64,000 nt of DNA from assembly GCA_965279375.1 (NCBI GenBank), contig OZ257156.1:4320001-4384000 (forward strand). The letters are read 5' to 3'. The translations under genes and the position numbers were made by a program. Numbering within the stretch: the first letter of the stretch is position 1; every line of letters starts with the position of its first letter. The DNA is from Gemmatimonas sp. (GTDB lineage: Bacteria; Gemmatimonadota; Gemmatimonadetes; Gemmatimonadales; Gemmatimonadaceae). The notes beneath the pieces are model-generated. The model saw only the letters and a program-made list of their open reading frames with translations. It made no database searches and was not told the DNA's origin. Positions 1 to 64,000 of this stretch are shown here, piece after piece.

Positions 1-1
1 C

Positions 2-1438
2 ATCGACAGCGCGGCGGCGCGCATTGCGGCGGTCGCGAAGGACATCGCCAAAGCGTTCGCCGACCTCGATAGCACCAACACGATTCTCGGAGGCGATGCG
101 AAGACGCGGTTCCGCCGCAGTGCGGATGCGACGGTCAACTCGCAGGGCATCACCCCGGAGCTTGAGGCGATCCTCAGCAACATCGACATCAACACCGCCG
201 CAGGCATCGCGGCGGGTCGGAAGAAATTGCAGGACCTGTACGCAGATCTCGCGAAAGATGGGATCAGTGAGAGCGAGCAGATCGTCGTCGACTTCATCAA
301 AAATCTGTTGGGCGACCTCGACGCAGTGGCCGAGGAGGGCACCACGTCGCTCGCACAGAAGCGCGCCAACCGGATCAGCGGCGCCGGGCGTGACGTTGCC
401 GTCAACGACCTTGAGGGGCTCGACGCCTTCAAAGTCATCCTCGACGGCTATGGCGAGACGTTCAGCACGCTGTTCAGCACCTTCGATCTCTCGACGCTGA
501 ACGGTGTGAAGGGTGCAAAGAAGTCCCTCAGTGACTTCTTCGCGCAAATCCGCGACATGAGTGACGCGGACGTTTACGCGCAGTTCGGGGTCTCGAAGGA
601 CGAGTTGCTCGCCGGTATCGACGCGATGGACAACGGCCTCGATGGACTGAGCGGCTCTCTGCAGAACACGGCGGCGGCGACCGCTGCGGCCACCAAGGCC
701 AGCGACGACTTCCTCTACGACCTCAACCAGACGTGGCTGGAAGCGACTGGTCAGGGCCTCCAGGCGCAGCTGAACGTCATCGCGACGTGGGTCGACAACA
801 TGATCGCCGAGGCCGAGCGCCTCGGGATCGCGACCGATGCAATCAAGGCACAGATCCGGGCGATCGGCGCCTCGCGCGTCGCGACGGCGACGGCGAATGC
901 GGCGCAGCAGAGCGGTCAAGCGAGTGCCGCACAGGCCGAGGCACAGCGGCAAGAGCAGATCGCGTATGAGCGCGGCCTCTTCGAAGGCCAAGGCACGAAG
1001 TCGGGCGCGCTCGACACGTTCGTCAAGGCCGTCGAGGGCGCGGTGCTCAACCCGACGCAGAACTTCGTCGCGTCCGACATCACGGCCGCGACGGGCACGC
1101 AGGTACTCCGCATGACGGATTACCTGGCGCAGCTGCTCCAGGAGAACCAGACGCTCGTCGCGCTGTCCCGTCGCCTGGTGGAGCTGATCAGCAGTGCGAT
1201 TGGCGGACCACTCCCTGCCCTGCGGGTGCCGTCGTTCACGCCGCTGAGTGCGGTCTCGGGCCCATCTGCCGCGCCGCCCATCACGCTCGTGTTCAACCTG
1301 CATGGGCCGCTGACCGGGCTGACTCCACAGGAGGCGATGCGCCAACTCGCCGAAGCCGCCGCGCCCTACATCAGCGCCATCATCGCGCGTGACGCCGGCA
1401 CGCAGGCGCGCAATGCTGGCTCCCCGACGCTGAACTAG
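2..1438 (+). CDS. Tape measure protein, C-terminal part (5'-truncated by the window edge)
   Basis: Frame is open from base 2; Ala/Asp/Gln-rich helical sequence ending in a typical TMP tail (ITLVFNLHG...); lies directly upstream of the tail-tip gene. Confidence 0.7.
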   Translation: MDSAAARIAAVAKDIAKAFADLDSTNTILGGDAKTRFRRSADATVNSQGITPELEAILSNIDINTAAGIAAGRKKLQDLYADLAKDGISESEQIVVDFIKNLLGDLDAVAEEGTTSLAQKRANRISGAGRDVAVNDLEGLDAFKVILDGYGETFSTLFSTFDLSTLNGVKGAKKSLSDFFAQIRDMSDADVYAQFGVSKDELLAGIDAMDNGLDGLSGSLQNTAAATAAATKASDDFLYDLNQTWLEATGQGLQAQLNVIATWVDNMIAEAERLGIATDAIKAQIRAIGASRVATATANAAQQSGQASAAQAEAQRQEQIAYERGLFEGQGTKSGALDTFVKAVEGAVLNPTQNFVASDITAATGTQVLRMTDYLAQLLQENQTLVALSRRLVELISSAIGGPLPALRVPSFTPLSAVSGPSAAPPITLVFNLHGPLTGLTPQEAMRQLAEAAAPYISAIIARDAGTQARNAGSPTLN

Positions 1439-1440
1439 CC

Positions 1441-4400
1441 ATGGCCTTCACGCTCGAACGCACGACGGGCTTCAACGGCCGCGCCCTGGGGAAGCTCGCG
1501 GTGTTCGCCATCGCGGTGACGCGCTCGATCGACGGTAACGATGTCCTCGAGGCAACGGTCGGCTTCCCGGCGGGCAGCACGTTGCAGAATCGCAGCACGC
1601 TGCGGCTCACCGATGATGACACCGGTGATGTGTCCGAATGGCGTATCAATCACTTCGAGACTGATGCGGCCGAGGGAATGCCACGGGCGCGCCTGACGGG
1701 TGCGAGCCCCCTCAGCGACTTCGCCACGATGGGGGTGATCTCCCAGACGCAGAACGGGCAGCGCATCACATCGTTCGGCGGCGTCAAGACGATCGCGCAG
1801 TGGCTGACCGACTCCATCCTCACAAGCCTGCCGGCGGACATCGCGCCGTGGCTCGATACCACGCTGGGCACGATCAGCTCGACGGCGCTCTACACGCTGT
1901 CGTTCACCAGCTGGACGCCGCTCGAGCTGATGCGCAGCCTGGAGACCGCGAGCAACGGCGAACTGGTGCTCGAGCGCCAGAGCGGCACGGGCAAGTACCG
2001 CATCGGCCTCCCCGCGCAACGCGGTAGCACGACGCCGGACGTTGTGATCTCGCAGGGCAAGAACCTGCTCCAGTACGCGAGCGAGTCCGACGATGCGGAC
2101 GTGGTCTCGGTGATCGAGCCCTTTGGCTCGGTGGCGAATGGCGACTACGGCCCGTGGAGCATCGGCGAGAACGCCTGGCAGGTCACCGCGATCGATGCGT
2201 CGCTCTGGGTCACGCTGCGGGACAGCACCGGGGCGCAGACCCCGGTCGCCTTCGACGACCAGTACAACAACCACGGGCTCGTGTGGGAGTACGCCGGCAC
2301 GCTGCAGCGGGCGTCGATCGTGGACTCGCGCGCCGTCGATGGGGCGGTGAAGCTCAGTGCCGCGTTGGGGCTCGGCGCCGGCATGGTCGTGAGCATCACG
2401 AAGAGCACGCTCGGCGAACCGCTCGGCGAAGTCTCGAACCCCGCGCTGACCGCGACCGATACCGGACGGCGCATTGAGCCCATCACGGTCGAGGGCGGCC
2501 GCGGTGAGCGAAACTACATGCCGAACGCGCAGCTGCAGAACGGCGCGACGGGATGGTCTGTCGGCGACGCAGGCGCGGTCATTCCGCGCATTAAGCTCAA
2601 CGTCACACGCACCCTGCAGGCGAATGGCGCGCGGAGTGCGGGCTCGAGCGCCGCCCTGCCGATTCGCGGGCTGACGGCGAACGAGTGGGTGTACGAGGGC
2701 GACCAGCTCGTGGTCGCCGGTGCCAACATGGCCATCACGGCCGATGCGGTGCCGACGACCGCCGGTGGCCTCACCCTGACGGTGGCGCCAGGCCTGCCGG
2801 GCGCGATGGCGGACAACGACCCGCTCACGCTGCAGCGCACGCGCGTGCGCAACCTCCTCACCGATGGCGTGCAGTCGATCCTTGGGCCGCTGCGCGTACG
2901 TGCGACGGATGCGGACCAGCTCAGTGACTACTTCCTGATCCCGGCCATCACGACGAAGCTCGTCGTCAACGGCTACGACGCCGGCACATCGCCGATCGGG
3001 ACGCTGCGAGCCACGCAGTTCGAGACGGCGGGTAAGCTGCGGCTGTGGAACGCGGACTACGCGCGGTTCTTCTACAACAGCCTTCCGGCCGGGTCGATCT
3101 ACGACGCGAACATCTACGCGTACTCGCCGCTTTGGAACAGCGGGACGTCGAAGCTGACCGTGACGGTGGATCCAAGCTACACGTACATGATCGGCAGCAT
3201 GACGATCGGGACCACGACGCTCGTTCCCAATGTCGCGGGCAACATCGTCGATGCCGCCGGCAATCGCCGCACGTTCGTGAACTTCCCGTTCGTGCTCGAT
3301 GCGATCGCCGGCGCCGTGCTGACGATGGTCCCGGATCCGCGAATGCTGGGCAGCGGCGAAACGTTTGAGTACGTCGCCACGATGGGCAGCTCGTCGATGC
3401 CGTGGAGCAATACGACGTGGGCAGATGGCACGACGGTGACGCTCACTGAGACGCTTGAGACCCGGACGCTGCGGCTCAATGGCGCGCACATCAGCGGCGC
3501 CACTTCGCTCGCCTTCAAGAACGTCGCCGAACTCGCACGCCGCGACATCCTGACCACCGACGCGGTCTACATCAAGCGGCGGATCTCGGGCACCGTCCGC
3601 GTCACCGCAGTCTCGCGCACGCAGATCGTCGGCGATGATGGCGCAGGCGGCTCCTATACGTACTGGAAGAACGACTTAAGTGTCGATCTGGCGACCAGTA
3701 CGCTCGACAACCTGGCGTCGGCCGACTACACCTCGCAGCCGGTCACCATCGGCGGCATCAACGTGACGTTGCCGGTGCTTGCGGCGACGACCACGCTCTA
3801 CTCGCCGGCGGAGTTTGGCCTCAACGACACGTTCCCGATGACCTACACGGTCACGATGGACGTGATCGACAGCTACACGCCGAGCACAAATGCGTCGTGG
3901 AACAGCGCGGCGCGTGCGACCGTGTCGATCACGATCCCGAGCGGGCGGTCGTACCCGCAGGGCACGAAGGTGTCGACGAACTTCGCCGGGACCTTCACGC
4001 TGATCAACGGCGGCATGGCGTTTGGCGAGTCGCTGATGCGGCTCACCGCGGGGGTCACCGGTCCTGCCTCAAGCATCACGATCGAGACGCGCGACGCAAA
4101 GCTCGGGAAGAATCAGTACGGGGTGAACTACTACAGCCCGCTCGCGGTCGGCTACGAAGACGGCGCGTGTTACCGCATCAAGGCGAGCGCCGGCAGTGTC
4201 ATCCCGATCGCCGGTGATGTGCTCTTCGCGTCGGTGAACTACCAGGTGAACGCGTCGGGCGTGGGCAACATCCCGATCAAGGCCGCCAACACGGTGGCGT
4301 TCGGTGATGGGACCACGATCACGATCACGCGCCCCAGCCTCATTCCCGCGGACGAGCCGAGCACGGGCAATATCGTGCGTATGTTGGGCGCCACGTGGGC

Positions 4401-4557
4401 GGGCGCTGGGCAGCTTGAGACGAAGCTCCCGGTCACCTACATCGACGTGCAGAGCCCGGCGGGCATTCAGATCACCGCGTCGGTGTGGTTCGTGCTCAAC
4501 TTGCCTGTCACGGGTGTGCCGCTGACCACGCCGTTGACGATCAAGCTCGTGCAGTAA
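1441..4557 (+). CDS. Tail-tip (Tal / prophage-tail-like) protein, N-terminal part; probably continues through the TAA at 4555 into 4573-6906
   Basis: Motif ISQGKNLLQYASESDDADVVSVIEPFG resembles the prophage tail domain; Thr/Gly-rich beta inserts; follows the TMP. Confidence 0.7.
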   Translation: MAFTLERTTGFNGRALGKLAVFAIAVTRSIDGNDVLEATVGFPAGSTLQNRSTLRLTDDDTGDVSEWRINHFETDAAEGMPRARLTGASPLSDFATMGVISQTQNGQRITSFGGVKTIAQWLTDSILTSLPADIAPWLDTTLGTISSTALYTLSFTSWTPLELMRSLETASNGELVLERQSGTGKYRIGLPAQRGSTTPDVVISQGKNLLQYASESDDADVVSVIEPFGSVANGDYGPWSIGENAWQVTAIDASLWVTLRDSTGAQTPVAFDDQYNNHGLVWEYAGTLQRASIVDSRAVDGAVKLSAALGLGAGMVVSITKSTLGEPLGEVSNPALTATDTGRRIEPITVEGGRGERNYMPNAQLQNGATGWSVGDAGAVIPRIKLNVTRTLQANGARSAGSSAALPIRGLTANEWVYEGDQLVVAGANMAITADAVPTTAGGLTLTVAPGLPGAMADNDPLTLQRTRVRNLLTDGVQSILGPLRVRATDADQLSDYFLIPAITTKLVVNGYDAGTSPIGTLRATQFETAGKLRLWNADYARFFYNSLPAGSIYDANIYAYSPLWNSGTSKLTVTVDPSYTYMIGSMTIGTTTLVPNVAGNIVDAAGNRRTFVNFPFVLDAIAGAVLTMVPDPRMLGSGETFEYVATMGSSSMPWSNTTWADGTTVTLTETLETRTLRLNGAHISGATSLAFKNVAELARRDILTTDAVYIKRRISGTVRVTAVSRTQIVGDDGAGGSYTYWKNDLSVDLATSTLDNLASADYTSQPVTIGGINVTLPVLAATTTLYSPAEFGLNDTFPMTYTVTMDVIDSYTPSTNASWNSAARATVSITIPSGRSYPQGTKVSTNFAGTFTLINGGMAFGESLMRLTAGVTGPASSITIETRDAKLGKNQYGVNYYSPLAVGYEDGACYRIKASAGSVIPIAGDVLFASVNYQVNASGVGNIPIKAANTVAFGDGTTITITRPSLIPADEPSTGNIVRMLGATWAGAGQLETKLPVTYIDVQSPAGIQITASVWFVLNLPVTGVPLTTPLTIKLVQ

Positions 4558-4572
4558 GGGCTCACCGATACC

Positions 4573-6906
4573 GTGCTGGTGACGGCCTCCGTCGCCGAGG
4601 TCTACGGGACTGGCGGGCCGCAGGTCGTCCGAATCACGACGTCAGCCGTCGCGATGGTGTCAGGTCTGTATCGCATCGACTGCGTGGGCGTGCCGGGCAC
4701 CGCCTATCAGAGCAATCAGTACTTCGCCGTCCTCAAGGGCATGATCCACAAGGGCGATGACGCGGAAACGCCGTTCGTCGATCTGTCCCATGCGAATGCG
4801 CTCCTGCTGACGGCAAACATTCGCCTCCTCGCGGGCTCGCGCGAGCGGCGCGCCATCACCGCCACGGTCGCGCAGCTGCAGTCGGCGATCGGGTTCACGC
4901 CCTCGCGTGCCGGCCTCGAACCCGGCGTGACGTATGTGCTCGACGACGTCGGCGAACGCCTGCGCTTGGTCGCGTCGATCCGCGACTATCTGAACACCTC
5001 GCGCACCGTCATCAAGCTCGAGAACCAGAGTCGCAATCTCGCACGCCTCCTCGGCGCTGGCGGCATCTCCACGCTGGGTGGATCAGGCGCCGTCACCTCA
5101 GTAGTGGCGAGCAGCAGCGGCAGCAGTGGCACGTCCGCCTCCGCGCCGTTCGATCGCTGGAGCTTCACGAACCCTGAGTGGGGCATGGTGCTCGACGGCG
5201 TCACCGACGACAGTGCCGGCATTCTTCGGATGATGGACGCCGCAAAGACGGTCGCGCGCACGCGCGGCTGGCGCCAGTACTTCCGTCAGGCGCTAGACGT
5301 CGATTGCCTGGTGACCGACTACACGCCGAACGTGAACGCCGGCGTGCTCTATGGCTGTGTGTATCCCGTCGATGGCGTCACGATCACGCCCGGAATGCGG
5401 ATCGCCGTGAAGAACGGCACGCCCAACGATGCGCTCTTCGCTGGCATCTGGATCGCGTCGACTACCGCGTGGACGCGCGCGACGGACCTCGACTCGTGGA
5501 CCGATCTCACCGGCGGCGGCGTCTACTCCAGCACGATCATCCGAGTGGTGAACGGCACGCTGTGGGAAGACTCCGAGCACATGGTCGGCTACAACACGCT
5601 GGGGACTGGCAGCTACACCGGCACGCCGTCCTGGTATCTGAGTCTGATCAACCCGATCGGCGATGACGTGCGGCTGACGCTGCCGGCGGGCTATGAGTGC
5701 CGCCACACGCAGCGCTTCACCGTGCCGTTCGGCTGCGCGCTCGACGCCCAGGGCAAGATCATCAGTCACATGAGCACGCGCGCCGAGTTTGCGATCAAGG
5801 CGCTGCAGCATGGACGCATCATCCGCCTGAACCAATACGTCGACAACGGCAGCGGCGTGCAGCTCGTCTCGCGTGCAGGCGTCAACCACGGCGACATCAT
5901 TACGCAGAACCGACTCGCGACGTCGTCCGTCGATTGCTGGGGCCTGAACATCAAGGGATTCGCCCACACCATTCGATCGATCTCGGTGGGCTTGTTCGGC
6001 GGCAACGTGCTCGACGAGTCTGCCGATCTCCAGGTCGGCACCGCGTACATCGTGTACGGCATTCGGCAGCTCGAACTCCTCAGCACGCACAACAACCTTT
6101 GGTCGAATGTGACCATCGACAACACCGCGGCGGGCGGCGTCGGCATCCGACTGAATACCTGCCAGAACACGCGCATCTACGGAAATGTGTTCAACCTCGA
6201 TGGTACGATGGGCGCGAACACCAACTTCTCGACGCCGCTGCTGGTCGGCGACGCGAGCTATGCCTCGGATGGGAACGAGTGCTTCGGCGTGACGCTGGAC
6301 CTCAACGTCTACAATACCGGCGGCATCGTCTGCGACATCGGCAACATGCGCGAGTCGCTCATCCGACTGAACACGGCGCGCGACTACTTCACCTACGGGT
6401 CGAAAGACTACGTCATCGAGCAGATCGTGAAGTGGCAGGATCGCGCGCGCGATTCCGTGGTCATCGAAGCGAACGTCGCAGCCAGCATCCCGACGATTGC
6501 AAGCTTTGCGGCCGGTGTCACGGCGGGCGGTGTGGTCACGTACAACCAGAGCGGTCTCCTCAAGCGCGTGCAGAGCAATGGCACGACGTTCACGGTCGGC
6601 GCAGGCGGCGGCGGTAGCTCGCGCACGACTGGTACGGTGACAGTCGATTTCGGCGCCGCCCCCGGCTCGAGTGCGCAGAAGGTCGTCGTCACCGGCCAGA
6701 CTGGGATAGCGCTCGGCTCGGTGGTTGAAGTGTTCTTCGTCGGCGCCGCGACCGCCGACCATTCGGCCTATGAGCACGAAACCATTCTGCCACTCCACAC
6801 CGTGGCCGTTGCTGGCGACATCATCGCCGGGACGGGCTTCACCATCTACGTCACGTCGAGCCTGCGGCTCTCGGGCCTCGTATCGCTCGCGTGGGCGTGG
6901 CAGTAA
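4573..6906 (+). CDS. Tail-tip C-terminal part / tail fibre with a pectin-lyase-like beta-helix
   Basis: Same frame as 1441-4557; WGMVLDGVTDDSAGI is a tailspike N-terminal motif; fibre motif VDGVTITPGMRIAVKNG...WTRATD; Asn-rich beta-helix-like repeats. Confidence 0.65.
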   Translation: MLVTASVAEVYGTGGPQVVRITTSAVAMVSGLYRIDCVGVPGTAYQSNQYFAVLKGMIHKGDDAETPFVDLSHANALLLTANIRLLAGSRERRAITATVAQLQSAIGFTPSRAGLEPGVTYVLDDVGERLRLVASIRDYLNTSRTVIKLENQSRNLARLLGAGGISTLGGSGAVTSVVASSSGSSGTSASAPFDRWSFTNPEWGMVLDGVTDDSAGILRMMDAAKTVARTRGWRQYFRQALDVDCLVTDYTPNVNAGVLYGCVYPVDGVTITPGMRIAVKNGTPNDALFAGIWIASTTAWTRATDLDSWTDLTGGGVYSSTIIRVVNGTLWEDSEHMVGYNTLGTGSYTGTPSWYLSLINPIGDDVRLTLPAGYECRHTQRFTVPFGCALDAQGKIISHMSTRAEFAIKALQHGRIIRLNQYVDNGSGVQLVSRAGVNHGDIITQNRLATSSVDCWGLNIKGFAHTIRSISVGLFGGNVLDESADLQVGTAYIVYGIRQLELLSTHNNLWSNVTIDNTAAGGVGIRLNTCQNTRIYGNVFNLDGTMGANTNFSTPLLVGDASYASDGNECFGVTLDLNVYNTGGIVCDIGNMRESLIRLNTARDYFTYGSKDYVIEQIVKWQDRARDSVVIEANVAASIPTIASFAAGVTAGGVVTYNQSGLLKRVQSNGTTFTVGAGGGGSSRTTGTVTVDFGAAPGSSAQKVVVTGQTGIALGSVVEVFFVGAATADHSAYEHETILPLHTVAVAGDIIAGTGFTIYVTSSLRLSGLVSLAWAWQ

Positions 6907-6924
6907 CCAACACAGGAGAGAACG

Positions 6925-8397
6925 ATGGCCGGAATCCGCATCGAAGGAGACGCCTCGGGCAACGTCGCCGAGGTGACCTCTGCCAAGCAGCTCAAGATCG
7001 TCCCTGAGACCAACCCGTCTGGCAATCCCGGCAACGTCGGCGCGATGACGATGCACTCGCTCAACGACAACGGGCAGGTCAGCGGAACGCCGCGCGTCTC
7101 CTCGCCGGAAACGTCGAGCGACTATCGGCTGCGCGTCGGCATGGACCTCATGCTCGACACTGAGGTGTTCAACTACGCGGCGCAGAACACCAGCAAACAC
7201 AGCTACACTGCCGTCACAATGGCGAATGCGCTGTCTGGTGGCTTCCTGAACATCAACTCCGCAGGCATCACGACGCTCAACACGGCGACGCGGTTCTTCA
7301 CGCAGCGCATGTTCGTGCTGCCCGGCCAGCAGACCTCGCTCTACGCCGAGACGCTCGCGGCGCTGTCGGCGGCGCCGGCCACGAACACGACGATCGACTT
7401 CGGCCTGTTCATCTGCGGCGCTGGCGCACCGATGGCGCCGACCGATGGCGCATACTTCCGCATCACCAACGCGGGCGTCTACGGCGTCGTGAACTACAAC
7501 GGCACCGAAACTGGCTCGGCCATCTTCAGCTTCACGCCGGTCGTCAACCGCGTGTATCAGTTCCTAGTTACGGTCACGAACCGCAATGTCGAGTTCTGGA
7601 TCGACGATGTGCTGTACGGCGAAATCTCCACGCCGGTCGGGCAGTCGCAGCCCTTCCAGTCGCAGTCGCTCCCGTACGCGATCCGGCATTCGATTGGCGG
7701 CACGGCTGCCGGATCAGCGCTCTCGCTCAAGGTGGCCGCGTACTCCGTGGCGCTCGGCGACTCGTCGGCGTCCAAGGACTTCGAGACGGCACTCTGCAAG
7801 TCGGGCCAAGGCGCCGCACAGGGGCAGTCGGGCGGTACGATGGGCACGACGGCCAACTACGTGAATTCGGCGGACCCCGCGGCCGCGGCGGCGCTCTCCA
7901 ATACCACCGCACTGGTGACGGGGCTTGGTGGGCAGTACCGCTTCAACGCGGGGGTGACTGCGGTGACAGACGGCATCGTCACCAGCTTTCAGGTACCAGC
8001 GGGAACGGTCGCGGTACCGGGCCGCTCGCTCATCGTCACTGGCATCAATCTGTCGGCCGTCAACATGGGAGCGGCCGTGGCGACCACGGCATCGACGATT
8101 GCCTGGTCACTGGCATTCGGTCACACGGCAGTGTCGCTGGCCACCGCGGAGACGGGCTCGTTCGTCTCGGGTACAGCCAAAGCGCCACGCCGCGTGCCGC
8201 TCGGTTTCATGACATGGCCCGTCGGTGCAGGTGTCGGCCAAGGGCCGCAGAACGGCGACATCTACATTCCGTTTACGTCGCCCATCGTCGTGAACCCGGG
8301 CGAGTTCATCGCGTCTGTCGCGAAGTTCATCATGGGCACGGCGACGGCCTCGCAAGTGATCTGGGGCCACGTGACCATCGTCGGCTACTTCGAATAG
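6925..8397 (+). CDS. Virion structural / fibre-associated protein with a ConA/LamG-like central region
   Basis: AGGAGA SD upstream; Thr/Ala/Gly-rich; YQFLVTVTNRNVEFWIDDVLYGEI is a ConA-like segment. Confidence 0.55.
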   Translation: MAGIRIEGDASGNVAEVTSAKQLKIVPETNPSGNPGNVGAMTMHSLNDNGQVSGTPRVSSPETSSDYRLRVGMDLMLDTEVFNYAAQNTSKHSYTAVTMANALSGGFLNINSAGITTLNTATRFFTQRMFVLPGQQTSLYAETLAALSAAPATNTTIDFGLFICGAGAPMAPTDGAYFRITNAGVYGVVNYNGTETGSAIFSFTPVVNRVYQFLVTVTNRNVEFWIDDVLYGEISTPVGQSQPFQSQSLPYAIRHSIGGTAAGSALSLKVAAYSVALGDSSASKDFETALCKSGQGAAQGQSGGTMGTTANYVNSADPAAAAALSNTTALVTGLGGQYRFNAGVTAVTDGIVTSFQVPAGTVAVPGRSLIVTGINLSAVNMGAAVATTASTIAWSLAFGHTAVSLATAETGSFVSGTAKAPRRVPLGFMTWPVGAGVGQGPQNGDIYIPFTSPIVVNPGEFIASVAKFIMGTATASQVIWGHVTIVGYFE

Positions 8398-8409
8398 GCG
8401 GATCGACCC

Positions 8410-9204
8410 ATGCCGATCACACACTATATCGACGACGAAGACAACGACGCGCTGAACCTGATCGTCTACGAGGCCGAGCCGGACCTCATGGGGCTGATCA
8501 CGTCGCGCGAGCAGCAGACGTGGCCGGGCAAGGCCGGCGTCGTCGTCAGTCCAGTTCGGACAACGGACCAGCGCACGTTTCGCTTCGTCTACGACACCCG
8601 CGTCACGACGCCGGCGGCGCGCCTGGCGTTGGTCGACCTCTTGGCGGACAAGTTCTGCACCGGGCTGAAAGAGATTCGCGAGGCGCATTCGCCCGATCGC
8701 GCGATGCGCGGACTTGCGCGGGTCTTTCAGGCCAACGTGCCGCTCGGTCCGCGCCAGGTGAACATCGCACCGCGCGTCGTCGTCGAATTCGCGTGTCCGA
8801 TCGCCTCCAAGTGGGATGTGCAGGCGCAGTCCCGGTGGCTCACGACGACGCCGGTCGACATCCCGTGCGGCACTGTCTCGCACGGAGGCCAACTCTGGCT
8901 CCCGGGGCCGCTCTCCGCCGAAGTGCGCATCAAGTATCGCAACGCGGCGGGCCAGCTCGTCGGCGAGTTGGTGTTGATGCCATCGATTGGCTCGAGCGAC
9001 ACGCTCATGGTCGATCTCTCGGCGAATCAGCTCTGGAAGGTCGACAGCGTCAACGTCTACACCGATGCCTACGCGATGAAGACCGGCGGGCAGTGGTTTG
9101 TGCTGTCGCATCGCTATGGCAATCGCGCCCTCGACGTGTGGGGTACGCTCGAGGTGACCGGCGCGACCGGCACCTACTTCTACCGTCGCAACTGGAGCAA
9201 CTAG
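8410..9204 (+). CDS. Distal tail protein (Dit)-like
   Basis: 264 aa; pattern WPGKAGVVV...RTFRFVY...VVVEFACP...YFYRRNW resembles siphophage Dit proteins. Confidence 0.5.
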   Translation: MPITHYIDDEDNDALNLIVYEAEPDLMGLITSREQQTWPGKAGVVVSPVRTTDQRTFRFVYDTRVTTPAARLALVDLLADKFCTGLKEIREAHSPDRAMRGLARVFQANVPLGPRQVNIAPRVVVEFACPIASKWDVQAQSRWLTTTPVDIPCGTVSHGGQLWLPGPLSAEVRIKYRNAAGQLVGELVLMPSIGSSDTLMVDLSANQLWKVDSVNVYTDAYAMKTGGQWFVLSHRYGNRALDVWGTLEVTGATGTYFYRRNWSN

Positions 9205-9936
9205 GTGACGATCCCACTCGCGCCCCCAGATCTCGACCCGACCGAGCTCGCGCTCGTCAGTCGCTGCGTCTACCACTATCGGCCGTCCGATCTGACGGTC
9301 GACATGCTGAACGGCCAGAAAGGCACGTTCACGCGCAACGCGACGGCGACGTTCTTGGACTCCCTGGGCGTGACCTGCACGGCTGGCTACGGGCAGCCGC
9401 GGTTCGAGCCGCGCAGCTTTCTGGGCTCGACGCGCATGGGGCTCCTGTTGGGCACCAGCGATCGGCTCACCTTCGCGGCGGATCTGCGCCCACGCGCCTT
9501 GGCGTTCTGGTTCGCGTTCGAGCAGATCGGCGCGATCGGGGCGGCGGGCACGGGCCTGTTCTCGCTGTGCAACGATGCGGCGACCGGTGCGCGCCTCGTG
9601 CTCGATTCCAGCGGCGCGTTCTATCGCCTCACGCACCACAACGGTTCCAGCTCGATCACCGTCACGCTGGCCGCCGCGCCGGTCAACGGTGATGACGTCG
9701 TTCTATGGGGCTACCTGTACGGCGACGGCAGCGTGCAGCTCTTCCAGCAGATCGGGTCCGCCAATGCGACCAACACCGCGCGCAGCAGTGCGAACGCGCT
9801 GGGAAGCGCGTGGGCCACGGGCGCGCGCCTGCGCTTCAACGGCGTCGGGACTGGCGGCACCGGTAGCCTCTGGCTCGATCGCTTTCGTATGATGTTGGCC
9901 CTCCCGACCTACGCCGAGTTGAGTCGCACGCAATGA
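9205..9936 (+). CDS. Head-spike/fibre-like protein with a ConA-like domain
   Basis: TFTRNATATFLDSLG...QPRFEP...GLLLG motif is common in phage fibre proteins. Confidence 0.55.
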   Translation: MTIPLAPPDLDPTELALVSRCVYHYRPSDLTVDMLNGQKGTFTRNATATFLDSLGVTCTAGYGQPRFEPRSFLGSTRMGLLLGTSDRLTFAADLRPRALAFWFAFEQIGAIGAAGTGLFSLCNDAATGARLVLDSSGAFYRLTHHNGSSSITVTLAAAPVNGDDVVLWGYLYGDGSVQLFQQIGSANATNTARSSANALGSAWATGARLRFNGVGTGGTGSLWLDRFRMMLALPTYAELSRTQ

Positions 9937-10598
9937 GCTCGATCGCTTCCCTCCTGACGACCGCGCCACGCATCGCCACGTGGCAAGACGCTGAGACGGT
10001 GCTCGCCATCATCGCCGCCTGTGCGGGCGGCCTCGCTACCACGGCGACCGCGGCGCGCTGGGCGTGGCTCCGCGCGATCAAGGTGCGCGAGGCCCGACGC
10101 GAGCGTGATGCGCGCTCGCAAGCGATCCTGACGCGCCTCGACACCCTCGCTGAAGGGGTGGGGCAGATCGCGCACGAGGTCCGGGACAACGGCGGCAGCT
10201 CGCTCAAGGATGTCGTTCGCGAAATCCGGTCGAGTTTGGCCCTCGAGGTCTCAGCGCGACGTGTCACCGAGACGCGCGCCATCTGGGAGCGTCGCGTCCA
10301 ACACGACGGCACCATCGTGCCGGTCTACGTGAGTCCCGAATGGACGCACCTTACCGGGCTTACGCGCGAAGACACCGAGAACGGAGGCTGGATGCGGGCG
10401 ATCGCGTCGGCCGATCGGGAGCGGATCGTGGCGAATGCGATGGAGGCGTGGGACGATGGGCGCATGTTTCAGGCGGAATACGACGTAGTCAATGTGCTGA
10501 CCGGCGTCCGCACTGCCGTGCGCCACCGCAGCACACCCGTGTTGGACGCCCGCGGCCGCATCGTCGGCTGGGTAGGACATCTCCAGCCGCTTTGGTAG
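9933..10598 (+). CDS. Membrane-anchored PAS/PAC-domain protein at the head of the lysis cassette
   Basis: N-terminal hydrophobic helix, coiled coil with NGGSSLKD, then PAS_3-like YVSPEWTHLTGLTREDTENGGWMRAIASADRERI...PVLDARGRIVGWVG. Confidence 0.8.
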   Translation: MSSIASLLTTAPRIATWQDAETVLAIIAACAGGLATTATAARWAWLRAIKVREARRERDARSQAILTRLDTLAEGVGQIAHEVRDNGGSSLKDVVREIRSSLALEVSARRVTETRAIWERRVQHDGTIVPVYVSPEWTHLTGLTREDTENGGWMRAIASADRERIVANAMEAWDDGRMFQAEYDVVNVLTGVRTAVRHRSTPVLDARGRIVGWVGHLQPLW

Positions 10599-10600
10599 TT

Positions 10601-10621
10601 CCTTGCGCTTTTGGCACGGTG
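10601..10621 (+). promoter_or_regulatory. Promoter/operator-like motif upstream of the holin (copy 1)
   Basis: CCTTGCGCTTTTGGCACGGTG, 19/21 identical to 19793-19813. Confidence 0.55.
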
Positions 10622-10676
10622 TTTCCTACGGTTCGCTCGTGTCACTCCACCCTGCAACCCAAACCGGGAGGTGATC

Positions 10677-10940
10677 GTGTCGAAGGCGCGCGCGTGGGCG
10701 TGGTTTCTGTTGGGTGTCCAGATCATCAACGCCGTGGCGTTCGCGCTCACGGCGATGTCGTCGTTTCAGCTGTCGCCGGGCATGAAGGAGCAGGTCATGA
10801 CGGCCAACATTGCCATCGCGTCCGTGGTCGGTGGTCTGCAGGCGTTCGCCAAGTCGTTGAGTGATCGCGATGGCGACGGCACACCCGATCTGTTCGACGA
10901 GGCGCCGGACGATCCCTCGCACGTGGAACCGGTGCTGTAA
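10677..10940 (+). CDS. Putative holin (two TM helices, acidic C-terminal tail)
   Basis: GGAGGTGA SD before GTG; two hydrophobic segments; immediately upstream of the endolysin. Confidence 0.6.
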   Translation: MSKARAWAWFLLGVQIINAVAFALTAMSSFQLSPGMKEQVMTANIAIASVVGGLQAFAKSLSDRDGDGTPDLFDEAPDDPSHVEPVL

Positions 10941-10941
10941 C

Positions 10942-11483
10942 GTGCCAACGTCGCCGACGTCGCTCGCTGAGGTCGCGGCACGTCCGCGCCGACTCCCGTC
11001 GTGGATTCAGCCGACGGATGATCCGCTCGCGGTCGCGATCGTGATGGCCGCGCGCGAGGCCGTGGGGGAATGCGAGGTCCCGGCCTCGTCGAATCGCGGG
11101 GCCATGATCGACGCCTGGAACACGGAGCGCGGCGCGCCGCTCGGCTCGTACTGTGCGCGAGCTTCGCGGCGTCGATGTGGGCGCAGCAGGGCGCACCAAC
11201 CGCCGGCGTCGGCCACGATCCCTCGTGTGATCGGCTGATGCAGTGGTGCGTGCAGACCTCGCGCTTCAGCAAAGCCCCGGCGCTCGGGGCCTTCGTGTTC
11301 TACGGCGTCCCGGGTGATGCGCAACACGTCGGCATCGTGCAGCGTGTCGCGCCCTACGTCATGAGCATCGAAGGCAACGCTGCGTGGGGCGGCACGTTCT
11401 CGCGCAACGGGGAAGCGGTGATCGCGCGACGCGTCGATCTCGGACGCGTGCTGGGCTACGGGCACGTGCAGGCCCGCAGCTGA
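10942..11483 (+). pseudogene. CHAP-domain endolysin with a 1-bp frameshift at ~11153
   Basis: Frame 1 reads ...SNRGAMIDAWNTERGAPLGSY; frame 3 reads CASFAASMW...QHVGIV...SIEGN. Adding one G (TAC TG[G] TGC) restores the YWCASF motif. Confidence 0.8.
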
Positions 11484-11623
11484 TGCGTGACTTCGGCTAC
11501 TTCCCGATCGTGCGGCGTCCGCTGCACCTCGCGCGCTGGTCCGGCGTCGTGCTGGCGGGCCTGTTGGCCGTCATCGTCGGCGTCGAGCTGTGTACGTGGG
11601 CTGCCGCGGCGGTGTGGCGATGA
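11483..11623 (+). CDS. Small single-TM protein (lysis accessory?)
   Basis: TGATG coupling to the endolysin; hydrophobic VVLAGLLAVIVGVEL. Confidence 0.5.
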   Translation: MRDFGYFPIVRRPLHLARWSGVVLAGLLAVIVGVELCTWAAAAVWR

Positions 11624-11940
11624 ACCTCCGCGCGCTCGAGGCGCAGCTCTGCGTCATGGACGGCGATCGCCTACGCCACGTAGAAACCGTGGCCGAGGCT
11701 AACGGCGTGCTGTTTCTCTGCCCGCTCTGCATGGCCCATCACCCGGATGGTGTCGGCGTCCACATGGTGCACGTGCTCTTCGCGGAGCGTTGGGTGCCGG
11801 ACAACGCCGTCCCGGGCCCCGGTCGCTGGCAGGCCTCGGGCACGACGATCGATGACCTCTCGCTGATGCCGAGTGTGCATCTCACCAGCCCCGGCGGCTG
11901 CGGATGGCACGGCTGGGTCGTGCGTGGAGACGCCACATGA
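11620..11940 (+). CDS. DUF6527-like Cys/His metal-binding protein
   Basis: FLCPLC...H...W...LSLMPSV...CGWHGWVVRG pattern. Confidence 0.6.
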   Translation: MNLRALEAQLCVMDGDRLRHVETVAEANGVLFLCPLCMAHHPDGVGVHMVHVLFAERWVPDNAVPGPGRWQASGTTIDDLSLMPSVHLTSPGGCGWHGWVVRGDAT

Positions 11941-12521
11941 CCGCGCCGCGCTATTACCGGCGCCGCCCCTCGATGCTCGCGGATGTCGCGGGCGTGCTGC
12001 TCTTCCTGGCGATCATCATCGGCGCGACGCGGCAGTGGTTGCAGAACCACGATGCGCGGGTGCGCGCTGAGGTCTATCAGGCGGCCGAGCAGCACGCCGC
12101 CGCGACCATCACCCTGCGCCGCGCAGCGTGGCAGCGCACGTACGACTCCCTCGCGACGCTCTCGCGCGTGCGAGACACCGTACTGGTCACGCAGATCCGC
12201 ACCGTGCGCGAACTCGTCACGCGCGTCGACACCGTGCGTGACTCGAGCGCCGTCGCGCAGGCACTGCGCGCGTGCACCGCCCTCTCGGATGACTGCGACA
12301 CGTTCCGCGTCAGTGCGACGCGCGCGCTCGTTGCTGCGGACTCGCTCCGCCAACTCGACTCCGCGCGCGTGATGACACTCGCGGTTGGACGCGCCGCCGC
12401 GAGTGACTCAGTCGCGCGTGTGATCCGCCAACGCAATGCGCGGCCTGGCTGGCGCGTCGTGTTCTCCACGGCGGCAGTGTCCGCCCTTACCGCGTATGTC
12501 GCGGGAGTTGTCACTCGATGA
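11937..12521 (+). CDS. Spanin-like membrane protein
   Basis: N-terminal TM, long helical periplasmic part with two Cys, C-terminal hydrophobic segment; located in the lysis cassette. Confidence 0.45.
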   Translation: MTAPRYYRRRPSMLADVAGVLLFLAIIIGATRQWLQNHDARVRAEVYQAAEQHAAATITLRRAAWQRTYDSLATLSRVRDTVLVTQIRTVRELVTRVDTVRDSSAVAQALRACTALSDDCDTFRVSATRALVAADSLRQLDSARVMTLAVGRAAASDSVARVIRQRNARPGWRVVFSTAAVSALTAYVAGVVTR

Positions 12522-13045
12522 AACGTGCCCTCGGTGCTGCAGCAACACTTGCGATGGCCGCCGTCGTGATCGCCGCTGCGCCGAAGGCTGGCGTGTCGCT
12601 TTCGAACCGTGTCGCCGCGACGAAGGATGCGCGCGTGCTGACCGCAACGATGACGCCCAAGAGTGGATGGGTGGGCCCGTATCGCTGGCGTATCACCGTC
12701 AATGACAGTCTGCGCTGGACCGCGACGGCGCAGCGGGTGGTGGACACGACGACGCTGGGCTTTCCGGTGTGCGTGCGCTACCGCGCGACGGTGTTTCCCT
12801 TCACGCCGGCGCGGGATTCCCTGACGCGCGTGCTCACGCTGTGCCGCACTGGGATGCCGGATGAAGTGGCGCACCTCGACTCGTACCCGGTGCAAACGAT
12901 TCGCGCCAACAAGCCGCCGCGCATCGGCGACTCGACGTCCTACGTCTGCAAGCTGCTGAGGAACAAGTACAACGGCACCGTGCTGTACTTCGATCCGAAG
13001 TGCCGCGATCTCGCAGATGATTTCTACCACGAGCGGCGCCCATGA
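12518..13045 (+). CDS. Secreted hypothetical protein
   Basis: Signal-peptide-like N-terminus; ATGA overlaps on both sides. Confidence 0.55.
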   Translation: MKRALGAAATLAMAAVVIAAAPKAGVSLSNRVAATKDARVLTATMTPKSGWVGPYRWRITVNDSLRWTATAQRVVDTTTLGFPVCVRYRATVFPFTPARDSLTRVLTLCRTGMPDEVAHLDSYPVQTIRANKPPRIGDSTSYVCKLLRNKYNGTVLYFDPKCRDLADDFYHERRP

Positions 13046-13560
13046 CGATCGATTGGGCAGCCGTACACACCGTCGCGCTGAAGCGCGCCCGACGCGAGTC
13101 CGATGATCACGACGAGGCCGATGACGTCGCGTCGATGGTCATGGCGCGTATGTTCTTCTCGGGCACTGAGATCGACGACCCGCAGCGCGTGGCATACGTC
13201 GCCGCACGCAATGCGTTGCTCGATGTGCGCAAGCGTCTGCACACCCGACACGAGCGGCCGTGGCGTGATGGCGATGACGCGGTCGACGAGACGGCAGATC
13301 CGCTCGCCGCGCTGATCGCCGCGCAAGAGCACGCTACACGCCGCCGCGCCCTTCGCTTGGCGCTGCGTGCCCTCTCGCCAGCCGACCGGCAGGCCGTTCG
13401 TCTCTACCACCTCCGGGGCGTGCCGGTGCCCGAAGTGGCGCGCGCGCTTCGGACGACCGAGGGCGCCATGAAGATGCGGCTGATTCGCGCGCGGCACGCG
13501 ATGCGCGCGACGCTCTGCCCCCTGCTTACGAGTGTTTCCTCCTCTTCCTGCCCATCATGA
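13042..13560 (+). CDS. Phage-encoded ECF-type RNA polymerase sigma factor
   Basis: Region 2-like EADDVAS...VAARNALLDVRKR; region 4 LRALSPADRQAVRLYHLRGVPVPEVARALRTTEGAMKMRLIRAR. Confidence 0.85.
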   Translation: MTIDWAAVHTVALKRARRESDDHDEADDVASMVMARMFFSGTEIDDPQRVAYVAARNALLDVRKRLHTRHERPWRDGDDAVDETADPLAALIAAQEHATRRRALRLALRALSPADRQAVRLYHLRGVPVPEVARALRTTEGAMKMRLIRARHAMRATLCPLLTSVSSSSCPS

Positions 13561-14033
13561 CGACACCGACGCCGACCTCCAGTGAGATCCTCGCCGCGCA
13601 CATCGAGCAGCGCAATGCATGGATCTCGACGCAGTTCCAAACACCGGCTCAGGCCGAACCGTACCTCCTCGTGCTCGAGGCGCGCGCCGCTGCATTCGCC
13701 GCGCACGTCGCCTCGATGGACATCGCGCCTGAGATGACTGTCTGGGCGCTCGCGATGGCGCGCAAGTACGGCAGTTGGGTGCGGGCGCACTTCTTCATTG
13801 CCGACTGGATCACCGCGCTGCTGATCGTGCGATACGGCGAAGAGCCAGACGCCGAGAAGTCGACGGATCAGCGCGTCGATGACGATGGCGTGCGGATCTT
13901 CCAAGGCTGGCCGCGCGCCTTCAGCGATGCTGATCTCCAGCGCGCGCAGGAACTCCTGCAGGGCAAGAACTGGTCTGCGGACCTCACGCTGCTCGCGCGT
14001 GACGCGGGCCTCTCGACCACGGAGACCGCGTAA
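13557..14033 (+). CDS. Hypothetical protein
   Basis: ATGA-coupled to the sigma gene; coding-like codon usage. Confidence 0.6.
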   Translation: MTTPTPTSSEILAAHIEQRNAWISTQFQTPAQAEPYLLVLEARAAAFAAHVASMDIAPEMTVWALAMARKYGSWVRAHFFIADWITALLIVRYGEEPDAEKSTDQRVDDDGVRIFQGWPRAFSDADLQRAQELLQGKNWSADLTLLARDAGLSTTETA

Positions 14034-14471
14034 ATGTCGCAGCTCACCGACTTCGCCGAAAACAAGCTCGTCGACGCGCTCTTTCGCGCGCAGACCCTCG
14101 GCGCGCCCGCGACCCAGTACTGGGCGCTCTTCACTGCGGCGCCGGGCGAGACCGGCGGTGGCACTGAGACCACCTACGGGAGCTACGCGCGCGTCGCAGT
14201 CACAGCGTCACTGGCCAACTGGGCTGGTACGCAGAGCAGTGGCAGCACGACCGCGTCGAGCGGCACCGGCGGACAGACCAGCAACAACGCGGCGATCACG
14301 TTCCCATCGCCGACCAGTGGTCCGGCCACGCTGACACACTTCGCGATGATGGATGCGTCGACCGCCGGCAATATGTGGATGTATGCCACTCTCACGGCAT
14401 CGCGTACCGTCAACAACGGCGACGCCGCGCCATCCTTTGCTATCGCGGCACTCACCGCGACGGCGGCGTGA
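14034..14471 (+). CDS. Phage virion/fibre protein (Gp80-like family)
   Basis: MSQLTDFAENKLVDALFR...ALFTAAPGETGGGTE...YARVAV...NNAAITFP...DASTAGNM pattern. Confidence 0.75.
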   Translation: MSQLTDFAENKLVDALFRAQTLGAPATQYWALFTAAPGETGGGTETTYGSYARVAVTASLANWAGTQSSGSTTASSGTGGQTSNNAAITFPSPTSGPATLTHFAMMDASTAGNMWMYATLTASRTVNNGDAAPSFAIAALTATAA

Positions 14472-14959
14472 TGTCACCGCTGTTTGCTGTGTTCGACATT
14501 GCGTCCGGTGCGCTCATATCCGTGGGCAGCGTGGTCGCAGACCCGCTGCCAGCAGGGATGGCCGCGCTCGACATCTCTGCGGTGGACATGGCGGTCTCGG
14601 AGTGGGACGCGGCGACGCGCACCATGGTACCGCGTGGCCCGCTCGTGCTCACCGAAATGAGTCGCGGCGAATGGATGGCGCGGCTCGGCGATGCCCGCGA
14701 AGACATGCTCAACGAGCTCCGGATCGACCCCGCCGTGCCCATCCCGATTCGGGGCAAGATCGAACGGCTCTACAAGGTGATGGACCGCCGGACCGGCGTC
14801 GATGTGTCGTTCGCTGAGACCATCGCGGGCGTCAATGCGCTCGCCGCGCTAATGGTGTGGGCGAAATCGGCGATGGGGCGCACGGAAGGTCTGGACGTCG
14901 CTGACGTGCCCGCGTTCGTGGCGATGATGCTCGCGCCCAAGGTGGTACCCGTTGTCTAA
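14471..14959 (+). CDS. Hypothetical protein (fibre assembly chaperone-like)
   Basis: TGATG coupling; WDAATRTMV motif; sits between fibre-like genes. Confidence 0.5.
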   Translation: MSPLFAVFDIASGALISVGSVVADPLPAGMAALDISAVDMAVSEWDAATRTMVPRGPLVLTEMSRGEWMARLGDAREDMLNELRIDPAVPIPIRGKIERLYKVMDRRTGVDVSFAETIAGVNALAALMVWAKSAMGRTEGLDVADVPAFVAMMLAPKVVPVV

Positions 14960-15791
14960 CTGGCCGCTGCTGAACGCGAGCGCGACAGAAAGCGTCGGCC
15001 TTGTGCGCGCCAGCTCACGCGGCACCGACTTGGCCAGCGGCGCCGCGCACACGTGGTCCTCCTGGGTGCAGCTCACCGCCGCGACCTCGCGCTCAGCGGA
15101 AGGGTTCCTCGTCAATGTCGTGTCCTCGGCGGGCTGTGGCCGGATTCAGCTCCTCGAGATCGGTATCGGCGCGAGTGGCAGCGAGGTCACGCTGTTCGGG
15201 CCATTCGCGATCGATGGGAACGCCGGCATCGCCACCGAAGGGCAATCGCTGTTCGTACCGATCCGCGTCCCCGAAGGCGCACGCATCGCGGCGCGGGTGC
15301 GCAACTCGACCGGCAGCAACACGGGCCAGGCGAACACTCGCGTCTCGCTGACCTTGTTCCGTGGCGGTGGGCTGTTCCCGGTCGGGATGCAAGAGACGTT
15401 CGCCGTGGGGTTGTCGCTCACCACGGGCAGCGTGACCAGCACGACGCAGTTGGATTCCGGCGCGACGGCCAACACGGCGGGGGCTTGGGTGGAACTCACC
15501 GCGTCCACGCCGGTCGAGACCCGCGGCTTTTACATCTGTCAGTCGTTCAATGCGGGTGATGGCACGCGCGCCACGTACATCATCGACGTCGGCATCGGCG
15601 CGAGTGCGGCCGAAGTCGTCGTCGCGAGCTTTCCCGTCACGGGCGACTTCACACAGCAAGGCGGCCCCAAAATCCTCGGCCCGTTCCCGTTGCATCTGCC
15701 AGCCGGGACGCGCATCGCGGCGCGATCGCAGTCGAGCAGTAACGCGGCGTCGAGCCGGAATTGCGGCGTCTTTCTCGTTCTCATCGGGTAA
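14952..15791 (+). CDS. Virion-like protein with two internal repeated domains
   Basis: WVQLTAAT...IGIGASGSEV...PEGARIAAR is repeated as WVELTAST...VGIGASAAEV...PAGTRIAAR. Confidence 0.65.
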   Translation: MSNWPLLNASATESVGLVRASSRGTDLASGAAHTWSSWVQLTAATSRSAEGFLVNVVSSAGCGRIQLLEIGIGASGSEVTLFGPFAIDGNAGIATEGQSLFVPIRVPEGARIAARVRNSTGSNTGQANTRVSLTLFRGGGLFPVGMQETFAVGLSLTTGSVTSTTQLDSGATANTAGAWVELTASTPVETRGFYICQSFNAGDGTRATYIIDVGIGASAAEVVVASFPVTGDFTQQGGPKILGPFPLHLPAGTRIAARSQSSSNAASSRNCGVFLVLIG

Positions 15792-15795
15792 CCGG

Positions 15796-16146
15796 ATGCC
15801 AGTCTCTATCGCTGCCAGCGGCTCACAGACCGCGACGCTCAACACCGACCACACGCTAACGACCACCGCTGGCCCCACGGGCGGTGGCGTCTTTCAGTTG
15901 CGCGTGGATACCAACGCGCTCGTCAACGGCGAGACGGTGTTTCTCACGGTGCAGACCAAGACGCGCAGCACGGACGTGACGCGCCAAGTGTACCCGCGTG
16001 CCGTGTTCACGCACGTGCAGCAGGACCCGATCAAGGACAGCCCCGCGATCGCGGTACCGAACGGCTGTGAAATCGTCGCGATTTTGCGGCAGGAAGGCGG
16101 CACCGGTCGCGCCTTCCCGTGGGCGCTGTACCGACTCGACGCGTAA
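15796..16146 (+). CDS. Hypothetical virion-like protein
   Basis: ATG at 15796; beta-rich, ends LRQEGGTGRAFPWALY. Confidence 0.6.
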   Translation: MPVSIAASGSQTATLNTDHTLTTTAGPTGGGVFQLRVDTNALVNGETVFLTVQTKTRSTDVTRQVYPRAVFTHVQQDPIKDSPAIAVPNGCEIVAILRQEGGTGRAFPWALYRLDA

Positions 16147-16863
16147 GTGTTCGCGCAAGCGCTCCCCAACCTCAGTGGAGCGCTCCTTGGATCGCTCTCT
16201 CCAGCCGCACAGGGACTCTCTGGTGCGGTGACGTTCGGCGTGACCGCTGCTGGAGCGCTCACCGTGCCGAAGGACTTGGCAGGCAGCCTCGCGATGAGCG
16301 TGACCAGCAGCGGGATGATCGTTGTCCCAAAGGCGCTCGCCGGCGCAATCGCGATGAGCATGACGATGGCGGGCGACGTCGTGGTGCCCAAGGCGCTGAC
16401 TGGCGCGTTGGCGTTGGGCGTGGTGGTGAACGGCGGCATTGTGACGAGTAGCGCGCTCGCGGGAGCCATCCCGCTCAGCGTGTCCGCATCCGGCAGTCTC
16501 AACGTGCCGATAGCGTTGTCTGGTGCGATCGCGCTCAGCCTGGTGGCGAGTGGATCGATCTCGGTCCCCAAGAGTCTCGCAGGCGGCGTCGCGCTCGCCA
16601 TCACGGCGGCTGGGGTGTTGACCATCCCGAAGCTGCTCGGCGGAGCGGTGAGCATTTCGGTCTCGCTCGTCGGAGCGCTGCTCGATACGACGCTGTTCTC
16701 GCACTACGTCGACGGGACGCAGCAAATGATGGCGCGGTACTTCGGCAGCATCGTCGTGCTGTCGAGTCACGAGGGGGATGTCACCGCGGCGCCGTCGTTC
16801 ACCGGAGCAATCACAACGCTCGACCCAACCTCGAGCGTGACTCTTATCGCGGGTGAGCCCTGA
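16147..16863 (+). CDS. Repeat-containing fibre/stalk-like protein (about 8 x 20-aa repeats)
   Basis: Repeats resembling ALAGAIALSVTASGxLxVPK at a 60-bp period across ~16215-16680. Confidence 0.65.
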   Translation: MFAQALPNLSGALLGSLSPAAQGLSGAVTFGVTAAGALTVPKDLAGSLAMSVTSSGMIVVPKALAGAIAMSMTMAGDVVVPKALTGALALGVVVNGGIVTSSALAGAIPLSVSASGSLNVPIALSGAIALSLVASGSISVPKSLAGGVALAITAAGVLTIPKLLGGAVSISVSLVGALLDTTLFSHYVDGTQQMMARYFGSIVVLSSHEGDVTAAPSFTGAITTLDPTSSVTLIAGEP

Positions 16864-17237
16864 TGCCGAACAACATTGCGCCTGAGTTGCCCATCGACAA
16901 CAACGCGTTGATGTGGTGCGAGATCTTCGAGAAGGTACCGAACGGGACGACGGGCACGATCGAAAGCGTGCCGGTCACTGGACGGACCGACATCGTCGCG
17001 TACATCGCCGCGACGGAGCTACTCTCCGATCTCACGCCGATCAACGCGGCGCTGTCGATCCCGCTGCCGCAGATCGGTTCGACGAATCGGTATTCGTCGA
17101 CGATGCTTGGCTCCCTGCTCAAGACGCACTTGCTCGCGCTCGCCGAGCAAACCGTGTACGTACACTTCCGCATGGGCGCCGGGCCCTGGCACGAGGTGGC
17201 GCAGACCATCGTGAAGAACGTGCGAGCGGCTACGTAA
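16863..17237 (+). CDS. Hypothetical protein (paralog 1 of 3)
   Basis: TGATG coupling; aligns by eye with 17239-17613 and 19092-19636. Confidence 0.6.
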   Translation: MPNNIAPELPIDNNALMWCEIFEKVPNGTTGTIESVPVTGRTDIVAYIAATELLSDLTPINAALSIPLPQIGSTNRYSSTMLGSLLKTHLLALAEQTVYVHFRMGAGPWHEVAQTIVKNVRAAT

Positions 17238-17238
17238 G

Positions 17239-17613
17239 ATGGCCCGTCCACCGGCGGTGATCGTGCCGCCCGATCCGATGCTCGTCGTGGATCGGCGCAC
17301 CCCGTTTGTCTGCCACTCGCCTGTGTTGCTCGATGCACAGGGGCGGCCGTTGGTGAACCGCACGGTGCGGCTCGCGCTGTGTGCCGCCGAGGATCCGGCG
17401 ACCGAGATTCACAACACCCTGGCGGGCTACGGCGTGGGCGTCGGCGATGGGTCCTACTCGCTCGCCTTAGTGCCGTACGCGCTCTGGCTGCGCCTCGCGG
17501 ACTTCGCGAACCTGCGGATCTATCTCGTCGCAACGGCCGCGCAGATGGTGCCGGTGAGTCTTCCGCTCCGCGTGGTATGGCGCGCAGACACGTATCCGGT
17601 GGTGCCGGCATGA
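17239..17613 (+). CDS. Hypothetical protein (paralog 2 of 3)
   Basis: Shares PLVNRTVRLAL / GSYSLAL segments with the other two paralogs. Confidence 0.6.
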   Translation: MARPPAVIVPPDPMLVVDRRTPFVCHSPVLLDAQGRPLVNRTVRLALCAAEDPATEIHNTLAGYGVGVGDGSYSLALVPYALWLRLADFANLRIYLVATAAQMVPVSLPLRVVWRADTYPVVPA

Positions 17614-17852
17614 GCTCCCGCCACGAAGCCCGGACACTGCGCGGCACGGCCGCGTGGGAAGCGTCGATCGACCGCGACGACGCCTTACGAGCGGCGCAGC
17701 CCCCGCGCCCCTCGAGTTCGGATCCGCTGCGGCGCTGCGCGACGTGCGGCCAGTGGCCCGTCATGGACAAGCAGAAACGATGCCGCGCCACCGGTAGCCC
17801 GCACGTTTACGTGCCCGCGCCCATCGTGGGCCAGCCGATCATCCGCGGATGA
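17610..17852 (+). CDS. Small Zn-finger-like hypothetical protein
   Basis: CATCG...C...H; ATGA coupling. Confidence 0.45.
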   Translation: MSSRHEARTLRGTAAWEASIDRDDALRAAQPPRPSSSDPLRRCATCGQWPVMDKQKRCRATGSPHVYVPAPIVGQPIIRG

Positions 17853-18067
17853 GTCGTCGCAGGGCGGCTGCAGTACCAGACGCTGCCGCGCCGGAGCTCG
17901 AGCCCGCGATCGAACCGCAGGTCGCGCGCGAGGCCGCGTGGGCGGCGTTCTGGGCGCCGGTGACGCCCATGCTGCTCACCGACGCGGAGCTCGTCGCGCT
18001 CGAGCGCGACCTCGTCCTCACCGCAGGCCGCCCCCGCCGCCCTCCGTCGCAAAAAACTTCCACTTGA
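17849..18067 (+). CDS. Hypothetical protein
   Basis: ATGA coupling; end of the late-gene run. Confidence 0.4.
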   Translation: MSRRRAAAVPDAAAPELEPAIEPQVAREAAWAAFWAPVTPMLLTDAELVALERDLVLTAGRPRRPPSQKTST

Positions 18068-18092
18068 CCAATTAGGCGGTCAGTCTTATTGT
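18064..18092 (+). promoter_or_regulatory. Sigma70-like promoter for radC with an overlapping GACC-N8-GGTC operator
   Basis: TTGACC-17 bp-TATTGT; GACC-N8-GGTC at 18066-18081 and again at 18131-18146. Confidence 0.6.
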
Positions 18093-18167
18093 TCTGGAGT
18101 CGGGCGCAATGAGCGCTGACCAGCACCGCAGACCGCTGATGAGGTCCGCAACAGGTGGAGCAGCACA

Positions 18168-18638
18168 ATGGCAAAGTACCCCCTCCCTGCATGGTGTCGC
18201 ATCGTCCGCCGCGTTGAAGCCAACGTGGTGGCGACCTACCACCAGATGCCGCAGATCCGTCGCCCGTTCGACGCGGTCGCCTACGTGGCGCCGAAGCTCG
18301 CGATCGAAGACGTAGAAGTCTTGGTCGTCATGATGCTTGACGCGCAGAATCGCGTCATGGGCCTGCAGGAAGTCACGCGCGGGCTCGTGAATTCGTCGCT
18401 GGTCCATCCGCGCGAAGTGTTTCGCATGGCGATCGTGATGGGCGCGACCAGCATTGTCGTGGCGCACAACCACCCCTCCGGCGATCTCACGCCAAGCCCC
18501 GAAGATCGGCACGTGACCGAGCAGCTGGCGGCAGCCGGCAAGCTGCTCGACATCCCGCTCTTTGACCATTTGATCGTTGGGAGCCAGAGCATCGCGCTCG
18601 AAGTGTTCACCTCGTTCGCACTGAACGGACTCCTGTAA
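18168..18638 (+). CDS. radC: RadC-family JAB/MPN domain protein
   Basis: SSLVHPREVFR...VAHNHPSGDLTPSPED...LLDIPLFDHLIVG. Confidence 0.93.
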   Translation: MAKYPLPAWCRIVRRVEANVVATYHQMPQIRRPFDAVAYVAPKLAIEDVEVLVVMMLDAQNRVMGLQEVTRGLVNSSLVHPREVFRMAIVMGATSIVVAHNHPSGDLTPSPEDRHVTEQLAAAGKLLDIPLFDHLIVGSQSIALEVFTSFALNGLL

Positions 18639-18647
18639 CGCACGGGC

Positions 18648-18671
18648 GGGCACGGTCGAGTGACCGTGCCC
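18648..18671. other. Perfect 10-bp inverted repeat after radC
   Basis: GGGCACGGTC-GAGT-GACCGTGCCC; no U-tract follows. Confidence 0.6.
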
Positions 18672-18694
18672 CACCCCCCTGACTGGACCACGCC

Positions 18695-19099
18695 ATGACT
18701 GATCAGACGAACCGCCCGGACTTGACCTACGACACCCCGCCACGGCCACCGCTTCGCACGGTCGATCGACCCGACGACAGTCGGCCCGCAACGCCCGAGG
18801 CGCAGGCCGCGCTCGTCAACATGATTGCGATGCACGCTCCACACGTGGGCGAACCCTTCTCGCAGCGACAGTTGGCCCGGAAGGTGCTTGCCGGCCGCAG
18901 CTACCAGGCCGTGCAGGCGTGGCTGAATGGCGAGCCCGTACCGCGCGTCACCGCCGACTGGCTGCTGCACGATCTGCAGCGCGTCGATGCACGCGCCGAG
19001 GATCGCATGATCCGCGTCGCGGCCGATGAAATCGCCATTGTCGTGCGTAGCGGCATGACCACGTCGCCCGCGTCGCTCGAGGAGCACGATCGTGTCTGA
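18695..19099 (+). CDS. HTH (Cro/XRE-like) DNA-binding protein
   Basis: FSQRQLARKVLAGRSYQAVQAWLNGEPVP. Confidence 0.6.
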   Translation: MTDQTNRPDLTYDTPPRPPLRTVDRPDDSRPATPEAQAALVNMIAMHAPHVGEPFSQRQLARKVLAGRSYQAVQAWLNGEPVPRVTADWLLHDLQRVDARAEDRMIRVAADEIAIVVRSGMTTSPASLEEHDRV

Positions 19100-19636
19100 T
19101 CTCGTGCTTCGTGGCAATCGCCCGTGGTCGTGCAGAGCGAGCAACTCTACGAAGTCTCCATCGACCCTGCGACCGGTGCACGAATCGAAACGCCGTTGAC
19201 GCACGCCACCGTCTTCATTGCGTTGGTGCACTCCGCGGACGTCAATCGGCCGATCGAAGACGTCATCGTGCATCGGCTGCTCTACTCGCAGGCAAACGAA
19301 GTGCTGCCCAGTGGCGTGTACGAAGTCGCGTTCGGTCCACGGGCTGCGCGGCGACATCTTGAGGGACGCTCGAGCGTGTTGGTGCGGGTCGAGATCCCTG
19401 GTGTCTACGTGCAGGTCACCGAACGCCGGATTGATCGCCCGGCCGAACCACGACGTCGCACCGCGCGGCCGATCGCGCCGAGGATGCTCAGGTGGGCATT
19501 GGTGAGCGGAGGGCGCCAGTCACTCGCGTGCGTTGCTGCGTGTGGTACCATGGAGATGCGCTGTCCTGCCGACACGAGAGGAGACGGTCACGCTGGGAAT
19601 GACATCACCACCAAGATCGCGCTGACGTTCCGCTGA
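19092..19636 (+). pseudogene. Hypothetical protein (paralog 3 of 3), apparent 1-bp frameshift at ~19123
   Basis: GAGGAG SD precedes GTG at 19092 (MSDLVLRGNRP); the body (VVQSEQLYEV...) is in another frame; one extra base joins them. Confidence 0.45.
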
Positions 19637-19658
19637 CGCGAGCCGCGATCGTGAGGGC

Positions 19659-19787
19659 ATGATCTATCTCCTCCAGCTGCCCGACGGCACGATCCTGCAG
19701 TGCCGTGACGCCTTCAACGCGCACCAGCTCGCGTCGATCTACCTGTTGCTGCTGCGCCCGGACCCACCGCCCCCCAGCCCCACGTAG
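19659..19787 (+). CDS. Small hypothetical peptide (42 aa)
   Basis: GAGGG SD; MIYLLQLPDGTILQCRDAF...; below the ORF-track size cut-off. Confidence 0.4.
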   Translation: MIYLLQLPDGTILQCRDAFNAHQLASIYLLLLRPDPPPPSPT

Positions 19788-19792
19788 CCTAA

Positions 19793-19823
19793 CCTTGCGT
19801 TATTGGCACGGTGCGAGCATCTT
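19793..19823 (+). promoter_or_regulatory. Promoter-like motif (copy 2)
   Basis: CCTTGCGTTATTGGCACGGTG; also reads as TTGCGT-17 bp-CATCTT just before ATG 19833. Confidence 0.55.
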
Positions 19824-19832
19824 CGACAGACC

Positions 19833-20309
19833 ATGAACGCGCCGCCGCTCCCCGAGTCTGTCTCACTACCGCCCGACGTCCGACGCGACGGGGCGGCGTT
19901 GCTCCAGTCGTCGGCGCCGTTGCGCCGGTATCCCGTAAGCGCCGCTCCGGGCTTCGCGATCGAGGTCTCCGACCACCCGGAGCCCGTCTACCTCCTCGGC
20001 GACGCGGCCAGCATCGAGACGCCGGTGCCGTGTCGCGTGTGTGGCACGTGGAACCCGGCCGTGCTGAGCGGTCGGCATTTTTTCCTCTCGTTCGAGCCCG
20101 ATGCCGCGCTTGAGATCACCAGCGTGCGCCGCGTGCAGCACCACATCGGACGACTCGCCTTTCCATCCGGCTGGGCCGCATCGCCTTGGCTCACCGCGCC
20201 GTCACGCAAGCAGCTCCTCAAGCGACTCGACGAATTCACCGCGGCCTTTGTCGAGCAGCGGCTCGTCCGTCGTCCCGCGCTCTCCCGTACCACGACGGGC
20301 GCGCGATAG
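19833..20309 (+). CDS. Hypothetical protein with CxxC
   Basis: PCRVCGTWN; coding-like codon usage. Confidence 0.5.
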   Translation: MNAPPLPESVSLPPDVRRDGAALLQSSAPLRRYPVSAAPGFAIEVSDHPEPVYLLGDAASIETPVPCRVCGTWNPAVLSGRHFFLSFEPDAALEITSVRRVQHHIGRLAFPSGWAASPWLTAPSRKQLLKRLDEFTAAFVEQRLVRRPALSRTTTGAR

Positions 20310-20346
20310 CAGCACCCTGCAGGTCACCACACTACCCGAGGACCGT

Positions 20347-21186
20347 ATGAGCCCCACCGACGTGCTACTGCATCCCACACCCCCGCTCCCCGCCACCGCG
20401 CTGCAGGTCGATCTCGAGATGGTATCGACGGCAACAACGCCGCCGGCGGAAGCGGAAGCGGAACCCTCAGCGCATCCGCAGCAGGCGGAGAAGGACGCCG
20501 AGGCGAAGCGTCTCGCTGACGCCACCCGCACCGCCGCCGTGCTGGATGCGGCGGCCGTGTTGCTGGCCGAGCGCCCGCGCCGTGCGTCGCTGCGCGAGCT
20601 CGCCGACGAAGCCCTGATGATCGACGCGATTCTCGAAGCCGCTGAGGGCGATCTCACCCCGGAGCTCGAAGCGCGTCTCGACGCGCTGACCGAGGACCTC
20701 ACCCTCAAGGCGGACGGCATCGGCGACTGGCGCGAGACCCTGCAGGCCGAAGTGAATCGCTTCGCTCTGGAGAAGAACCGGTTCAAGGCCGAGACCGATC
20801 GCCTCGCCGCGATCGAGAAGAGCGCCCAGGCGCGCCTCGCCCGCTTCGACGAGCGCACGAAGCAGACGATGCAGCGCATGGGCCGCCTGAAGCTCGAGGG
20901 CGACGTCTGGACCATCACGGTGCAGAGCAATCCGCCGAAACTGATCGTGGACAACGCGGACGCCGTGCCGGCGAGCTACGTGATCACCGAGACCGTGAAG
21001 TCGGTCGATACCGCGGCGCTGAAGGAGGAGTTGATCGCGCGTAAAAAGGCCGACGAAGCGCTCGAGAAGGTCCTCAAGAAGGCCGCGACCGACGAAGAGC
21101 GAGAGGCGATCCGCGCTGCGCAGCCCGCACGGGCCGCGATCGATGGGGCCCATCTCGAAGTCGGCACCACGCTGCGAGCGCGATAA
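20347..21186 (+). CDS. Siphovirus Gp157-family protein
   Basis: LTLKADGI...AETDRLAAIEKS...WTITVQSNPPKLIVDNADAVPASY...VDTAALKEEL...IDGAHLEVGTTLRAR. Confidence 0.85.
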   Translation: MSPTDVLLHPTPPLPATALQVDLEMVSTATTPPAEAEAEPSAHPQQAEKDAEAKRLADATRTAAVLDAAAVLLAERPRRASLRELADEALMIDAILEAAEGDLTPELEARLDALTEDLTLKADGIGDWRETLQAEVNRFALEKNRFKAETDRLAAIEKSAQARLARFDERTKQTMQRMGRLKLEGDVWTITVQSNPPKLIVDNADAVPASYVITETVKSVDTAALKEELIARKKADEALEKVLKKAATDEEREAIRAAQPARAAIDGAHLEVGTTLRAR

Positions 21187-21191
21187 GCGTC

Positions 21192-21572
21192 GCGCGCATG
21201 GCGCCGGGTGTCGGACTGCGTAAGCACCGAACGGCTGATCGCCGTGGCCCACCCGGTTGTCATGCGCGCACCGTGCTGCGCTAGGTCATGCGTATGCTTC
21301 GCCCGTAGTGTGCCGGGTTGAAGGGCGCCCCTGACTTGTAAGGTCTTGATGCCGACTCCGGCGGCAACTGAGAGGCCTCGAGGCGCAGCACGGAGCGCAG
21401 GCTGAGCAGTCTGAGCCACGGTGTAACGCGTGACGCGAGCGACCGCGACGGTGCAACTCCTTAGCGAACACTCACGGATAGACGGGGATGAACGATCTGT
21501 TCAGCCAGCAGTCAGATAGGCTACGCGACGGCCGCGAAAGGAAGCGTCGAAAAGCTGGCAGGAAGTCGCTCG
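21192..21572 (+). ncRNA. Candidate large structured non-coding RNA of unknown family
   Basis: Three nested multi-branch domains with long-range stems; G-U pairs and a GNRA loop favour the + strand; no credible ORF. Confidence 0.6.
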
Positions 21573-21596
21573 GCAAACGTCATGCGTTGCATCGGC

Positions 21597-22262
21597 TCAT
21601 GGTCGTGGGGCGAGTTGCGCGAGGAGCAGCTGCCTGATCGCTTCGCGGTCGCTTGGTGGGACACGCCAGTCGCGATGATACTGTTTTCCGGTGAATCGAA
21701 TCACCGTGCGCTTGCTGTGTGCGATGTCGCGCAGCGCATCGAGGTACGGGGTGGCGTCCACATCCCACCACTCCCAGATGCCGCCGGCCGCATTGTCGCG
21801 ATCCACCGCATCGGCTCCGTACGACTCCGGCGTCCAGTCGTAGTAGCCGCTGTCAGTCTTCACCGCGTAGTTCCGGATGAAGAGCCAGTCGTCCGCCACG
21901 TAGGTGACCTGCAGTCGCATCACGAGGCGCTTCCCGGTGTCGATCAAGTACGGCTTCACCGCCGTGCGACTGTTGACGAACTTCGGCGAATTCGGGTGCG
22001 TGTACGTGGTCTGGCCGGTGACGGAATCGATCGTCTTGCGCAGCGCCTTGAGGGCGACCCGCTCCTCACGAAACGCGGCGGTATCTGCGGCCGGCGTGGT
22101 GTCGGTCAAGACGGGCAGCCTCGAGGTGTCGGCAGCCGCGCTGCGCGCCGGCGCAGCGTCAGAGCATTTCCCGATGATCAACAGCCCAATAAACGCAGCG
22201 ATGAGACCGCCGCAGCCCAGCGGAAGACAGCCCACGTCGACGCCATTTGCAATCTTTACCAC
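21597..22262 (-). CDS. Membrane-anchored periplasmic protein (moron; superinfection-exclusion candidate)
   Basis: N-terminal TM GCGGLIAAFIGLLII; globular C-terminal domain (YVADDWLFI...IRFTGKQY); opposite strand to the lytic genes. Confidence 0.7.
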   Translation of the reverse strand: MVKIANGVDVGCLPLGCGGLIAAFIGLLIIGKCSDAAPARSAAADTSRLPVLTDTTPAADTAAFREERVALKALRKTIDSVTGQTTYTHPNSPKFVNSRTAVKPYLIDTGKRLVMRLQVTYVADDWLFIRNYAVKTDSGYYDWTPESYGADAVDRDNAAGGIWEWWDVDATPYLDALRDIAHSKRTVIRFTGKQYHRDWRVPPSDREAIRQLLLAQLAPRP

Positions 22263-22423
22263 GTAAATCGCCTCATCGTTAAGGAACCGTCACCGGGGAC
22301 CGCAGACGCTGCACCGACGCGTCTTGCCAGTTTTCCCCACACTGTCCACAGCGGACAAATTGTCCCGTTGCCTCGCGTGCACCGGATTCGTAGCGTACTG
22401 ATGCACCCCGAAACAAAACCGAA

Positions 22424-22684
22424 ATGACTGATTGGGTGGTCTACAATTACCGCGTGATTTTGCCCTGTGCGCACCCGGTGCGCGCCAACCCGGGCGACAT
22501 CATTCGCGTCCGTCCTGGGCATCCGACCGCGCCGGTCGCCGTGTGGCGACGACAGCGCGGCGAATGGACCCGTATCCGCGTCGGCCCACCGAACTACGGT
22601 GGCTTGATCATTCAGGAGTACAACGGCGTCATATCGCGACCGGAGGCTTCAGAGGCCCAACACTCAGATATGGGCGCTGCTTAG
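22424..22684 (+). CDS. Small hypothetical protein
   Basis: Preceded by TTGCCT-17 bp-TAGCGT (22368-22396); 3' end overlaps the convergent repressor-like gene. Confidence 0.45.
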   Translation: MTDWVVYNYRVILPCAHPVRANPGDIIRVRPGHPTAPVAVWRRQRGEWTRIRVGPPNYGGLIIQEYNGVISRPEASEAQHSDMGAA

Positions 22685-23210
22685 CGTCTTCCGCATCCGC
22701 CGCGGCTTCTGCTTCGGCCAACCCATCAAGCTCGCGCAGCGTGTCGGCTGATACGGGCCCCGGCAGGGTGGCGGGTGCAGACGCCGGACGCTCCGCGGTG
22801 CTGCCGCCAAGGATCACTTGCCGACCGACCTGCTCCAGCCCGCCGATGAGGTTCAGCTGCTCTTGGCGCGCCATGTCGAGCAGTCGCAGCACAGAACGGG
22901 CGTTGCCCGCGATCGCGCCGAGCTGAAACTCCGAGGCCAATCGAAACTCGGTGCCGAGACCGGCTGGTGGATCCGGCAGCGCCGCGGTGCCGACGTCGGT
23001 CCGGTATCGCTCCGCCCACTCTCGAATTTTTGTCCAGTTCGCGGCACGCGGCTGCGCGATGTGCCCCTGCGCAAAGTCCGTGAGGGACTTCACCGAGACC
23101 CCGACTTCAGCGGCCACGGGAGTGGAGCCACGCCGCGCCAAATGTTCACGCGCCAATGCGCGTGCCGACTCTACGGCTTCATCAGTAGTCACGACAGGAA
23201 GCTCCACCAA
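22629..23210 (-). CDS. Repressor-like HTH protein
   Basis: VAAEVGVSVKSLTDFAQGHIAQPRAANWTKIREW is an XRE-like HTH; divergent from a Cro/Xis-like gene. Confidence 0.6.
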   Translation of the reverse strand: MVELPVVTTDEAVESARALAREHLARRGSTPVAAEVGVSVKSLTDFAQGHIAQPRAANWTKIREWAERYRTDVGTAALPDPPAGLGTEFRLASEFQLGAIAGNARSVLRLLDMARQEQLNLIGGLEQVGRQVILGGSTAERPASAPATLPGPVSADTLRELDGLAEAEAAADAEDAKQRPYLSVGPLKPPVAI

Positions 23211-23228
23211 GCGCGGACGTATCCGCTA

Positions 23229-23262
23229 TTGCGTCCAATGTCGGGACTCCCTACATTGTAGG
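23229..23262 (+). promoter_or_regulatory. Switch-region promoter with overlapping inverted repeats
   Basis: TTGCGT-17 bp-TACATT; imperfect IR CAATGTcGGGA-c-TCCCtACATTG and palindrome CCTACA-T-TGTAGG. Confidence 0.6.
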
Positions 23263-23316
23263 CACTCGCCGTCAGTATAGTGGCCCTTGCGCCAACACCA
23301 GCAGGAACGGAGCCCG

Positions 23317-23517
23317 ATGAGTGCCTCACGATACCTGACCCTTGCCGCAGTAGCGCGACGTCTTGAGCGAGCGATCCCGACCATTACGGCCATGATCGCG
23401 CGTGGTGAGCTCGAGAAGGAGCTGCTGGAAACCGGTGACGGCACGTCGCAGCTGATCGTGCTCCGTGAGTCCGTGGAGCGCTATGAAGCCGCACAACAGA
23501 AGGCCGCCGTCGCGTGA
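23317..23517 (+). CDS. Cro/excisionase-like HTH protein
   Basis: YLTLAAVARRLERAIPTITAMIARGEL; GGAG SD. Confidence 0.75.
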   Translation: MSASRYLTLAAVARRLERAIPTITAMIARGELEKELLETGDGTSQLIVLRESVERYEAAQQKAAVA

Positions 23518-23528
23518 TGCGGTCGCCC

Positions 23529-24020
23529 TCATCCGGCGCGCAGCCGCGTGCGTCGCTCCGCCTTCCGGATGTCGGCCATCGTGCGGCCACTCCGCAGCAG
23601 TCCATCGAGCGTCGTATCGGCGCGCAGCACGCAATCGCCTGGGATCTCCGGCGCGGAGGCGTTGCTCGCGTCACCAAAAGCAACCCAGCCCGGATCGACC
23701 TCGAGGCCGAAGCTGTCGTATGCCCAGGCGCACAACGCCGACACGAAGTCGAGCGTGAGGCCACGGTGTCCGCGCAGCAGCCGGCTGGCAGTGCTGTAGT
23801 TGGGGCTCAGATCGCTCGGCAGGTACGGATTCAACCCTTCGATCACCACCGGGTGACTCAGGTGGAAATCCGGCCCGCCGTCGGCGCGCTGATCGAGCAG
23901 CGACAGCACGAGGCGACAGCGATTGGCGACCGCCAACTGCAGCGGACTGGCTTGGGCCGGATTCGGGCGCGGGTCGGACGGGTGGCGCTTGACGGGCGCG
24001 AGATCGTGGCGACGGGGCAT
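23529..24020 (-). CDS. Second XRE/CI-like HTH protein
   Basis: NYSTASRLLRGHRGLTLDFVSALC...VDPGWVAFG. Confidence 0.55.
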   Translation of the reverse strand: MPRRHDLAPVKRHPSDPRPNPAQASPLQLAVANRCRLVLSLLDQRADGGPDFHLSHPVVIEGLNPYLPSDLSPNYSTASRLLRGHRGLTLDFVSALCAWAYDSFGLEVDPGWVAFGDASNASAPEIPGDCVLRADTTLDGLLRSGRTMADIRKAERRTRLRAG

Positions 24021-24233
24021 ACAGCACTCGGGATGCGTGGTGGTCGTGCAATGGCGCTCTCGGCGCGGTGCCGCACATCCGGTGCAACCCACACGCCACG
24101 GTGCGCCGCGAACGTCGCACGCCACGCCGAACCGGCGCGCGGCGCCGCTCCAGCGGGCTACAGGGGAGCCCCATGTGCGAAAGTTGTCGCCCCCATGCGA
24201 AATCGGGAAGGGCGATGCGGCATGGCTCCAACG

Positions 24234-24262
24234 AAAAACGCCGGACCCGAAGGCCCGGCGTT
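24234..24262 (-). terminator. Rho-independent terminator (minus strand)
   Basis: AACGCCGGGCC-UUCG-GGUCCGGCGUU followed by UUU; cUUCGg tetraloop. Confidence 0.75.
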
Positions 24263-24327
24263 CCCGACCCAGCCACCACAGCCGGGGTTTTCGCAGCGAG
24301 TCCCGAGGTCAGACCCCACTCGCCACT
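24234..24327 (-). ncRNA. Candidate antisense sRNA (~95 nt)
   Basis: -10-like TACTTT at 24339-24334; two hairpins plus a terminator; carries sequences complementary to the 24396-24420 leader. Confidence 0.5.
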
Positions 24328-24423
24328 AAGGCGAAAGTACACGAGACCCGCGCGTCTCGCCAGCGGTTACGCACGTCGTTGTTGTCTGCTGTGTCCCACC
24401 ACACCACACGTCCCGAGGTCTGT

Positions 24424-25608
24424 ATGGCAGTGCTGTTCAAACCCGCTGCGCGCACCAAGGTAAAGCTCAAGATCCTCATTCTTGGGCCGACCAACAGCGG
24501 TAAGACTTTTGGTGCGCTTCACATTGCCGATGGCCTGACGCCTGGGAGCATCGGCCTCATCGACTCCGAGCACGATCGCGCCGACTATTACGCCGAAGTG
24601 GTCAAGTTCGTAAAGGCGTCGCCGGAGTCCCATCACCCGAAGGCCTACATCGCGGCGATTCAGGCCGCGGTCGATGCGGGCCTCGAGACGCTGATCATCG
24701 ACAGCCTCTCGCACTGCTGGCTCGACGTGCTCGCGCGCAAGGACGCGTTCGACAAAGCCAATCCAAGAAGCAACCAGTGGACCAACTGGGCGATCTTCGG
24801 CGCGGAATGGGATGCGCTCATTCGCTACATCCTTGAGGCGCCCATCCACATCATCTGCACGGGGCGATCAAAGATGGCCTACGAGCAGGTCGAGCAGGGC
24901 GGGAGGAAGACGGTTGTCAAGCTCGGGCTCGCGCCGCAGCTCCGCGAAAATACAGAATACGAATTCGCGATCGCGTTCTCCATAGAGTTTAACCATCGCG
25001 CCCAGGTCAGTAAGGACAACACGAACCTGTTGTCCGAAGAAGGCCGCGTGTGGAATCTCGTCGATGGCTCCGTGCCGGCGTTGTTGCGGCAGTGGATGCA
25101 GACCGCGCGTGAGGTGGAGCGTCCGACGCCGGAGACTTCGATGGCGATCGACGATTCCCTGCTGCTCGTGCCGGTGGGCAAGCAGGAGACCGCGCGTCGT
25201 CGTGTCGCGGAGCGTCGTCAGCGCGGGCTCAGCGAAGTCGAGGCGCAAGCGCTCTTGCAGAGCATCCGCTCGCTCGCCCCGACGACGCCGGCATCGCCCA
25301 CACCGGATGCCGAGCCGACGACACCGCCTGCACCGACACCACCAGAGCCGACGACCACCGCACCGCAGGGCGATGCTGCTACGATGACCGCGGCACGCGC
25401 CGCGCTCCTGACCGTGAAGCTCAACGTCGGGACGGTCACGCTCGGCTCGTGCGACGATGCCACGCTGGTGGATCTCGCCGGCAAGGCGCGCGCGAAAGGT
25501 CGCGACAGCTTGGTGGCCGCGATCGAACTCATTCTCGAAGATCGCGCACTCGCGCGCGACGCGGCACAGGCCGATGAACCCGCTGCAGAGGAAGCGGTAG
25601 GGGCATGA
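24424..25608 (+). CDS. AAA_24 / Sak4-like P-loop ATPase (phage recombination)
   Basis: Walker A GPTNSGKT; IDSE; Walker B LIIDSLSH; HIICTGRSK; EYEF. Confidence 0.85.
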   Translation: MAVLFKPAARTKVKLKILILGPTNSGKTFGALHIADGLTPGSIGLIDSEHDRADYYAEVVKFVKASPESHHPKAYIAAIQAAVDAGLETLIIDSLSHCWLDVLARKDAFDKANPRSNQWTNWAIFGAEWDALIRYILEAPIHIICTGRSKMAYEQVEQGGRKTVVKLGLAPQLRENTEYEFAIAFSIEFNHRAQVSKDNTNLLSEEGRVWNLVDGSVPALLRQWMQTAREVERPTPETSMAIDDSLLLVPVGKQETARRRVAERRQRGLSEVEAQALLQSIRSLAPTTPASPTPDAEPTTPPAPTPPEPTTTAPQGDAATMTAARAALLTVKLNVGTVTLGSCDDATLVDLAGKARAKGRDSLVAAIELILEDRALARDAAQADEPAAEEAVGA

Positions 25609-26153
25609 GCCCACGAACGCCTCCCGCATCGCAGAACGTGGTCGAGATGTACGTCCAGCAACGCCTCAGTATCCCGCAGATCGCAGCTGCCATCGGAGAT
25701 CCAAAATCGCGCGTTCGGACAGCGCTACTCAACGCTGGTGTCGCTCTTCGGTCTCGCAAGGACGGAGTTCGCCTACGACGCGATGACCTTAGCTCACAAA
25801 GGCGTGGCCGAAAGAGAGGACCACACTCGGAAGCAACGCGCAGACGAATGAGCGAGCAGCGCCATGCGTGGGCAGAGGCTAACGCGGCTGGTATTTCGGT
25901 TCGCAGCGGATACGCGGAGCATACACGTGGGGAACACAAGGGTCGGCTCGTGCACGACGTCATCATGGAGGCGCGAATCGGCCGAAGAATGCGCGCGGAT
26001 GAGATCGTGCACCATATCGACGGTGACCGTCTGAACAACAACGAAAACAACCTCGCGCTGATGACTCGATCTGCGCACTCACGACTTCACCGCCGAGAAG
26101 ATCAGCTTTCCGGCAACATCCGAGGGAGAAAGGCAAATGGCACGTTCGCTTAA
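25605..26153 (+). CDS. HNH endonuclease (homing-type, with NUMOD3-like and HTH segments)
   Basis: VHDVIMEARIGRRMRADEIVHHIDGDRLNNNENNLALMTRSAHSRLH; HSEATRRRMS; visibly lower GC than neighbours. Confidence 0.88.
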   Translation: MSPRTPPASQNVVEMYVQQRLSIPQIAAAIGDPKSRVRTALLNAGVALRSRKDGVRLRRDDLSSQRRGRKRGPHSEATRRRMSEQRHAWAEANAAGISVRSGYAEHTRGEHKGRLVHDVIMEARIGRRMRADEIVHHIDGDRLNNNENNLALMTRSAHSRLHRREDQLSGNIRGRKANGTFA

Positions 26154-26622
26154 TCGCGTCACCTTGATCGGCAACGTCGGTCAAGCGCCCGAAGTCCGCA
26201 CCGTCGGCAACGGCTCGCGCGTCGCGTCATTCTCGCTCGCGACGGGGCGTACCTGGACCGATGCGGGCGGCGCGAAGCAGGAAAAAACGGAGTGGCATCG
26301 CTGCATCGTGTGGAACAACAAGACGTCCTCGCTCGCCGACGTGGTGGAGAAGTACGTCGCGAAGGGTGATCGCATCTACGTCGAAGGCGAGATCGAGTAT
26401 CGCCAGTGGCAGGATGCAGAAGGCAATACGCGCTACACGACGGAGATTCGCGTACGCGAGCTGCTCATGCTCGGCTCCAAGCGTGATGGGGCGGAGGCCG
26501 CAGGCGACGTGCCGGCGGGATCGAAGGCGGCACGGCCACGCGCCGCGAAGCCGAGTGTGTCGGACGACTTCTCGGACTTCCCGTCGGAACTGGACGATGA
26601 AAGCGACGACCTCCCGTTCTGA
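26137..26622 (+). CDS. ssb: Single-stranded DNA-binding protein
   Basis: LNRVTLIGNVG...TEWHR...KGDRIYVEG...DDLPF. Confidence 0.96.
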   Translation: MARSLNRVTLIGNVGQAPEVRTVGNGSRVASFSLATGRTWTDAGGAKQEKTEWHRCIVWNNKTSSLADVVEKYVAKGDRIYVEGEIEYRQWQDAEGNTRYTTEIRVRELLMLGSKRDGAEAAGDVPAGSKAARPRAAKPSVSDDFSDFPSELDDESDDLPF

Positions 26623-26632
26623 AACCGTCGAC

Positions 26633-26896
26633 GTGCGGCACGCCGTGTCGCCATTCGGGGTGCAGTCCGATGGCGCGCGGCAGCTGCTCGGCGTCAGCCT
26701 CGATGTGCTGCACAAGATCCCCTTCACCGTCCTGCCCTATCTCCGCCTCGGCACGCATCGCTGGTATCTGGTGCGACACCTCGAGCTGCTGGCGGAACGC
26801 CTGATCGCGCTGCGCATCGCGCGAGGCGCACCCAAACACATGGAGTCGCTGCACGAACTGCTGCGCGACCTCCCCACGATGGACTACGCGCAATGA
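26633..26896 (+). CDS. Small excisionase-like HTH protein
   Basis: ARQLLGVSLDVLHKIP...LPYLRLGTHRWY. Confidence 0.5.
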   Translation: MRHAVSPFGVQSDGARQLLGVSLDVLHKIPFTVLPYLRLGTHRWYLVRHLELLAERLIALRIARGAPKHMESLHELLRDLPTMDYAQ

Positions 26897-27867
26897 CCCC
26901 TGTGTATCCGAAACTGGCGTTCGACCGAGAAGAGTTGGAGGCGGCACGTGCCGAGGCGCTGCTACGGACTCGTGGCTATCGGCTGCTCGCCCCCTTCACC
27001 GGTGGCAAGGCCGTCTACGCCCACGAGACGGTGTATGATGCGCCGGAAGCGATCGCCTGTGGCCTGATGGTCGATACCGAGACGACGGGCAACGATCCGC
27101 GCGTTGACCAGGCGATTCAACTCGCGATCGTACCGTTCTACTACGCCGTCGACAGTGGGGCCGTGCTGACGGTGGAGCGCGCGTATGCCGCGCTCGAGGA
27201 ACCCACGCGCGCGATCGCCGCGGAAGCGACCGCCGTGCATGGTCTGTCGATCGAGGATGTGCGGAACGAACGTTTCGATGACGAGCGCGTCGCGGCGCTG
27301 TTTGCGCGCGCCTCGCTCGTGCTCGCACACAACGCCGCGTTCGACATGCCGATTCTCGCGCGGCGCTTTCCGACGATCATCGCGACGCAGGGCGCTCCGG
27401 TGTGGGGCTGCACCTGGCAGGACATCGACTGGAAGGCGCGTGGCTATGACAGTGCGAAACTCGGTGCGCTGCTGCAGGGCCACACGGGATATCACTTCGC
27501 CGGTCATGACGCGGCTGACGACTGCTATGCCGCCGTGCACGTGATCGCGCAGCCATTCGCCGATGGCACGACACCCTTGGCGGAGCTACGCAGGACGCTC
27601 GCGCGCAGTCGCGTGCGCGTCTTCGCCGTCGGGGCGGCCTTCGAGGCGAAGGACAAGCTGTCGGCGCGTGGGTATCGCTGGAATGATCCGAGTAAGCCAG
27701 GCGCACCCTTCCCGAACGACGCGAAGGCGTGGGTGCGAGAACTCGCGGATGACGAGCTCGAGGCGGAGCGCGGACGGCTCGACACGGACGTGTATCGCTT
27801 CATCGGCGGCAGCCTGCGTGCACTGGTCGATACGATCGATCCCGCCACGCGTTTTCTGCGAGGCTGA
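26893..27867 (+). CDS. DnaQ-like DEDDh 3'-5' exonuclease
   Basis: VDTETTG, AHNAAFD and HDAADDC motifs. Confidence 0.9.
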   Translation: MTPVYPKLAFDREELEAARAEALLRTRGYRLLAPFTGGKAVYAHETVYDAPEAIACGLMVDTETTGNDPRVDQAIQLAIVPFYYAVDSGAVLTVERAYAALEEPTRAIAAEATAVHGLSIEDVRNERFDDERVAALFARASLVLAHNAAFDMPILARRFPTIIATQGAPVWGCTWQDIDWKARGYDSAKLGALLQGHTGYHFAGHDAADDCYAAVHVIAQPFADGTTPLAELRRTLARSRVRVFAVGAAFEAKDKLSARGYRWNDPSKPGAPFPNDAKAWVRELADDELEAERGRLDTDVYRFIGGSLRALVDTIDPATRFLRG

Positions 27868-27868
27868 G

Positions 27869-28243
27869 ATGACGATTGCGGCCGTGCCGGATGCCGATGT
27901 CCGGACCTTCGAGGCGGTGCTGGAGCAGTGGACGCACGATGAAGTTGTCTTGCGTCGACATGGCCAGCACGCCCTGGCGGATCAACTCGCGCAGTGTGCG
28001 GCCGATGTGCGCGCCGGCGCCGAGGAATTCCTCACGCTCCTCGCTGAGTCGGAAGCCGCGCTCTACAGCGGTGAGACCGCACGTTGGTTGCAGAAGCGAT
28101 TCCCGGCGCTCGAGCGGCGTGGTCTCGCGCTCAAGCGTGGCCGGACGCGCTACTATCGCCAGTGTGCGATTCCTCGCCGCGCCGAGACCGCGCGGGCCTT
28201 TGAGGCAGGCCGCGATGCGGCACGCCGCACCAAGAGCGCCTGA
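27869..28243 (+). CDS. Hypothetical protein upstream of the integrase (possible recombination directionality factor)
   Basis: LAESEAALYSGETARWL...RYY is a winged-HTH-like segment; position next to int. Confidence 0.55.
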   Translation: MTIAAVPDADVRTFEAVLEQWTHDEVVLRRHGQHALADQLAQCAADVRAGAEEFLTLLAESEAALYSGETARWLQKRFPALERRGLALKRGRTRYYRQCAIPRRAETARAFEAGRDAARRTKSA

Positions 28244-28245
28244 CC

Positions 28246-29586
28246 ATGACGACTGCGCGCACGACGAAGAAGCGGAAGGAGCTGTATCGCGCGGGTCGCC
28301 ATGGCGACACCGTGCGCGTGGTCGTCGATACCGTCGAGCAGCGCGCGATTGTCTACTACCGCGACGCCGATGGCGTCGAGCACAAGAAGAAGTACCCTCT
28401 GAGCAAAGAGGGGCGCGCCGAAGCGATCGCGTTCGCGGAAGGGTGGCACGCGGAGCGCGAGCGCATGGTGCGGGCGCGACGCGAGGCCGTCACCCAGACT
28501 GTCGTGACGGTGCGAGATCTCTGGACTGCCTTCAAGGCAAGCGAGTTCTCGAGTGATGTCGGCGAAGGCCTGCGCCAGGCGACACAGGTGTCGTACACGC
28601 ACCACTTCCGCCGCTTCGAACTGTTCGTTGGGAAGGATCGTGCGGCCGAATCCATCAAGGTCCATGAGCTGGCGACGATGCGGAAGGAGGAGCGGGCCGC
28701 AGGGCGCGCCCTCAACCAGACGCGCCAGACCATGAACGTGGTGCGCATTGTGTTTCGCTGGGGCATCGAGCACGAGATGCTGCAGCACTCCCCGCTGGCC
28801 GTGATGCGGTGGAAGACCCGCAAGGATGCGCCCGCCCCGTTGGCTCCTGACGAGTACTCGACCGAGGAGTTCGAAGCGCTGCTGCGGGTCGTGGATCGCG
28901 ACGACACGCGGCAGTGGCGCGCGTGGGTGTTCCTGATGCTGGCCGGCCACTACGGGCAGCGCGCGAACGCCGTGCTGCATCTGCGGTGGCGCGACATCGA
29001 TGTCGATGCCGGCGTGATCACGTGGCCAGGGCGCTACCAGAAGCAGGGCAAGGACCTCCCGCGGCCGTTGACCTGGGAGGCGTGGTCGGCGCTCCTCACC
29101 GCGCGGGCGCAACGTGAACGGGTGGTCACATTCAAGAAACTGGCACACCACACCAATACTTTGGCGTCCGCAGCCCGGTTAGATGAGGCCGACTGGGTCC
29201 TCTTCGCAGAGCGCGACAAGGCCAAACCGATGAGCTACCAGTCGATGCACTACCACCTCGTCCACGCGGAGAAGCGCGCCAAGGTCGAGCCCAAGCCGTA
29301 CCGGAAGGCGCACGGATTCCGCCGCATGGTGGTGGGCAACGTGATTGCCGCGACCGGTGACCGGATGCTCGGGCTCGAGGTCGTGGGCGACAAGGATCCC
29401 AAGGTCCTGACGTCCTACGATCGGCGGCTGGCGGCCCGGGTGGCGGCCGGCATGGCGGCGGTCGCGACGACCGGGGCCGATGGAGAGGCATTGTCGAAAG
29501 CGTCCCGGAATCTTCCCGACGTGCCGACAAACGAAACGGCGCCCACCGAAGCGGACGCCGTAAACCCAACAACGACAGAGGTTTAG
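28246..29586 (+). CDS. int: Tyrosine recombinase / phage integrase
   Basis: YGQRANAVLHLRWRDID (R), QK, AHGFRR (HxxR), GDKDPKVLTSY (Y). Confidence 0.9.
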   Translation: MTTARTTKKRKELYRAGRHGDTVRVVVDTVEQRAIVYYRDADGVEHKKKYPLSKEGRAEAIAFAEGWHAERERMVRARREAVTQTVVTVRDLWTAFKASEFSSDVGEGLRQATQVSYTHHFRRFELFVGKDRAAESIKVHELATMRKEERAAGRALNQTRQTMNVVRIVFRWGIEHEMLQHSPLAVMRWKTRKDAPAPLAPDEYSTEEFEALLRVVDRDDTRQWRAWVFLMLAGHYGQRANAVLHLRWRDIDVDAGVITWPGRYQKQGKDLPRPLTWEAWSALLTARAQRERVVTFKKLAHHTNTLASAARLDEADWVLFAERDKAKPMSYQSMHYHLVHAEKRAKVEPKPYRKAHGFRRMVVGNVIAATGDRMLGLEVVGDKDPKVLTSYDRRLAARVAAGMAAVATTGADGEALSKASRNLPDVPTNETAPTEADAVNPTTTEV

Positions 29587-29601
29587 CAATGCTACCCCGA
29601 G

Positions 29602-29673
29602 AGCCACAGATCGGGATTGAACCGATGACCGCCCGATTACGAATCGGGTGCTCTACCGCTGAGCTACTGTGGC
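29602..29673 (-). tRNA. tRNA-Thr(CGT); probable integration site
   Basis: Cloverleaf; anticodon arm CCCGA-TTCGTAA-TCGGG; no encoded CCA. Confidence 0.95.
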
Positions 29674-29706
29674 GACTGCAACAACACCTGCGAACCGTGT
29701 CGAGCA

Positions 29707-29788
29707 TGCCTTCGCGCGGACTCGAACCGCGACGCCTTTCGGCACTACCACCTCAAAGTAGCGTGTCTACCAATTTCACCACGAAGGC
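29707..29788 (-). tRNA. tRNA-Leu(GAG)
   Basis: Anticodon loop TTGAGGT; long variable arm. Confidence 0.95.
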
Positions 29789-29862
29789 AGTCTGCTCGAC
29801 GGCGGTACTCCAACTCCAGACCCAAACCGCAATCGAACCTTGCGGTGACATCTCGCAAACTA

Positions 29863-29937
29863 CGGGAGCGACGGGGCTCGAACCCGCGACCTCTCGAGTG
29901 ACAGTCGAGTGCTCTAACCAAACTGAGCTACGCCCCC
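29863..29937 (-). tRNA. tRNA-Asp(GTC)
   Basis: CTCGA-CTGTCAC-TCGAG. Confidence 0.95.
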
Positions 29938-30038
29938 AACACCGAACGAACCAGAGGAACCGTAGCGTGACCGCTCGTGCTCACGTGCTCGCTTGCTGCA
30001 CCAACCCTGCTGCTCCCCCGACTCCTACCGGGGAGCCA

Positions 30039-30110
30039 TAGCCCCAACGGGAGTCGAACCCGTCTCTCGACCTTGAAAGGGTCGCGTCCTAACCGATAGA
30101 CGATGGAGCC
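30039..30110 (-). tRNA. tRNA-Glu(TTC)
   Basis: CGACC-CTTTCAA-GGTCG. Confidence 0.95.
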
Positions 30111-30138
30111 GACTTTCCTACAGACCAGCACCTGCCAG

Positions 30139-30211
30139 TAGCGGTAACGGGATTCGAACCCGTGTTCCAGCCTTGAGAGGGCTGTGTCCTAGTCCCCTAG
30201 ACGATACCGCC
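30139..30211 (-). tRNA. tRNA-Glu(CTC)
   Basis: CAGCC-CTCTCAA-GGCTG. Confidence 0.95.
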
Positions 30212-30380
30212 AAGGTGATTCCGCCGGAGGCGGAATCGCCCTGGCGGTCTCGGGAGATGCGCATCGCTTCGCGAAGCACACCCCTTCCTGCTTCGAGTCG
30301 TGATCGCGTTGCGGTCACTCCTCTCTTCGAGCTCGGCCGACAACCCGAACCCGCTCGAACATCGACAACGTGTGCACCAA

Positions 30381-30453
30381 CAGGCCCGGAGGGAATCGAA
30401 CCCCCAACCGCCGGTTTTGGAGACCGGTGCTCTACCAATTGAGCTACGGACCT
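30381..30453 (-). tRNA. tRNA-Trp(CCA)
   Basis: CCGGT-CTCCAAA-ACCGG. Confidence 0.95.
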
Positions 30454-30486
30454 CCGAGGCGGAGGCCTGACGGCTGCCGCTCGCAG

Positions 30487-30561
30487 GGTGACCAACGGGA
30501 ATTGAACCCGCAACCCCCGGAACCACAATCCGGTGCTCTAACCAATTGAGCTATGGCCACC
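30487..30561 (-). tRNA. tRNA-His(GTG)
   Basis: CCGGA-TTGTGGT-TCCGG; G-1:C73 present. Confidence 0.95.
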
Positions 30562-30639
30562 ATGGTCGGATGCGAACGCTTTTTTACGACGCTGCACCCG
30601 CACGATCACTCCGGTCAGTCACCTGAATCAGAGCACAAA

Positions 30640-30668
30640 ATCGTAACTACTCGAACACCCGTTTGCAA
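30640..30668 (-). promoter_or_regulatory. Sigma70 promoter of the tRNA operon
   Basis: TTGCAA-17 bp-TACGAT on the minus strand. Confidence 0.65.
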
Positions 30669-30691
30669 GCGGTGTTGCGTGATTCAGCTGC

Positions 30692-31258
30692 TTAGTCCTT
30701 CGCGCGATCCAGATACTCGCCCGTCGTCGGATTCACGCGCACGCGCGTGCCCGATTCCACGAATTCCGGAACGTTGATCGTCACGCCGTTCTCGAGCTTT
30801 GCCGGCTTCGACGACGCGTTCTTCGTCGCACCGCGCACAACCGGCGCCGTCTCGACAATCTCGAACACCATCGAGTTCGGCAGTTCCACGCCAATCGGGC
30901 GACCGTTGTAGAACTCGCAGATGATCTTCATGCCAGGCTGCATCCAAGGCGCCGAATCACCCAACGCCTCTTCATCCATCTCGAGCTGATCGTAGTTCGA
31001 GACGTTCATGAAGTGGAACGTGTCTCCACCCTGATACATGAACTCGAGTTCCAACGTCTCCATCGACGCCTTCTCGATCGCATCCGCCGCGCGGAAACGA
31101 TGTTCGAAGTTGGAACCCGTACGCAGGTTCTTCATCTTCGCCTGCACCATCGCGCGGAGGTTACCCGGCGTGTGGTGACGGAATTCGATGATGCGGCACG
31201 GATCGCCCTCGAAGACGAGGACCATGCCGCGGCGGATCTGAGTCGCAGGAATGGCCAT
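30692..31258 (-). CDS. efp: Elongation factor P
   Basis: IRRGMVL...HHTPGNLRAMVQ...KPAKLENGVTINVPEFV...TGEYLDRA. Confidence 0.95.
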   Translation of the reverse strand: MAIPATQIRRGMVLVFEGDPCRIIEFRHHTPGNLRAMVQAKMKNLRTGSNFEHRFRAADAIEKASMETLELEFMYQGGDTFHFMNVSNYDQLEMDEEALGDSAPWMQPGMKIICEFYNGRPIGVELPNSMVFEIVETAPVVRGATKNASSKPAKLENGVTINVPEFVESGTRVRVNPTTGEYLDRAKD

Positions 31259-31397
31259 GCGAACGACACCTTCGACTAAGGGACACCGAGACGTGGCGCC
31301 GTTCACTTTCGCGAAGGTCGCCTGTGCATCATCGGTTCAGTGACATGCCAAGTACAGCCCCGCAACGTAACCCGGCTCAGTACGTCAGGTCAACCGA

Positions 31398-32006
31398 CTA
31401 GCGAAGGAACGTTGTCACGCCGCCAAGAACTCCAGTCCTCCGCTCGGCGCCCGGCGGTGGCGGTGGCCCGCCCGAACCGCTCCGACGCTCCGCTTCGAGC
31501 ACCACATCCAGCAGATGTCGACGCCCGATGCCAGACTCGACGCGAAGGACCACCACGCGTTCGGAAAAGTGATCGGCGATCCCCTGCACGAGCCCCTCCA
31601 GCGCCGCGGCAACCTCCGGTACACCAGACACGCCAAGCCGCAACGTTTTCGCGTCCCGCAGCTCCACGTCCACATACGGCGGTTCGAGGTCGGGAAACAG
31701 CGCGCTGCTGACATCGCTCGCCACCGCAGTGATCTGCAGCAGCAGCTCTCGCGAGGACTGATACCGCCGCCCCAGCACCGGAAGCTCGCGAAAAAGCGGC
31801 GCGACCAATCCGCGCCCCAACAACACGCACAGCTCGGTGGTCGCTTCCTGCCGGACCGAGGCGAGCGCCGTCACGAACGTGGATGCTCGCGAGGTCACCC
31901 CCAGATCGAGCGTGCGCGAAATCGCCGATGCACGGGTCGCCGCCAACACCGCGTCCCCGTACTGCGCGCGCACCGCGTCCTCAAGCATGACCAGTATCGA
32001 CGGCAT
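31398..32006 (-). CDS. H-NOX/HNOB-like protein lacking the heme-binding residues
   Basis: LEDAVRAQYGD...LLGR...LFPDLEPP...EGLVQGIADHFSE matches the H-NOX framework. Confidence 0.55.
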   Translation of the reverse strand: MPSILVMLEDAVRAQYGDAVLAATRASAISRTLDLGVTSRASTFVTALASVRQEATTELCVLLGRGLVAPLFRELPVLGRRYQSSRELLLQITAVASDVSSALFPDLEPPYVDVELRDAKTLRLGVSGVPEVAAALEGLVQGIADHFSERVVVLRVESGIGRRHLLDVVLEAERRSGSGGPPPPPGAERRTGVLGGVTTFLR

Positions 32007-32141
32007 CGTTGGTTCAGGATCCTCGACCGCGTGGATGAGCCGCGCAGGCGGGCGCCCTCTGCGCCGCCACGGCCCTAATCAACCCCATGCGGATACGACG
32101 ATCTGACCCGTTCGAACGGCACGTCTCCTTGGGCCGCCCGC

Positions 32142-32900
32142 CTAGTGCGCCGCGGCTCCGACGCCTTCGCTCTGCCAGCCCGTGAATGTGGGCGTCAGAG
32201 CGGCCCACATGGTGGCCGCCACGCGCTTGGAGCCCTCCACGTTGGGGTGGATGCCATCCGCCTGATTGAGGCGCGGATCGCCAGCGACCCCCTGCAGGAG
32301 GAACGGCAGCAACGTCACCCCCATCGCTTTGGCCGCCTTGTCGTAGACGGCGTGAAACCGCGAGGTGTAGTCGCGGCCGAGGTTGGTCGGCGCCTCCATC
32401 TGCACGAGCAGAAGCGTCGCCGAGGGCTGACGTTTGCGAACCATGCCAATCAGCGCCACCAGATTGGCATACGTCGAATCAGGATCGACGCCGCGCAGCC
32501 CATCGTTGGCGCCCACCTCGAGCACGACGGCGGCCGCCGGTTGCTCGAGCACCCACCCCGCGCGGCGCAGCGCGCCAGCCGACGTCTCGCCGCTCAAGCC
32601 GGCATTGACGACGCTGATTCGGAATCCCGCCGAGTCCGCCTTGCGTTGTAGAAGCGCGGGGTACGCCTGGTCGGGATCGAGGCCGAGGCCGGCCGTCAGA
32701 CTGGTACCGAGAATCACGACGCGACGAAGCGACGTGGCGCTGGTACTCGCCGCGGTTGCCCCGGAGCCAGACGCTCCGGTTGATTCCAACGTCGATTGCG
32801 ACGTCGGCGTAGGCGTAGCGCTGTCGGCGGCGGCAGCAGGTTTGCCATCGCCGCACGCGCCCAGCCCGCACGCCAGCACACCGCTCAAGGCGAGACGCAT
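32142..32900 (-). CDS. tesA: Arylesterase / acyl-CoA thioesterase I (SGNH), lipoprotein
   Basis: GTSLTAG, NAGLSGETS, GANDGLRG, DGIHPN; divergent from ybbA. Confidence 0.85.
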   Translation of the reverse strand: MRLALSGVLACGLGACGDGKPAAAADSATPTPTSQSTLESTGASGSGATAASTSATSLRRVVILGTSLTAGLGLDPDQAYPALLQRKADSAGFRISVVNAGLSGETSAGALRRAGWVLEQPAAAVVLEVGANDGLRGVDPDSTYANLVALIGMVRKRQPSATLLLVQMEAPTNLGRDYTSRFHAVYDKAAKAMGVTLLPFLLQGVAGDPRLNQADGIHPNVEGSKRVAATMWAALTPTFTGWQSEGVGAAAH

Positions 32901-32931
32901 CGCCCATTCACTTCCCTTCCGCTTTGATCGC

Positions 32932-33648
32932 ATGCTCGTCGCCCGCGGGTTGACCAAGGAATACCAGAGTGGCACGCAGAAGCTCGTCGTGCTGAATGAT
33001 GTGTCGTTCGAAGTGCCACAGGGGGCTTTCGTCTCGATCGTCGGCCCCTCGGGGAGTGGCAAGACGACGCTGCTTGGCTTGCTCGCCGGCCTCGATACCC
33101 CAAGTCGTGGCACGGTTTCCTTCGATGGCACGGACATTGGCAGCCTCGGCGAAGACGAACGCGCGAAACTGCGCGGAGAGAAAGTTGGGTTCGTGTTCCA
33201 AAGCTTTCAATTGATCCCGACGCTGACAGCGCTCGAGAACGTGCAGGTGCCCCTCGAATTGGCGGGCAAGGTGTCCTCGCGCGATTCCGCCGCGCGCGCC
33301 GCGGACTTGCTCGCGCGCGTGGGCCTGGGCGATCGCACGCACCACTTTCCGCAGCAGCTCTCCGGTGGCGAGCAACAGCGCGTCGCACTCGCGCGCGCCT
33401 TCGTGAACGAACCGCGCATCCTCTTCGCCGACGAGCCGACGGGTAACCTCGACGGCTCCACCGGTGAACGCATCGTCGAGCTGCTCATGTCGCTCAATCG
33501 CGAGCGCGGCTGCACGATCGTGCTCGTCACACACGACGCGACGCTCGCGGCGCGCACACAGCGCACCATTCGCCTGAAGGACGGCGTGGTCGTGGAAGAC
33601 GTGCTGCACCCGGAGTTCGACGCAGCGGCTTCCAACATCGCCCGATGA
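32932..33648 (+). CDS. ybbA: ABC transporter ATP-binding protein (YbbA/LolD-like)
   Basis: GPSGSGKT, LSGGEQQRV, ADEPTGNLD. Confidence 0.9.
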   Translation: MLVARGLTKEYQSGTQKLVVLNDVSFEVPQGAFVSIVGPSGSGKTTLLGLLAGLDTPSRGTVSFDGTDIGSLGEDERAKLRGEKVGFVFQSFQLIPTLTALENVQVPLELAGKVSSRDSAARAADLLARVGLGDRTHHFPQQLSGGEQQRVALARAFVNEPRILFADEPTGNLDGSTGERIVELLMSLNRERGCTIVLVTHDATLAARTQRTIRLKDGVVVEDVLHPEFDAAASNIAR

Positions 33649-36443
33649 CGACCGCGGCACTCCTCCGACTCGCGTGGCGCGAGAGTCGCACGGCACGTCG
33701 CCGGCTTGCGCTCTACATGTCGTCGATCGCCTTCGGTGCTGCGGCGCTCGTCGCGATCGACTCGTTCGCCGGCAACGTCACACGCTCCATTCGCGATCAG
33801 TCGCGCACACTTCTTGGCGGCGACCTGTCCATGCAGGCGGGGCGCGTCTTCCCGGCCGTCGTGGACACGCTGCTCGACTCGCTCTCCAAGGCGAACATTC
33901 CGTCGGCGCGCGTCACCACGTTCGCGTCGATGGCGCAGGCGCAGCGCACAGGCAACACACGGTTGGTGCAGGTGCGTGCGGTGACGCCGGGCTTTCCGTT
34001 CTACGGCGAGATCGAAACGAATCCCAAGGGGCTCTGGAGCACGGTCCACGACTCGCCGATCGTCTTCGTGGATGCGTCGTTGCTGATCTCGCTCGATGCG
34101 CAGGTTGGCGATTCGCTGCGGCTTGGCACGCAGATGTTCCGCATCGCCGGAACGCTGGGCAATGTGCCCGGTGACGCCGGCATCGCGTCGGTGATCGGGC
34201 CACGCGTGTATTTCTCCTCGCGATGGACCGAGGCCACCGGTCTGCTTCGCTTCGGCAGCCGCGCCGAATACAAGGCGGTGCTGCGATTGCCGCCAGCGCT
34301 CGCCTCGACCGACGCCGCCGCGAAGACTCGCCTCGCCTTGCTGCGGCGCGTGGACCCGGCCGGCGCTGCGGCCTTCGAGAAGGCAGAAGCATCGCGCCGT
34401 CGGCGAGATGGCAACGACGCGCCCAGCGACGCACCGGAAGAGCCGTCGCGTACGCCGAATACCGTGACCGATTCGACCAAGCCGCTCGCCGTCACCGTGG
34501 CCGACTCCGCACGCGGCGCAGCGGCAGACAGCGCAAGGCCGGACAGCGCCACCGGGCTCTCGTCGGCGGTGCCACCCGCACGCGTGCGCATGCGCACCGT
34601 TGCAGACACGGAGCGCGACTTTACGTCGGCCGTCGCGCAGCTCGCCGACTTTCTCAGCATCATCGGTCTGATCGCGTTGCTGTTGGGCGGCATCGGTGTC
34701 GCCAGCGGCGTGAACGCGTTCGTCTCGAGCAAGATCGACACGGTGGCTGTCCTGCGTTGTCTGGGTGCCACGGGCCGTCAGGTGCTTGCACTGTACGTCG
34801 TGCAGGCGGGCGCCATGGGGCTCGTCGGCGCGAGCGCTGGCGCCGCGCTGGGAGTGGCGGTGCAGTTTCTGTTGCCGCGCGTCGTGTCCGACTTCCTGCC
34901 GATCGACGTGACCATCGCACTCGAGCCGCGGCCGTTGCTGCTCGGCTTGGCGACGGGTGTGTGGGTGTCGCTGGTGTTCGCAATGCGCCCATTGCTGGCG
35001 CTGCGTCGCGTATCGCCGCTGCAAGCCATTCGACGCGAAGCCGATGCGACGGCGCTGCCACGCGAGTGGAAGGATCTCGCCCGCTTGTCTGTCGATGGGC
35101 TGCTGGTCGGCAGCATCGTCGCGATCATCGTGGCGCGCATGGGCGACTGGCGCGACGGGTTGATCATCAGCGCGTCGATCACGGGTGCGGTCGCCGTGTT
35201 GTGGGTATCCGCGACGGCGCTGATCGCCGCGGCGCGCCGCAGCACGCGCGCCTCTTGGCCGTTCGAGTTGCGCCAGGGTATCGCCAATCTCCATCGCCCC
35301 GCCAATCAAACGCGCGCCGTCACGCTGGCACTCGGCTTCGGCGCGTTCCTGCTCAGCACCGTGTATCTCGTGCAGTCCAACCTGCTGGGACGTGTGCAGA
35401 GCACCGCCGATGCATCGGCAGGCAACCTGTTGTTCTTCGATGTGCAGGACGATCAGGCGGCGCCGCTCGACTCGATTCTGGCGTCGCGCAAGTTGGAGGT
35501 GGTGCAGCGTACGCCGATCGTGACGATGCGCGTGGATGCAATCAACGGGCGCAGCGTTGCCGCGCTGGTCGCCGACACGACGGTTAAGCGCGCAGGATGG
35601 GCGCTCCGTCGCGAATTCCGCTCGACGTATCGCGAAAAGATCGTGGATTCCGAAAAGCTGCTGTCGGGAAGCTGGTTCCCTGACAGTGCAGCGCGAGCCC
35701 GTGATCGCGTCGCACATCCGGATGCGCCATTCCCCGTGTCCTTCGAGCGCGACGTTGCACGTGATCTGGGCGTGGCTATCGGCGACACGGTGACATGGAA
35801 TGTGCAGGGCGTTCCCGTGCGTACGGTCATCACGAACTTGCGGACGGTCGACTGGGCGCGTTTCGAAGCGAATTTCTTTCTCGTCTTCGCGCCGGAAGCG
35901 ATTCGCAATGCGCCGCAGCAGTTCGTGATCGTGGCCAACGCGCCCGATCCCGACGTGCTCGCCGCCGTGCAGCGTGACGCTGTGCGCCGATTCCCGAACA
36001 TTTCGAGCCTGGATCTCTCGCTGGTGCGTCAGACGATCGGCTCCATCGTCAATCGCGTCACGCTGGCGATCCGCTTCCTCGGCCTGTTCTCGATTGCGAT
36101 GGGCATTCCCGTGCTCTTCAGCGCCGTCGCGGCGACGCGTCGTGCTCGGCTGCGTGAGGGTGTGCTGTTGCGCACGCTGGGAGCGACGCAGGCGCAGGTC
36201 GCGCGCGTGTTGTTGGCGGAGTACGCGGCGTTGGGCGCACTCGGCGCGCTGACCGGAATGGTGCTGGCGTTTGGCGGAGCGTGGGGACTGACGCGCTTCG
36301 TCTTCAAGGACCCGTTCGATCCGGCGGTGCTTCCTGCGTTTGCCATCGCCGGCGGCATGTTGCTCCTGACCATGGGCATCGGACTGCTGACCAGCCGCGA
36401 CGTCTATCGCACCACGCCGATGGCAGCCATTCGCGAAGCCTGA
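33645..36443 (+). CDS. ybbP: ABC transporter permease (YbbP/FtsX-like)
   Basis: Two FtsX-like TM blocks; LAWRESR...LLGGDL; VDW...NFF. Confidence 0.88.
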   Translation: MTTAALLRLAWRESRTARRRLALYMSSIAFGAAALVAIDSFAGNVTRSIRDQSRTLLGGDLSMQAGRVFPAVVDTLLDSLSKANIPSARVTTFASMAQAQRTGNTRLVQVRAVTPGFPFYGEIETNPKGLWSTVHDSPIVFVDASLLISLDAQVGDSLRLGTQMFRIAGTLGNVPGDAGIASVIGPRVYFSSRWTEATGLLRFGSRAEYKAVLRLPPALASTDAAAKTRLALLRRVDPAGAAAFEKAEASRRRRDGNDAPSDAPEEPSRTPNTVTDSTKPLAVTVADSARGAAADSARPDSATGLSSAVPPARVRMRTVADTERDFTSAVAQLADFLSIIGLIALLLGGIGVASGVNAFVSSKIDTVAVLRCLGATGRQVLALYVVQAGAMGLVGASAGAALGVAVQFLLPRVVSDFLPIDVTIALEPRPLLLGLATGVWVSLVFAMRPLLALRRVSPLQAIRREADATALPREWKDLARLSVDGLLVGSIVAIIVARMGDWRDGLIISASITGAVAVLWVSATALIAAARRSTRASWPFELRQGIANLHRPANQTRAVTLALGFGAFLLSTVYLVQSNLLGRVQSTADASAGNLLFFDVQDDQAAPLDSILASRKLEVVQRTPIVTMRVDAINGRSVAALVADTTVKRAGWALRREFRSTYREKIVDSEKLLSGSWFPDSAARARDRVAHPDAPFPVSFERDVARDLGVAIGDTVTWNVQGVPVRTVITNLRTVDWARFEANFFLVFAPEAIRNAPQQFVIVANAPDPDVLAAVQRDAVRRFPNISSLDLSLVRQTIGSIVNRVTLAIRFLGLFSIAMGIPVLFSAVAATRRARLREGVLLRTLGATQAQVARVLLAEYAALGALGALTGMVLAFGGAWGLTRFVFKDPFDPAVLPAFAIAGGMLLLTMGIGLLTSRDVYRTTPMAAIREA

Positions 36444-36475
36444 GCGTCACGCGTCATCACAACGCCGCGCTGCAG

Positions 36476-37297
36476 TCAACGACCCACGAGGCCGTACGCT
36501 ACCGGGGCTGACGACTGCGGCGCGAGACTCACCCACACTCGCATGCCGACGGCGCTGCGCAGTGTGGGTGGCGCGACGGGGAGCGGCTTGACCCCACCGC
36601 CATCCGTGAGCAACAACGCCCACCCGCCATCCCGCTGCGTTAACACGCCGTCGAACGCGGGCACGCCCTTGGCCGAGCGCACGATGTAGTCGAAGACAAC
36701 AACGTCGCGCGACGACACGAGGAAACCACGCACGACCACCTCGAGGCCGACCAGCTTGGACATGCCGCTGGTGGCCATGCCGCTCAGGGCGACCTCGCGC
36801 TGGCCACCGTTGGCCATCAGCACCAGCTGCGGCACCGCCGCCGAGCCAATCAGCGTCACGACGCCGCGCACTGTATCGGCATTGGGCCTGCGCGTCCGCT
36901 CAGTCGCCGCCGTAACCTTCTGCAGCTCCGCTCGCGCCATGGAATCTCCGCGAGCGCGCGCACGCGCCGTAATGCCAGCCCCACTTGGCCGCTGCGAATC
37001 GGTTCGAGCCGTACGTTGTTCTGCCAGCAGCGCGGAGTCCATCGCCACGCGAAGTCGCGCATCGGCGTCAACGCGCAACGAATCCATCAACGGCGCCTGC
37101 TGCCCGAGGCCCGCGACCAACGAGTCTCCGCGCAACGCCAGCGTATCCAATCCCGGCACGTCGCCTCGAATTTCGATGTTGCCGTCGTCTTTGCACGCGA
37201 CAACGGCAAGAGAAAGCGCCCCGGCACCAAGTCGGAGAAGCATTCGGCGGACGGAGCGCGCCACCTCGCGATGCGGATTCGGGTCGATTTTCTGCAT
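36476..37297 (-). CDS. Hypothetical lipoprotein
   Basis: Lipobox-like LAVVAC. Confidence 0.65.
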   Translation of the reverse strand: MQKIDPNPHREVARSVRRMLLRLGAGALSLAVVACKDDGNIEIRGDVPGLDTLALRGDSLVAGLGQQAPLMDSLRVDADARLRVAMDSALLAEQRTARTDSQRPSGAGITARARARGDSMARAELQKVTAATERTRRPNADTVRGVVTLIGSAAVPQLVLMANGGQREVALSGMATSGMSKLVGLEVVVRGFLVSSRDVVVFDYIVRSAKGVPAFDGVLTQRDGGWALLLTDGGGVKPLPVAPPTLRSAVGMRVWVSLAPQSSAPVAYGLVGR

Positions 37298-37568
37298 ACG
37301 TGTGCTAACCTACGTATGCGTCACGCGCCGTCAACGGAGTTGCAACGCGGTATCGCTCATAATCGGAAGCGGCATTGCTGGGCAACCGAGATGATGACGC
37401 ACCGACATCCGTGGGACGACTCGTTGTGCAACCATGCCGTGGATATCATTCCACACGTGGTGCAGATCACGATTCGGATCGACAATTCGCGCGCTTGGCA
37501 CGAAAGCGTTCGCCGCTCGTCTTGTACCGTCACTACACTGGCAACCTAGGGTGACCATCTCCGTCACG

Positions 37569-39053
37569 ATGCGTCATCCCACTGTGACCGTCTCCCTCAT
37601 CACCGAACGCGACATGCGCGACCCGCGCGCTGCCTGGAGCATCGAGAACAGCCGCGGCATGGAGTGCGCGGAGCGCGGCGCGTGGTCGGACGCAGTCGCC
37701 GCGTTCAGCTCGGCGGCGGAGGCGGTGGCGGATCCGCAGGCTTCCGGTGCGCCGGACGTGCTAGCGCTCGTGCTTGGCAACCTTGCGACGGCCTGTTTTC
37801 GCGCCGGCTCGCTGGCGGACGGCATCCGTCACGCGCAGCGAGCGTGCGCCATCCGCGTGGCGTTGGCCGGTGAAGACGCCACATCGGTTGCGAGGGCTCG
37901 ATCGGATCTGGCGGTGATGCTCTGCGCGGCCGGCCGTGGGGACGAGGCGGCAGCGCTCATCGCGCGGGCTATCGCGAATGTCGAGCGCAGTGCGGGCGAC
38001 GATGATGTGCGACTGGTGCCGCTGTACGAGAACGCAGCGCGTGTCGCCCTCGCGCTAGGCAAGCTCGACGAAGCGGACTTCCCGCTGCAGCGGATGCACA
38101 CGCTGCTGTCGGTGTACGCCCTGCCCACCGATCGCGCGGCCCAACTGCAAGCGCGTGTGCTCGCCGCACGTGCCCGTTCCGTGACGCCGCCACCTGCGGT
38201 CGCGCCGGACCTGGATGACCAGCCGCTGCTGGATGACCAGCCGCTGCGTGATGCAGTGGCCGTCACGGACGTGCTGCTGCGCACCACTCCCCGTGGCGTG
38301 GCGATCATTCGCGAAGAGGAGCGAGCGTCAGAGCTGCTGGCCGATGCGCTTCCGGACGACGTGGAGCTGACGGCGACGTTCGCCGAGGAGCTGGAGCGCG
38401 ACCTGCAAGCCACCCTGCCGATGCCGCGACGCGCACCGAACGCGGACCCGTCGGTGGCGCCAACGCTTGGCTTCGCGATTGAGCACGGCTTCACGGGCTA
38501 CGAAGAGCACCACATGGGCTCGGCGACGCAGGCGCCGGAACCTGCGCGCGCGGAGGACACATCGGCGCTCGGTCTCGAGCTGACGCTCGCCGACGCTGTG
38601 CCGCAGTCGCCGGCACCGCTTACGCCTGTGCCTGTGCCTGTGCCTGTGCCCGTGCCTGTCTCGACCTTGCCGGTGGATCCGACGCCGGCCTCTTTTGCGG
38701 AGAGCCAAGCGCTCGAGTCGCTCGACGTCCTGCCCATGCGTCGTAGCGCGCCACGCGGCATCGCCGTGGTGATGCCGTCGCCGCACGATGGCGCACCGAC
38801 AATCGCCGCCGCTTTTGGCCCCATCGCGGACGCACGGACTGCCGCCGGCGAGATTGCCGACGCGTCAGCAAGCGACGAATCCGTCGTGGAAACAGTCGGG
38901 GCCACCGGTCGAGAGCGGCGACCGTTTGGAGCCGCGCTACGCGCGGGCCGTGCGGCCGCGCCGCAGAGCTCGCACGGGATGCTCATTGCGGCCGCCGCGA
39001 CTATCGCGGCGGGTGCCGCCGCGGCGTGGTTCTTCCTGCAGAGCGGCCGTTAA
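37569..39053 (+). CDS. TPR-repeat protein with a disordered linker and C-terminal TM
   Basis: LALVLGNLA..., VARARSDLAV..., LYENAARV helical repeats; C-terminal hydrophobic helix. Confidence 0.7.
   Translation: MRHPTVTVSLITERDMRDPRAAWSIENSRGMECAERGAWSDAVAAFSSAAEAVADPQASGAPDVLALVLGNLATACFRAGSLADGIRHAQRACAIRVALAGEDATSVARARSDLAVMLCAAGRGDEAAALIARAIANVERSAGDDDVRLVPLYENAARVALALGKLDEADFPLQRMHTLLSVYALPTDRAAQLQARVLAARARSVTPPPAVAPDLDDQPLLDDQPLRDAVAVTDVLLRTTPRGVAIIREEERASELLADALPDDVELTATFAEELERDLQATLPMPRRAPNADPSVAPTLGFAIEHGFTGYEEHHMGSATQAPEPARAEDTSALGLELTLADAVPQSPAPLTPVPVPVPVPVPVSTLPVDPTPASFAESQALESLDVLPMRRSAPRGIAVVMPSPHDGAPTIAAAFGPIADARTAAGEIADASASDESVVETVGATGRERRPFGAALRAGRAAAPQSSHGMLIAAAATIAAGAAAAWFFLQSGR
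38211..38246 (+). repeat. 18-bp perfect tandem duplication (in frame)
   Basis: CTGGATGACCAGCCGCTG x2. Confidence 0.85.
38625..38660 (+). repeat. (CCTGTG)n microsatellite encoding (Pro-Val)6
   Basis: cctgtg cctgtg cctgtg cctgtg cccgtg cctgtc. Confidence 0.85.
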
Positions 39054-39077
39054 GACAGCCGGTCGTGACCTGCCGCC

Positions 39078-39299
39078 TTAGTTCTTGTGGCGGAACGTGA
39101 TGCGGCCGCGCGTGAGGTCGTACGGCGAGACCTCGACGGTGACGCGATCGCCAGCGAGCACACGAATGCGGTTGCGGCGCATATTGCCAGCCAGTGTCGT
39201 GAGCACTTCATGACCGCTCTGGACGGTCACGCGGAACGTGGCGTTCGGCAGCAACTCGGTGACGGTGCCTTCTAGTTCGATCGCGTCCTGCTTACTCAT
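39078..39299 (-). CDS. infA: Translation initiation factor IF-1
   Basis: [24 protein letters not shown]...[13 protein letters not shown]. Confidence 0.97.
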
Positions 39300-39468
39300 G
39301 TATTCACGTACCTCAAACTGCGACTCGGTGTGGCCCACGCGCGGATCGTGCGGGCACGGTCTCGGAAATGTAAGCGTCAGCGTGTCCCATGGGCCACCTG
39401 ACGCAAGAATCGCGGCTTTCATCCTCTCGACGCGCTGGTGAGCGCGCCTCCCCTCAGCCCTCCGATCG

Positions 39469-40419
39469 CTGCCTCAGTCGCCCAGCTCTCCATCGTCCCC
39501 CCGGTCGCCGCACCCGCTCGCGAAGGCCCGGGTCCTCGTCGTCGGTCCGGGCTGGCTCGGGCGAACCATCGCCGAACAGCTCGAGACATGCGGCGCCCAG
39601 GTGTGGACGCTGCAACGCACGCCGGCGATCGCAACGACCGATTCGACCATCGTCGCGGTGACGGGCGATGTCGCCAAGGCCGCCGCCGACGAAGCGGTGC
39701 TGGCGCTGCTCCCCACGCGTATGGACCATGTCGTGCTCAGCATCGCCCCTTCGCGCACTCGCGGCGACACCCACGAGAGCACGTATCCGTCTGCCGCGCG
39801 CGGCGCAGTGATGCTGGCGGCTACGCTGCAGGCCCGCTCGATCCTCTACACGTCGAGCACCGGCGTGTACGGGCGCACGGACGGCTCCCCGGTGGATGAA
39901 GCGACGCCGCTACTTCCCACCGACGAGCGACAGCGCGCGCTCGTGGAGGCCGAGGAGATCGTGCTGGGTACGGCCAAGGAGGCTGGCGTGGGTTCGATCG
40001 TGCTGCGAATCGCTGGGCTGTACGGCCCCGGCCGTGATCCGGCCCGCCGCTTTCTGGACCCCGCAACGACCGCGGATGGTGGGCTGGGCTGGAGCAATTT
40101 CGCGTGGCGCGATGATGCCGCGAGCGCGGTGGTGCATCTGCTGGCCACACCCGAGCTCGAGCAGGGCGGCCACGTTTTCAACTGTGCGGACGGCGTACCG
40201 ATGCAGGCGCGCGATATCGCCGGCGCTCTTGGCGTGACGGTTCCGCGTCCGTCGCACCTCGCCGGCACATCGGCCGGCTCAAGTGGACGATCCAATCAGC
40301 GCATCGTGGTGGATCGTTTGCGTGCGAGTGGTTGGACGCCGACCGTTCGCGACGTGCTGGACGGGCTGGAGGTTCTGGGTCATGTGGTGACGCGTCCATC
40401 GAGGCGGTTCGACTCGTGA
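39469..40419 (+). CDS. NAD-dependent epimerase/dehydratase (atypical SDR); start uncertain
   Basis: In-frame [11 protein letters not shown]ossmann motif lies upstream of the called start; [20 protein letters not shown]. Confidence 0.75.
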
Positions 40420-40847
40420 CGGATTCCGGAGCGCCCGCGGGCGTTGGTGCCATGCCGTACGGGCCAGAGACCGCGGTGGTCCGACGATTTCTGGTCAGAC
40501 TGGCGGCGCTCGATCTGCCGGCACACGACGCCGTGGTCGATCGCTTCTCCACTCTTTCGCTGGCACCCGCCTTCGGGGCGGCCGATCTGTCGTTGGGCGA
40601 AGCGATCGAACGGAGTGGTCGGGCGGACGCACGCGACGCGTTGGCCGGTCCGCTGCTACAGCTGGTGCGTGATCGGGACGCCGAGCAGCCCGAGGATGCG
40701 GAGCGCGTAGCGCTCGATCCTATCGCGGAGCCGGCGTTGGCGGCGTTGCTCGCATTGCTGGTGCGTGATCTGCTGAGCGCCGAAACGCTTGCAGTGCTCT
40801 ACGCGCCGTTTGCCGACGTCATTTCTCTGAATAGCCTGCTCGACTGA
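40416..40847 (+). CDS. Hypothetical protein
   Basis: GTGA coupling; YGPETAVVRRFL...LYAPFADVI. Confidence 0.6.
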   Translation: MTDSGAPAGVGAMPYGPETAVVRRFLVRLAALDLPAHDAVVDRFSTLSLAPAFGAADLSLGEAIERSGRADARDALAGPLLQLVRDRDAEQPEDAERVALDPIAEPALAALLALLVRDLLSAETLAVLYAPFADVISLNSLLD

Positions 40848-40864
40848 GCGAACGAGCACCGCGC

Positions 40865-41278
40865 CTACGAGACAGTATCCGCGCGGGGTTCGGCAGCGAG
40901 CGTGAAACGTGGGATGACCGCGTCGAAGGTGGTGCTGTCATCGCGCACAAAGCGGTACGCGCCTTCCATCCAACCGTGCGGTGCCTTGAGGACGCAGAAG
41001 GAGCGATACTCGTGCACTTGTCCCGGCATGAGATGCGGCTGTTCACCGACGACGCCCTCGCCCTCGACCACCGTATCGCCCACCGCGTCGTCGTGAATGA
41101 GCCAGCGGCGCGTGCGCAGTTGTGCGCCCAGATCGGCGACGTTCTCGATCCGGATGTCGTACGCGAAGACGTACTGCTCGAGCATCGGGTTGGAGCGATC
41201 GCGGAGATACGTCGGGCGCACGGAGATGCGGATACCTGACGTGATCTTGTAGAAGAACGACGGGCGATCAGTGCTCAT
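40865..41278 (-). CDS. apaG: ApaG protein
   Basis: YVFAYDIRIEN...RRWLI...VEGEGVVGEQP...YRSFC. Confidence 0.93.
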   Translation of the reverse strand: MSTDRPSFFYKITSGIRISVRPTYLRDRSNPMLEQYVFAYDIRIENVADLGAQLRTRRWLIHDDAVGDTVVEGEGVVGEQPHLMPGQVHEYRSFCVLKAPHGWMEGAYRFVRDDSTTFDAVIPRFTLAAEPRADTVS

Positions 41279-43052
41279 GCTCGCGACCTCGTTTCGCGGG
41301 AGCTGGTGGCGTTGTGCGTGGTCCGGCGGGCACGGCGTTGACTGGCGCGCTTTCGACACCGACGCGATTCAGTGCCGAAACTGAAACTATCGTCGGAACG
41401 ATTCCGGTGGGGAGCGGCCATACTGTCGCGGAGCCCGGTAAGGTCACCGAAATCCACGCAGTATCGGTCCGGATTCGCAGCAGCCACTGCCACGGTGCTA
41501 CGCCGCCGACGGTACCAAGCGTAAGGATGCGGGTGCCTGCGCTGGTGGCTGCCGTAAGCTGGGGAGTCGGCGTTGGCGGCGCGGCGGCGACAAGCCACGG
41601 CGTAGCCGGAACCATCGCCGTCGCCGCGTACGGCCCCGCCTGCAGCGAGTCGTTCATGCTGGCCTGGTTGCTCAAGAACGACTGCATCGAGAAGTGCACG
41701 TTGCCGGTGGAGCCGGGCTGTGCGCGCGTGACACGGATCTGCTCGAGGAGTTCGGAGACCGGGAAGTCGCTCCGCCCGCGGCCACCTGCACGCGAGGTGT
41801 AATTGCCGGGCCACAGGTGGCGTCCCTTCACGTTCTCTCCCACCCACCAGTCGAGCAGCAGGGGATACGCCTGCTGCGCCTTGGTGGTAGGCCAGTAGAG
41901 CTGCGGCGTGAAGTAGTCCACCCAACCTTCACGCAGCCATTTGCGCCCGTCCGCGTAGAGCTCGCTGTACGCGTCGAAGCCGCGGACCTGCGCAGGGAAT
42001 CCGGGACGCCAGATGCCGAATGGGCTGATGCCGAACTTCACCCACGGTTTGGTCTTGTGCACGCCGACGTCGAGCGCGCGCACGAGGGAATCCACGTTGG
42101 CCCGACGCCAATCGCCGCGCGTGAGTGATCCGCCGCCTTTACGATAGCGCAGCCAACTCTTGTCGTCGGGGAACGGAATGGGCCGGCGACGTTTGGTGAG
42201 TTCCGGATACGGATAGAAGTAGTCGTCGAGGTGCACGCCATCGATGTCGTAGCGCTTCACGACATCGAGCACCACGCGCACCGTCCGTTCGCGCACCGCC
42301 GACTCACCCGGATCCATCCAGAGGTAGCCCGCATACTTCTTGACGAGCGTCGGGTTGGTTCGCGCGATGTGCGACGCGGCCAGCGGCGAACGCGTATCGG
42401 AGAACCGGGCGCGATACGGATTGAACCACGCGTGCAGCTCAAGGTTGCGCGCATGCGCCTCGCGCACCGCGAATTCGAGCGGATCCCAGTACGGATCGGG
42501 AGCGCGTCCCTGCGCGCCGGTCAGGTATTCCGACCACGGCTCGATCTTGGAGGCGTACAATGCATCGGCCGCTGGTCGCACCTGAAAGATCACGGCGTTG
42601 AGCTTGAGCGCCGCCGCGCGATCGAGCAGCGCGATCAGCTCGGCCTGCTGCTGCGCCGTGGTCAGGCGACGCGACGATGGCCAGTCGATGTTGGCCACGC
42701 TCGCCACCCACACGCCGCGGAATTCGCGGGGGATCGGCGGGGCGACGTTGCTCACCACGCGTCGCGTGGGAACGTTTTCGGTCGGCGCTGCGGACGATGG
42801 CGCATTCGCACCCGGTGCGCGACGCGGCGCGTTCGCCGGAGGTGCTGCCGTGGGCGCGTTCAACGGAGCGTTGCGACCCGGCGAGGCTGGGGGCACCGCT
42901 GCTGGAGACGGCGTGTCTGGAGCTGGCGCCGCGGGACGGCATGAGGAGAGCAGCATCGCGCCGACCGCGCATACGCCAGTCACTGAACGAGCAAGCGCAC
43001 GACTAACCGTACGAGGGAATGCAGACCGCGCGATACGCGGGGAATGGTTCAC
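41268..43052 (-). CDS. Glycoside hydrolase-like family 10 (YddW/DUF187) lipoprotein
   Basis: REFRGVWVASVANIDWPS, HAWFNPYR, DGVHLDDYFYPY, PQLYW. Confidence 0.9.
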   Translation of the reverse strand: MNHSPRIARSAFPRTVSRALARSVTGVCAVGAMLLSSCRPAAPAPDTPSPAAVPPASPGRNAPLNAPTAAPPANAPRRAPGANAPSSAAPTENVPTRRVVSNVAPPIPREFRGVWVASVANIDWPSSRRLTTAQQQAELIALLDRAAALKLNAVIFQVRPAADALYASKIEPWSEYLTGAQGRAPDPYWDPLEFAVREAHARNLELHAWFNPYRARFSDTRSPLAASHIARTNPTLVKKYAGYLWMDPGESAVRERTVRVVLDVVKRYDIDGVHLDDYFYPYPELTKRRRPIPFPDDKSWLRYRKGGGSLTRGDWRRANVDSLVRALDVGVHKTKPWVKFGISPFGIWRPGFPAQVRGFDAYSELYADGRKWLREGWVDYFTPQLYWPTTKAQQAYPLLLDWWVGENVKGRHLWPGNYTSRAGGRGRSDFPVSELLEQIRVTRAQPGSTGNVHFSMQSFLSNQASMNDSLQAGPYAATAMVPATPWLVAAAPPTPTPQLTAATSAGTRILTLGTVGGVAPWQWLLRIRTDTAWISVTLPGSATVWPLPTGIVPTIVSVSALNRVGVESAPVNAVPAGPRTTPPAPAKRGREHEH

Positions 43053-44260
43053 GCGCGCACGGGCTCGCCGACTGCCTGTTCGAGTTCGCGTTGCATCGCG
43101 CGAAGCACTGCGCCGGCACGTTGCGCAGCTTCAGCGATGCGTGCCGGCGACTGGATGAACGAAATGCGAAAGAACCCTTCCCCGCCCTCGCCAAAGCCGG
43201 AGCCCGGCAGCACGATGACACCCGCTTCCTCGCGCACACGATCGGCAAAGGCTGCACTGGCGATGCCCTCGGGCAGCGGCATCCACAGATACATCGTTGC
43301 CTGCGGCACGTCGGCGGTGAAGCCGTTTTCGCGGAAGGCTGCGACGGCGGCGTCACGACGCTCGGTAAACGTCTTGAGATTCTGCGGCACGAACTCCGCC
43401 CAGCTTTCGATGGCGGCGACACCGGCAGCCTGAATGCCCATGTACTGACCCGTATCGGTGAACGCCTTCACCTTGGCCAGCGCCGTCGAGATCTCCGGCT
43501 TGGCCACCGCCCAACCGCAGCGCCACCCGGTCATGTTGTACGTCTTGGAGAGCGAGTGGAATTCGATCGCGACATCGCGTGCGCCATCGATTTCGAATAT
43601 GCTGGGCGGCACGTAGCCGTCGAACCCCATCTCTGAATACGCGTTGTCGTACACGAGCAGGATGTCGCGCTCGCGACAGACTTGCACGACGCGTTCGAGG
43701 TAGTCGCGCGGTGCGATGGCGGCGGTGGGATTGTTGGGATAGTTGAGATAGAGCACGCGCGTGCGTGCCATCACGTCGGTCGGGATCTCGTCGAGATCGA
43801 TGAGAAAGTTCGTGCGCGGACGCAGCGCGTACACGTAGGGCGTCGCGTCGGAGAGGAGCGTCCCTCCGATGTACGCCTGATATGCGGGATCGGGGATGAT
43901 GCCGACGTCGCCAGGGCCGAGGAATGCGAAGGCAACGTGCGCGAGCCCTTCCTTGCTGCCGAGGAGCGGGACGATCTCGCTCATCGGATCGACGGTCATT
44001 CCGAATCGCTTGTGCATCCAGGCGGCGACGGCCTCGCGATAGGGCATGTACCCTAACCCAAAGCCGTAGCGCTGCATGGCGGGTTCAGTGGAGGCGCGCT
44101 GCAACGCCGCGACTGCCTGCGCCGGGGGTGCAAGGTCCGCGTCTCCCGCGCCCAGGTCGATGACGTCGACACCTGCCGCGAGCAATGCCTTCTTGCGTGC
44201 AGGGATGTGCGCGAGCGGATACGCAGGGAAATTCGAGAAGCGCGCAGACAGTCGTGGCAT
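43049..44260 (-). CDS. Class I/II PLP aminotransferase (LL-DAP aminotransferase-like)
   Basis: GSKEGL, NYPNNPT, DNAYSE, SLSKTYNMTGWR. Confidence 0.88.
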   Translation of the reverse strand: MPRLSARFSNFPAYPLAHIPARKKALLAAGVDVIDLGAGDADLAPPAQAVAALQRASTEPAMQRYGFGLGYMPYREAVAAWMHKRFGMTVDPMSEIVPLLGSKEGLAHVAFAFLGPGDVGIIPDPAYQAYIGGTLLSDATPYVYALRPRTNFLIDLDEIPTDVMARTRVLYLNYPNNPTAAIAPRDYLERVVQVCRERDILLVYDNAYSEMGFDGYVPPSIFEIDGARDVAIEFHSLSKTYNMTGWRCGWAVAKPEISTALAKVKAFTDTGQYMGIQAAGVAAIESWAEFVPQNLKTFTERRDAAVAAFRENGFTADVPQATMYLWMPLPEGIASAAFADRVREEAGVIVLPGSGFGEGGEGFFRISFIQSPARIAEAAQRAGAVLRAMQRELEQAVGEPVRA

Positions 44261-44264
44261 GCGA

Positions 44265-45458
44265 TCAGGACGAGGGCGGGCTGAACTGCGCGTGCTGCGC
44301 ATCGAGCCAGCTCTTGTGATAAGCAGGATCTTCGATGGACATGGCGGCCTTGGCGACCTTGAGCGGACGGAAGCTGTCCATCATGACGGCGAGTTCGTTG
44401 GTGTACTTGGCGCCGATCGACGCTTCAGCGCGTCCCGGATGCGGTCCATGCGGCAAGCCGTCGGGATGGTGCGTGATGGAGCCGTACTCGATGCCCTTTC
44501 GGCTCATGAACTCACTCGACGCATAGAACAGCACTTCGTCGGAGTCCACGTTGCTGTGGTTGTACGGCGCGGGAATCGCTTCGGGGTCGAAGTCGTACGG
44601 CCGCGGGCAGAAGGAGCAGATCACGAAGCCATCGCCCTGGAACGTCTGATGCACCGGGGGCGGCTGGTGAATGCGTCCGACGATCGGCTCGAAGTCGTGG
44701 ATGTTGAACGCCCACGGGTAGAAATAACCGTCCCAGCCGACGACATCGAACGGATGGTGATCGAGCACCAGTTCGTTGAGCGCGTTGTACTGCTTGACGA
44801 GGATCGGGAACTCACCCTTCTCGTCGTGCACGTTGAGCGCGGTTGGTCTGCGAATATCGCGCTCGGAGTACGGCGCACCCTCGAGCAACTGTCCCACGTT
44901 GTTGCGATAGCGCGTGGGAAAGCGCACGTGGCCCGCGCTCTCCATCACGAGGAACTTGCTCACGCCAGCGGAGGCGTCGAGGCGCCAGCGATGCGTGATG
45001 TTGCGATGGATGACGACATAGTCGCCGGGCTTATAGGGCAGCTCGCCAAATACCGACTCCAGCACGCCGCTCCCTTCCACCACGTACACGACTTCGTCCG
45101 CCTGTGAGTTGCGATAGAAGTGCGTGTCGTTCACATCGGGCTCGACGTACAGCATGCCGATGTCGTTGTTGAACAGCAACGGAATGCGGTCGAGCGTGGG
45201 CGAGCCGCCCTTGACGATACGCGACGTGAGAAAGTGGCGATGACGCAACGACGTGCTGTCATCGGCTTCCCACACGAGATCGCGCACTTTTCGCGCCGAC
45301 AGCACCGTCGTTGGCGGATGCGTGTGATACAGCAGCGACGACGTGCCCACGAAGCCCTCGTGCCCCATCAGCTCTTCGGCGTAGAGCCCGCCGTCGGGCC
45401 GCCGGAAGACGATGTGGCGCTTGCGAGGGACACTGCCCATGAGGTGATAGATCGGCAT
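44265..45458 (-). CDS. hmgA: Homogentisate 1,2-dioxygenase
   Basis: HPFDVVGWDG, HQPPPVHQTF, PYNHSNVDSDE, HGPHPG; adjacent to hppD. Confidence 0.92.
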   Translation of the reverse strand: MPIYHLMGSVPRKRHIVFRRPDGGLYAEELMGHEGFVGTSSLLYHTHPPTTVLSARKVRDLVWEADDSTSLRHRHFLTSRIVKGGSPTLDRIPLLFNNDIGMLYVEPDVNDTHFYRNSQADEVVYVVEGSGVLESVFGELPYKPGDYVVIHRNITHRWRLDASAGVSKFLVMESAGHVRFPTRYRNNVGQLLEGAPYSERDIRRPTALNVHDEKGEFPILVKQYNALNELVLDHHPFDVVGWDGYFYPWAFNIHDFEPIVGRIHQPPPVHQTFQGDGFVICSFCPRPYDFDPEAIPAPYNHSNVDSDEVLFYASSEFMSRKGIEYGSITHHPDGLPHGPHPGRAEASIGAKYTNELAVMMDSFRPLKVAKAAMSIEDPAYHKSWLDAQHAQFSPPSS

Positions 45459-45468
45459 GGTGGTCGCC

Positions 45469-46593
45469 TCAGAGGTTGCCGCGCAGCGCCTGCTCGCGCT
45501 CGATCGCTTCGAAGAGTGCCTTGAAGTTCCCCTTGCCGAAGCTCTTGGCTCCCTTGCGCTGAATGATCTCGTAGAAGAGCGTCGGACGATCTTCCACCGG
45601 CTTGGTGAAGATCTGCAGCAGGTATCCGTCCGGATCACGATCCACGAGAATGCCCAGCGCTTCGAGCTCCGCGATCGGCTCGTCGATGGTGCCGACGCGC
45701 TCCTCGAGTTCGCGATAGTACGACGTGGGTACGCTCAGGAACTCCACGCCGCGGTCGCGCAACGCCGTGACCGTCGCGAGAATGTCATCGGTAGCGAGCG
45801 CGAGATGCTGTGCGCCCGGGCCACCATAGAAATCGAGATACTCCTCGATCTGCGACTTCTTCTTGCCCGACGCCGGCTCGTTGATCGGAAACTTGATCTT
45901 GTCGTTGCCATTGCTCATCACCTTGGACATGAGCGACGAATACTCCGTGCTGATGTCATCGTCGTCGAACGTGATGAGATTGCGGAAGCCCATGACGTCG
46001 GCGTAGTACTTGACCCAGCGATTCATCTGGCCCAGCTCGACGTTGCCTACGCAATGGTCCACGTACTTGAGCCCAACATCGGCCGGTTGATAGCGCGGCG
46101 TCACGGACACGAAGCCCGGCAGAAAGAGCCCGCGATAGTTGCGACGCTCCACGATGGAATGGATCGTGTCGCCATACGTGCCGATCGCCGCGATGATGAC
46201 TTCGCCGTGCTCGTCGCTGGTCACGATCGGCGCGTGAATGGGAATCGCGCCGCGATCCACCGCGGTCTGATACGCTGAGCGCGCGTCGTCCACCCAGAGT
46301 GCGTAGTCGCGAATGCCATCGCCGTGCGCCTGCACGTGCCTGGCGATCTCCGAGTCGGGCTGCAGCGCCGTCGTGAGCACGAGACGGATCTTGCCCTGCT
46401 GTAACAGATAGCTCGCGCGGTCGCGCACACCCGTTTCGGGGCCGCGATAGCCGATCAGCTGATAGCCGAACGCGGAGCGGTAGTAGTGACTCGCCTGCTT
46501 GGCGTTACCGACATAGAACTCGACGTAGTCGGTGCCATTGATGGGAAATGCATCCTGCTCGATGCCGGCTTCGGGAGCGGACAACGTGGCCAT
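45469..46593 (-). CDS. hppD: 4-hydroxyphenylpyruvate dioxygenase
   Basis: DHCVGNV, QHLAL, LLQIFT, FYEIIQRKG...FGKGNFKALFEAIE. Confidence 0.96.
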   Translation of the reverse strand: MATLSAPEAGIEQDAFPINGTDYVEFYVGNAKQASHYYRSAFGYQLIGYRGPETGVRDRASYLLQQGKIRLVLTTALQPDSEIARHVQAHGDGIRDYALWVDDARSAYQTAVDRGAIPIHAPIVTSDEHGEVIIAAIGTYGDTIHSIVERRNYRGLFLPGFVSVTPRYQPADVGLKYVDHCVGNVELGQMNRWVKYYADVMGFRNLITFDDDDISTEYSSLMSKVMSNGNDKIKFPINEPASGKKKSQIEEYLDFYGGPGAQHLALATDDILATVTALRDRGVEFLSVPTSYYRELEERVGTIDEPIAELEALGILVDRDPDGYLLQIFTKPVEDRPTLFYEIIQRKGAKSFGKGNFKALFEAIEREQALRGNL

Positions 46594-46777
46594 GGGAACC
46601 TCGGAGTGAACGATGGAAGGAAAGAAGCGAGTGCGATCTCGATCCCACCACGCATGACTCAGATGTGCGAACGCGGCAGCGCGCCAATCCAGGCGCGCCC
46701 CCGCTCATCTCCAGGCTCCAGAAACTTCACCATGCTCCGACCATGTGCTTCGATGTCCGCACCGAGTGAGTGAACGC

Positions 46778-47098
46778 CTACTGCTTGGCGATCAGATGGT
46801 CCTTGATCTTGTCGTAGATCGCCTGCGACAAAACCTTCTTCTGCACCAGCTGCAACTTGTTGGCATACGGACGTCCGCCGATGATCTTGGCCGCGTACGC
46901 CTTTCCGATTCCCGGTACCGCTTCCAACTCGGCGGACGTCGCGCGATTGATATCCACCACCGCCGCCGCAGCGACTGCGGCCGCCGCAGGCTTGGCCGGC
47001 TTCGTCTGCGCAGACAGCGCGGGCGCGGTGAACAGGAACGCGGCGATGGCCAGCGGACCAACGACTTTCGAGATCTTAGCGCGAACGTGTGCGTGCAT
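46778..47098 (-). CDS. ComEA-like helix-hairpin-helix protein
   Basis: Signal peptide; VDINRATSAELEAVPGIGKAYAAKII. Confidence 0.85.
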   Translation of the reverse strand: MHAHVRAKISKVVGPLAIAAFLFTAPALSAQTKPAKPAAAAVAAAAVVDINRATSAELEAVPGIGKAYAAKIIGGRPYANKLQLVQKKVLSQAIYDKIKDHLIAKQ

Positions 47099-47177
47099 GG
47101 GAAGGGACGACTGTGAACGCATGACGAGCGACTCCCGGGAGATGGCGGGGCGGGTCCCGAACGGAATGTGCTCCACT

Positions 47178-49186
<2,009 letters not shown>

Positions 49187-49190
<4 letters not shown>

Positions 49191-49507
49191 GCGACGCCGT
49201 CCTGCCCGGATGCAGTTCGCGCCAGCGCGACCGAGGCGCACGCCGCGCCATGGGCTTCACAGTACCACCCATGCCGATCGTGAAAGACCAGATGCGGCGC
49301 ATCGGTCGGCCCCAGCTTCACGCGCACGAGATGCTGCACGGACGTGGACTCGCCGACGACCTTACGCGGATCGAGCACGTCAATCGTCGGCTTGACCGGG
49401 AACAGGTCGAACTGACTGGGCGCAAGCGGCACGCCGTCGGCAGGCGACGAGCGCTTGGACGTTCGCGTGGGAGCGCGGGGTTTCGAGGGGCGTTTGGCGT
49501 CGGACAT
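49187..49507 (-). CDS. Small hypothetical protein
   Basis: GTGA coupling; HGWYCEAHGAAC. Confidence 0.55.
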
Positions 49508-49539
49508 CGGCAGGTCACGAATCCTCGCCAGTCGACGCG

Positions 49540-50178
49540 CTACGCGCCAGCGCTTCCTTTCGGCGCGTCCGGCTGCCAGTGCAGCTCCCACTCGCAGAAC
49601 GCGTCTCCTTCGATGCAGCAGCGCACGTGACGGACGCGCGACCCTTCGCCACCCGCCAACTGGATGGCCTGCCGAAGTCCGCCGGTCAGTCGATTGCAGA
49701 AAATGCGCGTGATGGGATCGAAGCCGACGAGTCGCAGAACCGCGCGCCCGGCATCGTCTTCGACGACTTCCATGTCGCCCGGATGGTAGTAGAGACGAAA
49801 GAGCGACACGCTCTGCGTGAGGAACTCGCGTGGCGTCGGCTTCCGGAGAATGCCACCGTAAAGCTGCACGCCCAGCGAGTCGATGGCGTACGCGCCCGCT
49901 TCATCTGCCCATGCATCGCTTCCCGGACGTCCGCCGGCGGGCACCTCCTCGCTCGACGGAAACAGCGAGCCGGCCTCGCGCCAACACTCGACCACGTGGT
50001 GATACGGGATCTCGTCGGTCGCGGCGGCCGCTTCGATGGCACGACGCGTTTCGGGGGCAAGCGACGCCAGCACCGATGCCACCGCGTCATCCCCCAAGCG
50101 AGCAGCCACGAAGGCCAGTGTGCTGCGCACCGTCGAGCCTTTCGCCGATTGCTCGCGATTCCCGGTGAACAGGCTCAC
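49540..50178 (-). CDS. V4R / Myxococcales-type (TIGR02265-like) domain protein
   Basis: AKGSTVRSTL...C...GG...CCIEGDAFCEWELHW. Confidence 0.6.
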   Translation of the reverse strand: MSLFTGNREQSAKGSTVRSTLAFVAARLGDDAVASVLASLAPETRRAIEAAAATDEIPYHHVVECWREAGSLFPSSEEVPAGGRPGSDAWADEAGAYAIDSLGVQLYGGILRKPTPREFLTQSVSLFRLYYHPGDMEVVEDDAGRAVLRLVGFDPITRIFCNRLTGGLRQAIQLAGGEGSRVRHVRCCIEGDAFCEWELHWQPDAPKGSAGA

Positions 50179-51743
50179 GACAAAACCTCGCGCTCGATGC
50201 GCCGCATCACCGCGGCGCGATCGACCTTGCCGGATCCCAGTCGCGGAATGCTCTCAACGAAGCGCACATGCTTGGGCACCTTGTAGCCGGCGAGTCGAGA
50301 CCGGGCGTGTGCGACGAGTGCTGATTGGTCGAGCATATCCTCCGACTCCGTTTCGGATCGCCTCACCACGACAGCACATCCCACCTCGCCCCAGTGCGCG
50401 TCGGGTACGCCCACCACGCAGACGTCCGCAACCTGCGCACAGTCGAGGATGGCGGCCTCCACTTCGCCAGGGAATACGTTCTCTCCACCAGAAATGAACA
50501 TCTCCTTGCGACGTCCGCGAATGGCGAAGCAGCCATCGGCGTCGCGACGAGCGAGATCTCCGGTGCGCAGAAACCCATCGTCGGTCATCACGTCGGCCGA
50601 ACGATCGTCGGCGCGAAAGTATCCGCCAAAGAGCTGCGGCCCGCGCAACTCCAGTTCACCGATCGCGTCGTCGTGCACCAAGGTGCCGTCATCGCCGCGC
50701 AGTCGAACTTCGAGAAACGGAATCGGCCAGCCGACCGTGCCGGGACGCGCGAGCGCGGCATCGTCAGTGGTGGCGAAGCAGTTCGGGCCGCACTCCGTGA
50801 GCCCATAGCCTTCGCGAAAGCGATACCCCGCCGAGCGCACCGCGTCTTTCAGTCGCTGCGGGCACGGCGCTCCGCCGGCAATGAACCAGCGCAGGCGCGG
50901 CAGTGCACGCCCCCAGTGCTTCGACTGCGACAGCATTGCGAGTTGCGTTGGCACACCGAACGTGACGGTCACGCCGTAGCGATGGAGCGCCTCGAGATAG
51001 TCGTCAGCATCGAACCGGTCGATGAGGACCACAGCTCCTCCGCAGAACAGCAGCGGCGTCGTGAACACATTCCATCCGCCCGTGTGAAAAAACGGCGTGA
51101 CCGCGGGCCCAACATCGTCGGCACCAAGTTTCCAGCCAGTGACGGTGGCGACCGCATTGCTGAACAGCTGTCGATGCGGAATGACGACACCTTTGGGGAC
51201 ACCGGTGCTGCCGGAGGTGTAGAGCAACAGCGCGCCATCGGTCGTACGCGCCGACGGAATTTTCGCGTGCGCGATCTGCTCTCTTGCCGCGTCGTGCATC
51301 GCACGCGCGTCTCTGCTCGACACAAAATCCCGCACGCGTTCGACAGGCAGACCGACTCGCGCCAGCGCATCGCACGCCAACGCGCGATAGGGCTCCTCGG
51401 CAAGCAACAACACGGGATCGGCATCCGACAACACACGCGACAGCTCCGCCGCCGACAGTCGCCAATTGAGCGGCAACAGCATCGCGCCCGCGCGAATGCA
51501 CCCAAACAGCAGCGGGATGAACTCCGCGCGATTCTGCGCGAGCACTGCCACGCGATCGCCCACTTGCACGCCCGTTGCCAGCAGCCACGCACACCAGCGA
51601 TCGGCTTCCGCGTCTACGTCTGCATAGCTGTATTGCACTTCGGTGCGCGCATGGACGAGTGCCGTGCGTGCGCCGTCCACGCGCGCCCACCACGCCACCG
51701 GATCGAAGCGCGCGTCGCCATCGGATGCGAAGTGCGTCGTCAC
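50175..51743 (-). CDS. Acyl-CoA synthetase (MenE/FadD-like)
   Basis: YTSGSTGVPKG, GYGLTE, RTGD, SGGENVFP, YKVPK. Confidence 0.9.
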   Translation of the reverse strand: MTTHFASDGDARFDPVAWWARVDGARTALVHARTEVQYSYADVDAEADRWCAWLLATGVQVGDRVAVLAQNRAEFIPLLFGCIRAGAMLLPLNWRLSAAELSRVLSDADPVLLLAEEPYRALACDALARVGLPVERVRDFVSSRDARAMHDAAREQIAHAKIPSARTTDGALLLYTSGSTGVPKGVVIPHRQLFSNAVATVTGWKLGADDVGPAVTPFFHTGGWNVFTTPLLFCGGAVVLIDRFDADDYLEALHRYGVTVTFGVPTQLAMLSQSKHWGRALPRLRWFIAGGAPCPQRLKDAVRSAGYRFREGYGLTECGPNCFATTDDAALARPGTVGWPIPFLEVRLRGDDGTLVHDDAIGELELRGPQLFGGYFRADDRSADVMTDDGFLRTGDLARRDADGCFAIRGRRKEMFISGGENVFPGEVEAAILDCAQVADVCVVGVPDAHWGEVGCAVVVRRSETESEDMLDQSALVAHARSRLAGYKVPKHVRFVESIPRLGSGKVDRAAVMRRIEREVLS

Positions 51744-51751
51744 GCCTGCAC

Positions 51752-52885
51752 TCAGCGAGCCGCGGACATGGGGTGCGCTGCGCAGAAGCGCGCCACCACC
51801 CGACTGATGTCCGGACCATTCGCATCAGCGAAGGTGCCAGCCGTCGAGCCACCGGACCACGCATGCCCCAACTCGTCGATGCGAATGCGCACCACTTGCG
51901 CGGCGCCGCTCGCATCACGCCACTGCTGCTCACGGACCGTATAACCGTTCTCCACGCGCACAGGCTCCTCGGGGGCCTGCGTCAGTCGAGGTGCACCGGC
52001 GCGTTCACGCATCGCGTTCTGCAGCCCGACAAACTGCGCCGCGGTTTCGTCTGCGTTGCGCACGCTGACCACAGCATCCTTCACGCCATGCACCACCAAC
52101 GTCGGCACGGCACGCGCGTCATTCCCCATGGCGGCCGCCAACACATCGGGCGACGGCAACTTGTCGCCGGCCCCCTTCTGCATCACAGAGAGCGCGCCGC
52201 CAAGATCTGTCGCGCCCTTCCACGGAATGCCCGACGCGCTGGTCAGTGTGGCGAACTGCTCGGGATACGCGGCGACGGTCAGCGTGGCCATTGCCGCGCC
52301 AGCCGAAATGCCGATCAAGTGCACCTGCCGTGCGTCCACGCCGTACTTCGACACGATCTCCGCGGTCATCGCGGAGAGAATCGCGGGCTCACCGTGTCCA
52401 CGTTCCTGATGCGCCGTGTCGAACCAGTTCCAGCATCCTCGCGCATTCGCGGCTGGCGTCTGCTCCGGATAGAGCACGAGAAACCCTTGCTCCTGCGCGA
52501 CGGCGTCCATCCGCGTGCCAGCGGCGATGTCATTAGCGTTCTGCGTGCATCCATGCAGGATCACCAACAGCATCGGTGAGGTGCGCGCGCCAGTCGGGAT
52601 GAATAGTCGCCACGGCCGAGCGCCGGCGGCGCCGACAAAGTTGCCGCGTACCACGTCACCCGCCGCTGCCGCGCCCGCCGATTCCGCGCCAGTCGATTCC
52701 GCGTCAGTCGAATTCGCCGTCTCCGTCATCTGCTGCTCCTGCCTGCGAAGGATATCTGCACGCGGCACGATCGCATGCGCTACGGTTCGCGCCCGTGTCT
52801 GCGCCGACGTCCGGCTCGCCGAGGCAACCATCCCCCCGACGAGCAGCACGCCATACCACCACGACTGCGCAGCACGCTCGCGCAT
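51752..52885 (-). CDS. Secreted PHB-depolymerase-family esterase (LpqC-like)
   Basis: LHGCTQ, CWNWF, GISAGAAM, HAWSGG; signal peptide. Confidence 0.88.
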   Translation of the reverse strand: MRERAAQSWWYGVLLVGGMVASASRTSAQTRARTVAHAIVPRADILRRQEQQMTETANSTDAESTGAESAGAAAAGDVVRGNFVGAAGARPWRLFIPTGARTSPMLLVILHGCTQNANDIAAGTRMDAVAQEQGFLVLYPEQTPAANARGCWNWFDTAHQERGHGEPAILSAMTAEIVSKYGVDARQVHLIGISAGAAMATLTVAAYPEQFATLTSASGIPWKGATDLGGALSVMQKGAGDKLPSPDVLAAAMGNDARAVPTLVVHGVKDAVVSVRNADETAAQFVGLQNAMRERAGAPRLTQAPEEPVRVENGYTVREQQWRDASGAAQVVRIRIDELGHAWSGGSTAGTFADANGPDISRVVARFCAAHPMSAAR

Positions 52886-52891
52886 CAATCC

Positions 52892-55450
52892 TCAGCGGTC
52901 GAAGCGGACGCCGAGGAACGCCATCGAGCCAAGGGCCGGCATGTTGAGCAGTTCGATGTGCTTGCGTCCCAGACCGCAGCCCCACCCCTGGCTGTACGTC
53001 GCCGGCAGGGCGGCGTTGAGATAGATGGGCGGCGTGGAGCGACCGCTGGTGCAGGCGAAGAGATTCTGCACCGAGAGGTTGACCGTCGTGCCGGACGTGA
53101 TGCGCTTGCCCACGTTGAAGTCGAAGGCGAGCAGGCCGGGAATGCGACCCGAGTGCACGCCCGACTGAAACTGGTAGTCCTTGACGAAGCGCAGCGTGAA
53201 GCCGCCAAAGGTCGCCATTGGCAGGTCACGCGCGTCCATGCCTACCGTGGCCTTCATCGTCGGGCTATTGAGCGCCGTCGCTTCCGCCGGGTCACCCGGC
53301 TTCTGGATGATGGAGTCCAGCTTGAGCACACTGAACGTACCCGACGCGTTCACCTTGTTCGTCACCGCATAGCGAACACCGGCGTCGATGCCGCTGAGCG
53401 TCGCCTGACCGAGGTTGTAGTAGGTAAGCGCGATCTGCTCAGCGCCCTGCGCGTTGGTGTACTTGGTGTTCGTGGCAGTGTTGTACGCAAAGGTGCCAGC
53501 AAACGGGTTGGCCACCACAACCAACGGGCTCAGGAACGACTTGTAGTTCGCGATGTAGCCAGCCACGTCCACATACAGGCGGTCGTGCATCACACCCTTG
53601 TAGCCGATTTCCACCGTGTTGTTCACTTCCGGCACCACGGGCGAGAAGGTGCGGAGCACCGTGCCCGCGGCGTTCTTGATCGTCGTGCCGTCCTTGTTGC
53701 CAAAGACACCCACGCTCGGGCTGAAGTCGCGGAAGTAGAAGCTCGTCGCCAGGATCGACGGCGACTTGAACGCGCGGTTGAAGGTCAGTCGGAAGGTGCT
53801 GTTCTCGTCCGGCGAGATGACAAGTGCCGCCTTCGGGCTGAACTGCGGATCGTAGAACTCCGGGTTGTCGTACCGCGCACCGAAAATGAGCTTCGTGATC
53901 GGATTGACCTGCGTCTCCGTTTGCGCGTAGACACCCACCTGATTGAGCACGATGTCTTCCTTCGTCAGCGCATCGGTCAGCCACACTTCCTTGGAGCTCA
54001 CCTGATCGCGACGCACCTGCACACCTCCGATGATGCGCGTGTTGAAGAGGCGGCGCACTGTGGTGTTGCCCTGCACTTCCGCGGCAGCCAATCGTCCATC
54101 GGCAGGGAATGCGGAGAGCTTCTTCACCGAGTCATCGCTGAAGCCGGTGAGACGCGGCGCGAGCCGATTGGTGGAGAAACCGTTGAGCGCGTACGTCTGT
54201 CCGGACAACGAGCGCGTGGCATAGGCCTGCGCAAACCAGTGATCCGACGTGAAGCGCACCTGCTGGTTCCAGTAGCCCCAGTTCTTGAGCTGGTTGCGAC
54301 CGGCGCTCGTCACGCCGATACCATTGCTGTTGCTGGCACCGCCCTGATACTCGAGGCGCGCGCCTTTGTCGAAGTAGTAGACCAGTGCGCCTGATGCGCG
54401 CCGGTAGCTCGTGCCCCAATCCGGCGCGATCTCGGGCGACGGTGTCGTACGCGGAGCGACGGGCGCATAGTTGTTCGTGTTCTGCCAGTCACGCGCGTAC
54501 AGCGCTTCACCCGTGATCTTGTATCCCAGCTTTCCCCACATGCCCGCATAGCGCCCCTGCACGTCGGAGTAGCTCACGCGTCCCGGTGAGTTGGCAAACC
54601 AGTCACCCATGCGGCCGCCGTTCGAACCCAACGACGTCTCCATCGTCAGCCCCTGATACTGCTTGGGGTCCTTGCTGAGCAGCGTGACGACACCATTGGA
54701 CGCATCAGGGCCGTACAACGCCGCGCCCGGGCCGATCAGCACTTCCACGCCGGCGATGTCGATCTTGGGGATCGTCGTGAACACGCCAACCGGCAGACCG
54801 TTCTCTGGAAGCACCGCGACCCGGTTGTCTTCCATCTGCAGCATGCGGTTGTTGAACGCGCTGTTGAACCCGCGCGCGTTGATGCCCGCCGCGGCGATGC
54901 CGGTCTGGAAGAAGTCCACGCCCTTCACTTCCTTGAGCGCGCCCGTGAACGAATTGCCGACCGAATAGCGAATCTGATCCGCGTCGATGCGCGTGATCGT
55001 CGCGGGTGCGTCGGTGATCTTCTCCACGCGACGCGAGGCGGACACGACGTATCCGCCCAACTGCAGCGCCGTGGCGTTCAGCGTCGCATTCAGCGTCGCC
55101 TCTGCGCCATCCTTCACTTCAACATTCTCGAAGACGCGCGCCTTGGCTCCAATGCGTTGCACGCGAACGGTGTAGCTGCCGCTTGGCAATCCAATCACGC
55201 GATAGCGGCCGTCCATCCCGGTCGTGCTGCCGAAACGCGTACCGACCAATGTGACCTGCGCGCCCGGTAGCGGATGCTTGGCGCTGTCGGAGACGAAGCC
55301 GGCAAGGACGCCAGTCTGCGCTTGCACTGCCGCAGGAATGGCGAGTAAGGGCACTGCGAGCAAAGACATCAGCCGCGCGCGGCTGCGCGCAAAGAGGCGC
55401 CGCGCGTTCGCTTGTTCAGCGAGCAACGGGAACGGACGAGGAATGGACAT
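52892..55450 (-). CDS. TonB-dependent receptor with an N-terminal carboxypeptidase-regulatory-like domain
   Basis: VVSASRR TonB-box-like segment; plug NARGFNS...GPGAALYG; beta-barrel ending in an aromatic residue. Confidence 0.92.
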   Translation of the reverse strand: MSIPRPFPLLAEQANARRLFARSRARLMSLLAVPLLAIPAAVQAQTGVLAGFVSDSAKHPLPGAQVTLVGTRFGSTTGMDGRYRVIGLPSGSYTVRVQRIGAKARVFENVEVKDGAEATLNATLNATALQLGGYVVSASRRVEKITDAPATITRIDADQIRYSVGNSFTGALKEVKGVDFFQTGIAAAGINARGFNSAFNNRMLQMEDNRVAVLPENGLPVGVFTTIPKIDIAGVEVLIGPGAALYGPDASNGVVTLLSKDPKQYQGLTMETSLGSNGGRMGDWFANSPGRVSYSDVQGRYAGMWGKLGYKITGEALYARDWQNTNNYAPVAPRTTPSPEIAPDWGTSYRRASGALVYYFDKGARLEYQGGASNSNGIGVTSAGRNQLKNWGYWNQQVRFTSDHWFAQAYATRSLSGQTYALNGFSTNRLAPRLTGFSDDSVKKLSAFPADGRLAAAEVQGNTTVRRLFNTRIIGGVQVRRDQVSSKEVWLTDALTKEDIVLNQVGVYAQTETQVNPITKLIFGARYDNPEFYDPQFSPKAALVISPDENSTFRLTFNRAFKSPSILATSFYFRDFSPSVGVFGNKDGTTIKNAAGTVLRTFSPVVPEVNNTVEIGYKGVMHDRLYVDVAGYIANYKSFLSPLVVVANPFAGTFAYNTATNTKYTNAQGAEQIALTYYNLGQATLSGIDAGVRYAVTNKVNASGTFSVLKLDSIIQKPGDPAEATALNSPTMKATVGMDARDLPMATFGGFTLRFVKDYQFQSGVHSGRIPGLLAFDFNVGKRITSGTTVNLSVQNLFACTSGRSTPPIYLNAALPATYSQGWGCGLGRKHIELLNMPALGSMAFLGVRFDR

Positions 55451-55564
55451 GCGGAGGTCTCCAAGGAAGGAACTGCGGACGGACAGACAGAGAGGAGAGT
55501 CGGTATCGGGAAGCGACGTTGCCCCCGAGGGCAGAGCGGCGTCGAAGTTCGAGTTGAGCGGCAG

Positions 55565-55996
55565 TCAGTCCTCCTTGGGCAGGAGGATCAGCGCTTCACC
55601 ATCGACCACGGCTTCTCCACGCTGATTGCGCACGCTCGTGGCGAGTCGCACGCGACGCTTGGTTTCGAACAACTCGACAATCTCGACACGCGTCGTCACG
55701 CTGTCGCCAATGAGCACGGGACGCAGAAACCGGAGCGACTGCGACATGTAGATGGAGCCAGGCCCCGGCAACTCGGCGGCGATGATCGCCGAGATGAACC
55801 CACCCGACAGCATGCCGTGCGCGATCCTCGCGCCGAAACGGCTGCTGCGCGCGAACTCCTCGTCGAGGTGCACCGGATTCGTATCACCCGTGACGGTCGC
55901 GAAGAGCACGACATCGGTATCCGTGACGGTGTGCGTGCGCGACGCACTCTGGCCCACGGCTAGCGACGCGAAGCGATCCACTGCAGAAGCGCTCAT
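55565..55996 (-). CDS. MaoC-family (R)-specific enoyl-CoA hydratase (PhaJ-like)
   Basis: FATVTGDTNPVHLD...RIAHGML...LPGPGSIY. Confidence 0.9.
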   Translation of the reverse strand: MSASAVDRFASLAVGQSASRTHTVTDTDVVLFATVTGDTNPVHLDEEFARSSRFGARIAHGMLSGGFISAIIAAELPGPGSIYMSQSLRFLRPVLIGDSVTTRVEIVELFETKRRVRLATSVRNQRGEAVVDGEALILLPKED

Positions 55997-56002
55997 TGAA
56001 TG

Positions 56003-57529
56003 TCAGGCCTCCATGACGGCGCGTACGTCAGCGGCGAGCGTCGCCGCGGCTGTGTGGCGCGTGAACCAGGATACGATCAGAAAGACCAGCAACGACGCGA
56101 CGAGCGCGATCGCGGTCGCCGTCACACCAGAGGGGAAAGCGAACACCTTGAAGAACGCGAGTGACTCGAGCGAGAGCGTGATGACAAGACCCGTCACGAT
56201 GGAGGCGATGGCACCGGCACGCGTCGCCCCCTGCCAGTTGAGACCGATCGCCAGCGCCGGCCCAAGCGTCGAAGCAAAGAGCCCCCAGCCGAAGACGCCG
56301 AGAAACGCGACCAGCGTGCCGGATGCCTGCGCGACGGCAGCCGCAACAAGCGTGATGACCACGGTCCAGATGCGTCCCCAGCGCAGCTCATTCGACACGC
56401 GTCGTCCGAGTGCGACGGGGAGATCGTGCGTGAGCGCGGCCGCACCGATGCTCATGAACGAGTTGACCGTGCTCATGATGGCGGCCGCTACACTCGAGAA
56501 CACGATGGCCGCGAGCGGGAGCGGCGTGAAGCGCAACAGGAACGTGGGCGTTGCGTCATCCGGCGTCGCCAATGCGGGCGACGCACCGCTCAGCACGAGT
56601 GACTTCATCGCCAGTCCAACGCCGACGAACAGCAACAGCGTCAGCGTGAGCGCGAACGTCATGAGCAGCGGGAACCACTTGAGTCGACGCGCGTCGCGGA
56701 GCATGAAGAACTTGTGCGCCACGTGCGGCTGTCCCAACGACCCGAAGCCGAACACGAAGTAGAACGACAGCGCGGCCAGCGGCGACAACTTTCCCCATGG
56801 CGACAACAGCGCGCCGTCCTGCGCCATGATGACATGCGAGATGCCTGACATGCCACCGCCCACCTGCATCGCAAAGGCAAACACCAACAGCGATGCAACG
56901 GCCATCAGCAGCCCTTGAAACACATCGTTGTAAATGCCGGCGAGAATTCCGCCCGACACCGAGTACGCGAGCACGATGATCGTGCCAATCCAGATCGCCG
57001 GACCGCGTCCAATGCCGAAGATGGCATCGATCACAAGTCCCAGTGCCAGCAGATTCGTGGCCATGTAGCCGATCACGGCCAGCACGATCGCGAGCCCCGA
57101 CAGCCCTTGCGCCGCGCGCGAATCGAAACGCGCGGCGATCGCATCGGGAATCGTGATCATCTCACGCACTTCCGCGAGCAGTCGCAACCGCTTGGCCAGC
57201 ACCCACGCGCCCATTGAGTTGGTGAGGGCAACGGGCAGGATGATGAAGACCGCGCCCAACCCGAGCGAGTAGACAAGCCCGGGACCACCGATGAAGGCGA
57301 AGCCCGAGAGCGTTGCCGCCATCGATGCGATCGCCAACGTGAACAGGCCAATACCCTGTCCGGCCACGAAGAAATCCGACGCCGATTTGGTCTTGCGCGT
57401 CGCCCACACGCCGATCGCGGCGACGATCGCGAAGTACGCGATCGCCACTCCGCCGATCACCGGCTGGGCGAGCGGCGGCATCGCGTTCGTCTGCAGCAAC
57501 GCCGTCAGAACGGGCAGCGAAAAGCTCAC
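56003..57529 (-). CDS. Sodium:solute symporter (SSS)
   Basis: SDFFVAG, SGFAFIGGPG, GQPH, AAIMST; many TM helices. Confidence 0.9.
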   Translation of the reverse strand: MSFSLPVLTALLQTNAMPPLAQPVIGGVAIAYFAIVAAIGVWATRKTKSASDFFVAGQGIGLFTLAIASMAATLSGFAFIGGPGLVYSLGLGAVFIILPVALTNSMGAWVLAKRLRLLAEVREMITIPDAIAARFDSRAAQGLSGLAIVLAVIGYMATNLLALGLVIDAIFGIGRGPAIWIGTIIVLAYSVSGGILAGIYNDVFQGLLMAVASLLVFAFAMQVGGGMSGISHVIMAQDGALLSPWGKLSPLAALSFYFVFGFGSLGQPHVAHKFFMLRDARRLKWFPLLMTFALTLTLLLFVGVGLAMKSLVLSGASPALATPDDATPTFLLRFTPLPLAAIVFSSVAAAIMSTVNSFMSIGAAALTHDLPVALGRRVSNELRWGRIWTVVITLVAAAVAQASGTLVAFLGVFGWGLFASTLGPALAIGLNWQGATRAGAIASIVTGLVITLSLESLAFFKVFAFPSGVTATAIALVASLLVFLIVSWFTRHTAAATLAADVRAVMEA

Positions 57530-58044
57530 GAGTGGCCCCCGCCCGTCCGGGCCGCTCCGTCATTGAGCGATGCGCGCCGGGCCGCACGCACACGATCGAT
57601 GTCCGCGTCGGACAGCGTCAGCGCGTCGAACGTGAACGCATACGCAAGCGGCAGTACGAAGAGCGGCAGCAAGCCAACACCGTAGAGAATCACGGCGGCT
57701 CTACGCGGCAGGCCAAGCCAGTACACGCCGTCGGCGGTGTCAGGTGGCAGCGCGAGCGCTAGCACGAAGCCACCCGCGATCAGCACGAACACCAACAGAA
57801 ACGGAACGACCAGCGAACCGAGGCGGCGCCCGGTCCGGACAGCGCCAAGCGTCATGGTGGCGATCATCGCGACCGGCAGCGCCACGGCCATCACCCAAGC
57901 ACCTTTCGCAGCGACCGCGGCCCCCGCGAACGCACTGGCGTACCCGACCGCGATGCCCAGCGTACCAAACAACAGCGCGTACGCGGCGACCATCCGCACA
58001 CCGGACAGTCGTTCGATGGGAGAACTCTTCAGTTCAACGTTCAT
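57526..58044 (-). CDS. Small membrane protein preceding the SSS transporter
   Basis: Four hydrophobic segments; translationally coupled on both sides. Confidence 0.7.
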   Translation of the reverse strand: MNVELKSSPIERLSGVRMVAAYALLFGTLGIAVGYASAFAGAAVAAKGAWVMAVALPVAMIATMTLGAVRTGRRLGSLVVPFLLVFVLIAGGFVLALALPPDTADGVYWLGLPRRAAVILYGVGLLPLFVLPLAYAFTFDALTLSDADIDRVRAARRASLNDGAARTGGGHS

Positions 58045-59825
58045 GCGTACAGCCGGTCGAGTGTGTCCGCGTATCGCGTGGCAATCACCTCGCGAATGAT
58101 CTTCGACGTAGGCGTCAGCTCGCCGCTCTGCGTCGTGAATGCTTGCTCCGTCACGGCAAACGCCTGCACACGATCGGTGCGCGCGAGCGTTGCGTTCACA
58201 GCGTCGACCGCCGCTTGCAGCTGGGCGCGCAACTCGGGCGCCTCCACCAGCGCAGGCCACGTACTCGGACGCTGGAGCTCCTGCGCCGCCCATGACTGCA
58301 CCAAGTCGCGGCGGAGCGATAGCAACGCGACCAGATACTTTCGTCCTTCTCCGAAACACACCGCGTGCTCGATGAGCGGCGTTGCACAGAGGGCCGCCTC
58401 GATCGGCACAGGCGCGACCTTGCGGCCGTTCGAAAGTGCGATCAGCTCCTTCACGCGACCAACGATGCGCAAGAAGCCATCGGCGTCCTGCTCCACGAGA
58501 TCACCAGTCCGCAACCAGACGCCGTCCTCGGTGAACGCCGCCTCCGTCGCCGCGGCGTTCCGCCAGTAGCCACTGAACGTCAACGCACTGCGACGCACCA
58601 AAAGCTCGCCGTCCGAAGCCACGCGGACCTCGGTGCCGAGCATCGGCATACCCACGCCGGTCGCACGTGGATCGTTGACGGTGTTCATGGCGAGACAGAG
58701 ATGCTCCGTTTGACCATACGCACCTACCACGGGCAATCCGAGTTGCCGCAGCGCATCCGCCACGGCTACCGGCATCGCGGCACCGCCCGAAGTTGCGAGA
58801 CGACAGCGGCTCCCAATTCGCGACACGATCGCGTCGCGAGGATTATCGCCATCCCGCCGCGCCAACTCCGCCGCCTCGTACAAGCGCTCGAACATGCGCG
58901 GCAGCCCACCAAAGAGCGTGGGCTGATAGTCGTGGGCCACGCGAAACACGTCACTCGGCTCCTCGACCAACGCGGCGCTCATTCCGGTCCACACGCGCAC
59001 GCACTGACCGAAGACGCGTTCGGCGGCGTGCGAGAACGGAAGAAACGACAATCCGCGATCGATCGCAGTGAGCTCGAGGCGCTCTGTGATCGAGATCGCC
59101 GAGGCGGCGAGGTAGCGATGCGAGATGCAGGCTCCCTTGGGAATGCCCGTGGAGCCCGACGTGTAGATCAGCGCGGCGATGTCATCGAGCGTGACGGCAT
59201 CGCTCCGCGCTTCGAGCTGCCGCGAGAGCGATGAATCATTCTGAAGCGCGTTGCGTCCTTCGTTGCACCAGACCTCCCAGTGCTGCACGCGCACGGTTCC
59301 CGCGTGCTCGTTCGCTTCGCTAGATGCGAGCCACGCGTTCCACTCTCTCTCAGGTACGTCGCAGACGATGAGCCCCTTCGCATCGCGCTCGGCGAGTGCG
59401 CCAGCAACGACTGGCACGTGCGCGAGATCGTCAAGCAATACGACGCCAACATCGGCATCACGCAGCAGCTGCGTGATTTGCGATGGAGCGCTGCCCGGAT
59501 AGATGCCTACACCGATCGATCCGATGCGCTGAATGGCCATGTCCGCAATCGGCCACATGGGTCGATTGCGCGAGAGGACCGCGACGCGATCTCCGTGCTT
59601 CACGCCAGCCATCAGCAGTGCCGAGGCGGCAGCACGCGTCGCATCGCCCCACGCCCCCCAGCTGAAGGTCGCGGAAGGACGCGACGCGCCCGCGGGGTAC
59701 ACGGCCAACGCGATCCGATCGGGTTCAGTGAGTGCGCGCTGCATGAACTGATGGACCAGCGGTCGCAGACCCGGAAACAGGTCAGTGGTTGGCAGCGCGA
59801 CTTCGCTCGTCATGCCGCTCGTCAT
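58041..59825 (-). CDS. Long-chain acyl-CoA synthetase (AMP-dependent)
   Basis: YTSGSTGIPKG, AYGQTE, LRTGD, ELTPTSK. Confidence 0.9.
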   Translation of the reverse strand: MTSGMTSEVALPTTDLFPGLRPLVHQFMQRALTEPDRIALAVYPAGASRPSATFSWGAWGDATRAAASALLMAGVKHGDRVAVLSRNRPMWPIADMAIQRIGSIGVGIYPGSAPSQITQLLRDADVGVVLLDDLAHVPVVAGALAERDAKGLIVCDVPEREWNAWLASSEANEHAGTVRVQHWEVWCNEGRNALQNDSSLSRQLEARSDAVTLDDIAALIYTSGSTGIPKGACISHRYLAASAISITERLELTAIDRGLSFLPFSHAAERVFGQCVRVWTGMSAALVEEPSDVFRVAHDYQPTLFGGLPRMFERLYEAAELARRDGDNPRDAIVSRIGSRCRLATSGGAAMPVAVADALRQLGLPVVGAYGQTEHLCLAMNTVNDPRATGVGMPMLGTEVRVASDGELLVRRSALTFSGYWRNAAATEAAFTEDGVWLRTGDLVEQDADGFLRIVGRVKELIALSNGRKVAPVPIEAALCATPLIEHAVCFGEGRKYLVALLSLRRDLVQSWAAQELQRPSTWPALVEAPELRAQLQAAVDAVNATLARTDRVQAFAVTEQAFTTQSGELTPTSKIIREVIATRYADTLDRLYA

Positions 59826-60952
59826 GTGGCCGCGACCTGCGCGTGCCCGCGCCAACGCATCGCGACGGATCCCATCGTCAACCCGGCGCCGGATCCTGTG
59901 AATACGAGCAGTTGCCCGTCGTGCACGTAGCCTCCACGCACGGCGTCATCGAGCGCCATCGGCAAACAGGCAGATCCAGTGTAGCCCCACTTGTGCATGA
60001 TCGTATGGGCGCGCGACATCGGGACATCGAGTGCGCGCATCACGACCTCGATCGTCGAACGGTTCACTTGCGTCCAGAACCAGAGGTCGACGTCGTGCAC
60101 GGTTGCGTCAGCGCGCGCCAGCACGGAGCGCACGATCCGCGGCCACCCTTCTTCGTTCACCGACGCCGGGTACTTCTGCACGAAACGCAGATACTGCTGG
60201 ATATCCTCGTTCAGAATCGCGTGCGTGATCGGCGTGCGCGCACCGCCAGCGAACACTCCCATGCCATGACAGTACCGCCCATCGGCGAACAGCTCCGAGG
60301 CCAGGATGCCGGCGCTGTCGCTCGCCTCTACCACCGCCGCACCAGCGCCATCGGCGAAGATCGTGAGCGTCTTCTTGTCACGCGGATTGAGATAGCGTGA
60401 CATCGCGTACGCACCCACCACCAGCACCTTCCGATAGCGCTCGTCGGCGCGGATGTACTTCCACGCCACATCCAGCGCAGTCACAAAGCCGGCACAGCCC
60501 GCATTGAGATCGAACGTGCCCGCGTTGACAAGTCCCAGTCTCCCCTGCACCACTGCTGCTGTCGACGGCGCGATGTACTCGGGCGTGTCGGTGGCGATGA
60601 TCAGCAGGTCGATCGACTCCGGAGTCGCGCCGGCAGCCTCCAACGCACGTCGGGCCGCAACCTCGGCCAGCATCGCGGTCGACTCATCCGGGGTGCACCA
60701 GTGGCGCTGCTCGATGCCGAGCGTGCCCGACACGAACGGCGCGATGTCCTCACCCAACTGAGCCGATAGCTCAGCGTTGGTGACGATGCGTGACGGAACG
60801 TGACTGCCGGTGCCGGTGATGATGGCCTCACGAAGTCGCGTGAGATTCGGCATCGAATCCGGCGATGAGTGCTGCAACGCATTCCGCGAGGAGTCGGTCG
60901 AACGGTCCGGCATCTGCGTCGGTATGGAGGCGGTCGGCGGTTTCTGCATCAT
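59822..60952 (-). CDS. 3-oxoacyl-ACP synthase III (FabH) family protein
   Basis: NAGCAGF, FADGAGA; the usual His and Asn positions read WTQVN and WGYTGSA. Confidence 0.85.
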   Translation of the reverse strand: MMQKPPTASIPTQMPDRSTDSSRNALQHSSPDSMPNLTRLREAIITGTGSHVPSRIVTNAELSAQLGEDIAPFVSGTLGIEQRHWCTPDESTAMLAEVAARRALEAAGATPESIDLLIIATDTPEYIAPSTAAVVQGRLGLVNAGTFDLNAGCAGFVTALDVAWKYIRADERYRKVLVVGAYAMSRYLNPRDKKTLTIFADGAGAAVVEASDSAGILASELFADGRYCHGMGVFAGGARTPITHAILNEDIQQYLRFVQKYPASVNEEGWPRIVRSVLARADATVHDVDLWFWTQVNRSTIEVVMRALDVPMSRAHTIMHKWGYTGSACLPMALDDAVRGGYVHDGQLLVFTGSGAGLTMGSVAMRWRGHAQVAAT

Positions 60953-61995
60953 CGGACAGCCCGGCTTTCAGGAGCTGCGCCCGAAGATCCGCGGGCGACA
61001 AAGCGCACCGGCAGCAGTCGCGTCGCACTCACACGTTGCGGTGACTTTTCGATGAGCTGCAGCAGCAGTCGCGCAGCGCGTGCGCCGAGTTCGCGCGCAG
61101 GAATGGCGACGGTCGAGAGTTCGGGCGTGACGTAGCGCGCGAGTTCGATGTCGTCACAGCCAACCAACGAGAGGTCCTGCGGCAGCCTGAGACCCACGGT
61201 TAGGCACTGCTTTATTGCCCCGATCGCCATCAGGTCGTTCGCACAGAACACCGCCGTCGGCTGGGATGCCGTCGACTGCGACGCCGTGAGCAGCTGACGC
61301 ATGGCTTCGCGCCCACCGCTGACGGTGGCCGGCGCACGCCGCAGCCGCTGCGACGTGAGCGTGACTCCCGCTTCTCGAAGTCGCACGACGAAGCCTCGCT
61401 CACGCATGCGAAAGGCATGCACATCCGACGCAGGGCCAATGAACGCAACCTCGCGATGCCCGAACGCGAGCAGATGCTCGGCGGCGAGACGTCCCGCTGC
61501 GACGGCGTCCGTCGCGATACCGGGCCATCGCTCCGACGGCTCATCGATGAGCACGACGTTGACACCGGCGAGTGCCTCCGCCGGCAGCAAGCCCGCCCCG
61601 ACGGCATCGAGCAGGACGCCATCGATCTGCCGTGCGCGCAGCGTTTCGAGATGCTGCATGACTCCACGGGCGGACTGATCGCACAGCAGCACCGCGTAGC
61701 CAGCCTCGGCGGCGACCCGTTCCGCGCCGGCGACCACATCCGCGACGAACGGATTGCGCACGTCCGGCACGATCACCCCGAGCGCGAACGAGCGCCGTCG
61801 TGCGAGTGAGCGCGCCACGACGTTGGGCTTGTAGCCCAGTTCGGCGGCGGCGTCGAGCACACGCTGACGCGTCGCCGCGGCAACGCGGGCGCGAGGGTGC
61901 TGCGAAAGGACGAGCGACGCGGTGGGCTGGGAGACACCGGCGCGGGCAGCGACGTCATGGACAGTGACTCGCCGCCCCGAGGTAGGAGGGGCCAT
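60949..61995 (-). CDS. LacI-family transcriptional regulator
   Basis: VTVHDVAARAGVSQPTASLVL; YKPN; FCANDLMAIG. Confidence 0.93.
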   Translation of the reverse strand: MAPPTSGRRVTVHDVAARAGVSQPTASLVLSQHPRARVAAATRQRVLDAAAELGYKPNVVARSLARRRSFALGVIVPDVRNPFVADVVAGAERVAAEAGYAVLLCDQSARGVMQHLETLRARQIDGVLLDAVGAGLLPAEALAGVNVVLIDEPSERWPGIATDAVAAGRLAAEHLLAFGHREVAFIGPASDVHAFRMRERGFVVRLREAGVTLTSQRLRRAPATVSGGREAMRQLLTASQSTASQPTAVFCANDLMAIGAIKQCLTVGLRLPQDLSLVGCDDIELARYVTPELSTVAIPARELGARAARLLLQLIEKSPQRVSATRLLPVRFVARGSSGAAPESRAVR

Positions 61996-62014
61996 CGCGG
62001 AACAAACTGATGCT

Positions 62015-62030
62015 GCAAATACGTATTGGC
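62015..62030. promoter_or_regulatory. LacI-type operator palindrome upstream of the regulator/operon
   Basis: GCaAATACGTATTgGC with central CG, overlapping the minus-strand TTGCCA -35 and spacer. Confidence 0.7.
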
Positions 62031-62084
62031 AAGTGGGATTATCCAAACCCAACCATCCAGGCGGTCGTCCTCTCATCATTAGCC

Positions 62085-63014
62085 ATGCGCAAATCCCGTC
62101 CCGATTCCACGCCCCATGACCCGTCGGCCGTCGGCGCTTCGCCTGGCAGATCGGTCGGTGTCGACGCCGCCGTCTCGGGCGGTCAGCCAGTGGCGGCCGG
62201 TGAGACGCGGCGCACTCGCGGCTGGCTGAAGGCGGGCGCTCCGCCCGCACGACCTCCGCGACGGCTGCTCGTCCGCATCGCCATCGCGCTGACGTCCAGT
62301 ACTGCCATCCTCCTCGTGGCGGGTCTCGCCGCGGCTGCCGCCGTCGTTCCGCCCATCGGAGCGCGTCGCGCCGCACGCGACGCGGCGGAGCGCGAAGTGC
62401 GATCGCAGCTTTTCGCAGATGAACGCGTGGTTCACACGGCGTTTGCATCACAGCGACGTTGGACGGACATGTGGCGCGAGTCGTTCGGGGTGGTCGTGGC
62501 GACTGACCGTCGCCTGCTGTACGTGGGCACGCCGCCCACTCCAATGCTCCGTCCACTGGAAGACGGGCCAATTGAACTGCTCGTGGAGAGCTATCCGTAC
62601 GACGCGACTTTCAGTCTCGAACCGCGCTCGCTCTTTCGCGGCTACGGGCGAGGGCTGGTGTTGCGCCTGCCGCTTCGCGAAGTGGACTTCATTGTGGACG
62701 ACGCGCAGTGGCGTAACGCGCTCGCTGTCTCGCAAGCGGCAAAAGCAGCGCGCACCGCCTTCACCGCGGACGCGCAGGCCAGCGAGGCGACAACGCGTCC
62801 TGCCGCTCCGCCCGCCGCGGTCTACCGAACATACATCGTGCAGCGCGGCGAGAACCTCACCGGTCTTGCGCGGCGCTTTCGTACATCACCGGACGTGTTG
62901 CGGCAACTCAACCAGCTCCCTGACGATGAGATCCGCTCGGGACAGCGGCTGCGCGTGCCGGCGGTCAGCGAACCCTCGGTGCCGAAAACAGACTCGACCT
63001 CGACGAGCCGCTGA
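62085..63014 (+). CDS. Membrane-anchored LysM-domain protein
   Basis: TM helix; YIVQRGENLTGLARRFRTSPDVLRQLNQL...GQRLRVP. Confidence 0.85.
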   Translation: MRKSRPDSTPHDPSAVGASPGRSVGVDAAVSGGQPVAAGETRRTRGWLKAGAPPARPPRRLLVRIAIALTSSTAILLVAGLAAAAAVVPPIGARRAARDAAEREVRSQLFADERVVHTAFASQRRWTDMWRESFGVVVATDRRLLYVGTPPTPMLRPLEDGPIELLVESYPYDATFSLEPRSLFRGYGRGLVLRLPLREVDFIVDDAQWRNALAVSQAAKAARTAFTADAQASEATTRPAAPPAAVYRTYIVQRGENLTGLARRFRTSPDVLRQLNQLPDDEIRSGQRLRVPAVSEPSVPKTDSTSTSR

Positions 63015-63021
63015 CCCCGAG

Positions 63022-64000
63022 CTACCGGCGAGCGGTCGTGCCCGTCTGTCCAAGGGAGCTGGTATCGGTGAGTGCGCGAAGCATCGCCACCAATGCGGCG
63101 CGCTCCGGGCGTGTGAGTTGTAGCGGCTCGCGAGGCAACGTCTGGTTCGGCAGCGCGACGCCGATACCGGCGCCTCCGCCGCGATTGTAAAAGTCCACCA
63201 CCTCGTCGAGCGTGCGGTACACGCCGTTGTGCATGTACGGCGCGGTCAACGCCACGTTCCGAAGCCCCGGCGTTTTAAACGCGTACAGGTGCGGCGCCGC
63301 GTGCGTCACCCGAAAGCGACCCGAGTCCGGATCGATCTTCGCGCCCCGCCAAACCGGCGAAGAAGGCACGCCGATTACCTCCACGTCCGTACTCTGAAAA
63401 TTCGGCGGCACCGATCCGGTGAAGAGCGGAATGAAATGACAGGTGGCGCACTTCGCCTTCCCCGAGAACAGGTTGAAACCGGCGCGCTCTTCAGCACTCA
63501 GCGCCGTGCTGTCGCCGCGTAATGCACGGTCCACTCGTGTGTTCAGTCCATTCAACGAGCGCAGGTACGCGGCAAGCGCCACCCGCAGCCGCTCGCCGTT
63601 GATCGCTGAGTCCGCGTGCGCTTCGCGCAATCGAAACGCTCTGGAGAACGCGAGTCGATACGAAGTATCCGCCGACAGTCGGGCGGCAGTCGCTTCCACA
63701 CTGCTGTGCATCTCGTTCGGGTTGCCAACAACCGCCTCTACCTGATCCTCGAGATACGCCGTTCGCTGATCGTAGAATGATCCGTTCTGCAGGCCAACGT
63801 TCAAGACGGTCGGGGTGTTGCGCATGCTGGCCGCGCTTTCGCCGCGGCGCGAGACACTTCGCGAGCGCCCATCGGTGAACGCACGCTGCGGATCATGGCA
63901 GGTCGCGCAGGACTGCGTGCCATCTGCGGTCAAGCGCGTATCGAAGAAGAGGCGACGGCCGAGTGCCACCTGCTCGGGGCGATCGGGCTCGCTCAATGGA
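63022..64000 (-). CDS. Di-heme cytochrome c peroxidase / MauG family (5'-truncated by the window edge)
   Basis: SCATCH, RNTPT, KCATCH, FKTPGLRNVALTAPYMHNG. Confidence 0.9.
   Translation of the reverse strand, partial: PLSEPDRPEQVALGRRLFFDTRLTADGTQSCATCHDPQRAFTDGRSRSVSRRGESAASMRNTPTVLNVGLQNGSFYDQRTAYLEDQVEAVVGNPNEMHSSVEATAARLSADTSYRLAFSRAFRLREAHADSAINGERLRVALAAYLRSLNGLNTRVDRALRGDSTALSAEERAGFNLFSGKAKCATCHFIPLFTGSVPPNFQSTDVEVIGVPSSPVWRGAKIDPDSGRFRVTHAAPHLYAFKTPGLRNVALTAPYMHNGVYRTLDEVVDFYNRGGGAGIGVALPNQTLPREPLQLTRPERAALVAMLRALTDTSSLGQTGTTARR

Follow-up and report, generated by a model that had tools for sequence, protein, structure and literature searches.

What does a membrane-anchored PAS protein that carries no output domain do directly ahead of the holin- and endolysin-like genes of a prophage? 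The time of lysis fixes the burst size and the latent period of a phage, and in the systems considered for comparison that time depends on holin accumulation or, in T4, on an outside signal. The protein considered here is encoded in a stretch of 64,000 nucleotides from Gemmatimonas sp. (contig OZ257156.1, positions 4,320,001 to 4,384,000; hereafter the window), which belongs to a 5.3 Mb, single-contig genome whose Omp85 genes indicate an outer-membrane host; gene calls place it within a long, co-oriented prophage. The evidence set out below suggests that it is probably a temperate-phage lysis trigger with one membrane helix, akin to the LysF1b and LysA2b proteins, that bears a PAS domain at its cytoplasmic end.

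The first-pass annotation had placed a membrane-anchored PAS protein heading the lysis cassette at 9933..10940. Its start and anatomy were borne out, but the PAS gene stops at 10598, and 10940 is the stop of the following holin-like gene (Table 1). The protein has a single hydrophobic segment starting at residue 23 (Kyte-Doolittle 1.83), and its AlphaFold2 model, built on a 72-row alignment (mean pLDDT 93), consists of a continuous helix (residues 17–83), a loop at the NGGSS sequence (residues 86–90), a second helix (residues 91–112) and the strands and helices of the PAS domain (residues 116–219). Charged residues make up 37–38% of the region between residues 42 and 112. The PAS fold is predicted in the model and is supported by the Pfam PAS_3 profile (E 5.1e-9; score 36.7 bits, cut-off 25.6) and by Foldseek, which ranks LOV/PAS domains highest in the PDB (E ~5e-7); the best solved sequences for the PAS profile are sensory-box domains with generic names, with the lead-in helix included in the match. 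As the C-terminus lies 2 residues past the last strand, no output domain (kinase, GGDEF or other) follows. The single transmembrane helix, the NGGSSLKD motif and the complete PAS/PAC domain were all read correctly at first pass. A homodimer prediction gave a score of 0.02, with the controls likewise not folded, which argues neither for nor against a dimer. By hydropathy and charge, 66 of the 68 family members with a clear helix carry more Lys/Arg residues after the helix than before it, which by the positive-inside rule predicts an N-out/C-in topology with the PAS domain in the cytoplasm.

Table 1. Features of the PAS gene and its surroundings (window positions)
Feature	Position	Strand	Basis
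Last tail-region gene, 243 aa	9205..9936	+	weak PHROG tail match, E 0.038
One-TM NGGSS-PAS protein, 221 aa	9933..10598	+	ORF, PAS_3 profile, model, Foldseek
Transmembrane helix, residues 23–41, predicted N-out/C-in	9999..10055	+	1 K/R before, 6 within the next 15 residues
Long cytoplasmic helix, residues 42–83, 38% charged	10056..10181	+	model; coiled coil inferred
NGGSSLKD kink motif, residues 86–93	10188..10211	+	alignment
PAS domain (PAS_3 type) and PAC strands, residues 116–219	10278..10589	+	profile, model, Foldseek
Element CCTTGCG-N4-TGGCA, 76 bp before the holin-like gene	10601..10616	+	8 of 8 genome copies in prophage
Two-helix holin-like protein, 87 aa, acidic tail, GTG start after GGAGG site	10677..10940	+	position and topology
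CHAP-type endolysin gene, frameshifted near 11152	10942..11483	+	PHROG, Pfam, frame change
Single-helix membrane protein, 46 aa	11483..11623	+	gene call, hydropathy
Small Cys/His protein	11620..11940	+	weak DUF6527 / phrog_15183 match
Spanin-like protein, 194 aa, hydrophobic segments at 13 and 174	11937..12521	+	topology only

Photoreceptors of the LOV type carry a GRNCRFLQ-type motif with an adduct-forming Cys. The corresponding segment here reads GGWMR, in which Trp153 presumably occupies the position of that Cys (by our assumed residue register), and a Trp is found there in 70 of the 72 aligned members; a LOV reading was rejected because the Cys motif is absent. No ligand signature was found in the sequence of the PAS domain. 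Residues H198, Y183 and W213, which by the same kind of register we take to line the PAS cavity, are invariant in the close clade of the window protein, H198 being present in <50% of the family as a whole. Sensory-box domains of the PAS_3 type from histidine kinases of bacteria (for example PDB 3mr0 and 3eeh) and LOV domains share with it the PAS fold and the lead-in helix, whereas in the window protein the helix leads to a membrane anchor, no output domain comes after the PAS fold and the LOV Cys motif is missing.

The gene order downstream agrees with the first-pass reading of holin, CHAP endolysin and spanin-like genes, with the qualifications that a 78-bp gap separates the PAS gene from the holin-like gene, that the endolysin gene is frameshifted and that holin and spanin are recognised by topology only. 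The 87-aa protein has two hydrophobic segments, but it has no Pfam or PHROG match of note and a homologue search returned only itself, so that its position and its topology are the sole grounds for calling it a holin. The CHAP gene matches the PHROG endolysin profile (E 2.8e-12) and, slightly below the cut-off, Pfam CHAP (24.8 bits). For the spanin-like protein no Pfam or PHROG family match was found, nor any lipoprotein partner in the + frames of 11480–13100. The phrog_15183 family, to which the small Cys/His protein is weakly matched, recurs near the PAS gene in two related loci (L005 and L080).

The gap of 78 bp holds the element CCTTGCG-N4-TGGCA, which occurs 8 times genome-wide, always inside the 80 kb taken as prophage (30 simulated regions: none), and twice in the window as against none in 100 shuffles. 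Seven of the eight copies lie on the + strand, 15–175 bp before gene starts that include portal-like, scaffold-like and holin-like genes, and only one of 151 fetched loci, that of the window itself, contains the element. It is a probable late phage promoter or activator site. The host does have sigma-54, but the GG-N10-GC signature is present in just one of four copies checked by eye and a sigma-54 reading was dropped; sequences of the sigma-54 type TGGCAYG-N4-TTGCW have 0 occurrences genome-wide. A search of 8000–14000 found no sigma-70-like promoter, and the stretch from the PAS gene to the holin-like gene contains no terminator-like site. The stop codon of the preceding tail gene overlaps the start of the PAS gene (ATGA), an arrangement of translational coupling. 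We infer that the PAS gene is expressed with the tail genes and that the holin and endolysin genes could also be driven separately; as coupling ties the PAS gene to the tail genes but the holin-like gene has an element of its own, the ratio of the two membrane proteins could be set separately.

The PAS protein is part of a large, mostly viral family. With the window protein as query, phmmer returned 113 representatives with E ≤1e-10, and among the best 150 matches 95 proteins were ≤330 aa long, 81 of them with an NGG-type motif. Among 72 aligned members 71 match PAS_3 and 54 match phrog_9869 (unknown function); G88 is invariant, N86 is kept in 70 and D93 in 69, so that the NGG-S-D motif is the strongest conservation outside the PAS domain. 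The closest Atlas clusters are 99–100% viral (one has 1142 members), and the top BFVD matches are PAS proteins of 195–205 aa from uncultured phages. The N-terminal module is also found alone: the 68 viral loci listed comprise 35 with PAS and 33 without. GenBank phage records gave no match to two PAS-fused queries (the window protein and P0061) or to L051, 400 other genomes from the host phylum gave 0 matches to the PAS protein at 1e-15, and viral contigs searched for the closest subgroup gave 37 pattern matches, 0 of which were confirmed. An Atlas search with residues 15–112 reached a best value of only 0.76 and provided no lead. Longer fusions of the module were sought among 8000 candidates scored, where the two matches were both 236-aa PAS proteins; this is weak evidence that a kinase fusion of the module does not exist. 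A search of assembled genomes listed 32 loci, of which four are PAS-fused (L107, L108, L109 and L138) and one is PAS-less (L120). The other 27 were dropped, at least 13 being proteins of ~700 aa, presumably tail-specific protease, with a coincidental NGGGSLRDVV-like stretch; L111 and L133, from the same search, gave no profile match and were dropped.

The PAS-less members may connect the family to lysis. One of them used as query matched 5 distinct cultured phages, and of the 4 loci viewed mu1/6 gp52 lies after the endolysin and holin genes, Sonali gp22 lies before them, P1312 gp40 lies before an amidase, and Wheelbite gp68 is itself annotated as a holin, although the 6 kb viewed contain no endolysin gene. 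That NGGSS transmembrane proteins stand beside lysis genes in some phages, as the first-pass annotation had stated, is borne out by the first three. The functional precedent comes from the mycobacterial phage proteins LysF1b and LysA2b. LysF1b is reported to have one transmembrane helix, an N-out/C-in topology and a DUF2746 match, to be required for efficient lysis, to activate a two-helix partner and to be open to triggering by energy poisons (PMC13056207). Late in infection the one-helix protein of either system builds up in the inner membrane, where it can itself trigger lysis, and its deletion delays and impairs lysis (PMC13056207; bioRxiv 10.64898/2026.08.27.747656). LysA2b of D29 acts like LysF1b, although its gene follows the tape measure gene and is distant from the lysins (bioRxiv 10.64898/2026.08.27.747656). 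The supplement of PMC13056207 catalogues LysF1b-like proteins, and NGGSS-type ones may be among them.

Profile comparison extends this link to the PAS family. A LysA2b/LysF1b-type profile of 9 proteins (D29 gp30, i.e. LysA2b, and 8 relatives, one from an F1-type cassette) was aligned by hhalign with a probability of 93.5% to 28 PAS-less proteins, 82% to the whole PAS family and 90% to its N-terminal part, with reversed controls at 0.7–4.7%. The match is one gap-free motif of 27–42 columns in which NGGSSLKD falls on the N-x-H-x-x-N-[LM]-R-D motif of the LysA2b/LysF1b-type proteins; on removal of the membrane helix it drops to 49% (score 20.6, the best of 60 column shuffles reaching 14.3). Pfam DUF2746 (PF10874) did not match the window protein or the PAS-less members scanned. 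Remote homology between the front half of the PAS family and LysF1b/LysA2b is probable but unproven.

Gene neighbourhoods of the PAS-fused relatives bear on the same question. At least 66 PAS-fused loci were collected from the matches listed, and duplicates and syntenic groups were merged by eye into a sample of 39 contexts, the window excluded; neighbouring genes came from our own gene calls, and profile scans covered cluster representatives or hand-picked neighbours, the longest being skipped. A wall hydrolase lies ≤2 genes away on the same strand in 13 of the 39 contexts, 11 by profile, some below the cut-off (L003, L015, L025, L070, L071, L072, L080, L105, L108, L109 and L138), and 2 by eye only (L075 and L107). 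Within ≤5 genes the count rises to 16 (L011, L013 and L021 added), 7 contexts have holin-like small membrane genes only (L005, L008, the L030 group, L026, L101, L102 and L104), and in the other 16 none of the scanned neighbours is a lysis gene of the same orientation. The linkage of homologues to lysis genes, which the first-pass annotation had proposed to survey, was thus seen in part of the contexts and was missing from these 16. Thirteen hydrolase contexts in 39 correspond to p values of 3e-8 to 3e-3 at a chance rate that was assumed, not measured, to be 5–15%. Small membrane genes are enriched at the adjacent position (19/70 versus 23/220 at ≥4 genes away, p = 0.0014) and adjoin the PAS-fused gene in 18 of the 39 contexts. 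The four PAS-fused loci from assembled genomes all sit among holin-, hydrolase- or spanin-like genes (L107 by eye).

In a tree of 57 rows the window protein groups with L070–L072, L101 and L102 (support 100/100). A holin-like gene comes next in 5 of 5 contexts of this clade (L070/L100, L071, L072, L101 and L102), and L070/L100, L071 and L072 repeat the order of tail genes, PAS gene, holin-like gene and CHAP gene. As the phages of these five contexts are related, they do not count as independent cases. The diversity of hydrolases in other contexts does, with at least six unrelated types (CHAP, NlpC/P60, GH19, GH108, muramidase and lysozyme) near PAS-fused genes. On the tree the endolysin label is scattered, with 13 changes and clustering no greater than in shuffles, and the no-lysis label is clustered, partly via near-copies.

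The 16 contexts without lysis genes include terminase-portal (L001; L002 group), reductase-Mom (L020 group) and head/neck positions (L016, L017 and L074), and some sit among replication genes (reductase, polymerase). They lend some weight to the idea of a late membrane accessory that has nothing to do with lysis and occupies a tail-end landing site, for instance as a decoy PAS domain pairing with host sensor kinases or in superinfection exclusion, and the PAS domain with its lead-in helix does resemble those of bacterial multi-PAS kinases. We regard such an accessory as unlikely, as the most conserved motif outside the PAS domain, NGG-S-D, is common to PAS-less lysis-cassette proteins and the unrelated hydrolase types recur beside the PAS-fused gene. 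A part in virion assembly, as a membrane anchor or a chaperone, could be read from the terminase-portal position in two lineages, from head, neck or tail genes around several more, from the translational coupling of the window gene to a tail gene and from the frequent annotation of DUF2746-type genes as 'minor tail protein'. This is very improbable: no head or tail gene is constant as a neighbour throughout the 39 contexts, and relatives so annotated proved to be lysis regulators (PMC13056207; bioRxiv 10.64898/2026.08.27.747656). Scattered gene positions are compatible with a role in lysis because D29 LysA2b works far from the lysins.

The PAS protein resembles LysF1b (Girr gp35, NormanBulbieJr gp33) and LysA2b (D29 gp30) in its single N-terminal helix with N-out/C-in topology and basic residues after it, in its long, similarly charged cytoplasmic helix (30–50% in theirs), in having a two-helix partner gene (here the gene at 10677–10940, by topology only) and in lying inside or away from a cassette; the gap-free match between the two reads I-x-x-[EQ]-V...[SN]-L-[RK]-D. 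It differs in size and build, since they have 88–150 residues and no globular domain, and where they end in an E-R-x-E-R stretch the window protein has the PAS fold. Their motif is NSH/NTH-x-x-N as opposed to NGG-x-S in the PAS family, and their hosts are actinobacterial whereas that of the window has an outer membrane. Because of its size and its globular domain, the PAS protein is not filed as a member of the LysF1b/LysA2b (DUF2746) family, only as one that would work like it.

The domain of T4 holin T has a GAF fold, and two proteins named class III holins match weakly in Foldseek (E 0.044, TM 0.29–0.32); no sequence similarity between T and the PAS protein was seen. The system of T and its antiholins RI and RIII (class IIIa; PMC11413866) is alike in having a single-pass timing protein with a globular regulatory domain and signal-linked timing. 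T is, however, N-in/C-out with a periplasmic domain and an outside signal (superinfection), whereas the PAS protein is N-out/C-in by charge bias, and the holin-binding domain of RI is exported to the periplasm (PMC11413866). Another comparison is with phiKZ gp142 and its regulator gp143 (class IIIb), where a holin with one membrane pass has its timing adjusted from the cytoplasmic side, but gp142 is N-in with an N-terminal helical domain and gp143 is a separate protein (PMC12894885). The term 'GAF' is absent from the text of that paper on the phiKZ holin.

These systems bring up the antiholin polarity that the first-pass annotation had entertained along with that of a holin: made with the tail genes, the PAS protein would hold the two-helix holin inactive until a signal releases it. 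Its upstream control separate from that of the holin gene would suit this, as would the adjacent small membrane genes and the fact that gp143 of phiKZ can speed or block its holin depending on the allele (PMC12894885). The cytoplasmic placement of the domain in that annotation agrees with the predicted topology. An antiholin is nevertheless improbable, and less likely than an activator of lysis or a holin, because LysF1b and LysA2b, the closest relatives with functional studies, promote lysis, their deletion delaying and not advancing it; RI, moreover, is periplasmic where the PAS domain is predicted to be cytoplasmic.

For a LysF1b-like trigger the following mechanism may be envisaged. The partner would be the 87-aa two-helix protein next door, which the one-helix protein would switch on, a step taken over from the LysF1b and LysA2b papers. 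The coiled coil and the NGGSS kink may hold the helices together. The helix of residues 91–112 is modelled as continuous into the PAS domain, as in the signalling chains of histidine kinases. The PAS domain could then set the register or oligomeric state of the coiled coil and with it the trigger time, so that altered packing of the domain could displace the coiled coil back in the direction of the membrane and thereby change the moment of triggering. Our confidence in the trigger is divided evenly between two roles of the PAS domain, a response to redox state or to a small ligand in the cytoplasm on the one hand and plain dimerisation or protein binding on the other. That a ligand- or redox-responsive PAS domain has been grafted onto a LysF1b-like trigger in a widespread phage family, with lysis gated by a signal from the host cytoplasm, is accordingly put forward tentatively. 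If it is so, the protein would be a one-component sensor with a membrane lesion as its output, the clade-specific cavity residues would mean that different phages read different signals, and many phages may time the bursting of the host by a signal inside the cell.

As the first-pass annotation had supposed, this does not appear to be a characterised system. In a literature survey of titles and abstract starts, with most subscription papers outside it, we found no PAS fusion with a holin, endolysin or lysis cassette, nothing joining a holin, a GAF domain and lysis inhibition, and no dedicated sensor feeding host physiology into lysis timing. The LysF1b/LysA2b triggers themselves are already known; what appears to be new is the fusion of a LysF1b-like front half to a PAS domain. 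Sensing by that domain is putative, and the architecture is surprising and readily assayed. A PAS domain wired to a lysis trigger would provide a small, clonable candidate sensor of host physiology, and if it merely dimerises, a large family of phages would still be shown to have a holin regulator of new architecture. Through the profile link, the recently described LysF1b class would no longer be confined to mycobacterial phages and would reach phages whose hosts have an outer membrane.

In the window prophage itself the frameshift in the CHAP gene is probably a true lesion, because contigs from three sequencing runs, all on one sample that may be the source, carry identical letters over this region with no indel; sequencing run X5 gave short scattered pieces only. 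With its endolysin gene frameshifted, the prophage's own lysis cassette may be inactive; those of L070–L072, L108 and L109 are intact. The DNA that precedes the window holds genes resembling those for terminase, portal, capsid and tape measure (labelled by eye), and an integrase-like gene at 28246–29586 adjoins a tRNA cluster that starts at 29601.

The element CCTTGCG-N4-TGGCA, which contains the imperfect palindrome TGC-N7-GCA, occurs in eight copies in the genome, all of them inside the prophage, and seven of the eight lie 15–175 bp upstream of plus-strand gene starts. The element is probably a phage promoter or activator site, and the sigma-70 region 4 (ECF-like) protein encoded in the same prophage is a candidate for its reader.

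Positions of features in the window, the same genome's contig (G000:C1, genome coordinates) and two other PAS-family loci (L005, L080)
Feature	Sequence	Position	Strand	Context
CCTTGCG-N4-TGGCA	window	10601-10616; 19793-19808		
CCTTGCG-N4-TGGCA	G000:C1	about 4275358, 4278724, 4284460, 4305987, 4309388	+	
CCTTGCG-N4-TGGCA	G000:C1	about 4284615	-	
CHAP endolysin gene	window	10942-11483		
phrog_15183 / DUF6527-like Cys/His protein	window	11620-11940		
phrog_15183 / DUF6527-like Cys/His protein	L005	6155-6589		
phrog_15183 / DUF6527-like Cys/His protein	L080	6458-6748		
Sigma-70 region 4 (ECF-like) protein	window	13042-13560		directly after lysis genes
Second virion-type gene block	window	14034-17237		downstream of lysis genes
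Gp80-like gene	window	14034		in second virion-type block
Integrase-like gene and adjoining cluster of seven tRNA genes	window	28246-30560		

The CHAP endolysin gene carries a frameshift near 11152, and the same letters are found in contigs from three runs of one sample; the prophage may therefore be lysis-defective. Within the second virion-type block, the genes at 14952-17237 look by eye like those immediately upstream of the PAS gene in L070-L072, loci of its own clade, which suggests that the lysis block has moved. The junction of the integrase-like gene with the tRNA genes is probably the right end of the prophage.

Three lysis-type cassettes share the small Cys/His protein, whose gene lies three to four genes 3′ of the PAS gene. 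In the L030-type clade (L030, L031, L033, L034, L079, L081, L084, L089, L096 and L098), a sigma-factor block is followed by the PAS gene and then by a 69–83 aa holin-like protein, after which most loci encode a 300-aa protein that appears by eye to be cysteine-peptidase-like; a profile search with this protein gave no match, and it is possibly an unrecognised endolysin. The order terminase, PAS gene, portal is seen in two separate lineages (L001; L002, L007, L009, L010, L012 and L019). A ribonucleotide reductase gene lies directly 5′ of the PAS gene in L020, L023, L024, L029 and L073, a group that includes two contigs of 173 kb; three of these loci have a Mom-like gene immediately 3′ of the PAS gene.

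Finally, the predicted structure of the PAS protein matches several uncharacterised phage proteins of 170–245 aa in BFVD (Cellulophaga phi19:1, Cellulophaga phi18:3 and Tenacibaculum pT24), as well as GAF-labelled phage proteins; these model-based matches hint that cultured phages encode other proteins of anchor-plus-sensor design.

Follow-up and report, generated by a model that had tools for sequence, protein, structure and literature searches.

Phages carry structured RNAs whose functions are mostly unknown, and the locus studied here raises the question of whether the gap between two convergent prophage genes holds another such RNA, how many units it comprises and what it might do. It lies in a 64,000-nt stretch of a Gemmatimonas sp. 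genome (the window, to which plain coordinates refer). A sequence-only reading had proposed a single ornate RNA of ~380 nt at 21192-21572, belonging to no recognizable family. We found good support for a non-coding, strand-asymmetric structured element in the prophage without an Rfam match; the single ornate RNA is not supported, as the sole homologue spans domain 3 alone, and the element is probably more than one unit (Table 1).

Results

Genomic context of the element

The element resides in a ~75-kb prophage (G000:C1:4274283-4349632 in the host genome), the right end of which falls within the window, at 29632. The prophage ends are formed by a 35-bp att repeat in tRNA-Thr(CGT), and nearly all prophage genes lie on a single strand. 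The Gp157 gene immediately upstream is the last of a plus-strand block; its start at 20347 was set, by reading the sequence, from its ribosome-binding site, and its PHROG label is Mu Gam-like end protection. It represents a long-form Gp157 subfamily of 240 to 300 aa (P0014-P0038 and window 20347-21186) with acidic N-terminal and variable C-terminal extensions. The convergent gene has 10 relatives, all hypothetical. A RadC/JAB gene lies upstream of the element, and AAA_24, HNH, SSB, exonuclease and integrase genes lie downstream. Scanning the window with Rfam at gathering scores returned seven tRNAs and nothing else, the host tmRNA being located elsewhere, and neither a sigma-70-like promoter nor a U-tract terminator was found flanking the element.

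Table 1. Coordinates of the element, its parts and the adjoining genes
Feature	Position	Strand	Evidence or remarks
8-nt complement of domain 2 loop	20328..20335	+	just 5' of Gp157 ribosome-binding site
Long-form Siphovirus Gp157 gene	20347..21186	+	Pfam PF05565, E 2.9e-20; phrog_253
Domain 1	21192..21269	+	12+7 bp basal helix, two hairpins (one GUAA loop)
Domain 2	21271..21393	+	12-bp basal helix, two branched arms, loops UAGUGUGC and ACUCCGG
Domain 3, separable ~190-nt module	21412..21599	+	BLAST homologue at E 1.7e-8; covariance model R2
Domain 3 basal stem, 5' arm (6+16+8 bp)	21412..21443	+	pairs with 21565-21599; pairs kept in homologue
Hairpin with cap taken to be T-loop-like, GG-UGCAA-CU-CC	21444..21466	+	fold and comparison with homologue
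Near-invariant core GCGAACACUCAYGGAUAGACGGGGAU	21464..21489	+	25/26 identical with L235
Variable branched region	21490..21556	+	GCCAGC/GCUGGC helix, AGUC/GGCU hairpin, GAAA-capped hairpin
GGCAG and purine linker, then basal-stem 3' arm	21557..21599	+	ends in stop codon of convergent gene
Convergent 221-aa gene, no known family	21597..22262	-	no Pfam or PHROG match

The intergenic stretch is structured on the plus strand

The plus strand of 21187-21600 folds at -204.8 kcal/mol (z -4.57), an energy attained by none of 100 dinucleotide shuffles, while the minus strand is unexceptional (z -0.18; 43 of 100 shuffles as good) and holds 3 G-U pairs among its confident pairs against 10 on the plus strand. 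Both the folded structure and the plus-strand bias that the sequence-only reading had put forward were thereby confirmed. Among 383 GC-matched 414-nt windows of the same genome, the energy was as low in 3, confident pairs were as many in 7 and the ensemble diversity was as low in 3; eighteen 200-nt control windows across 17-26 kb ranged from z +2.0 to -3.0. Two other 414-nt windows of the genome (G000:C1 near 1025264 and 898089) fold equally well, with many confident pairs.

The five long helices named beforehand (21192-200/21261-69, 21204-10/21250-56, 21271-81/21383-93, 21436-43/21565-72 and 21504-09/21554-59) pair fully at those positions, with mean pair probabilities of 0.96-1.00. Other details required revision. 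The structure itself stands, but its end lies at 21599 instead of 21572, and the interval 21192-21572 alone reaches only z -2.6 (20 shuffles). GGCCT does pair with an AGGTC, which is, however, the second one (21341), the first pairing with 21332-37. The proposed TGAAC/GTTCA helix falls outside the minimum-energy fold, where 21476-82/21496-502 is preferred (p 0.62), and neither of these two helices is kept in the homologue described below. Three copies of the 8-mer GTCATGCG lie in the element (window 21259, 21285 and 21579), where there are also near-complements at 21195 and 21427, and that strand of the prophage has no further copy; a pattern as strong was found in 153 of 5000 random windows.

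Folded separately on the plus strand, domains 1, 2 and 3 gave z -3.2, -5.4 and -4.7, respectively (40 shuffles each). Domain 2 is clearly asymmetric (z -2.1 on the minus strand), whereas domain 1 is equally stable on the minus strand (z -3.9). Since no homologue of domain 1 or 2 was found in any search made, folding energy is what supports them, and they may be either a lineage-specific extension or separate RNAs. The complement of a domain 2 loop that had been claimed in the Gp157 leader, CACACTAC, is indeed present there (Table 1). This word has 11 copies on the plus strand of 5.3 Mb and one in window 1-29700, a rarity that makes the match not trivially chance, with the caveat that many loop words are possible and that a partner for this loop also exists within domain 3.

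Domain 3 has one independent homologue

BLAST of 21187-21600 against 401 genomes of the family yielded five genomes at E<=1e-4, namely, the genome itself, two with chance matches of 24-27 nt, and G588 and G648, matched at E 2e-8 over 21420-21489. The latter two belong to another genus, among whose 22 genomes they are the sole carriers, and because they share the same integrase-bearing island (99.9% identical over 10.8 kb) they were counted as one homologue, L235:1196-1387 (= L236), the only independent one of domain 3. Such identity between two species over at least 10.8 kb (L237-L239; G588:C52, G648:C92) suggests recent transfer or mis-binning; the shared island adjoins a lantibiotic dehydratase/transporter cluster and a Schlafen/AlbA gene, and also encodes DUF5131, an SNF2 helicase, a Cas4-like nuclease and a tyrosine integrase.

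A covariance model built from the window's domain 3 alone (R2) aligns the island copy end to end (188 nt, 32.4 bits, E 4.3e-7 in 5.8 kb). The copy starts ~15 nt after the stop codon of a NADAR gene, a distance too short to accommodate domains 1 and 2, and is followed by a co-directional gene. A homologue consisting of domain 3 only, without space for the other two, indicates that domain 3 is a separable module of ~190 nt. In the window it is closed by a 16-bp helix (21420-35/21578-93) and a 6-bp helix (21412-17/21594-99), so that its end at 21599 overlaps the stop codon of the convergent gene.

Conservation is concentrated within this frame. Over 21444-21493, 40 of 50 positions are identical between the window and L235, and the alignment score of the core was reached by none of 500 shuffles. 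The core contains AYGGAU at 21474-79 and, 10 nt further on, a second GGA at 21486-88. The variable interior aligns no better than shuffles (163 of 500 as good), nor does the basal-stem 3' arm (114 of 500), and a weak similarity is seen in the 5' arm (12 of 500). All 21 sequence-anchored pairs are kept, 16 of them identical, 3 changed on one side and 2 on both sides: P2 retains five (three the same, two changed on both sides), P3 three the same, the T-stem two (one changed on one side), the anchored basal pairs 6+2 (six the same, two changed on one side from G-U to Watson-Crick) and GCC/GGC three the same. The sequences of the outer basal stem differ between the copies, yet each pairs, and these pairs were not counted because their register is arbitrary. 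Two independent sequences allow no statistical covariation; the kept pairs are consistent with selection on the fold, and we regard domain 3 as very probably a selected structure.

The island copy folds better on its minus strand (z -5.0) than on its plus strand (z -3.4), its interior being ill-defined, and the core admits alternative pairings that are invariant in both copies. We assigned domain 3 to the plus strand because of the asymmetry seen in the window, the two G-U to Watson-Crick changes, the T-loop-like cap and the direction of the upstream genes. In the island, the 5' arm (L235:1196-1262) can pair with the core until the 3' arm is made, a possible co-transcriptional switch; prefixes of the window copy favour a different fold.

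Searches for further relatives, transcripts and earlier descriptions

No true homologue was obtained by BLAST of the element against phages and plasmids, or of the L235 copy against phages, plasmids and E. coli genomes, and BLAST against 201 family and 87 genus genomes gave only matches of 23-51 nt, the inspected ones being coding. R2 yielded no accepted homologue in genomes of the family (149), the genus (86) and the class (149); its single match, at E 0.04, was rejected and is not recovered by a further model, R3. Three matches of R3 among 95 genomes of the order (E 0.002-0.05), which have neither the T-loop nor the full core, were likewise rejected. Pattern scans returned 48, 2, 0 and 45 loci in IMG/VR, none homologous, 7 in JGI metagenomes, none a true homologue, and 3 in GTDB, all of them the known pemK motif, and these three sets of scans are weak on absence because the patterns predate the recognition of the core and none fits the L235 copy.

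Two marine loci, L172 and L174, share the T-loop cap, GGAUAG and a GAAA hairpin with domain 3. Given the pattern, their similarity is marginal (equalled by 32 and 74 of 1000 shuffles), R2 scores only 7.1 bits and R3 lists nothing, so homology was not accepted. The two loci (L174:1885-2105 on the plus strand and L172:1905-2145 on the minus strand, both on AT-rich contigs) define an uncatalogued, non-coding structured element of ~230 nt that is a candidate RNA itself, with a T-loop-like hairpin, a possible H-type pseudoknot and a terminator-like end; it is better conserved than the flanking ORFs, shows 2 compensatory pairs between the two copies and has no Rfam match. A self-complementary loop word, UUCUAGAA, occurs in L235:1306-1325 and in the first hairpin of L172/L174, is missing from the window copy and may form a kissing or dimer loop.

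The element was not found in three phage records judged to be related to the prophage by shared neighbours (G518, 65% complete; G519 and G706, complete), which makes it accessory. In the comparable region of a related phage (L228:13500-15230) there is a gene, which we read as HTH plus metallopeptidase, ending in a bidirectional terminator-like hairpin.

The claim that no known family accounts for the element stood up: around it Rfam gave only three chance matches at E 1-10. Window 21000-21800 had no hit to RNase P, SRP, 6S, group I/II introns, known ribozymes or riboswitches, these families were equally unmatched in L235/L236, no Rfam model matched the island copies at E<=1, and ARAGORN and Rfam called no tRNA or tmRNA on the element. 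It thus matched none of the families tested by name (RF01731, GOLLD/ROOL/OLE, tRNA/tmRNA, RNase P, etc.).

Four sequencing runs presumed to be RNA each provided one short contig at depth 2-6; as these contigs were selected by the query itself, they carry no evidence on transcription. The X4 contig has 10 differences, 5 of which are listed, in 21174-21189, with none listed inside domain 1, a weak observation, and the two differences of X3, both C>A, may be errors. In the portions of the literature covered, no description of the element was found; bulk candidate lists could hold an unnamed entry. The core words were absent from the main text of the RNA papers covered, with four matches in papers unrelated by title, and absent from six supplementary files of PMC10690425.

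Discussion

A mobile-element RNA as a candidate protein decoy

On the comparison of its two copies, domain 3 is best described as a new, rare and uncatalogued structured-RNA family of mobile elements, the function of which we infer. The reading that we prefer, at a probability of roughly 0.3 as a whole, is that domain 3 would be a stand-alone RNA of ~190 nt, carried by temperate phages and integrative islands, that arises from the 3' portion of the upstream operon transcript, owes its release and protection to a basal stem of ~30 bp, and works in trans by decoying an RNA-binding protein of the host, with CsrA as the leading candidate. Co-transcription and release through the basal stem are suggested by the lack of a flanking promoter or terminator; double-strand-specific processing provides a basis for such release. 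The basal stem would display the T-loop-like hairpin and the invariant, weakly paired core with its AYGGAU and second GGA. Domains 1 and 2, each closed on its own, would precede domain 3 in the same transcript and represent either additional small RNAs or an extension particular to the lineage. A role as decoy for some protein falls a little short of an even chance in our estimate, and CsrA specifically as the target is tentative.

Several observations bear on CsrA. The protein (PF02599) scores above cut-off in all three carrier genomes, although its presence does not single out carriers, as CsrA may be common in the family; in the present genome csrA presumably lies near flagellar-type genes. 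AYGGAU occurs once per copy against chance expectations of 0.15 and 0.07, and is thus a rare word. In the parts of the sources available, the AYGGAY loops of TwoAYGGAY RNAs are proposed to be bound by CsrA, whose sites are said to tend to occur in pairs (PMC4333381; 10.64898/2026.09.22.753630). The core fits the SELEX consensus RUACARGGAUGU, as given in the part of PMC7652899 consulted, only partly: there is no ACA, no purine before GGA and no closing GU. In the predicted fold, one G of the GGA lies in a stem, and AYGGAU does not form a clean terminal loop. Against a decoy, GGA is not enriched (6 occurrences vs 5.9 expected), whereas Csr sponges carry many sites.

Alternative readings

The first alternative is that the whole of 21192-21599 is one ornate RNA of ~410 nt resembling GOLLD or ROOL, which docks domain 2 on domain 3 through loop-linker pairing and perhaps forms RNA-only oligomers, the island copy then being a short form. 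Hardly any spacer separates the three domains, all of which fold well individually, pseudoknots are possible at 21307-11/21468-72 and 21356-60/21483-87, and the 8-mer present in all three domains would allow strand swaps. The homologue, however, retains both putative pseudoknot partners without having domains 1 and 2, so their conservation needs no domain 2. Moreover, pairing the two ends costs 19 kcal/mol, random windows show the triple 8-mer pattern at the frequency given above, and the GOLLD, ROOL and OLE models give no match, which together leave this reading unlikely.

A second possibility keeps the decoy and changes its target: the T-loop hairpin and core could capture, instead of CsrA, a nuclease or sensor of host defence, as a tRNA-elbow-like or other counter-defence decoy. 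The T-loop-like cap is kept in both copies, which follow genes suggestive of counter-defence, the Gam-like-labelled Gp157 gene (with RadC/JAB upstream) in one case and NADAR in the other, and phage NADARs are reported, in the part of the source consulted, to neutralise DarTG1 (PMC11257639). However, there is no acceptor stem, CCA or cloverleaf, ARAGORN and Rfam calling nothing, and the argument from neighbourhood draws on two loci whose neighbours are not the same gene; we consider it rather unlikely.

Both copies begin just behind a plus-strand stop codon, and plain terminator-like hairpins occupy comparable junctions of two related phages, as would suit a cis-acting 3' end device with a role in the stability or processing of the upstream mRNA and in shielding it from the transcript that runs towards it. 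Yet there is no U-tract, the next gene in the island runs in the same direction, and a 26-nt near-invariant core exceeds the needs of end protection, so that this explanation is about as improbable as that of a defence-directed decoy.

The very high identity of the core inside variable stems, together with the alternative pairings possible in both copies, might also be expected of a new class of ribozyme or ligand-binding RNA that has the core as its active site; an H-type pseudoknot (GGUG/CACU and CUCC/GGGG) is a further way to draw the core. These pairings are invariant and therefore carry no covariation, no Rfam ribozyme or riboswitch matched, and in the window a location behind a stop codon is not what one would expect of a riboswitch. 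We give this reading a low probability.

Lower still do we place a small non-autonomous mobile DNA or ssDNA hairpin element of the REP/MITE type that is not a functional RNA. The island copy does fold on both strands, its ends form a near-perfect inverted repeat of 18 bp, and TwoAYGGAY elements have been suggested, in the part of the source available, to spread like mobile elements (10.64898/2026.09.22.753630). There is, however, a single copy per genome, the G-U count among confident pairs favours the plus strand, and the termini differ between copies while the interior core is kept; a core kept while the outer stem arms and interior drift is the opposite of a transposon-end element and speaks for a selected RNA. 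Finally, a small coding gene or chance folding is largely refuted already: a plus-strand ORF of 49 codons does start at ATG 21488 with GGA upstream, but it has no protein relative and the homologue has no ATG at that position, and chance is contradicted by the folding and homology statistics.

Implications

Returning to the decoy reading, its broadest form, a phage and island RNA family that sequesters CsrA or another RNA-binding protein outside Gammaproteobacteria and is here the last of a three-RNA cassette, is doubtful. If true, it would mean a sponge RNA encoded by mobile elements that rewires host motility or defence. Binding of CsrA would bear on the proposal that AYGGAY-type RNAs act as Csr sponges outside Gammaproteobacteria and would show that mobile elements carry them; were CsrA not bound, domain 3 would still represent a new family of RNAs, marked by its T-loop-like cap and its invariant core of 26 nt. 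The family appears to move between unrelated mobile elements.

Comparison with known RNA systems

With the pemK motif (RF02913) and other T-loop-capped RNAs of mobile elements, domain 3 has the cap GGUG(C/A)AA(C/U)UCC in common and nothing else, and no such model matched in the window or L235. MITE and REP elements differ in that domain 3 has neither conserved terminal repeats nor multiple copies.

The element and the UG27 ncRNA arrays, as described in the part of the source available (10.64898/2026.09.22.753630), are alike in being prophage-borne runs of separately closed hairpin units of 80-190 nt, but the three domains of the element do not share one architecture. No reverse transcriptase (PF00078), the gene that adjoins template ncRNAs of the retron, DRT and UG27 types, was found in the genome or among the scanned island proteins, a search that very divergent ones could escape, which makes a UG27-type role as reverse transcriptase template unlikely.

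GOLLD, ROOL and OLE have in common with it a multi-branched non-coding fold in a prophage and a function that is unknown, and the examples given in the portion of the report consulted measure 577-659 nt or more (10.1101/2024.12.08.627333). Here the conserved unit is ~190 nt, without an Rfam match, and the tRNAs near the element are the host's integration site, 8 kb away.

The likeness to CsrB/CsrC and RsmX/Y/Z lies in a GGA motif resembling a CsrA site and in a host that encodes CsrA; the known CsrB, CsrC and Rsm sRNAs come from Gammaproteobacteria, according to the part of PMC4333381 consulted. Their hallmark is many GGA motifs in short hairpin loops, whereas domain 3 has only two conserved GGAs, a long closing stem and no terminator.

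TwoAYGGAY (RF01731), as far as its published descriptions were available, resembles domain 3 in its long basal stem, AYGGAY word, proposed binding of CsrA/Rsm and variants with extra hairpins. Its model gave no match at E<=10 in window 21000-21800 or at E<=1 in L235/L236. Domain 3 differs in having one AYGGAY instead of two displayed in loops and in adding a T-loop-like hairpin, and it is carried as a single copy in mobile elements, whereas TwoAYGGAY, in those descriptions, is present in many chromosomal copies.
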